A stretch of DNA of 50,043 bases from Girardia tigrina. Lineage: Eukaryota. The notes under the pieces are model-generated. The model made no database searches and was not told where the DNA came from. It saw only the letters and a list, made by a program, of their open reading frames with translations. Below, in pieces: positions 1-50,043 of the stretch. Positions within the stretch are counted from its first letter, which is position 1. Each line of letters starts with the position of its first letter. The stretch covers positions 1 to 50,043 of the forward strand of contig MQRK01214337.1 in the NCBI GenBank assembly GCA_001938485.1, given 5' to 3'. The position numbers and the translations under genes are program-made.

Positions 1-188
1 CCACTGCTACCACTGCCGTTGCTAGTGGCAACCCCGTCGATGAGTCCACCCCATCTTCTGTCGCTAAGACTGCAATTCTCCCCCCCGTGTCGACCTTACC
101 GAAAGAAAAGCGCCGAGAAGAACTGTTGAAGCAATTGAAAGCGGTCGAAGATGCAATCGCAAAGAAAAAGGCGAAAATCGATAAATAA
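1..188 (+). CDS. ZC3H18: 3' end (partial last exon) of zinc finger CCCH domain-containing protein 18 orthologue
   Basis: Manual translation from base 3: TATTAVASGNPVDESTPSSVAKTAILPPVSTLPKEKRREELLKQLKAVEDAIAKKKAKIDK*, TAA at 186-188. RREELLKQLKAVEDAIA(R/K)K(R/K)AKI matches the recalled ZC3H18 C-terminal helix. An AT-rich 3'UTR-like tract with AATAAA (371-376) follows. Not in the ORF track. Confidence 0.85.
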   Translation, partial: TATTAVASGNPVDESTPSSVAKTAILPPVSTLPKEKRREELLKQLKAVEDAIAKKKAKIDK

Positions 189-1637
189 TTATAAAATTAT
201 TAATTATTATAAATTGTAAAAAGTTTCACTTTTAAATCAAACATTCGTTCTTATTCTTATTCTTCTAATTATTATTATTATTACTAAATGTGTGTATATG
301 TGTGTGTGTTTGGAATATTTATTGTGTTGTGAATTTTTCCGATAGATTTTTTTTTATTAAAGAAAAACGTAATAAAATACATTTAATGAAATTGTTTTTA
401 TTTTTTTCGAAAATATTTATTCGTATAATATATAACAATTTGATGTAAAGTTTACAATTAATTGATGCGCTATTTCATGTTTGGGTCGTTGTTGTTGTTG
501 ATGAAAAAAATGTTTTATTGGAAATAATCATCGTTCAGATTGTATTAAAATGAAATTGTAAAAGAAAATAATAAAGACGATTTAGATTTATATTTTAAAT
601 ATATACATATATTAACGCTTTTAGAGGTGATTGTTGTTTAAATGAATGTGGTTAATGAAACGTTATGAGTTATCGTTGATGTTGCGGTTGAATTGGAGTT
701 TTGGTGCACTGTATTTTATTTGAACACAATAAAGATCTACAAAATGTTTTGGACTTTTTTAGAGATGATATTGATTCAAAATTATTATTTTTATTTATTA
801 TCAACAGTACAATTTTACATTTTTTATCAAACTTATGCACAAAGAAGCCATAATAATTCGCACCATGTTTCATTCTGTATATGACGTCTTGTGTTTTGTC
901 TATTTTATGAATAAAACTTCAATCACGAACTATTAAAATATGTAAAATAGTCAATATTAGTCAATATAGAAATCGACATAAAGATAAAAGACTGGTAACA
1001 AATCAAAACACAATGGAAATATTTAATGAACATGTTTATTAATTGAAAAATTTGTCATTGTCTCTAAATAAGGTAAATTATCATTTTCATCTGAATAGTT
1101 TTGATGATGAAAGTGACTTTTTAATTTGAGCTTCATATTGACTTGATTTAACTTAGTAATCTTTGTCAAGCGACTTCAAAACGCTCGAAGACTATATTGA
1201 AATAGATTATGAAACCCTTCACAAGAATTCCTTGTCTTACGATATCCATCAGCAGCTGCGTCATGACGATTACATAATCGGATAGTTCTTCACTATAATT
1301 TATAAATAAGTAATCCAGGCCTGACTGGTATCTTTCATTATCAAGGAACGTACTTAGGACAGGAGTCATGATTAAATCCATTACATGTTATAAATCCATT
1401 ATAACTTTTCTAATCTTAAGGTTTCTGAAATAAAGCAAAATATATGTAATGTACAAAATATCCTTTTTGACTGCATGATATTTCCGTTTTTCAATTTATT
1501 CATGTTTAATAAATTAAAAATCTGTCAGCAAGAAGATATATTATGTAACTGTTTTATTGATTTTTATCTTATTTATTTTTATCTCTCCTGTTCCCTCATC
1601 AGAAATCTTTACTCTGATTGTTCCTTGCAACGATTGG

Positions 1638-2003
1638 TCTACTGAAAGCATTTAAATTAAAAGTGGATTTCGTTAGGGATGCCCCTTTCCTATGTTGTTA
1701 TTTAGTGTGGGGATTGATCAATTTCTATCTAACCTCGAAAACATTGAGCACTTTGGTATCAAAACAGACGGGAAAAATCATTTGTCTAGTTTAGGCTGCG
1801 ATCTCTATTTAGTGGCCCCAGATCATGCCAACTAACAAGAAATGTTGTCTGTCATATACGAATTAGTTTCTTGAACCTTTAAGAAGTTCAATCCTGGCAA
1901 ATGCTGTTATCTTTCAGTACCCAAAATCGACAAAACTATTTCCAAAAATGGGGAAAACATTCCAAAAGTAAAGGAAGGCTACCGCTATCTGGGGGTTGGT
2001 TTT
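1638..2003 (+). mobile_element. Degenerate non-LTR retrotransposon reverse transcriptase fragment (R2/NeSL-like)
   Basis: Single-frame translation with stops: IKSGFR*GCPFPMLLFSVGIDQFL...LSSLGCDLYLVA...KKFNPGKC...YRYLGV. These are RT motifs GxRQGCPLS, a decayed YADD, FNPxKC and YxYLG. Confidence 0.75.
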
Positions 2004-2583
2004 AAGAATTTGCATATGTTACGATCCCAATTTTACCGATTACCACTCGAAGAGAAACCCCTTCGGAACCCACACCCCGTACGCCAGAGACTTTTAAAGA
2101 AGATTGTGAGGACAGTCTAGCTCGACTGTCCTCGGTTAGTTTTAAATTGGCCCGAGCGCGTTGGAGCGAAGGATAGGCGATTGTGTCCCCCTGAGCCCTT
2201 CCGAGACCTCATACGACCGCGCGAAATTCCTCGAAACCTTCTGAAAATAAAAATAGAAAATTAATAAGTTTAATTAAGTTAATTAAAAATTTTACCAAAA
2301 TGATTGATAACCGTATTGCGAAATTCCGTTTGATGGGCGGCGGAGTCCTCCTCCGACGGAGTTATCCAGGAATGATTTAGTGCTCTGATAAACATTGCCG
2401 ATGACTCCAGTGGGTGGCCTATCCACAGATATCCTGAATGTACAACCGTTATATGAATGTTTATAACATAAAATAAATCTCACGATCGCGCGCATCCTGA
2501 ACACTTTATTTAGATTTCGCAATGCAGTTTTCGGTTGTGCAGTTGCGAATCGCAGATATCGACGAACCGAGATGAGATAGTCC

Positions 2584-5500
2584 TTGTTTATTCTATCCTC
2601 CCCTACCTCGTCTCGTTACGTCAATAAAAAGGCATGCATCAATGTTCACAATGAAGACAATATGTGCTTCAAGTATGCTATGCTGTCAAAATTCGTAGAG
2701 GATCAAAATCATGCATCACGAGTATGGATATACAACAATCTGCAGCACATATATGACTTCAACTGTATAAAATACCTACCAAGCTTTGAAGAAGTCACTA
2801 AATTTGGAAGCCACAACAATGTATCAATCAACATATTTGGATTGGAGAATGAAAAATTTTATCCCTTACTTGTATGTAAGGAAGAATTGGAAGATCATTC
2901 TCCTGCTAGATGATGGAGAAAAGAGACACTTCGTCTGGATCAAAAAATTTGAGCGCCTTCTGAGATACAAAATATCGAAACATCATAGAAGTATCGAGAT
3001 TTGTAAACGATGCTTTACACATTTCAATAGAGATGATGCAGCAAACAAGTTTGAAGAGCATAAGGCCTATTGCAATAACAATCATTGTATCAGAGCGGAA
3101 TTTCCCAAGGAAGATTATATCGAAGTCAAAGAATATGAAAAGATGCAGAAAGTTCCCATTATCATATATTGTGACTTTGAAGCTATTCTAAGCCCAAAAA
3201 AAACATGCAATCCGGATCTACAACTTAGCAGTACGACAGCGTACCAGTATCATGAGCTATCATCATACTGTATGTATGCATTGGGTATTGACAAGGAGCC
3301 ATTCCTATACCGAGGTCCAGATGCAGCAGAACATTTTATGCAACGTATGGAGACTTATGCCAACACAATTGAAGACATGTTGCAGCAACACAAGTTCAAC
3401 ATGATAATGACATGGCAAGAAAAATGTGAATGGAACAAGGCAACACAATGCTACTTGTGTGAAAAACCATTCACAAAAGAAAATAACGAAGTCAAAGACC
3501 ATTGTCATTTTACTGGAAAATATCGAGGAGCAGCATGCAATAACTGTAATTTGCGATGTAAAACATCTACAAATGTTCCTGTTGTTTTCCACAATCTTAG
3601 TGGATATGACTCCCATTTCATAGTAAGAGAATTGGGAAAAATCAAATGGAACATAGATGTTATTCCAAATAGTGAGGAAAAATACATCACATTTACCAAG
3701 AATGTGGGAAGAATTAAGCTCTGATTCATCGATAGTTTCCGGTTCATGTCATCATCGCTGGATAGCCTCGTCAAGAATCTTCCAGCAGATGAACTAAAGG
3801 AAACTAAAAAGTTCTTCCCAAATACATTTGATTTGGTCAAAAGGAAAGGAGTATTCCCATATGACTATATAACATCATGGAGATCGCTGGATGAAACAAC
3901 ATTGCCAGCAAAAGAGACATTTTACAACAAATTGAACGACACCGACATTAGTGATACTGATTATCAACATGCACAAAATATCTGGCACGCTTTCAAATGT
4001 CAAACACTTGGGGAATATAGTGATGTATACCTCAAAACAGATGTGCTGCTTCTTACGGATGTCTTTGAGAGCTTTCGAGATGTTACACTTAAAAGCCACA
4101 AGTTGGATTCAGCTCATTTCTTTACATCACCAGGAATGAGTTGGACAGCAATGTTGAAATATACAGGGATAAGGCTTCAAATCCTGAAAGATTACGACAT
4201 GATCCTCATGCTGGAAAAAGGAATCCGAGGTGGAATCTGTCAGTCTATTCATCGGTATGGTGAGGCAAACAACAAATACATGAAAAATTATGATCCATCC
4301 AAGGCATCCTCATACATAACATACTTGGATGCCAACAATCTGTATTGATGGGCAATGAGTGCTCCATTACCCTTTGATAATTTTAAATGGGTGGATCAAC
4401 CAGAAGAAATACGAATAGAAAAACTGGATCCTAATGGAGATGTGGGTTACATATTGGAAGTGGATGTTCAAGACATGAGCAGCTGCCTTTTCTGCCTGAA
4501 AACAAATGTCCACCAAATGGAAAACATAAGAAGCTGCTCTGTCACTTGGAAAATAAACAAAAATATGTAGTCCATTACATAAATCTCCAACCAGCTATAA
4601 GAAGTGGTCTCATAGTCACAAAGATCCACCGGGCTCTTCAGTTTAGTCAATCAAAATGGCTTAAGCCATATATTGACTTTAACACTAATCTGAGGACCAA
4701 TGCCAAAAACGACTTTGAAAAGGATCAGTTCAAATTGTACAATAACAGTGTTTTTGGTAAAACGATGGAGAATATCCGCAACAGAATCAACCTCGAGCTG
4801 GTATGTGATTGGAAGCGGGCAAATAAACTCATTGCCAAATCAAATTTCCACAGCAGCATCATATACACTGAAAATCTGGTGAGTATACATATGCTGAAGA
4901 CATCACTGATGTTTAATAAGCCGATATATGTTGGGATGTCAATTCTGGATCTATCCAAGACCTTGATGTACGACTTCCACTATGACATCATGGTCAACCA
5001 CAATTTACAGCTAATGTATATGGATACTGATAGCTTTGTCTATCAGATTCATACAGAAGATCTATTTGCGGAGTTTTTTTAAATGGCTCAACACATAAGC
5101 GTCCGCAGAAAAAAATCCAGGGGGGGCAAAAATAAAAACAGTAAATTAACAAATATTTTTAGAATGTTTTTTAATGATATAGAACAGGCATAGAAATATA
5201 AAAATAGTATTATACAAAATCAATTTTTTAAGTAATAAATTTTAAATAATGAATATACAATATCTTTATTATATTACAATGTATTATTACAATTTATCAT
5301 TCAGCAAGTAAAAATTGCATTCGTCTTTTATCACTGCCAAATTTCTTTATTATATTTTCAATAAACTTTGTTTTGTTTGTTTCGTCTTGAATTTTCTTTC
5401 GGTGCAAGCTCATCATATATAAACCGGAAAATCATGATTCTGATATTGTAGCTTTTAGCCATGTTTTAACACGTCTCAATGTGTTTAAACTTCGTTCAAT

Positions 5501-8436
5501 CATACAAGTCGTAACTGGTAAACTCAAAGCGAAGGTTTTAATTGTTTTGACTGATGGAAAATAGTCACAATGTTCAAGAACGTTTTTTGAAGTTGATGGA
5601 AAATGTCTTGATTGAGAACAAATTGTCCATTTTTCGTACCAAGTTGTAGCTTCGATTTGTAAATTTATCATATTGTATTGTGCACCAAGTTTTTTTGCGT
5701 TTTCTAAAAATGTCGTTTTATCTAATTTTATAATACATTTTGGATGAAATTGAAAAATTGAAATTATGGTTTGGTTATCTTTTGAAAATCTTGACTTTAA
5801 AGAAGATATTAAAGAATCCAAATATGGTATAAATATTGATTGTCGAAAGTATATTTCAGGAGTGTTTCCTGTACAATTATATCTATATTGTTGCTTGGAA
5901 CAACGCCTGGGTATTTCAATATTGATGAATAATTTTGCAGCCAAATCGAATGATTTTTTAACAATCTCTTGAAATTTTTCGTCAGAGTTTTCTCGATGCA
6001 ATAAAAATATATTAATTAAATCCTGAACGTGTTAATGAGCAACTTGTAAATCTAATTGTACAGACTGAAGAGTGTGGGTTACTGGTTCCAAAATGGCTGA
6101 ATATTTGGCTATTATTTTTAAACAAACGATAAACATTCCATTACTAGTCGCCGTTAATAAACGATGAGCTTCTTGGCTTGTTGAACCAGTCCAATTCGTT
6201 GACATTTCCTCTAGTTTATTAAAAATAAGCCCAAAATGTTTTGAGAAAATGGAAATACTTTGATATTTTGATGTCCATCTTGTTTCTGATAGAAAAGGAA
6301 TTGTGGGAATAGTAGCTCTACGTTTTGGATTCTCTAATAAATGTTATTACCGATTTTACTATTCCAATTTTTGACGGACTTCTGTGACAATGTTCAAATC
6401 ATTAACAACTAGATTTAATCTATGAGAAGCACAAAGTACATAAGTAGCATTTGGATATCTATTTTTGATTTGCGCCTGAACACCAGCTTCATTTCCGTCC
6501 ATAGTTGCACAAACATCGTATCCTTGTCCAACCAATTTACTCATATCCAAACCATATTCCACACACTTGTTAAGAATTGCAGAACTGATGCTTTTAGCAT
6601 CCATTTCGAAAATCTTCACAAAGCCAACAAATTCTTCACGAATGTTTTTAGCTTCATCAAAAAATCGAACACCAAGTGAAAGCTGTTCTAACCCTGCAAT
6701 ATCAGCTGTTTCATAAGCTAAAATTGAAAACCCAATTGATTTATTGACTTCTGAAATGATGGAATCTCTCCATTCCAATTCACAAAATTCAATTACTTGA
6801 TGTTCAGTTCTCACAGATGTATATCGTGCGTTTGCAGGTGCTGTGGTCAAATGTTTTTGTAATGTAACATCACCAGCTTCAATTCGAAATCGAAATAAAT
6901 CCTTTAAATTCCCTTNNNNNNNNNNNNNNNNNNNNNNNNNNNNNNNNNNNNNNNNNNNNNNNNNNTAACATCACCAGCTTCAATTCGAAATCGAAATAAA
7001 TCCTTTAAATTCCCTTCATTGCTATGTTTTCCCAACAAGGGTAAGTCATGAGTAGCACAAAATATAATCGAAGACAAAATTGAAACTAGTTTTATTCGAT
7101 TCGATTTTATAGTCGCCTGTGCTGCAGAATCAATTTGACTAATTATATCTTTCTCGGGATATTTGTTAACGGTAATAAAATTTTGCGCATCAATAGTTGC
7201 TTCTNNNNNNNNNNNNNNNNNNNNNNNNNNNNNNNNNNNNNNNNNNNNNNNNNNNNNNNNNNNNNNNNNNNNNNNNNNNNNNNNNNNNNNNNNNNNNNNN
7301 NNNNNNNNNNNNNNNNNNNNNNNNNNNNAAATGCACTTTTTTAATTATTAAATAACACAACCATGGTGAATATTCTTCTATCCAAGGAAATCGAAAAGCC
7401 CTTTTCCCAGTTGAATCTTTTTTAAATTGTATTCTTTTTTAGGAACTATTATGTTTAGGAGAATCTTTAATTTTAAATCAAATGAAATAGAAGAAACACT
7501 GATATGTGCACCAATATCGTACATATTTTCATTTGTGTTTTCTTGTGTAGTTGATTCTTCTATTCGATCATTCACAGGATAAGTAATTTCTGCATGGTCA
7601 CTAAATTCAGTATATGGTATAGATTCAGGTTCACTTAGAGTCTGTATTTTCTGCTTTTTATTTTCGGGCTTGTCACAGGATAAATATTTTCTTATATCCA
7701 TTCTAAAAGGAGAGGAATAATACGATTAAAAATTTTTACCAAAGTAATTTTATATAAATCATGATTCATGAATAAAGTGTTTACAATTTCAATTTTCTAA
7801 TTTAGAAATTCTAATAATATTTAAGGCTCGACTTCCGTTTTGCCACCTAATTTCAAAATATTATTATTAAAAAAAATTCAACTAAAAGCCTTTTACTTAG
7901 ATTTTAGACTAAAATAACTTTTTTTCTGAGACTATGGGAGATCGACATAGTACAATTAAAATGATAAATTATTCAAGTTTCCAGGGGGGGGGGCAACTGC
8001 CCTCTTTGCCCCCCCCCTGGGGACGTCCACGACTCAACATATGGATACCTCAGATTATCCAAAGGACCATCCAAATTATTCAACATTAAATAAAAAGGTT
8101 CTTGGGAAATTTAAGGATGAAGTCAATGGTCAAATCATCTCTAGATTAGTGGCACTACGATCTAAGATGTATGCCATTGATGTGGATGGTAAGATCAAAA
8201 AGAGGGCAAAGGTAAATCAACGGGCAACGTTAGCAAACCAAATCGGATTCCATGATTATATGACACTGCTGCATGAACAAATCAATATAATTTCTGAAAT
8301 GCGAATGATCCAATAAAGAGAACATCAAGTCTCCACAGTAATGATGCGGAAGAAAAGTCTGGACTGGTTTGATGATAAATGACATATTTTGCTAGATGGA
8401 ATAAGTACATTACCTCATGGATATTATCTTTTGTGA
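2584..8436 (+). pseudogene. Polinton/Maverick-type protein-primed family B DNA polymerase (pPolB), pseudogenised and interrupted by a hAT insertion (5094-8031)
   Basis: ORFs 2584-2913, 2786-3724, 3746-4348, 4355-4570, 4546-5082 and 8041-8316 give ExoI CDFEA, ExoII FHNLSGYDSHF, ExoIII YLKTDVLLL, motif A YLDANNLY, motif B KLYNNSVFGK, motif C YMDTDS, DTSDYPKDHP..NKKVLGKFKDE and KMY. The read-through tail is SLDWFDDK*HILLDGISTLPHGY. Stops at 3722, 4346, 5080 and 8314; frameshifts near 2900 and 4470-4545. Confidence 0.9.
5094..8031 (-). mobile_element. hAT DNA transposon (THAP12/ZMYM1-like transposase), degenerate
   Basis: 8-bp TSD GCTCAACA (5086-5093) / ACTCAACA (8032-8039). Imperfect 15-bp TIRs (CATAAGCGTCCGCAG / CTGGGGACGTCCACG) with G/C-run subterminal motifs. 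Minus ORFs 7378-7701, 6359-6850 (ETADIAGLEQLSLGVRF, GQGYD, CASHRLNLV) and 5432-6001 (hAT dimerisation PVTTCMIERSLNTLRRVKTWL). Confidence 0.9.
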
Positions 8437-8660
8437 ATGATATACTTGTAAATATTGTACATATGTTAATAAATGTTTGTTGAAAATACTTGTCTTATAC
8501 TCATCTTTATTCATAAACTTGTAAAAAAAACTTTTGTTATATATAACATATAAAATATAACATATGAAATATATAATATAAAAATATATAAGATATAAAA
8601 TATAACATATAAAATATATAATATAAAAATATATGAGATATAGAATATTCAACTGTACAT

Positions 8661-8726
8661 TACGTTGCCATGATGAATGCAATATGTTGACATGATGGAT
8701 GCAATACGTTGACATGATGGATGCAT
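8661..8726. repeat. 22-bp tandem repeat x3
   Basis: TACGTTGCCATGATGAATGCAA / TATGTTGACATGATGGATGCAA / TACGTTGACATGATGGATGCAT. Confidence 0.85.
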
Positions 8727-8871
8727 GACGATATCTCCTTGGATACGGCCATGTTTTGAATGGTTGGCAGGATATTGGCTGATAACATAGTATAATATCA
8801 TAATATAATACATACCTATAATATAATATTTGCATATATAATGTGCATATGTTTGAAAAAGCTCCGCGTAT

Positions 8872-10723
8872 TGATTTTTTCAAAAATCTAAGATCATATT
8901 CTGACTATTCATATATGTGTTACTATACATGTGTTCAAACAGATTTTCAAAATTTTGCTTGCTTCGCCCTTTATACTATATGTATGTTTGGCACCACTTT
9001 ACACTATAATACACTAGCGCGCTCGGCCCGCTTCGCGGCCCTCTCTTGCCGGGGGTTCAATTTTTTTTATATTATAAAAGCCCAAGTCACTCACTGCCTG
9101 CCTCACTGCCTCACTAATGCTGTNNNNNNNNNNNNNNNNNNNNNNNNNNNNNNNNNNNNNNNNNNNNNNNNNNNNNNNNNNNNNNNNNNNNNNNNNNNNN
9201 NNNNNNNNNNNNNNNNNNNNNNNNNNNNNNNNNNNNNNNNNNNNNNNNNNNNNNNNNNNNNNNNNNNNNNNNNNNNNNNNNNNNNNNNNNNNNNNNNNNN
9301 NNNNNNNNNNNNNNNNNNNNNNNNNNNNNNNNNNNNNNNNNNNNNNNNNNNNNNNNNNNNNNNNNNNNNNNNNNNNNNNNNNNNNNNNNNNNNNNNNNNN
9401 NNNNNNNNNNNNNNNNNNNNNNNNNNNNNNNNNNNNNNNNNNNNNNNNNNNNNNNNNNNNNNNNNNNNNNNNNNNNNNNNNNNNNNNNNNNNNNNNNNNN
9501 NNNNNNNNNNNNNNNNNNNNNNNNNNNNNNNNNNNNNNNNNNNNNNNNNNNNNNNNNNNNNNNNNNNNNNNNNNNNNNNNNNNNNNNNNNNNNNNNNNNN
9601 NNNNNNNNNNNNNNNNNNNNNNNNNNNNNNNNNNNNNNNNNNNNNNNNNNNNNNNNNNNNNNNNNNNNNNNNNNNNNNNNNNNNNNNNNNNNNNNNNNNN
9701 NNNNNNNNNNNNNNNNNNNNNNNNNNNNNNNNNNNNNNNNNNNNNNNNNNNNNNNNNNNNNNNNNNNNNNNNNNNNNNNNNNNNNNNNNNNNNNNNNNNN
9801 NNNNNNNNNNNNNNNNNNNNNNNNNNNNNNNNNNNNNNNNNNNNNNNNNNNNNNNNNNNNNNNNNNNNNNNNNNNNNNNNNNNNNNNNNNNNNNNNNNNN
9901 NNNNNNNNNNNNNNNNNNNNNNNNNNNNNNNNNNNNNNNNNNNNNNNNNNNNNNNNNNNNNNNNNNNNNNNNNNNNNNNNNNNNNNNNNNNNAACTTTAT
10001 TTCAAATAACAAATATCAACAAGTCACAAATAATAATAATAATTCAATTCTTTGATGACAGAATACAAATATAATCAATATTTCGTGCGAGTTAACAGAT
10101 TACAGTAAAAAACTGTGAATCTCCCAAACGAACGATGCTTTGATTTAAACTTAAAACTTTTCTATAAACCTTGTTCTCCCATACAGGGTACTACAGGTTT
10201 TATCAACTTTGAAAAGTATAAAGTAAATATTAATAATAACTCTACTTACGAACAATTCTCTTCAGTTAAAATTTCTTGCAAATATTTTTGGGCAAACTAA
10301 AACTGAATTTGATGTTGTTTATATAGTAATTTTNNNCAGCCTTGAAAATTGATGAGATAAAACAAAGAGTAAAATATTTATAATTTTTGATGAAGTAAAA
10401 CAAATACTTATAGTTTTTAATTCCAAGTTTTATTAAACTAAATATTATTTTGTTTGCAATTAATAATTTTATTAAAAGAATTATTTAAAAATTTTCCTTT
10501 ATAAAATTTTATCAAAAGTGTTCACATGTATTTTTTCGGAACCCTAACAACATAACATATCAAAAAAGCACTATGTATAGATTTTTTCGAGAACCTAAGA
10601 TCATATTCCGACTATTTACCTATGGGTTACTATAGTAATACATGTGTTCAGACAGATTTTCGATATTTGGCTTGCTTCGCCATATAAAACCATATGATAG
10701 TTCTGCATCACTTTAAAACTATA
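8872..10723. repeat. Dispersed ~140-bp diverged direct repeat (copies ~8872-9008 and ~10578-10723)
   Basis: Shared blocks CTAAGATCATATTC..ACTATT, GTTACTATA, CATGTGTTCA.ACAGATTTTC, GCTTGCTTCGCC and CACTTTA.ACTATA occur in the same order in both copies. Confidence 0.75.
9014..9123 (-). mobile_element. Helitron-like 3' terminus (minus), followed by a Helitron-like 5' end with CACTGCCT microsatellite (plus) running into the gap
   Basis: Minus strand reads a GC-rich hairpin (plus 9025-9041 GGCCCGC-TTC-GCGGCCC), a short spacer, then CTAG|T (9014-9017), the canonical Helitron end. Downstream TATATTATAAAAG..CACTCACTGCCTGCCTCACTGCCTCACTAATGC resembles non-autonomous Helitron 5' ends. Confidence 0.55.
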
Positions 10724-11001
10724 TTATATTAAAAACATGAATATATTGCACTTTATGCAATTGTGAACTTATTGATTTTGTACACTTGTACTAAGCTTAA
10801 TCAGACTGCACATGTGCAGCCTAGGCAGCCTAGGCTTAGTACAGTATTGATTAGCACATGTGCAGAATTGATTTTTTGCACTTTTTTGTGTAATTTAGAT
10901 GGTTTTTACATGTCTTCGATGATTTCTAAGCTATTTTTCATGGTTTTAGAGATAGCAGTGATGGTTTCTAAGGTGTTTTCGACTATATATCCATATTATA
11001 T

Positions 11002-11085
11002 AACTAATTAATTTCGTATTTTTTTTGTTAAAAAAACCATTTATTTAAGTATAAAAGTGAAAAAAAAATACGAAATTAATTAGTT
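11002..11085. repeat. 25-bp perfect inverted repeat with 34-bp spacer
   Basis: AACTAATTAATTTCGTATTTTTTTT (11002-11026) is the reverse complement of 11061-11085. Confidence 0.85.
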
Positions 11086-11884
11086 GTACACCTAATATTA
11101 AAATGTTATGTATTATGGTTACGGTAACCATGATACTTTGATAAGTTATGGTTAGGCTGATGTACATTAGATGATTATACAGATATTATTTATTATATTG
11201 ATGCATGCTTGAAGTACAATAGGAGTTTTTACATGTAGATTTTACATGTAAAATAAAATGTTATGTATCTTGGTTACTGTAACCATGGTACTTGTGATTG
11301 ATGATGACGTACATTGAGCGATTCATGAAGTATTGTATGATGGTTAATAACACACATATATCATATTAGTTTCATATATATATACGAAAAAATAAATTTT
11401 TGAGCACTTTGTTGATAATTTTAGAAATGTTCGAAAAAATCAATTTATCAGCACTTTTTCGAAAATGTTGACATGGAATCTGAATGTACATATGTGGGTT
11501 ACTATTCAAGTGCATGAGTACTTTTTTGATATTCTGCTTCTTTGTACCTTTAAAATCGATTTGCACTTTGTGTAAATTTACAGATTATGCTAATTTTAGA
11601 GAAAAGTAATCAATATATGAAATTTCTAATTGCACATTCAAATAGAGAATCAAAATGTTCATCAAACACATGATATCGATTTTTGGCACTTGTACTTTTA
11701 AAAATTTTTATGTATTGATTTTTACACTTTTACACATGTGTAATTTGAAAAGCACTGTGCTAGCACAATAGAAATGTGCGGCACAATTTGCACTATCGAT
11801 TAACACTTTAGAAATATCAATTAACACATTTGGGCACTGTGTAGTGATCAATTAGCACTTTTTCTACGGTCCTTAGTTACGGGG

Positions 11885-12320
11885 TGACGGTTGCTATGGA
11901 TACTGGAACCGTTACTATTTTTACAACCGCCTTATATCACTGTATCCGTTGCTAATGAAAAACGTCCCTTAGGTACCGTTGCTATGGTTACCGTCACCAA
12001 GTGAACGGGAACCGTTGCTATGGTAACCATGACCGTTGCTAGGGTGATCGCGACCGTTGCTAAGGTACCAAGGACCAATCAGAAGTGTCTTTAGGTAATC
12101 GTGACCGTTGCTGTCTAGGCTATGGAACCAGAAACCAATCAGAAGCGTTTCCAAGTGAAGTGGAACCGTTGCTAAGGTGATCGCGACCGTTGCNNNNNNN
12201 NNNNNNNNNNNNNNNNNNNCGTTGCTAAGGTGATCGCGACCGTTGCCATGGTAACCGTGACCATTGCCATGGTACCCGCGCGGTAACTGGTAACCGTTGC
12301 CATGGTAACCACGGTAACTA
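11885..12320. repeat. GC-richer ~21-bp minisatellite (core ACCGTTGCYAWGGT) containing RFX X-box-like palindromes and two CCAAT boxes
   Basis: About 12 GTTGC cores. GTTGCCATGGTAAC at 12242 and 12296, GTTGCTATGGTAAC at 12014, GTTGCTATGGATAC at 11890; CCAATCAG at 12075 and 12135. A short N gap lies inside the array. Confidence 0.85.
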
Positions 12321-12339
12321 GGGACGACCCCCTCGGGGG

Positions 12340-12720
12340 TTGTGTGCAGCGTGCCCATTTTTCCCCTAATGTTTATTGCTTCGGACCTTCGCATTCGACA
12401 TACTATCCCTTCTGTTTTTATTCCTACAATTCGACGTTTACTTTTACTTTGTGTTTTTTTGGCCGAAGCATATTCTGTACTTTTGAGGACTGGAGGTGCT
12501 TGACCCTTCTTGTAGTACCAGTGCACTGTGCAGGATTTTATGTCGAAATTAACGGTGATGTCGGTGTCCGATATCTGCGTCTTTGACAGCTTCGACTTCT
12601 TTTCGACTCGTCTGACCTCTCCGGATCCGCAAACGGCTGTCTAATTTGCGAAACCATTCAGGGAAATTCTCGGTCCCGTCTAATAACCGTGCTTCATCGG
12701 GTATGTTAATTTTGTTCATT
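12340..12720 (-). mobile_element. Internally deleted Ty3/Gypsy gag-pol relic
   Basis: Manual translation: MNKINIPDEARLLDGTENFPEWFRKLD (gag-start-like), then after a frameshift ISDTDITVNFDIKSCTVHWYYKKGQAPPVLKSTEY. The latter resembles the PR-RT linker INDIDFNAKFTGRKWEVKWK of the Gypsy at 48633. Confidence 0.4.
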
Positions 12721-13334
12721 TACCACTCAATGGCTTTCTCATGTTTTTATTTAAACAAAAATACAATTCTGCAATTCACTAATTTAAGCAAATAAATTAC
12801 GCTTCAAAACATTGACTTTGAAGACACTTTAAGTTATCAAACAATTGTCATCTTAATATTTTGTCCAATTTGATTTCTTGCATTATATTTTTTGTTACCT
12901 TTTTATTCAACAACCAAACGGCAGTTGATTGCTAAAGAGCATTTTTTCTTTTCCAATTTATGAACAAAATCTTAAATCTGGTCCAGATTCTTCAAGACTT
13001 ATAAAATATATAAAATAAGATAAAACAAAACAATTAATTTATCTAGTCAAATGATAATCATAACTGTGGTCAGTAGATTTCAGCTTTAATTGCACGACTA
13101 TTCAAAAGAAGTTCAAAGTTGAAAACGTCTTCAAGCTTCCTCCCAAGAACCAATTATTTGTTTCGTTTTTAACTGACCTAAAAAAACACAAATCTTGTCA
13201 GAAATTCCAATGCTATTCAAGTATTAGTTATTCATTGGAATGTTGTGCAGTTTACGGTAACATTTAACTCCTTGTGACTTGGGCTTCAGAGAAATCTGGT
13301 GGATATTGGCGGAGCTTCCTTTTAGAAAAAACAA

Positions 13335-13560
13335 CTCATTGAATATGACAATGAATTGTTAATTTATAAACACTTAGTTCAGATACCAAATCTTGAGAAC
13401 ATAATAAGTTTTATTCGTTCAAATCAGTTTGAAAGACTTCATCGTCTAGCTTTAACAGTCGACCAGAACAAAACTCATCCTTAGTGCTCATGTCAGTCAA
13501 TTCAAATCGCTTGTACCACTTTGAGACGGCCATGTAACTAACAAATCGCATTTTAAACAT
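13335..13560 (-). mobile_element. mariner transposase N-terminal HTH relic
   Basis: Manual translation VSKWYKRFELTDMSTKDEFCSGRLLKLDDEVFQ...DLVSELSVYKLTIHCHI fits the mariner WFxRFxxGDxSLxDxxRSGRP...ELAxxLxVxxxTIxxHL pattern. Confidence 0.65.
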
Positions 13561-13814
13561 CTCTTTTTAAGATAAATCGTTTCCAGCAATAGTGAATCAA
13601 ATCAATTACTATGTAAAAGGACAAGCGCTGTTGTTGTCACACCATCCATGTCGTCATTATGGGGTAGAAATGGTGAATCGGGAAAATTTTAAGTAGTGCC
13701 TGCGAAATTTAAAATTGGTGAAACTCGGGTATGGTGTTTTAAATTCAAAAGAATATCACATGCAATAAAACTTCAAGTCAGACACATCATCGACAAAAAA
13801 ACTCTTTGATGGTA

Positions 13815-14812
13815 CAATAAAACCTCTCTATAAAGTTCCGTCTTTATAAGATGTGATTTTCTATAAGGAACAATATTTTTTAAACACCTTTAAAATAATA
13901 AATTTTAAAATCGTATTTAAGCGTTATTTGGATATGATAAATTAAAAAGTTATTCTGGAAAAAAACCAGAAAAATTCTTCTAATCCTTGATAATTACAGT
14001 TCTCATATGATTGAGGAACTTTCAAATATCAAATTTGTCTTTCTTCCACCGAATACAACGTTGTTGATTCAACCTTTAAATCAAGGAATTATGTATAACT
14101 TTAAGCAAAAATACATGGAAAGTTTTTTAAATACAATATTTAGTTTGTCATGTGAAGAAATGAAAGCAAAACTAGCAAATTTTGATATTTTTAATACTCT
14201 TGAACATATCGTATTGGCCTGGAACCACGTTAATCGTTTCCAAAAGCTTTTTAATTATGGAATTCAATAAAATAAACCAGCAAGAACGAATTCATTCAAA
14301 AACGAAACAGATAATCTTGTAAAAATTATTTCAGCAATTTCTTCCACTGCACCAGAGGCAATTCATAAACTATTAAGAGGGTTTATCGAGTGTGATTCGA
14401 AAGATAATTTAATGATGCTTTATAAAAAATAACATATTGATGACATTAATCACAGAAAACCAAAGTATAAATAAAAATAGTTACAATGAAACCGATCAAT
14501 CAACAGCTTAAAGTGGAACTTGTTGCTTTAAAAAAAAATTTTTACGAGATCAATCCTGTTATAGCTACTGAACTTTCCAAAGTGGAAAATATGTTTAACA
14601 ATGAGATTAATAAACGAATTTTTTAAACAATTTATCTTTAATTAGTCTATTTTGTATTTATTTGTTAAATTGAAAATTAAAAAAATTCAAAACATTATTT
14701 TTTCTATTATTCATTAATTTAATTTATATTCATTCCCTCTCTATAAGCAACTTTTCTTATAGAGAGGTAGTTTTCTCGGTCCCAAATAATTCCTTATAGA
14801 GAGGTTTTACTG
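13815..14812 (+). mobile_element. pogo/Tigger DNA transposon, internally deleted (~1 kb)
   Basis: TA TSDs (13813-14, 14813-14). TIRs CAATAAAACCTCTCTATAAAG / CCTTATAGAGAGGTTTTACTG. DDE_1 remnant LILDNYSSHM..FLPPNTTLLIQPLNQGI (ORF 14007-14270). Confidence 0.9.
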
Positions 14813-14830
14813 TAATAAAACCAGGTAGTG

Positions 14831-17115
14831 CAGTGTTTCTCAAACCGTGTGCCGCGACTCACTACTGTGCCGCGGAAGAATTGCAGATGTGCTGCGGGTT
14901 TTTCTTTAAATGTTCGTAACATTATAAAAGTCGGTCTACTTATTTTATCGTCCGCTGTGATGACGTCACCGCTCGTAATGACCAGTAATAGCAGCGCCAA
15001 ATCAAAAAATTAATTTAGGCCACCCTGGCGGTCACACAACAGTCGTGGAATTGTTAACGATAATAATATTTGGTGTGTTTCATATAAATTTTTCTGTTGT
15101 ATGCTTATATTTTACAATCTCAATTTTAGATTCTAAAATTATCAATAAAGTTTATTGAATAAACGATTTTCATTTTTATCCATAGAAAAACATTTTAGAA
15201 AGTACAAAACTGTGAAAGCGTTAAATAAAAAGCATGGAACCAAACGAAAATACAAAGAAGATTACATCGAGTATGGTTTCATATCTTCGGGACCAGAAGA
15301 AAATCCGTTGCCATTCTGTCTGATCTGCAATTCAGTTCTGTCAAATGAGGCGCTTGTTCCAAGCAAATTGAAGAGACACTTGGAAACGAAACATCCAGCT
15401 GTGAAAGAACAACCAAAACAATACTTCGAAAACATCAGGGATCAACAAAATAAACAAGCTAAGAAATTTACAAACTACCTAAAGCTGCCAGAAAAGGGAT
15501 TGATTGCAAGTTATAAGGTTGCTCAGTTACTAGCAAAACGCAAAAAAGCTCATGCAGATGCTGAATCCAGTCATCGCACCAGCTTTAGCAATAGTTGTTG
15601 AAACTGTCCTTGGGTTTGATGCTGCCGAAAAAGTTAAAAGAGTTCCTTTCTCAAACGATACTATCTCGCGCAGAATTGAAGACTTATCGTCAGATTTAAA
15701 AGATCAAATCTGTGAACACTTTGAAGCGCCTGACGATAAAATATCTCTGTTGTAGCCTCTTCAAGTTGATGAATCTACTGACATTAGCAGCAAAGCCCAG
15801 CTTCTGGCTTTTATTCGGTTCATAAAAGATAGAAAATGTGTCAGCGAGTACTTATTTTGCAAAGAATTACAAACTACGATCAAAGGCGAAGATATTTTTA
15901 ATGTAGTGGACGAAAACATTTTACTTTTTAAACTACAATGGAAAAACTGTGTCTGCACCGATGGCTGCCCGTCCATGCAGGGAAGTAGAAAGGGATGATG
16001 ATGAAAGAAAATCCAAATGTGTTGGTTGTTCACTGCATGATCCACCGAGAAGCTCTTGCCTTCAAATCTTTACCGAAATATATGATTTCTGTTCTGGATC
16101 AAGTGATTACAATTGTAAACTTCACCAAATCTCGACCGCATGCATCGCGACTTTTCTCTCAGTTATGTGAAGCGATGGATTCAGAGTATAAATACCGCCT
16201 ATATCATACTAAAGTTCGTTAGCTTCCCAGAGGAAAAGTGTGAAAGCGTGTCGTCCAACTCAAGGCTGAACTAATTTCGTTCTTAGAGACTGAACAAAAA
16301 GACTTTGAATTTTCTATTCATGACGAGATCTGGTGGATTCAGGTGACATTTCTTTCTGATTTATTTGAAAAATTAAATTCACTGAATTTAAGTCTTCAAG
16401 GGCCATCAGAAAACATCATCACTGCATCCTCAAAACTGAAGTCATTTGGTGAAAATTTGTTGCTGTGGCAACATAAGACTTTAAAAGGAGTCTTCGACTG
16501 CTTTTCTACTTACAACGACTGTTCTTCCAATAAAGAAATCACTTCCAAAATTATGTATACATTGACACACCTGTTGTCAGCACTGGAAAATTACTTTCCA
16601 ACACTGGCAAGTAATGAATATAGATGGGTCAGCCATCCATTTGGAAACTACGAAACTACAAATCTTATAACTGAAGAAGAAGAGCAGCTCTTTGATATAA
16701 AAAACGATGCATTTCTTCAGTCAAGATTTGCCGAGAAAAGCCTGGATGAGTTTTGGATCTCAGTCAATAAGTTATATCCTGCAATCAGTTTAAAAGCAAT
16801 CAAACTAATTCTTCCATTTGCATCTTCATGGTTTTGTGAATTTGGCTTTTCAGCACTGACTGAAATCAAGACAAAGAAGAGAGAGATTTCTTACAATCGA
16901 CGCTGAATGCTAGCTTGTTTGTCGACTTTGGAGCCTCGATTCGATCACATTTGCTCTCAGACACAGACCCATCCTTCACATTGAATATAATTCTTAAAAC
17001 AACTTTAATAAATTTTCATTTTAAGATGAGCTTAACTGTTGTTTTTTCTGGTGTGCCGCGAAATTCTTTTAGCTTCGTTACTGTGCCAATACACAAAAAA
17101 GTTTGAGAAACACTG
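14831..17115 (+). mobile_element. hAT transposon, Buster/Charlie family (ZBED5/ZBED8-like transposase), near full length but pseudogenised
   Basis: Perfect 15-bp TIR CAGTGTTTCTCAAAC. Perfect 8-bp TSD AGGTAGTG (14823-14830, 17116-17123) with the central TA typical of Buster. BED finger CLIC..KLKRHLETKH, LQVDESTD, HCMIHREAL and PFASSWFCEFGFS are spread over frameshifted ORFs 15155-16906. Confidence 0.95.
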
Positions 17116-17149
17116 AGGTAGTGTTTTGTTTGTGGTTCAGTAGCAGGGC

Positions 17150-17636
17150 CTTTTTACCACGTTTAACTTAACTTGCTTTGGGTTCTGTCTGTCTTTCTGT
17201 TTGTTTGTGATGTTTCACTTTTCACACGCTTTTTTAGTCCACTTCCACTCATCCGATCGTTCTGAAATTTTTTATGTAGGCTTCTTCTGCCTGACATTTT
17301 GAGATTTTAGGATCTCTGCATCTCAAAAATGCTCTAATAAATTCAAATTAATTAATTTTATTTTTATATGGACTAAATTAAAATATAAAATTTATAAATT
17401 ATAAAATTAAATCTTAGTATACTACTTATAATAATATGTGAGAAATTTTATACCTAACCAAAAACGTGGGGCATAGAAATAATCGGTTGTTACTAAAAAG
17501 AATTAAAGAGGAAATAGCAGTTACTAATAGCAGTAATTCAGAAATCCGCCCCACGTTTTTGGTTAGGTATAAAATTTCTCACATGTCTAGAAAAAAATTA
17601 TTTTCCTCTTTTTAGTCCATATGAAAACGTGGTTTT
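17150..17636 (+). mobile_element. Helentron-associated/DINE-1-like non-autonomous element containing a 37-bp perfect inverted repeat
   Basis: T-flanked short sub-TIRs TTTTACCACGTTT ... AAACGTGGTTTTT, a CTGT/GTTT microsatellite near the 5' end, a CCGATC..TGAAATTTT core, and an inverted repeat at 17436-17472 / 17548-17584. Confidence 0.55.
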
Positions 17637-17959
17637 TAAAACTTATTTATTTATTATTATTTAAGAAATTTTCACTGGGGGGGCACATGCAATCTGGAAT
17701 GGTCATGTGCCGAAATTCGGTAACTTTTAATCTCGGATGAAAATAGTTATTTTTCTTTGTTTTTATAATGAATTTTCCTATTGCAAACATTTTTTATCAA
17801 GTGCTGTCAGATTTAAAAGAAGTCACCCAACCCATAACATTTTACGAACAGTCCAACACGAGTTATATTACATAAAACTTGTTACTTTTAAAAACACATA
17901 TTACTTTAAAAAAAAGAATTGGCAACAAAGTCACTTTGTGAATAAATATCAAGATTGGG

Positions 17960-20250
17960 TTTAATTCTGGTCCTTCTTTCACTCACAAAAATTCCACCTC
18001 AACACTGTGAGGATCAAACTTGCAGGTCCCTTTCAATTCAATGCGATTATCATGCCAGAGTTGGCTGTCTAAGCTGATGTGCTCGTGCGATGGGCTGAAA
18101 AGTTCAAGTTGTATAAAGAATCAAGCCTCTCAGGAGGTATACTGTGAGAAGTCAGTGTTACCGAAGACGATATTATTTTCACAAGTACACCGCTGCGGCG
18201 CTGTAGTAAGTATTTCAACTTCAATTAGGGTAAAGCATTTATTTGCAATTGGTTAGCACAGTCATCTGCAAAGCTCTGGATTTCTTCTGAAAACAAATTT
18301 TATGTTATTTTGACCCCTGCATTAATAAATATTGATGCAAAGGAGTTAATATGTCTTGAACTACTTCTTGTTCCACATCAAACCGCTCTGCAAGGTAATT
18401 CTGTGATGATTAAACAATTTCGAGGCACACCGCATCCTGACTTCTGGTAGTTAACATTCATGTTAACAGCTCTTAAAATGACTCTCTCTTTCCTAGGGCT
18501 GTAGTTTCTCTTCCTTTCCACCAGTATAGGAGACCCTGGATATAAGGTTTGATTTACGAAGTGCCGAATCTCTATTAATTATTTTCTTTGATAGAATCAG
18601 GTCATCACGCTGTAGCTGCTTTTGCAAATCAAGAAATATTTTCAAAACTTTAACTCTGAGACAGTTTAGCCAAACTTGATGCGATTCAAATTACTATGTC
18701 TTCAAATATCCCGGTACTGTTGCTCTCTTTTTTTTCAATTTGCCTTTCACTTCTAAAAACTTAAAAACTTCCTTGAAGCCGTAAAGATTATGAAAAATGG
18801 CCGTTAAAAGGTTGGCTATGTGCTCCGAAAATCAAACTTCGTAATAACCTGGGAAATGATTTGTCTTTGATTGAAATTGATAGAGGAGTTTCGATGTCTT
18901 TTTAGACGTCCTGAAGAAGGTAGTTAGAGACTTGGCATTTTTAATTCAGATAGGCTGCGCCGAAACGCCTCCTCCAATGCTTTTAAAAACGAGGTCACTT
19001 CTGTGAACAAAACACCAGAAACTCAATAGATTACGATACAACCAGTTCTTTATAAGCTTCTAAAGCCCCATTCTAAACCCTATATTAGGTCTTTCTCCAT
19101 CTGTTGTAACACCAATCAGTTTGGAAGTTGGTGCGACCATGGTCTTAAGGGCCTTCTAAGTGGCTTACCACAGTCCAAAGGCTCCAATATGTTGAGGTTT
19201 GTTGAAGACTTTGAGAACATTCTTTACTTCACGATCATTTTTTACTATTCTCGCAAAGACTTACTTGTAATCCACCATTTACCGATTGACGCTGCTATCA
19301 ACTTGTACTACGTAAGCAACACAATCCTGTAGCTCACTAGTGAGTTCCTTCTGAATTTCTCTAGCAACTATGAGTAGCATTTATCGACAGCATTTTGGGT
19401 CTTTGTAATGTAATGTTAATGAGGGAGGTTGAAATTCCTCCAATGGAGAATTCCTTTCTGTTGGATATGCCAACTCCACAACATTTAAAAAATTATTTAA
19501 AATTTAAGAACTAAATTAACAAATTAATAAAATAAAAATTCAAAATTAAATAAAAACTCATAAAATTCAAGATTCATAAAAAGGATAAAAATTCAAACAT
19601 TAAGAATTTGTTTTATTATGTAAATTAAAAAAATAAACAAAACACACAAATTCAAATTACAAAACCAATCTGTTTAGTTGTGGAATATGGATGATCAATT
19701 TGAATCGTTAATAAATAAACGTTCATCGAAAATTCTCGTTCTCATTAAATACCACTTACAAAAGACTGTCAAGACGTAGCGATCGAATTTTGTTTGCTAA
19801 CATTTCAGCCAATAGTGATGAGAGGACTAAATTTTCCACTGCAATTCTAAATCTATATGTCGCACTGCTACCTTATGGAAGATTGAGTTAAGGTGATCTA
19901 TGACAGCCTTCACTTTTACAGTTGTATCTGCATGGCAGCCATAAGCCAAGTAAAAAGAGCAATTGTGAGCAAACTTGCAAGCTACATTCACGAACTTTTC
20001 ACACGATCTCCATTTCACATATTGTGTTTTACGCTTGCCTTCAGCAGGTGCAACCATAAATGCCTCCAAGCAGTCCATGCTATTTTCTACTTACCATTTT
20101 ACATTAACTTTTCTGAGCTTGTACCATTCTATAGTATCAAGAGAAGTGCTGATAATGGATTCTTCTTTTACGAAGGGCCCAATGTGTGTATTTGTGGTTC
20201 AGTCTTCTGCTAGAACAACGAAATTTAAATCTTCTGTTGTTGCAAAAGCA
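17960..20250 (-). mobile_element. Highly degenerate hAT transposase (third family); termini not defined
   Basis: Manual minus translation through many stops: YVVQVDSSVNR, LIGVTTDGERPNIG, LLSFWCFVHRSDLVF (hAT D..D..CxxH) and C-terminal SHSIPPERLDSLYN...TANSGMIIALN. An AT-rich interruption at ~19490-19758 starts with a GTAAGT-like donor. Confidence 0.75.
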
Positions 20251-20423
20251 TAAGGTTATGATCACAAAAAATAGAAAGGCAGTTTTAAAAATCGACTTTA
20301 AAAATATTTCCCCCCCCCCAATCAATATGTTAAAAAGGCCCTGTTCTGCAGATCAATCAGATCTTGAAAATAATAGCACGTTCTCACCACTGCACGGGTG
20401 AAGTATCTGCGAGTCTTAAAGTG

Positions 20424-20640
20424 TTACAAGTGGTGATTAATGTTTCCAATTAGGGGGTGGATCAAGAGAGTAAGGGAGCTTATGAAAGATAATAGAGCAA
20501 CGTTTGGTGTGTATTCGAGAGATTCCTGACAGTACTCAGTCCACCTATGGGTGAACATAGTGCCTGGGTAGATTTTGAGGTGATCCAGGACCAAAGTGCG
20601 GTGCTTGGACTTGCTAGCCCGGAATAAATGTGAATGTTCT
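20424..20640 (-). mobile_element. Possible Merlin/IS1595-like transposase relic
   Basis: TLVLDHLKIYPGTMFTHRWTEY...SSLTLLIHPLIG loosely fits TLxxxIxxxIxPGTxIxxDxWxxY...NHSxxFVxPxTG; catalytic residues have decayed. Confidence 0.3.
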
Positions 20641-21507
20641 CTAGTAATTATCAATAATTTAAAAATTATTAAATAAGCCAAAACAATAAAATACAAGATT
20701 TATTACTTTTCAATCAAAGTATTAATAAGATATCGTATTCCATCTACGGAAAAAATCACAAAACCAAGAAGATCTTGAAGTTTTATATTCATACAATTTT
20801 TCTAAAATTAACATCTTTTATTTTTTCAGATTTCCAAAAAAAAATTAAATCAACAAATTCAATTGATCTAAAATCAACATTATCTTATTGATTGCAATGT
20901 TTTCATCAGGGTTATACTGATCGATCAACTACTTATTACTGTCATTGTTGTACAAAGGAAAACAAATATATCTGTATATATGTATATATATGATGATACA
21001 AAAAATCAGTCTCTGTTACAACATTCAGTATTTTTTAAAAAAATAATCTTCTTTGAATTATAATAATATACATTTCATACATTTGTATCATGAACAATTT
21101 ACAGTAGATAAAACATAATCAAATAATTTTTTACTTAATACTGAATAAAAACAAATGTTTATATTCAACGCAAATTTCGACCAATCAAATCGTTGATATG
21201 TGCAAAAAATAAATAAATAAATATTGATAATATTTTACAATAAATAAATAAATTTCTTTTGTTTTTCAAAATAGAGTAATGAAAAAAAAACGTTCGGACG
21301 GAAAATGTAATAAAATAATTTTTTATTGCCGAAATCTATTTTTTTGTAATTTTCATATAAATCATCTAAAATGATCAAATCGTTAATTTGTTGAGCAAAT
21401 TTTATTTACAAAACCGAATTAAATTTATTATTTTCAATTTCAAGTCGATGATCTTTTTTTATTATAATTATAAAATTTAATAGAAAACCAAAAACTCGAC
21501 CCCTTAA

Positions 21508-21532
21508 AATAATAATAATGATAATAATAATA

Positions 21533-21563
<31 letters not shown>

Positions 21564-21581
21564 TAGTAATAATAATAATAA
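21508..21581. repeat. (AAT)n microsatellite in probable TTBK 3'UTR
   Basis: About 24 AAT units with few interruptions; explains the poly-Ile ORF 21406-21624. Confidence 0.95.
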
Positions 21582-21813
21582 AAGTAAGACGAAAATTAAA
21601 GAAAAACCTTGAAAAAAATATCAAATAAAAAACAAAAAATCTGTTTTTTATAAGGCTGATAAATGTTTATTCATTTTATTTATATATTTATATCACAAGG
21701 TGGTTTGGATAAAAAGAAATTTGATACTTTCACAAACTTGATCCTCTCACAAAAAATTAAATTGAAAATTTCGAGCTTGATTTGATTTTATTTTCCGAAA
21801 TTAATAATCGAAC

Positions 21814-25518
<3,705 letters not shown>

Positions 25519-26279
25519 CTAATATTAGTGTTGAATAAAGAATTATACATTAGAATTGTAAATTAATAATTTTTACAGAAAGTACTATGAATTTGTTAAA
25601 CAACTAAAAATTGAAAATGCTAAAAACGGCATTTATTTTATAGAAAATTCTGTTCTGAAACAATAATTCTCAAACAATGTTCTGTGGAGGAACACGAACT
25701 GGAGGAACGATTTAATGTGAAACAAAGTGTTCCTTTTTGGATATCTTTTTCATTTTAGATTTAAATTAACTTTGTGTTGCCAATAGGAACTATTTAAATA
25801 TATTGCATTTATTCGATATTAATGTAAAATTAAAAACTATTTATGTGTAATAATTGTAAAAATATTAAATAAAAGACATACTTACCCTTTTAAACTGTTG
25901 TTGATAAGATTCCCTACCAGTTTACACCATGCATGATTTTTGTACTTTTTTACCTCATATCTCAATTTTTTGGGGACTCGAAAAAAAACTTTCAGATATG
26001 CGAAATTTGAGACAAAAGATTTAAGGAGATAGAGTATCGATCAAAATTGAAGCAAGGAATGAAGGACAAAAACAATACGAAAGACCATATACTATCGTGT
26101 ATCGGATATATGATGGAAGATATGCACATGCAATGATGAGACGACAAGAAGATCGATCACAAACAAGGAAAAGTCATAAAATTTTTTTGAATGGAAATGT
26201 GAGACAATTTGATTTTTAAATAATTGGGGCAAATTATTTTCAGTAATTTGTTTTAATAATTACCTTTTGGTTATTGATA

Positions 26280-27403
26280 CAGGGTTTTTCATTCAGTTTT
26301 GATAATTTTTCATATGGTTTTGACAATTATCCAAATGGTTTTGAAAATTTATCAAATTGTTTTGACAATTTAATAAATGAGTTTTGAACATTTATAAAAT
26401 AATTTTCAAAATTTAAAATTTTTTTATGTAGACTTTTTAATGAAATATAAAAGATTTTTAACTTTTGTTAGTCAAATTATATTGATAATGTTTTTAAAGG
26501 AAATCAAATTTTATTATTCTACTGAATAATATGAATATTTCAAAGGCAAGACTAAGAATCTTGGTCTTAAGGAACAAAACTTGTGAGAATAATTAATAAC
26601 TATATATTTATAAATTAAAATACATATAATTATTTATATCAATATCATATTATATCAAAGGATCCTGAATATATAAACTTCTGAGATTGTTTAAATCAAT
26701 CAGTGTAATTAATTTTAGACGCGCATTATTTGATTATGTCATAAAAATAAACGTTTATCTATTTTTTTGGATTTTTAATATGGAAAATTCTTATAAAACT
26801 AATAAAAATTTTAATACTTGGATTTCATTTCAAATTGGTTTTTTACATAGAATATAGAAGAAATTCGTTAATACGGACTTTTATGTACCATAAAAATAAT
26901 CAATGTTATCCAAAAAAAAGTATGTCATTGTTTTGTAATTAGATAAAATCATTTTTGAGTAAATAACCATTAGGTTATTCGTTATAGGTCGATTTTTAAA
27001 AATTTAGAAAAATAACTTTATTTAGTACAATGTGCATAAAAGTCCGTATTAAAGAATTTCTTCTATATTTTATATAAAAAAAATTTGCAATGAAATTCAA
27101 GCATGAAAATTTTTAATTAGTTTTGTTCCTTAAGACCAAGATTCTTAGTCCTACCTTTGAAACATTCATATGATTCAGTAGAATAATAAAATTTGATTTC
27201 CTTTAAAAACATTATCAATATAATTTTACTAACAAGAGTTAAAAATATTTTATACTTCATTAAAAAGTCAACATAAAAAAATTTTAAATGTTTTAAAATT
27301 ATTTTATAAATTGTCAAAACTCATTTGATAAATTATCAAAACCATATACTTGAATGAAAAACTCTGTAAAAATCAAAACCATATACTTGAATGAAAAACT
27401 CTG
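26280..27403. mobile_element. Tc1/mariner-type long-TIR foldback MITE in TTBK intron
   Basis: TA|CAGGGTTTTTCATTCA... and ...TGAATGAAAAACTCTG|TA. Arms ~26280-26582 plus 26805-26890 are inverted copies of ~27030-27366. The right terminal ~37 bp is tandemly duplicated (ends at 27366 and 27403). Confidence 0.8.
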
Positions 27404-27546
27404 TAAATGTTGGAAATTAATTTTGGTAATTTTAAATAATAAATAGATGATATAAAATAAGGTTTCATGACAATTACGTACATGAAAATTTATAACGTAA
27501 AAAATGAATTATTTTATATCATTAAATAAACGGTAGCCCTAATTCA

Positions 27547-27597
27547 TAACCCTAACCCTAACCATAATCCTAACTTTAACTCTAACCCTAACTCTAA
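27547..27597. repeat. Degenerate (TAACCC)n telomere-like repeat, ~8 units
   Basis: TAACCC TAACCC TAACCA TAATCC TAACTT TAACTC TAACCC TAACTC. Confidence 0.8.
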
Positions 27598-29788
27598 ATC
27601 GTTACAGATTGAAGTCAATGAATACAATATTGAAGGCAAGATTACGTAAGACTATTTCCGTACTAGAAGATGATGATCAAAGTCCGTCGATCAAAGAAAA
27701 GGAGTCTTGTCAAAACCAACGAAAAATTTCAGTAATAATAGGAATGAAATTAAAATATACAATGGCGGCCTAGAATGAAAACTTAACAATAACTACCACC
27801 ATATAATGCATGATGTGATGGTCAGTGACAGGATCATTGTATCATGACGTCTGATGAGACTAATTAATTTGGCTAATTGAAAATAATTGAAGAATGATCG
27901 CGCTCAATTACCGTGACAAAAAAGATTATTAAATTTATATAAACAATAATAATACTCTGGTTTTCTATATATATTTGTACACAAATCGTTATTTATAAAT
28001 TATAGAACGGATTTCCATATATTTATATGTGTAAGTGAAAGTAAAATTTGAATTCTCTCGAGCTTTTATTACTTCATATATATCATTGATCCAAAAGGGC
28101 CTTCTATAACATTAAATTGCTAATATAATCTCGTAAAAAGGTACATAAGTATCGTTTACTTTTGCCTTTTTACACAAAAGATTGAACATAACATGTTTTA
28201 AGTAATTTTTATCAAAACAGCAATTAATACAATTATAACAATTCATCATCAGCAAATTTTATCAAAATAAGAAAAAAACATGTTGCATACGCCCTAAAAG
28301 TTTCAATTTGATGTATGATGACTGTTAGGAAGAATATAATTATTATAAATTATTATTATCAAATTATTGTTTAGAGTTATCATTCAAATCTTTTTTAATT
28401 TATTTAAAATTAATTAAATATGATTGCAATTATTTAGTAATTAATTCTCGCATCTTTTATGTTTTGTTTTAATCAGAAAATATATTATGGTAACAAAAAT
28501 GAATTCGTGTTTTTAATTCAATTTAGCGATCGATTAACAACGACAAATAATGTATAGAGTAATAATTGAATGTATTAAAATCAAGCCTAAAACTTTTTTT
28601 AAAATATAAATAGTAATGTTTGTCTTTAGAAAAAAACAATGAAAAAGAAACTACTTCTACTATTTCTTGAATAAATTATGTTAAATATAGTTAAGATAAC
28701 TATATATTTACATTATTTATTATGTTTGAATATATTCAAACAGAGTTTCATACCACATAGTTTGACTTCAACCATTTAAATATTGAGTTTTCAAATATAC
28801 TTCTTAAGCACTTTTAAATGATATATAATCAAAATTGAACGAAACCCTTGGTTAAATCTTTTTGTTTAGGTCAACTTCAAAAAGGACATATTCATAAATT
28901 TTAGTTAAAGGCCATAAATAAGAACCATGGTTGTTTTTTAGAAAGAAAAACTGCAACTTGTAATTGGTTTATTACATTGAAAAAATAATCATGATTTATG
29001 AGGAAAACGGTTTATATTTATGATTTGAATTTTAGTCTCTTGAAAACATTTAAGATGGCGTCGTAGGCCTATTTATTTCACGAGAGACAATGTGGAAACT
29101 GATAAACCGAATTCCTGCCAATAATGTTATACCAAATCAAGAAACATGTCCGAAATTATCTTTTCTAATAAATAATATAAATTATGAAACCAAACTGAAC
29201 AGTTTGAGCCTCTCCTTTCTGAAGATTCTGGCTTTTGTAATGAGCAAATAATTTAAGTATTTGTGTAATATTTGCTCGCCGTGGAGAAAGTTACAATTTG
29301 TTTTTTTTAATTTTGCTTTTTTACTTTGTTTATGAAGAGATTTCTTTTATATTAAACAAATATTCGTCAAAAATATTTTAATCTATTTTCACAGAAACTA
29401 TGAACGAGAGAATTCATATTCTCTTGTTATTCTCGTGTTATGGTGTAACTTGCCTCGTAATTAACCGATGAAATAAACATTTTTTGGGTTTATTAAGATT
29501 TGTTGAAGCTATTGTTCTCGTTTTTCGTAATAAAATCTTTATTTAATGATTGCGTGCTCAATGATTTAACACTGCAAATCTGTCTTGTCCTGAAATATTT
29601 TAAATTTAAAAAACCATAAAAAAACCAATCTACTATACCACATTTTCTGCACATGTTTATGATGATATTTCAGAAAAATGCTTTCATAAATTTTTGAAAT
29701 TGAAGAAAAAATATTGCTTCTGAAGGACTGTTAATAAAACATCATAAACATGCTTAATTTCAGATGATGATTTTGTCAATCTTATTAA

Positions 29789-30023
29789 CCTTTTGACTAT
29801 CGAATTATTATTGTACTCATATTAAATAAAAACATTAAAAATAATGTAAAACTAACTGATAATAAGTACTGACAATTTTTCAGGTAGTGTGTGTAGATGG
29901 CGCGCAAGGGTACATCCACTGTATACAACTGGGATGCAAGAAACCGATTTCGTATACTAATTTATCTCTCTGGAACTTTTTGAAATCGCTTGGGACGTAT
30001 TGTCGCAATGGTAGTCCAAAAAG
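29789..30023. mobile_element. piggyBac-type MITE (235 bp)
   Basis: TTAA TSDs at 29785-29788 and 30024-30027; imperfect TIRs CCTTTTGACTATC / GGTAGTCCAAAAAG. Confidence 0.65.
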
Positions 30024-30718
30024 TTAAAGAATTTTTAAAGTAAGTTTTTATTTTCCAAGGCGTATCATGTAATAGTTATTCAACTATGTATAATTATTAA
30101 ATTCTTTAGAAACTTAACTAGAAAATATATTATAATTAATTAATTGGTATTTATATTTAAATAAATACATGAAACTCTAATTAGATTGAGAAACTAAATC
30201 ATAATCAAAATTCGTTAAATTAAATACACAATTTACACAGTAACTTTTAATTATATTAACAACAAATACTTCCTTATAGATTGAAAAGAACGAGAGAAAA
30301 TTTAACTCACTAAAGGGTTTTTAATCAAAGTATGCGTTGTTTGATGTCTTATCAATTAACAACAGATATAACTAGTAAATTAAAAAATTAATTTTTTTAT
30401 ATCCATTCTTTATGCTAACAAAAATCTGCTTTGTCAACAAAGTTTTCAAAATTTAAAATTTTAATTAAAAAAACACAATACAAGTTAATATAAACTACTT
30501 ATAATTTAAAAGTAGATACGATCTTGCAATTAATATTGTTCTGGAACTCCGAATTTTCCATTTTTTCCCATTTTGGGATCTTAAAAAGTTTTTTCGATCA
30601 AATTTTTACATAATCATTTATTGTCATCGAGAATGAGTAAGTGTGCAAAGTTTGAAGAAAATAGATTGAGCAAAAGGCCTTCAAAAATAGGTTTCTAAAT
30701 TCCATGGATACATATATA

Positions 30719-31795
30719 TTAGGTGTATAACTTAGTTTTTTGGATTTTTTTGCAGAACAGACAAGTTCATTTATATGACATAATAAGTTTTATTCTAATC
30801 AAAATATTTTCCATCGTTAATTATGACTTTCGACCATCTTTCAGGCAAATTATGAATTCCATCGAAAAAAAAGTTTTGGCCTTTTGATGCGATCCATTGT
30901 TCCAGCCATTTTTTTATATGTTCCTGGTTTCTGAAGTACTGGTCACGAAGAGCGCTTTGCATTGATCGGAACAGATGATAATCTGATGGGGCACAATCTG
31001 GTGAATAGGCAGCATGCGGTAGAATTTCCCATTAAAGTGCTTCCATAACCTTGAAGCAACATAACCTTGCTTCCATGAATGTTTTCTTTTTGCTGTTGAC
31101 GTGGACGGTTCGCCGGGATGAACCCACGATTTCTTGCGTTTAGAGTTAACATAATAAATCCATTTTTCATCTCCAGTCACAATATTATGCAAAACCACCA
31201 TCTTCGTTGTCTTGTAAGCAATGAATTGAATATCAGTAATTGACTTTCAATGTTGGCTTGATTCAATTCATGTGGTATCCATTTTCCTTCTTTTTGAATC
31301 ATTTTCATAGCATGTAGAGTTTGCTTATGGCTGCTTGAGTAACATTTAACTGTTTTGCAAGCTCTTTCTCTGTTTGAGTAGAATCTTCCTTCAGTAATGA
31401 TTCCAAATCTTCATCTTCGAATCTTTTTGGTTGACCGNNNNNNNNNNNNNNNNNNNNNNNNNNNNNNNNNNNNNNNNNNNNNNNNNNNNNNNNNNNNNNN
31501 NNNNNNNNNNNNNNNNNNNNNNNNNNNNNNNNNNNNNNNNNNNNNNNNNNNNNNNNNNNNNNNNNNNNNNNNNNNNNNNNNNNNNNNNNNNNNNNNNNNN
31601 NNNNNNNNNNNNNNNNNNNNNNNNNNNNNNNNNNNNNNNNNNNNNNNNNNNNNNNNNNNNNNNNNNNNNNNNNNNNNNNNNNAATGCCTCGATTTCAGCA
31701 CTTTAAAAATCTGTACGTACGACTGTAAAATAATGCTTATTACAAAGGTTACACCATCTCTTAGAAAATCCAAAAAAACTAAGTTATACACCTAA
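30719..31795 (-). mobile_element. mariner (Mos1-like) element, internally deleted, contains an assembly gap
   Basis: ~30-bp TIRs TTAGGTGTATAACTTAGTTTTTTGGATTTT with TA flanks. Transposase remnants GKWIPHEL, LHNIVTGDEKWIYYVN and YSPDCAPSDYHLFRSMQ. Confidence 0.92.
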
Positions 31796-31816
31796 TATAT
31801 ATTATTAGCTTACTTA

Positions 31817-31882
31817 CTTTTTTATTAGCTTACTTTCTATATATATGTATATATATATATAGAAAGTAAGCTAATAAAAAAG
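31817..31882. repeat. 66-bp near-perfect palindrome with (TA)n centre
   Basis: CTTTTTTATTAGCTTACTTTC-(TA-rich)-GAAAGTAAGCTAATAAAAAAG, with one mismatch at 31847/31852. Confidence 0.9.
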
Positions 31883-32424
31883 AATGAAAAAATATTTGTT
31901 TATCATCGAACTGATGAAATAACTTAAGTGAATTTTAGGTTTTCAAAGACTCAGAAGTTTCCTTTTTTAGTTACTTGCAACAGGATTATCCATTTCCGTT
32001 TAAAAGTATTGATGACTCTACCAGTCAAATGATAAGGAGTATACTCTGTTTTTTAGCAGATTAGTTTTAGCTTAAAAACTTAAATACCTTTCTTGGTTAA
32101 TGTAAAGTCTTTACTACGATCTTCTATTTTAGTAGTCCTTAGGGGATTAATTTTCTTTATTCGACGATCATTTTATATTGATATATTATTCTACAAAAAA
32201 TAGTACTTTGCAAATATTGTTTTGTGTTCTCAATAAAAATATGTATTCGACGAAATAATCGATAAACTAATATTTTTATATCTGTTGTTAATTGATAAGA
32301 CATCAAACTGGGTATACTTTGATTAAAAACCCTTTGGTGAGTTAAATTTCTTCTCGTTCTTTTCAATCTATAAGGAAGGATTTGTTGTTAATGTTAAAAA
32401 CATTGAGACAATATTCATTAGAAT

Positions 32425-35400
32425 TGTGAGGAATGTTTTGAATTGTGTGTTGATATTGTGTTGTATGTTGATTCGGATTGTGCCTCTCCTACACAGATGG
32501 ATGATTAATATTTTCTTCGATTCCTACTAATTAAAAATAATTTCATTTAATTTTAAAGTAAAAAGATTTAAAATAATTTTTGAATGTATTCATTTTTTAA
32601 TGTAATTTAAAATTTTAATATTATAATTTAATATGTACTTTTTTTTTAAAAAAATGTTTAGATTTAATTTTAAACAATTAGATTCTTTATAATTAATAAT
32701 TTTTATTAACAGATTTTCATTTATTGAAAATAATTAGTATGAAAGCAGAAATATATTAATCAAGAAAAATGTTTAATATTGAATGCGCTTGTAAATGGTA
32801 ATAAATGTTTTAAAACTCATATTGATGTTGTTAATATGGCGACCACAGCTCATGTGACAACAAGCATTATGGGACACGAAAAATGGATCTAAGTCGAAAT
32901 TAGATGACTTCATAAAAAATTCGAACGTTCTGCTGATATTACGGGTATAACAGAAGATAGAAGATTAGTGATGGTGACGATCTTCATGACTCCATCAGTA
33001 ATCACAAAATTTTCAGAAGCAGATGGAAATACGTATAAAGAAAAACTGAAAACGGCATTTGTGAAAGAAAAATCTCTGCTTGACACAATGAAGGATATTT
33101 TAAAAATTCGGTGGGGATCTTCAGATCCGGAAGAAACGCTCAAAAAAGTCGAAGAATTAGTAACGATATAGGTTTACTGGACGCGTCATTTTGACGCATT
33201 TCGATTTTTTTTAGTAAAATTACAGAAAACCTTCTCATTTTTATTTTATCTCTTGTGCTGACTTTTATCAGTTTTTTTTCTATAAATGTATATCTCATAT
33301 TTTCATTTTTTANNTATTGTGTATAATTATATTGCTTTATAAGGGATTGTTTTTTCTTTACATATATGTTTCGGTCATGCGTCAAATTGACGCGTGCCGT
33401 AGAGATAGGTATATAAAAAATCTCCGTAAACCTAGTGTTAACAGAAAGTAAACTTTCTAAGAAAAAGCTGTTCAACCTTGTTTGTATGAATATGGTTGAC
33501 GATTATGAGGTGAAAAGAGAATTGAAATTGAGAGGAGCTACCGAAACAAAGGACATAAAAGATATAGTTTCAAATATGTATGAACTACGCAAAATGGAAA
33601 AAGAAGAAACAGTTGCGGCATACAATACGGTAGGTAAACATGATGAATGGAAAACGATAGGCAAACGTAAATTACACTATAAAGAACACAACCAACTGTC
33701 CAAATATAAATTGTTCTTATTGAAATAAAAATGGCCATATCAGGACGCAATGTACATGAACAAGAATAGATTTAAAGAAAGAGACCAAGATGCCAGAAAA
33801 AATGAATGGCAAAGAACAAATAACCAACGACATCAACAGAGGCATCAAAATCGAAGATATGATATTGTAGAAATGCATGATGACAACGATTACAACGAAT
33901 ATAAAGAAACACGATCAAATGAAGGAAATTCGAGGCAAAGAATGTTTACAGATAATAGACAAGTATACGACAAAGACCAGGGAAACGAGGATGCACGATC
34001 ACAAGGAGAGGTGATCAGTGTGCATCACTAAAAAGTAAAAATAAGTGTGTATGTGATTGTGTATGTAATGGTATGTATGACTGTATGTGTGATTGTGTGT
34101 TGGAAGATACCCCTCTTGAAGTTTGTGAATTAGATTGTTCGAAAGAAGAATTTGAAACATACTGTTTTGATAAGGAGATAAAGACAAAATCGAAAAAGTT
34201 GAAACAGGAAGAAATGTTGAAAATATCAAAGCTCAATATTAGATATGACAAATTGAATGGAAGACCAAGCATTGAATTTAATACAAAGAATATGAATGTT
34301 GAATGTCTGTTGGATACCGGTGCCAAAGTAAATGTTGTTAAAGCAGATATACTTAAAAGTATGAAAGATGTTCAGATAAAGAAAACGAGTAAACGCATTC
34401 ATTGTGCAAATGATTCAGAATTTATAAATTATGGAATTGTTAAATTAAAAGTAATAATTGAAGGAGTACAAAAAATTATAGAGTTTTATGTAGTCAAAGA
34501 ACTCAATCCAGAAATGATAGCAGGAGTTGACTTTTTAGACAAATTTGGAATAAACATAAAGAAGAAAACTATAGATTCAGGTGATATATGGAGGATTAGA
34601 GATAGACCAACAGATGATGACAGACCAAAGAGAATTAAATAAATATATAACACCAAAGTTGACAACAAACTAATGAGACTATTAACAGAATATAAATCAA
34701 CATTCATGGTTGACAAGTGGGATGTTGGGAAAACTTCCTTAACGAAACACAAAATAGAAACTCGTGGAGAACCAGTCTTAGTGAAGCCTTATCGACTACC
34801 ACAACATTTTGAAGAGAAACTAGATGATGTCATTAGAAATTTAGAAGAAAACGGCATAATTGAAAAGTGTAGTTCTCCATGGAAATTACCTCTGGTGTGT
34901 GTATGGAAAAAAGAGAAACAAGACATCCAAGTATGAGTCGATTTTCGACAGTTAAATAAAATTACGGTAAGACCGGCATGCCAAATGTGGATGACATGTT
35001 AAACACGTTGAATGGAGCAAAATATTTTAGTACAATCGATCTGGGAAATGCATATTATCAGGTTGAATTAGAAGAAGATTCAAAGATTAAAACTACGTTT
35101 TCAACAAAGAATGGTCAATCTTGTTTTAAAAGAATGCCTTTCGGAATTGCAGCGGCTCCAGCTACCTGTCAAGAATTAATGGTGAAAGTTCTAGGCGATT
35201 TGAATTGGAAAGAAGCAGTCGTATATTTGGATGATATTTTGATTTTTGCAAAAGATAGAGAAGAACATCTTCAAAGAATACATAACGTATTTGAGAAAAT
35301 TAAAGAATCCGGCTTGAGAATAAATCCAGAGAAATGTCAATTCCTAGTAGAAAAAAACGAAATTTTTAGGATATGTCATAAGTAAAGAAGGTATAGAGAC

Positions 35401-37428
35401 GGATAAAACAAAGATTTATGCAATTAGAAAATTTCAAAACCCATCATGTATCAAACATTTAAGAAGCTTTTTGGGTTTGACGAATTACTACCGGAAATTC
35501 ATAAAGGATTACGCTAGATATGCAAATGTTTTAGAAGGCTTATGTGGTAAGAGCAAGGATAAAAACTGATTTGGACTGAAGAATGTGATGAAGCTTTTCA
35601 AAAAAAAAATAAAATTAAAAAATAAAAAATTAAAAGAAAAAATGATTAAGACACCAATTTTGGCATACTCTAATTTTTCAAAAGACTTTATACTCGACAC
35701 AGAGGCAAGTTTTGATACAATAGGAGCGGCGCTATCACAGAAAGATACGTGTTAAAGAGAAAGAGTAATTGCATATGGTTCCCATAAAATGAATAAACAT
35801 GAACTTGGTTATTGCATTACAAGGAAAGAACTACTTGCAATTTATTATTTCACTCAACATATTAAACATTTTTTGTATGGGAAAAGATTTTTGTTACGAA
35901 TGGATCATAAAGCTATCACTTTTATGATGACTACGAAAAACCCTATTACACCACAGTTTCAAACATGGATAAATTTTCTGAGTGGTCTTGATATGAAAAT
36001 AGAATATCGGAAAGGTGAGAAACATTCAAATGCTGACGCAATGTCTAGAAATTCTTGCGAATTATGTAGCCAGTGTCAGACAATGCATGAAGAAGCCAAG
36101 AAAGGAAAGATCAAAACGGGAATTCTTGCATTGAACGAAGAGTCAGAGGGTTTCAAATGGAAAAAGAATAATGAAGAAATAAAACAAATTGTTGAAGATA
36201 TCAGAAACGGGAAAACGAGGAAATGGACACTAAAAATGACATCGTGGCAACTCAGGACAATAAATACTGGATCCCAAAAGAAAAACGAACAGATTTTATT
36301 GAAGAGATGTATAAGCTGTTATGCCATGCTGGTAGTAAAAAAGTCTATAACTATCTTCGAGAAGATTTTGACATGGAAAATATGAGGAATTTCATTAAAG
36401 AAATAGTCTAAAGTTGTTTAAATTGTCAAAAAAGAAAGACATTAACAGAGAAAACGAAAGAAAAACATATAAAATTGTCGGCAGATGAACCTTTCCAGAA
36501 AATATACATGAACTTCCATGGACCATTCAAAAGAAACATAAACGGATATCAATACGTACTTGCAATAGTAGACCAATTCAGTAGATATATTAGCCTGAAT
36601 GCAGTTTCTAGTCAAGATGAAAAAACAGTTCGTAGAGTGATATTGGACAGATGGATATGGAAATTTTGACCTGCAAAAGAAATAAATGTTGATAGAGGAA
36701 AAACATTTGAATCGGCTTTGTTCAGAGATACAGTTAAAAGGTTCAAAGTCGAGATAATCTATTCAAATCCATATCATCATAATACAAATTGGATAGTGGA
36801 AAGACAATTTCGAACAATCAGAGATGCTATAAATATTAGAATGAAGGACGGAGACCACAGAGATTGGACAAAAAATTTGTCGGAAATAGAATTTATGTTG
36901 AATAGTATAGTTAAAGTTACGACATGTGTTTCACCGGCTGAAATAATATTTGGGAGACGATTAAGACATTGGTGGAAGAACAATAAAGAAACTAACGAAA
37001 ACCAAGTTAATGTCGAACAAAATGTAGAGACAAGAAGAGTTTTTGAAGTTGGAGACAGAGTGTTGATAAAAAAAGAAAAAATATCAAAAGAACATGACCG
37101 TTACATGGGTCCGGCAATTGTGTTGAAACGAAATCACGAAAGGAGTTACGAGTTACAGCTCGAAGATGGTAGAACTTTGATTAGAAATGTTGAATGGTTA
37201 AAGCCATTTAAACCGAGGGGGATGTGAGGAATGTTTTAAATTGTGTGTTGATATTGTGCATGTAGAATGTTGATTCGGATTGTGCCTCTCCTATACAGAT
37301 GGATGATTAAATTTTCTTTGATTCTTACTAATTAAAAATAATTTCATTTAATTTTAAAGTAAAAAGATTTAAAATAATTTTTGAATGTATTATTTATTTT
37401 TTAATGTAATTTAAAATTTTAATATTAT
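32425..37428 (+). mobile_element. Ty3/Gypsy LTR retrotransposon, pseudogenised, antisense within TTBK intron
   Basis: 5' LTR starts at TGTGAGGAATG (32425 to ~32836); PBS-like TGGCGACC at 32837. Gag fragments, protease LLDTGAKVNV, RT YLDD, RNase H ILDTEASFDTIGAALSQ, integrase (CHAG..CLNCQK, DRGKTF, IVERQFRTI, MGP). Purine tract GAGGGGGA at 37215-37222. The 3' LTR from 37223 matches the 5' LTR for ~205 bp and is then truncated. Confidence 0.95.
33169..33437. mobile_element. piggyBac-derived MITE nested in Gypsy gag
   Basis: Right end GTAAACCTAGTG|TTAA (33438-41). Left end TAGGTTTAC has lost the TTAA and first 3 nt. Internal GCGTCATTTTGACGC / GCGTCAAATTGACGC palindromes resemble piggyBac transposase-binding repeats. 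Removal rejoins gag KVEELVTI-LTESKLS. Confidence 0.8.
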
Positions 37429-37965
37429 TGATGGGCACTACAGTATGCTTGTGCTTTTTAATTTTTATTACGAATTATGGAGTGCAATGATTATATTTTC
37501 TAAGGGTGACAAAGATACAAATGCGTCAATGCTTAAGACAGTAAATTTTTTGCAAGCTTGAAGTCACCAACAAAGGAAAATAAGATTTACCAAAATTTAA
37601 TACCTAAATTTAAATTTAATAATCTAATGATTAAAAATATCCAAGTCGGATCTTTAATTCTCAGAATCTTTTAATAGACATTTGAAATGATAATTGGTGA
37701 TTGTATCTTTAAATGTATTTAAATTTTAAATTAATTCCGTCAATCTGACATTTTATGTTCTGATCAAATTAAGACGAAACAGACCATCTCATGTCCCGCC
37801 TATTCGATAATATGTCTATGTGGTTTATTAGAATGCGCTCGAGATATAAGAAATACAAAAAGTCATTCAATTCAGAGAAAGATGAATTAAAACAGATTTG
37901 ACAAATTTTAATACATCAAAAATAAAATATTTGTATGAAAGAAAAAAGTATAAGTGTAAATATAC

Positions 37966-38190
37966 TTGTAGAGTCATTGCAACGTAACTGAATTTGTCGT
38001 TACGTCCATACCCATAGCATTTGCAGGCATGATTCGTTCCTTGCAATTTTTTCAATACCGACACTTCCATTCTCAAAACTTGTTTTGGTAACTTGGATGA
38101 TTCCAATTTAATAGCAACTTTATCTTTAATGATCGGATCAAAACATTCATAGATTTCTCCAAATCCACCACCACCGAGTTTTTTAATGAT
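37966..38190 (-). CDS. TTBK: Tau-tubulin kinase internal exon (kinase N-lobe, 75 codons, phase 0/0)
   Basis: AG acceptor 38191-92. Translation [71 protein letters not shown] donor 37964-65 splices to GKNLADLRR at 25518 across a 12.4-kb intron. Confidence 0.95.
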
Positions 38191-38396
38191 CTATCAAATA
38201 ATTATTTTCAATAAAATATTTCAATAGGATCAAAATTATAATTTAATGTTTAAATTCCTTGCTAAAACGCGTTAAAATTATAAAACTAATAATTGAAAAA
38301 TAACAGTATTGTTAGAAATATCATATACAATGGCCCTGCACAATTTATGGTGAAAGAGAGCCATATTTCAGAATTGATATATTTCAAAGAGTCTTA

Positions 38397-39233
38397 CGTG
38401 GTAACGTCAAAATGAATGCAGGCTGGTAGATTAATTATTAATATAATGCTCCATTCTCTAGGAGTAAGGCAGTTATGCTCGCGGTTCGAGTCTTGCTCTT
38501 TCAACGCGGTTATATGTGAGCAGCAACTTCAGTTCTGTCAAAAGAAATCAAAATTCATGAGAAAATCAGTGTTCGGTTCTTGGATAATATCGTGTCAGGT
38601 AACGAAACAATACTATACCTTTTCATCCCATAAGACAGAAGATCGTCAAAAGATTTGAACTTCCCTGGAAAAGAAATTACGGAAATGACGAAGAGGATTC
38701 TCTTAGCAAGAGATGTAATGATGACGTTTTTTGGGATTCGCGTGGTTTTTTTCACATTGATTTTACTGAAAAAACCACCAAAATCAATGGCGGACACTAA
38801 GCGCGATTTGTAGAAGAATCCCGTAAGAAAAGGTGAAAGTCCTACGGCCAGTCACTGTTCTTATTCCACGACAACGCGACCCTACATAAAACTACTGTGA
38901 CCCAAACTGCTGTCCAGTAAAGTGGCTTCGTGGAGCTTTCTCTGACTCTACAACCAGGATATTGCTTCAAATAATTTCTTAATGTCTTGTCACCTAAAGA
39001 AACATTTAAAAGAGAAACAGTGTGCAGATAAAGAGTACGTGATGCAAACGACAATCTCATTCCTAAGTTAAAAGTGCCTTCTCCGACCTAGTCAGACGAT
39101 GTAATGTGTGCGTTGAGAATAATGAAGGCAACATGGCAAAATAGCTTGTTCTAATAACCACTATGACATATCTAAAAACAAGTATTTTAGATTTCAATGC
39201 TCGATTTTCAGTAGACATTTTGATGTCACCACG
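38397..39233 (+). mobile_element. Degenerate mariner element
   Basis: Imperfect TIRs CGTGGTAACGTCAAAATG / CATTTTGATGTCACCACG with a left TA. Remnant LFLFHDNATLHKTTVTQTAVQ*SGFVEL near 38860-38940. Confidence 0.7.
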
Positions 39234-39459
39234 AATTTATATTATATTTATATTATATTATATTTATGTATAGGAAAAAAAATACATACAGCCAAATTAG
39301 ACTGAATTTAATAAATATTATGAAATATTCTGTACAAATAAAGGATGCGGCAGAATTATTTATCTGTTTGTTAACTAATGCAAATGGAATGATTTAATCA
39401 TTGAGCTTAGGATTTACTTTTATTTCAAATTATTCTGAATTTCCCAGTAAGTAAATTGG

Positions 39460-39966
39460 ATTCTACTGAATGGAGACCCTCATAAATATGAAGCACGCCA
39501 ACCCTGATATGAAACTCTCACAAGTGTGAATCAAAATTAATAGTGTTTTGCGACCGTCGTAGAATCATTAAAATTGACTTCCTTGACTAGGAAAGGCTAA
39601 TGAATGGTCCATATTGTGCTGATCTACTAAGTTAAGTTTCAAAGGTCCAATGCAAATCGAGAAATATTAATATTTGGTTGCTCTATAAAAACACTCCAAT
39701 CTTCACGTGTAAAGTCTCAAAAGCACAAGTGGAAGAATTGTCGCGGCATCTCCAATACAATCCGGATTCTGCTCACAATGATCTTGAACTTTTTCAAACC
39801 ATCAAGATTCTTAATGGTGATCCTTTTGCTACTGAAACAGAACAGTAAGAGAAAGTCAAGAATATTTTTTCATGACTGTTTCGCAATTTCTTCGAAAATG
39901 CATTTGAAAACGTCAACATCTTTGGCGAAATTGCATAAAGCAACACGGCTCATATTTAAAAAGTGA
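39460..39966 (+). mobile_element. Very degenerate mariner transposase C-terminal relic
   Basis: HLQYNPDSAHNDLELF (cf. HPPYSPDLAPSDFxLF) and WRNCIKQHGSYLKK-like terminus. Confidence 0.55.
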
Positions 39967-41454
39967 ATCTCTATTTCATTACTCTCTGTAATAGAAAATA
40001 AAGACTTATTAATCCCAACACAAAAATATATTTTGTCTGATTCTGAATTGTTTCCGTAAAATACTAAAATAAATACTAATTAATATCCCTGAGTTGGTAA
40101 TGGGTATTTTTTATTTGTCATATTATAAAACCAAACTTTGGCACTTTAGAAGAGCTCGAATTTTCGAAATTATTGATACAATTGTAATATTCCTTGCATT
40201 CTATATATGCAATTCCGCATATACGCTAAATAACAGATCTATATTTTAAAATCATGGATAAAACAATAAAATAACTTGAAATTTATGGTTTTAGTAACAA
40301 TATTATCGTTATTAAAAAGTGCTGTTGAAAACGTTTTTTTTAATCGAACAACAAAAACTTAAAAAATTTTAAAATGGAATCGTAAAATACATTCAGATAG
40401 AAAAAGTGAATACAACATAAGAATGACTTTGTGGCGAAGAGCCATTTTTGAATACTTCAGGTTTAAAATATGACTAAAAATTTTACAGAGAAATGCACGG
40501 TAGCGGCACAAGTGAGGATGTGAAGCAAGAAGATGTAGATTTAGTGAGTAAGAATAGACTACTAGGTCCTATAATTTGTATCATTTCAACCATATATTAC
40601 AAATAATGCTTTTATAAAATATAGATTATTTTAAAGAATACTCAACCAAAGGATACATATTTTACAAATTTTCAGTCCACATTATTTTACAATCAAAAGA
40701 CTTTCAAAAAAGTGTCTTAATTTCAGAAATTAACATTAAAATTTAAAAATCGTAATTGAATTATGTTTATTTACTGTTTAAAAAATATTTTATTAAATCT
40801 TAATACAAGTATTTTTGAAAGTGTATTTACCAGGTTTAATAATTCTGATTTATTAATAAATATTAAGTAATTAATATCTCATATTTGTCTAAAATGATTA
40901 AAAATATTTCAAAAAATCAGTCTTATAATTAATACATAAAAACATTTGTCTCGGGGACCAATAAGTCATGATCGGCATAGAAATTAACCACAAGAAGTCA
41001 CCCTTTCTATAAAAAGATTTATAACTATCTATTTTGAAAATTCTCAATTTGTTTTTCTATTGACCAACAATTTGTATTTTTCTACTGCCTGGGTTTTTCC
41101 GTGGTAATCATAATTCTATGAATTTTTTGAAAATAAATTCATGAATTCAGCAATTACACTATTTCAGCAAACTGTTGCTGAATTCGGCATAACCTATATA
41201 TGACATATGTATACCATATCATGCTATCAAACGGATGTAATCAGCAAATATATAATTGAAATATATTTATTAAATAAAGTATTCAATCTTTCTAAAAATA
41301 TAAATTAACATTGTAGTGTTTCAAAAGTACAATGCGTTTCATATTACTCAGAACGGTGATAAAAATGCATGCTTATTACTGAAAAAGTACTATATTGAGA
41401 ATAAACAGAAAGCAAACAGAAATCAGTAAACATAATAAAGACACATAATCAGTA

Positions 41455-41890
41455 ACTGTGTACAACAGCACCACGATTGAGAATACAAGTCAGTAGTCTA
41501 CGTGGCATGGATTCAACGAGTGTTTTACAGAGAGTCTATAAATAGGCATCAGTGTTTAAAATGTGCTTAATGCGTGCAATGAGTTCCTCAGTATTAGCAG
41601 TTGGCCTCTCATAAACCCGTCGCTTCAAATATGTCCAGAAGTTTTCTATGGGGTTCATGTTGCATGAATTAGGCGGCTATTCCATGCAATGGATACCGTA
41701 GATGTCGAGGTGCTGAAGTATCTTTATGGATACGTGGCAGGGGGCGTTGTCCTATTGGAAGACCCATTGCCCCTGGGCTAACCATAAATCAGCTGATGGT
41801 AGAAGAACATTATCAATTATGTTGATATAGCTGTCGGAATTCATTGTTCCAGCAACTGCATCCAATAAGCCAGTTCCATAATATGAAAAG
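41455..41890 (-). mobile_element. Tc1-family transposase C-terminal fragment
   Basis: Manual translation FSYYGTG..GTMNSDSYINII..WVFQ*DNAPCH..*PPNSCNMNPIENFWTYLKRRV..LVESMPRRL. Confidence 0.85.
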
Positions 41891-42905
41891 CCTCATTAAA
41901 AAGTAACATAAATATTAATTAAATCGGATTTTATAATTTGTAAACAAAAATCGTGCAAAATATGTACGACTTAGATATAATTTAATAATTTCTGAAAACA
42001 TTAAAAAACGGAAATTTAATATAGAAGTTTGTTGCTTGGAAACATTCAACTTAATAACAATATTTAACCAATAATTTTATATCATTTGATAATTTTTTTC
42101 CATATTTTAGGATTTATTAAGGCTTTATTATTGAAGGATGTGACAACTGATAGTAACCATAATTTATGTTCTGTATGAATTATGGTTTAAATTGTCATTT
42201 TTTCTGCAAACAATTAATATGATAATAATTTAATGCAAATATTAATTTTAACGTTACGAAAGATTGGGAGTAATTAATTTTATTTTATTTTCGATCTTTC
42301 ACAAATTAGTTCTGATTATTTCTTAATAATAAATTGTACTTAATAAAAGTAAAAAAATCTAATAGGAAAATAAGGTAATTTGATTGTCTAAACCACGCTG
42401 GAACAACAAATCCTAAGCTTCTTTGCCATTAGATATATAAAGTAGTATTTGCTATTCTGTTGCCGTATATGGTATCAGGTTTGTGTGGCAAAAGAATAAT
42501 AAAATTATTAGGCATTTGGCAATTTCTGCCCCATCCCAGCAAGCATGCGCAAATCAACAATTAGCTTTTGTTTAAATTGATTATTTGTTTTGTATACATA
42601 AATTACTTTTTTACTAAGTTTATTAAACTTTTGTCCTATATATTGTTCATTTCGAATTATAGAAATCTTCATTCAGTTTATGACTGAAATATTATTGAAA
42701 GAACTGTTTGGCACCATTTTATCAGCTACGACCCTTATTGTAAATCATTGTGACTCTTATAAATATGATACAGATGTTATTATTGAGTTCATTGATGACG
42801 AAAAATTAAAAGAACTTAACAAATGAACGATTTTTTAATTATATTTCCAAATTTAAATATCATGTCTTTTGATATTCATATTACAGGGTTATGAATTATT
42901 ATATA

Positions 42906-43558
42906 CTAGAAAAAGACCCGTCATATATGATGGGTGAGCTGAATTTTCGTCTTTGAAAGTTTCTGCTTTAATTTTTAAATCGTAATTATTATAATTTATT
43001 ATTTATTGCTTCAAATTACGTGTTGATTTAACAAACGGTCAATTAAGTCGGCTCCCAGCGACGGCGTTGCACCGAAAGAATTGTCTCGAAGCGGGCTATC
43101 CCCATTGACCCCGTCCTTAAATGGTTTCACTCTGGTCCCTCAGCAATTTTGCATTTTATTTTGTTGATATTATTTTTTAATAACGAAAAATTTTAATTTA
43201 TACAAAATTGATTTTTAGCAAAATAATTAGTAAATAAGTGATAAAAATCGTCATTTATCAAATAAATTAGTATTTTATTAGTATTTCCATAAAACTTTTC
43301 ATGAAATTAATTGTAGGAATTATCAAAATCTTCATTATTTGAAATCAGTGGTAATTTAACCATTTACCGGCTTGTACGGTTTTCGATCGATTTCATCGGC
43401 TTCGGGGCGTCTTTCGACGAAGGTGCTGGACCGACAGAATTGTCTGGATGCGGGCTATCCATATTGACCCCATTCTTAAATGAATTCACTCCGGTTCCTC
43501 CGCTATTTCACATTGAAAAGCGTGACCGACAAACAAAAAAACAAACAAACTTTTTAGA
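42906..43558 (-). mobile_element. Non-autonomous Helitron (~650 bp) with internal ~95-bp direct repeat
   Basis: Minus 3' end: hairpin ACCCGTCAT-AT-ATGATGGGT, then CTAG|T (42906-42909). The 5' end has a (GTTT)n tract. Internal repeat copies at ~43060-43155 and ~43420-43514. Confidence 0.7.
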
Positions 43559-46125
43559 CAAATTGTGAATAAATTTGAATACAATTGGCAAAATGTCGAA
43601 TAAAAAATTTACAAGACAATCAAAATTAATAATTTAACAATAAATAACAGTTCGATTAGTGGGTATACGGTAGTTTAAATTATTATACGAAATAAAAACC
43701 AGGTGTAAAAGTATCAATCCCGGGATAGCGAAATTATAAAAAAGAAAATCCCGAAATTCTGGGATCGTAAAATTGACCGGGCTAGCCAGCCCTATTATAA
43801 TCGTGAAGAATATTTTTAATTTTGTATGAATGTGGTGTGTTTATTTGAGTGTGGTTAAATCGGAATTTTGATTCCCCCACTCTCTTGGAAAATTGGTGCT
43901 GATCATTCGAACGGATTTGCATTTTTAAAATTAATGAAAATTTAATTATCTGATAAAATTTATAAATAAAAAAGTAATATAATATTATTTATAAAATAAG
44001 TTGTATTTTTTAGAAATTAAAATAAACATTTGTAATGTTTGAAGTAAATACATTTTAGAGGTTTGAATAATTTTTAAATTAGTTTAACTATTTTTAATAA
44101 TTTTATGAAATATTTTCAAGTTGAGATAATATTAAATGTTATTGAAAAATTAGGAAATTTTTTTGAATAATCATAATTAAAAATTCATAAACAGCACTAA
44201 TTAGAATGATGACAAAAGGTGAAAGAACTTCTCAGAGTTGTGTAATTAAAATCAAAGATCAACTGATCTTCTCAGAGTTAATTACAACGATACAGGTGAT
44301 TCTTTTGTTATTGGAACTTTTGATATTGGCTAGTCGAAACGTTAGTCTAACGTTAAATAAATGTCACGAATAAAAAAATGAAAATATCACAGGAATTAGT
44401 CAAAAATGAAAGGCGATGAAATTGTCATTTTTTTATTGTCGGTAAGCAATTTAGAATTAAAATTTATTAATTCTGTATTGATTTCGATTTGAATTTAAAT
44501 ATTCAAATCGAAATCATATAATCATAAAATAATAATTTTATGACGATATAATATAATTAGATTTCTTTCCTTCTTTCTCGACCTTCTTTATCTTTTCTTC
44601 TTTTTCTTCCAAATAAAATAATCTTCTTATTCTTATAATTCTTCTTCTTCTTCCAAATAAAATAATCCAAAAAAATAAATAAAATAAAATAATCTACAAA
44701 TTTCATCAGTAAATGATCAAACACTATTATATAACAGGAAGGCGTTTAAAATTTGAAAGTATCGCGTTAGATTAAACTGAATATTTTTTCGTCCCAAAAG
44801 AAAATAAAAATATGAATTACATAAGAACAAAAGGTTGTCAGACTCATACAAAAAAAAACAAATACATTTACATGAGCTAAAAAGATAAAAAAAATACACG
44901 TAGTTGTTAGTAGACTATTACAGTTGACCCACCTATGAATACGGAGTGTAATGGATGTATAAAATTAATTTGATATTTCGTGAGTTGTGAATTTTATCTT
45001 TGTTGATAATTTTGTGCGTTACTGTGAGGTTATTACACATAGTAATTGTGTCGGTTCTCTTAACAATAATACATATATTTTTTATCTTTATAATTCTTTG
45101 TTAGATTAAATATAATAAATATACAATAATTCATATCACACTCAGAATTTCTCACTCGTGTATCGGTTTAAAACATTATAAAACAATTGAAAGATATATT
45201 GCGACCACTTTACTTCATTGTCTTTTATGCTACTTGTAGCTATTAAATTTAAGAAAAAAAATATAAATAGGACATTTAGCTTAATAAATAACCAAAGTAC
45301 TTAACTCTTTAATATAATAAACGACAATTAGTAACAACGTTATAAAATTCGGTAATTTAAATTAATTTATTTAAATCACTTAAACTGTTGAACCAGTTTT
45401 GATTGAAACTTCTCATAAGATTTCTAAATTAGTATTGTGTTGACGTTATGTTTTGTAACTGAAATTTGAAAGATACGTACAGTACAAAATGAATAACGCT
45501 TATGTTTAATTGACATCCGGAAAGATAGGTTCCGAGGTATAATATAATTATTTATGTAAGAGGTTTTAAACCTTTTTGTTTGTCTACTTCTTTCACATTT
45601 GGCAAAAATGGAAGCAACCCTTCATATTAAAGTGAAATATTTCTTATGATTATTGCTCGCTTCTTTTATATGATGCATTTTATCATATAACGCGTTGTAA
45701 TAAAAAACGCTGTGTACATAGTAGTGATGTTGTTTTTTAAGATAGTATATATTTAAGAGAGTATATATGAAAGACTTGTTTAAAAATTTCATCATTGAAA
45801 AAACTGAAACTACCCTCAGGGTTATGTGCACTCCTGATTGGGAACCACTGGTCTAAAAAAGTCTTTTAAAAAAATGTTTGAAAAAAAATTAATAGTATAA
45901 GTATTTTGGTAAAGTCAAAAAATTTCAAGTACCCCCAGAGTGCCATTGGTCTATGTATATTTACGTATTTATATAGTATCAAAGTGTTATATCTATTTAT
46001 TTTAAATTATTTTTTTACCTCATGCACAGGTTAAGCCTATTCCTTGATCAAATCAGATAAAATTTCAATTTCAAAAGTTTTTAGTACACCAATAAACATT
46101 TTTACATCAAGAAACTACATTCTTT

Positions 46126-49100
46126 TGCAGTTTCACCAGAAATAGAACAACAAAGTTTATTTAAGTACAACACAAAAATTCAACTTTTGTTTTTTATCAC
46201 TTATTTAAACAAATTTACTTTCGAATATTTAACAACATTATTACATCCCCACCAAAAATCAGGTATCCATTTCTTAATCTCTATGCCACGGTGGTTCTCT
46301 TCTCTCTCGTTTGTTTCTGCGTTGCTTGTCACGATTTGTTTGGTCCATGATCTTTTCAACACTCGACCTCTCATCAACTGCTTCGCTCTCGTTTTCACTG
46401 CTTTCTAAATCATCAAAAACTCGTTTTCAGGATTATTCTGATTGTCAGATCGTTTTCTGATATCCTGAATATGTCTCGGAACTCCGTCTACTTCGTATTT
46501 GTTGTGACTAATTTTTGCTGTGATTATAACCCGACCCCATTGACTTGTTCATCGAACATGTTGACTCAGCTTGACATACACTTTCTCTTCTACTTCTTAC
46601 ATTCTACAGTCGTCGCTCATCGGTTCCACGTTTATTTTTTCACCTGTTATCCTCCAATTATAGTTAAATAATATATCACTTGGCGATTTAATTCCATATT
46701 TTCTACTTTTAAGGACCTATATTATACCAATACATAGCTTTAGCAATAGCAATATTCGATCTCTCCGCTATTCTTTTTATCGTATGGTGACAGCGCTCCA
46801 CAATACCGTTCGAACTGGATCTATGCGCACATCGATAGTCTATCTTAACACTCCATTTAATACGCAAGTGTTTGAATTTGCCACCTGTAAAAGCTACTCC
46901 ATTGTCAACAAGGATTTCTGTGGGAGCCCCATGCTCCATAAATAATTCATCGAGAATTTTTATTACGTCATCGGTTCCTTCAGTTTTTACTTCTCTCCAA
47001 ATAGAAAATCGAGTGGGTCCACAATCAATTACTGATAAATACACTCTATTCTCGTAATTAGTATGATCTATAGCCAATCTTTCCCAACATTTGTCTACCG
47101 ATAATGATCCCTTTTGTGTTTTTATAGGGGCGGGATCAATACTGCTACACCGTTGACATTTTCGAACAACACTATCCATATCCTTTTTCGACACTTCAAT
47201 ACCTTCTTTTTCTGCTATCAGACAGCTTTTCTCGATCCCAAAATGATGTCGCTCATGACTCTTTCTTGCCTCATTTAATTTTCTCTCTTGTTGAACAATA
47301 CAACATTTCCTTTCTGTCCATTTTCTTGGTACTCTAGTTAAGACATCTGCCTTGTTTAGTTCAGAGCGAACCCAATCACACTATCAAAATATTTCGGACT
47401 CATTTAAAATACTGTCTATCATAGCCAAACGTCTCTTGACCAATATCTCACTCATTCCGGTTACTTTTATTCGACTTTTTCTTGTCTTCAACGATGCCAG
47501 CCAACCATGTACTATAACTGAATCTGTAACAATTAATAATTTCTTCACATTCCACTTCAAAGCCAAGTTAATTCCTTTCATAATCGCTTCAAGTTCAGCA
47601 ATGCTTATACGTACACAATCATTTTCTTGTCTTAACCAGGTTCCATCTTCGATCACATGGTCTCCGATTTGCAAAACACATCCGATGGCAATAGAACTTG
47701 CATCGCACCATATCGCACATTTTCGGTTCATATCCACATTCCAACGACCTCGTACTCGATCTGAATTACTAATACGATTCATTACTTCACGAATAAAATT
47801 AATAGACTCTTCATTCACCGATTCATTCCATTGTAATCCATTACACGACCGTTTTATGTAGCTACACACAACCAATTTCCAATTGGGTAATGACTAATTA
47901 ATTTTTCACAAACCGAATATACACCTCTTCTAGTGATCTTATCTGGGACGTTCAAGGGAAAGGAGTACTCCTCGATCAGTTTAATAGTCCATCACATTGA
48001 GACAATTGAAGACCAAGAACTCTCGCTCCGTTTAGGTCCTCTGAATCTTTACATTGTAAATCGTACTTCAATAAATGATTCCGTACTTCTTCTATGCTCA
48101 CTATGTCTTCATTTACAATGATATCATCTACATAATGACGAGTTCCACGGCGAACTTTTTCATCAATAGACAAAACCTTTCCTAAAATCATGAACACTAT
48201 TTTCGAAGCGGATACTAAACCAAATCCTAATCTTGTGAGCTCGTAAAATTCACTAATAATCCGGACTCTCTGATACTTCCATAAAGTTGAATCTACTTCG
48301 ATTTGTAAATATACATTTTTCACGTCGATAACTTTGCAATTCTTTGGCATACTTCTCCACTCACGAAGCTCGTCATCCACTGATACTGCATCTAATGTAT
48401 GAGAACTAATAAACTGATTCAACTCTCGATAATCCATGACAGGCCTTACTTTATCCTTTTTTTCTTGTTTAACCGCAAGCAACGGTATAATTCCTTCTCC
48501 ATCACTATTTAAACTTTTCTTTAACCAACCCTCACTAATACAACCCTGTAGTACCTCATGAAACTTTATTCTGGTGTCTTTATCCATATGGTAACTCGCT
48601 ACTTTATTTGACAACTGAGGCGTTATATCTTTCTATTTCCACTTTACTTCCCACTTCCGTCCAGTAAATTTCGCATTAAAATCAATATCATTTATTTCGA
48701 GATTTATTTGTTTTGCACCGCTTTGATACAACTTTTTACTCGAAAATGAATCAATATTATTTCTCTCACTATTCAACTGTGTTGCGCCGCTATGATACAC
48801 CTCTTTACTCCACGAAACACAACCTTTACTATCAATTTTAATACCTCCTCCTGTCATTATTCCATCCATGCCAATAATTAAATCTACATCTTTTACTAAC
48901 TCGCTCATAACTAAACAATTTAATCTCAATATCACATTAGACTCTGACTCAATCTCTATCTCACACTCTCCAAGCACAGCTACTTCATTTCCATCAACTG
49001 CCTTAACACACACATTAGACTCAATCATCTTATCTCTACCCAATTCATTTCTTACAATACTCACATCATTCCCACTATCAATAAGAGTATTAACCCACTT

Positions 49101-49600
49101 ACTTCACCATCATCCGCATAGGCACCTTTCTATACGTACAAGAATAGGCGGTGCCAACTATTCTTGGTTTAAGTTTAAATGATTGTTCTTTTTACATTCG
49201 TTCGCTTTATGACCCCCTCCTCCACAGCTAAAACATTTAAACGTATTACTTAACATACACTCCTTGGCTATATGCCCAACCTTCACACACGAAAAGCACT
49301 TCAGCATAGAGGTTTTTTGACGCCTCTCATCCGCCTGATAGAGTTCGTCCTTGGGCTTTTGCGATATTTTATAAGAATCCCCGCCACGAATGAATTACAT
49401 CGCGCCCTGATAAAGCTCTATAACTCGGACATACCGTAACTTCGCCTCTCATTTCGTTAATTATGATCCTGGCCTTTTCCACTAACTTACTTTGCGATAT
49501 CTCGTCTAATTCTATTAATGTTTTAATTTGACTAGCACATGATCGGGTAAACAGCTTAAGAAATAACATTTAAATATTTGATCATTGGACAGGAAACCGT
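46126..49600 (-). mobile_element. Second Ty3/Gypsy element, 5'-truncated and pseudogenised
   Basis: Gag C-half (NDQIFKCYFLSCLPDHV..KLVEKARII), two CCHC knuckles (CFSCVKVGHIAKEC, CFSCGGGGHKANEC), protease LIDSG, RT YVDD, RNase H WCDASS/AELEAI/TDS, integrase HFG..CQRC, VDNG, NGIVERCH. Purine tract GGTGGGGA precedes a candidate short 3' LTR TGTAAT...AATAAA...CTGCA (46245-46126). Confidence 0.92.
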
Positions 49601-49604
49601 GTCT

Positions 49605-49892
49605 TCATGTTGTTTTGGACAGAGAGGTGGACAGAAAACGGTAATAATCGCCTTTCATTTTATGAATTTCCTCTAGTGTCTCATCATCAATCTCCAAAGT
49701 CGTCACTGTTTCCTCTACATCACTCAAAGTCATATTTAAATGTGAATCAAAAGCATTTAATTTGCCTCGTAATTCTCTATCGTTTTTTATTTTAACGTAA
49801 ATTCGCTCATTTAAGCTCAATCGAATCAGATCGAGTGGCTCATCGATTACGGAAATGTCAGAATTTAAAACGTTACCAGAAATCGGATCCAT
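49605..49892 (-). pseudogene. LSM3: U6 snRNA-associated Sm-like protein LSm3, intronless copy with C-terminal deletion/frameshift
   Basis: [61 protein letters not shown] is clearly LSm3. The expected STKRNIPMLFV-like segment is missing. KGD is followed by ITVFCPPL (cf. RGDGVVLVAPPL) only in a shifted frame. Confidence 0.8.
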
Positions 49893-50043
49893 TTAAATTT
49901 GGTTTATCAATTTATTCTTTTTTATTAATTGAAAATTAAAAAACGCGATTTGCCATTGAAACTTGTTTATTATTTTTAAAAATTGGATTTTGAAAAATTG
50001 TGAAAGAAAATTGTTAATTGTGATTACAATTCAAATTTAACAT

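Follow-up and report, generated by a model that had tools for sequence, protein, structure and literature searches.

The window analysed here is a 50,043-nt stretch of DNA from Girardia tigrina (contig MQRK01214337.1, positions 1 to 50,043 of the forward strand). Toward its end, a decayed Gypsy retrotransposon is interrupted by the 3′ part of the long terminal repeat (LTR) of a BEL/Pao retrotransposon, which carries a spliced fragment of the host gene LSM3 and a remnant of a host 14-3-3 gene. The features of the locus, in window coordinates unless a contig position is given, are as follows.

46126..46245, minus strand: Gypsy 3′ LTR; partner LTR at contig 53882-53766, target-site duplication (TSD) AAAGA on both sides
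46246..49585, minus strand: Gypsy internal region, interrupted and decayed; 3′ part of gag with two zinc knuckles, protease, reverse transcriptase (RT), RNase H and integrase, with several stops and frameshifts
49581..49585, minus strand: TSD ATGAT; other copy at contig 53413-53409
49586..50043, minus strand: BEL/Pao LTR, 3′ 458 bp, ending in ...TGTCCA; sharp 3′ end common to all copies, flanks unrelated
49586..49628, minus strand: constant LTR terminus, holding a private stop (49607-49605) and the codons for RHGFLS
49629..49661, minus strand: 14-3-3 coding remnant, 33 bp (11 residues); AAAA overlap with LSM3 at 49661-49658; 31/33 identity to the middle of exon 2 of the 14-3-3 parent (L103)
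49659..49900, minus strand: processed LSM3 fragment; final 5′ UTR bases, ATG (49892) and codons 1-78, corresponding to exons 1-3 with introns 1 and 2 excised exactly
49892-49608, minus strand: 95-codon ORF with an LSM domain (PF01423, E = 2e-13); first 78 codons LSm3-like
49901..49917, minus strand: likely spliced 14-3-3 5′ UTR relic, 5′ of the LSM3 cargo, assigned in the window copy from 14-3-3-bearing LTRs

An intronless LSM3 fragment joined to 14-3-3 sequence

The intact LSM3 parent (L102, contig C145249) has three GT-AG introns of 61, 81 and 49 bp. The first two are exactly missing from the window copy, in agreement with the initial annotation, which had called it intronless and had pointed to an intron-containing parent as the thing to look for. 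The LSM3 cargo is 92.6–97.9% identical to exons 1–3 of the parent, from which it differs by 4 non-synonymous and 5 synonymous changes. It ends at the exact end of exon 3 and lacks exon 4, the 3′ UTR and any poly(A). The Pfam LSM match in the window ORF covers only positions 3–45 of the 66-position profile; because exon 4, which encodes the Sm2 motif, is missing, the cargo does not have the Sm1 and Sm2 pair of a functional LSm3. What had been described as a ~10-codon deletion with a frameshift in Sm2 is explained by the LSM3 sequence breaking off at codon 78 and giving way to 33 bp of coding sequence from 14-3-3 (49661-49629).

The 14-3-3 parent (L103, contig C225118) is a single match in the genome. 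Two LSM3 introns and two 14-3-3 introns have been lost exactly. In LTRs that carry a 14-3-3 cargo, a stretch like 49901..49917 precedes the 14-3-3 ATG and matches the parent UTR across a 52-bp GT-AG intron. These LTRs and the LSM3-bearing LTRs have both flanks in common, namely the spliced 14-3-3 5′ UTR relic upstream and the KMKGDYYR codons downstream, and hence the LSM3 piece appears to have replaced the middle of an older 14-3-3 cargo. As judged from the junction sequences, LSM3 would have taken the place of most of that cargo at short microhomologies.

Specifically, comparison with the LSM3 and 14-3-3 parents reveals CGAAAT at the LSM3 5′ junction and AAAA at the 3′ junction (8 of 9 with one mismatch). 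Among 200,000 random draws of switch points, overlaps of at least 6 nt occur in 0.25% and of at least 4 nt in 2.5%, figures to be read with the caveat that short overlaps arise easily in AT-rich sequence. The 14-3-3 cargo, for its part, breaks off within an exon, where CTGTCC matches the LTR tail. In addition, contigs of RNA-type runs for the host LSM3 and 14-3-3 mRNAs diverge from the window sequence at the junction points; these are public assembled contigs, of guessed RNA status for most, and show neither expression, strand nor ends. Contigs covering the LTR end and leader are present in one public run of guessed RNA type.

Between the TG-rich part of the LTR and the cargo ATG, window positions 50043-49918 form a highly variable mosaic of short AT-rich blocks with an extra ATG at 49956. 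This mosaic may represent stacked relics of older 5′ UTR captures, as demonstrated for 14-3-3 in one copy only (L075). A repeat search within window positions 46000-50043 returned nothing relevant. Elsewhere in the genome there are separate processed LSM3 copies (L095-L101 and further ones) that contain exon 4 and the 3′ UTR, several of which share a deletion in the 5′ half. Two of them, L095 and L097, have common upstream sequence and may ride in another repeat.

The LTR is inserted into an older Gypsy element

The initial annotation was right about the zf-CCHC, RT, RNase H and integrase remnants of the Gypsy and its 3′ LTR (46245-46126), as well as about the ORF stop TGA (49607-49605) and the lack of poly(A) at the junction. 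It had also described this Gypsy as lacking a 5′ LTR and a gag start, and had proposed extending the search beyond 50043. The window stops at a 3,247-base N gap, and past the gap on the same contig we found the 5′ end of the inserted LTR (53408), a second ATGAT, the gag start and the Gypsy 5′ LTR, the last two at contig 53882-53409. The insert thus spans from 49586 through the gap to contig 53408, 3.8 kb in all. The two Gypsy LTRs differ by 3 substitutions and one 3-base indel, and the element is flanked by AAAGA on both sides.

Because the TSD, the gag start and the Gypsy 5′ LTR lie across the gap, the contact between LSM3 and gag, which had been taken for an in-frame fusion and a capture junction, is an unremarkable site of nested insertion, marked by a 5-bp TSD. 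The residues RHGFLS, previously assigned to gag, are the last 6 codons of the inserted LTR, and the stop at 49607-49605 is private to the window copy, 38 of the 39 LSM3-bearing copies examined reading through that codon. All of the Gypsy siblings fetched (14/14) have the empty site with gag uninterrupted and no LSM3, with a 120-bp LTR about 350 bp upstream in 12 of them. Among the 40 scored matches, only the window locus spans the LSM3/gag junction.

The LTR closest to that of the window (99.0% identity over 402 bases) lies on contig C46465 (L002), which runs from the LTR into internal sequence and ends about 100 bases before a polypurine tract (PPT). Its length fits the gap, which suggests that the window insert is probably an internally deleted two-LTR copy that has decayed.

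At the Gypsy 5′ end (contig C214337:53882-53409), the LTRs are 120 bp long, no TGG-type primer-binding site (PBS) was seen after the 5′ LTR, and the gag frame is likewise open from inside the LTR. A repeat at window positions 33444-35855 is the empty-site form of an element that an LSM3 LTR interrupts at another locus (L006).

The carrier is a BEL/Pao retrotransposon

When the genome was searched with the LSM3 piece at the DNA level, 934 first-look candidates resulted, and the long matches among the 40 scored were 85–99% identical; at the protein level, 150 of 629 candidates were scored and yielded 158 matches. Because it has many matches in its own genome, the LSM3 piece belongs to a high-copy repeat and is not a single event. 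All copies end at one base (49586) with unrelated flanks, and start about 0.9–1.2 kb upstream at TGGAGCGG, giving an LTR length of about 1 kb. Full units number 23, of which 20 are distinct; among the distinct ones, 14 show an exact 5-bp TSD, 2 have a TSD with one mismatch, 2 are preceded by a PPT, and 2 have neither.

Genome-wide, we counted 444 exact 21-letter LTR 3′ ends, 131 exact PPT-LTR junctions and 144 PBS sites, a few of the last from related LTRs; controls gave zero in each case. The PBS sequence complements the 3′ terminus of a tRNA-Ile(AAT) gene of the host, for which there were 13 pattern matches (ARAGORN called 1 of the 4 fetched). The element has paired LTRs with TG...CA ends and a 5-bp TSD, a PBS after the 5′ LTR and a PPT before the 3′ LTR. 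Three copies (L079, L082 and L087) display the domain order DUF1759 gag, DUF1758 protease, RVT_1 RT, Peptidase_A17 (the Pao RNase H region), rve integrase and DUF5641. The carrier, assigned by domains, PBS, PPT and TSD, is a BEL/Pao retrotransposon.

Many copies (L056, L065, L083 and others) lack pol and have, after the protease region and just before the PPT, a long K/E-rich, coiled-coil-like ORF with no Pfam hit. Related LTR families (L197, L209, L210, L214, L228, L240 and L241) share the tRNA-Ile PBS and have different LTR ends; they are useful outgroups for dating the cargo slot. Loci L225-L227 consist of truncated 3′ fragments of the tRNA-Ile gene together with the sequence downstream of it, and some of them are tandemly arrayed on other contigs.

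One LTR slot holds many host cargos

LSM3 is one of many cargos at the same position, 40–75 bases from the PBS. Of the first 100 LTR ends listed, 82 were examined: 24 carry 14-3-3, 6 carry LSM3, 42 carry other sequences and 10 are too short. Nine of the 18 remaining ends are LSM3 hits from other searches, raising LSM3 to about 15 of 100. Further cargos identified by Pfam are Sec1, RNA polymerase subunit N (RPB10), longin/synaptobrevin, USP, ankyrin and MSP/VAP; the translations of seven other cargos gave no Pfam hit. Cargos whose front can be seen have sense orientation and start at or near the host ATG, and several cargos are mosaic. The same cargo is found in both LTRs of one element, as LSM3 in L238 (LTRs 97.6% identical) and as 14-3-3 in L082 and L075.

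The LSM3 cargo displays no amino-acid constraint, with 2 synonymous to 11 non-synonymous changes among shared variants and 14 to 41 among private ones. The initial annotation had raised a link to the role of Lsm and P-body factors, which finds no support in a cargo that lacks Sm2, is one of many and is unconstrained at the amino-acid level. For the 14-3-3 cargo, shared variants are enriched in synonymous changes (24:31, versus 28:96 for private variants, p = 0.007), an excess that could also stem from repeated capture or from conversion by the host gene.

Cargo and gag share a reading frame

The final LTR codons are in one frame with the PBS, a repeat leader, an Hsp90 fragment, ubiquitin and gag, in that order. 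In L202, 387 codons are open from the LTR to gag with no N and no stop, and in L208 the frame that opens at the RPB10 ATG runs over a single N gap and meets a stop close to the ubiquitin end. The PBS frame is held in at least one copy by 7 of the 8 Pfam-named cargos; VAP and the cargo of L109 are out of frame in the copies read. When 108 LTR ends are grouped into 23 clusters, the longest-open frame is the PBS frame in 16, the second frame in 4 and the third in 1, with 1 split and 1 closed; the clusters are non-independent, and these counts take the best copy per lineage and refer to alleles rather than to events on a tree. The spacer is 5 bases long in 31 of 34 cases and 6 bases in L236. L175, the sole second-frame cluster of the four with a PBS, has a 4-base spacer that restores the frame. 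Moreover, 146 of 152 leader repeat spacings are divisible by 3.

The changes within the LSM3 and 14-3-3 cargos follow the same pattern. Among variants shared by at least two copies, 5 of 6 indels are in frame, compared with 6 of 21 private ones (p = 0.027), and stops account for 0 of 81 shared substitutions, compared with 10 of 195 private ones (p = 0.037); these tallies, too, refer to alleles rather than to events on a tree.

A Hsp90 fragment and a whole ubiquitin lie in frame 5′ of gag in this BEL/Pao family (Pfam HSP90, E = 1e-27; ubiquitin, E = 9e-31). Copies with this fusion (L075, L076, L079, L082, L083, L084, L202, L217 and L247) have it in the internal region after the PBS. In-frame Met codons, including that of ubiquitin itself, are present downstream of the cargo, and Gag could start at these. 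The ubiquitin di-glycine is kept in 19 of 21 occurrences, and residue 74 is Cys in 13 of 21, a substitution that may impair cleavage. Two copies of related LTR families have canonical ubiquitin tails.

Proposed mechanism and alternative explanations

LSM3 is a cargo in the LTR of a BEL/Pao element that landed in an older Gypsy, and we consider it likely that this cargo entered by template jumping of RT, replacing most of a 14-3-3 cargo. RT would jump from the element RNA to a co-packaged LSM3 mRNA and back, at short matches. The slot would lie in R/U5, which RT copies first when it starts at the tRNA primer, giving minus-strand strong-stop DNA, a position that would explain both the sense-oriented mRNA fronts and the matching cargo in the two LTRs. 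After a jump to a host mRNA, RT would copy toward the mRNA 5′ end, and a return near the start codon would leave a sense mRNA front; AT-rich start-codon contexts may offer ready matches between any two mRNAs. Regeneration of the LTRs would then place the captured front into both. The end of the LSM3 piece exactly at the exon 3/4 border is not predicted by microhomology alone.

The initial annotation had called the LSM3 copy a reverse-transcription chimera rather than a LINE-type processed pseudogene. Its RNA-derived nature holds, LINE hallmarks are absent and LTR template switching is the best explanation; the capturing element, however, is the BEL/Pao retrotransposon and not the Gypsy. A LINE-type processed pseudogene was ruled out, the mRNA 3′ end and poly(A) both being missing.

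Two candidate landmarks of the LTR were rejected. AATAAA-like words before the cargo were considered as a poly(A) signal, and we claim no R/U5 border because the nearest such word sits in the likely 14-3-3 UTR relic. A short hairpin where the constant part of the LTR meets the variable part, considered as a start-site marker, folds no better than shuffled sequences (z = −0.10).

The cargo ATG likely opens the Gag frame; if so, only in-frame captures would spread well, and selection would hold the frame rather than the function of the cargo protein. The internal ubiquitin is putatively the site at which host proteases might release Gag from its variable front. A more tentative proposal is that the family borrows its start codon as a standing habit. 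Host mRNA fronts would repeatedly be taken at the first RT step, their 5′ UTR and ATG would open Gag, and ubiquitin would cut the borrowed piece off.

It is possible, though we would not presume it, that capture followed the same route and the cargo is neutral baggage, with Gag starting at ubiquitin or another downstream ATG and the upstream frames open only to avoid nonsense-mediated decay or upstream-ORF repression. The several in-frame Met codons downstream, the unconstrained LSM3 cargo and the free exchange of cargos fit such a reading. It would nevertheless still need translation from the cargo ATG to explain a frame kept over some 300 codons, and the synonymous enrichment of shared 14-3-3 variants speaks against it, though recapture or conversion could also produce that enrichment.

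An exon trap is unlikely. Here an element in a host intron, or trans-splicing, would splice exons of the host onto an acceptor site within the LTR, and the chimera would then be copied. This would account for an LSM3 cargo that stops precisely at the exon 3 donor and for cargos that are mRNA fronts, and in the available portion of Tan et al. 2016 (PMC5131818) the switch points of BLASTOPIA likewise lie near exon-exon junctions. However, the receiving side is the middle of a 14-3-3 exon with neither an intron nor an AG there, the 14-3-3 cargo has its own mid-exon end at the match to the LTR tail, and the LSM3 5′ junction would need a switch too.

Uptake of an existing LSM3 processed pseudogene by a Pack-type DNA transposon or a Helitron is highly improbable: most copies are solitary with short TGGA/TCCA ends, and separate processed LSM3 copies with exon 4 do exist, but a PBS, a PPT, paired repeats and Pao pol are joined to those ends, and the two-LTR copies L079, L082 and L238 refute it. 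Capture of LSM3 by the Gypsy itself through template switching, with loss of the 5′ LTR, PBS and gag start, can be dismissed, since the adjacency of LSM3 to the gag remnant on the same strand with aligned frames involves a 1-in-3 chance match and is countered by the 5′ end found across the gap, the ATGAT on both sides of the insert, the empty-site siblings and the unique junction.

Discussion

In the LTR-mediated captures known so far, internal genes are replaced and the element is in most cases crippled. In Ty1, the GAG start codon lies in the 5′ LTR and the frame crosses the PBS. The BEL/Pao family resembles Ty1 in having a frame that would start in the LTR and that passes through the PBS; the LTR-encoded N-terminus of Ty1, in contrast, is its own and not a replaceable host fragment. 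For the ubiquitin inserts of pestiviruses, a role in cleavage is established. As in cytopathic pestiviruses (PMC13517609, as far as the available part of that source describes them), captured ubiquitin lies in frame in a polyprotein, often within mosaic inserts; pestiviruses are, however, RNA viruses without reverse transcription, and the ubiquitin tail in the BEL/Pao family is often non-canonical, its role in cleavage being putative.

Host-derived sequence in both LTRs is also found in the TRIMs Cassandra, Helenus and Ajax. In the portions of the sources available (PMC10886601; bioRxiv 10.1101/2023.07.14.548913), these are non-coding elements with one fixed piece of a small-RNA gene that serves as a Pol III promoter, whereas the BEL/Pao family holds many exchangeable fronts of protein-coding mRNAs.

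Switching of the RT of LTR elements to a co-packaged mRNA and back at microsimilarity has been described by Tan et al. 2016 (PMC5131818), whose animal retrocopies, in the part of the paper available, include those mediated by Pao BATUMI (CG4799_CG11924_r) and Gypsy BLASTOPIA. By the same criteria, the LSM3 cargo is an intronless partial mRNA with an intron-containing parent, and its switch points show microsimilarity of 6 nt and 4 nt. The cases resemble each other in partial spliced host mRNAs, junction microsimilarity, multi-gene mosaics and further copying as non-autonomous elements, as well as in one junction near an exon-exon border. In contrast to the retrocopies covered there, which replace the internal ORF between the LTRs, LSM3 has its place within the LTR, and it is the Hsp90 and ubiquitin pieces that are internal. 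Furthermore, the BEL/Pao cargo is present in both LTRs and persists in lone ones, elements that have a long pol ORF (L087) carry it, and it is serially swapped and in frame with gag.

Template-switch capture was thus already known (Tan et al. 2016), and what appears new, as read from the genome sequence, is the LTR position, the serial exchange and the frame coupling. In full-text literature, which leaves out most subscription journals and Repbase, neither mRNA fragments inside BEL/Pao LTRs nor a fusion of ubiquitin to a retrotransposon gag turned up. The same literature also yielded no capture into an LTR in frame with Gag; subscription journals, Repbase and the supplements of Tan et al. 2016 may hold LTR-located cases.

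With its slot in the LTR, a capture reaches both ends of the element and lasts in lone LTRs, and elements that have a long pol ORF tolerate it. The slot is a natural record of illegitimate jumps in strong-stop synthesis and of co-packaged mRNAs. Cargo copies inflate LSM3 and 14-3-3 counts in annotation. The slot also provides a route to mass duplication of host gene fronts beside an LTR promoter. If the family does borrow its start codon, it would be a permanent source from which hundreds of host gene fronts, ATG-bearing and linked to a promoter, are scattered genome-wide.
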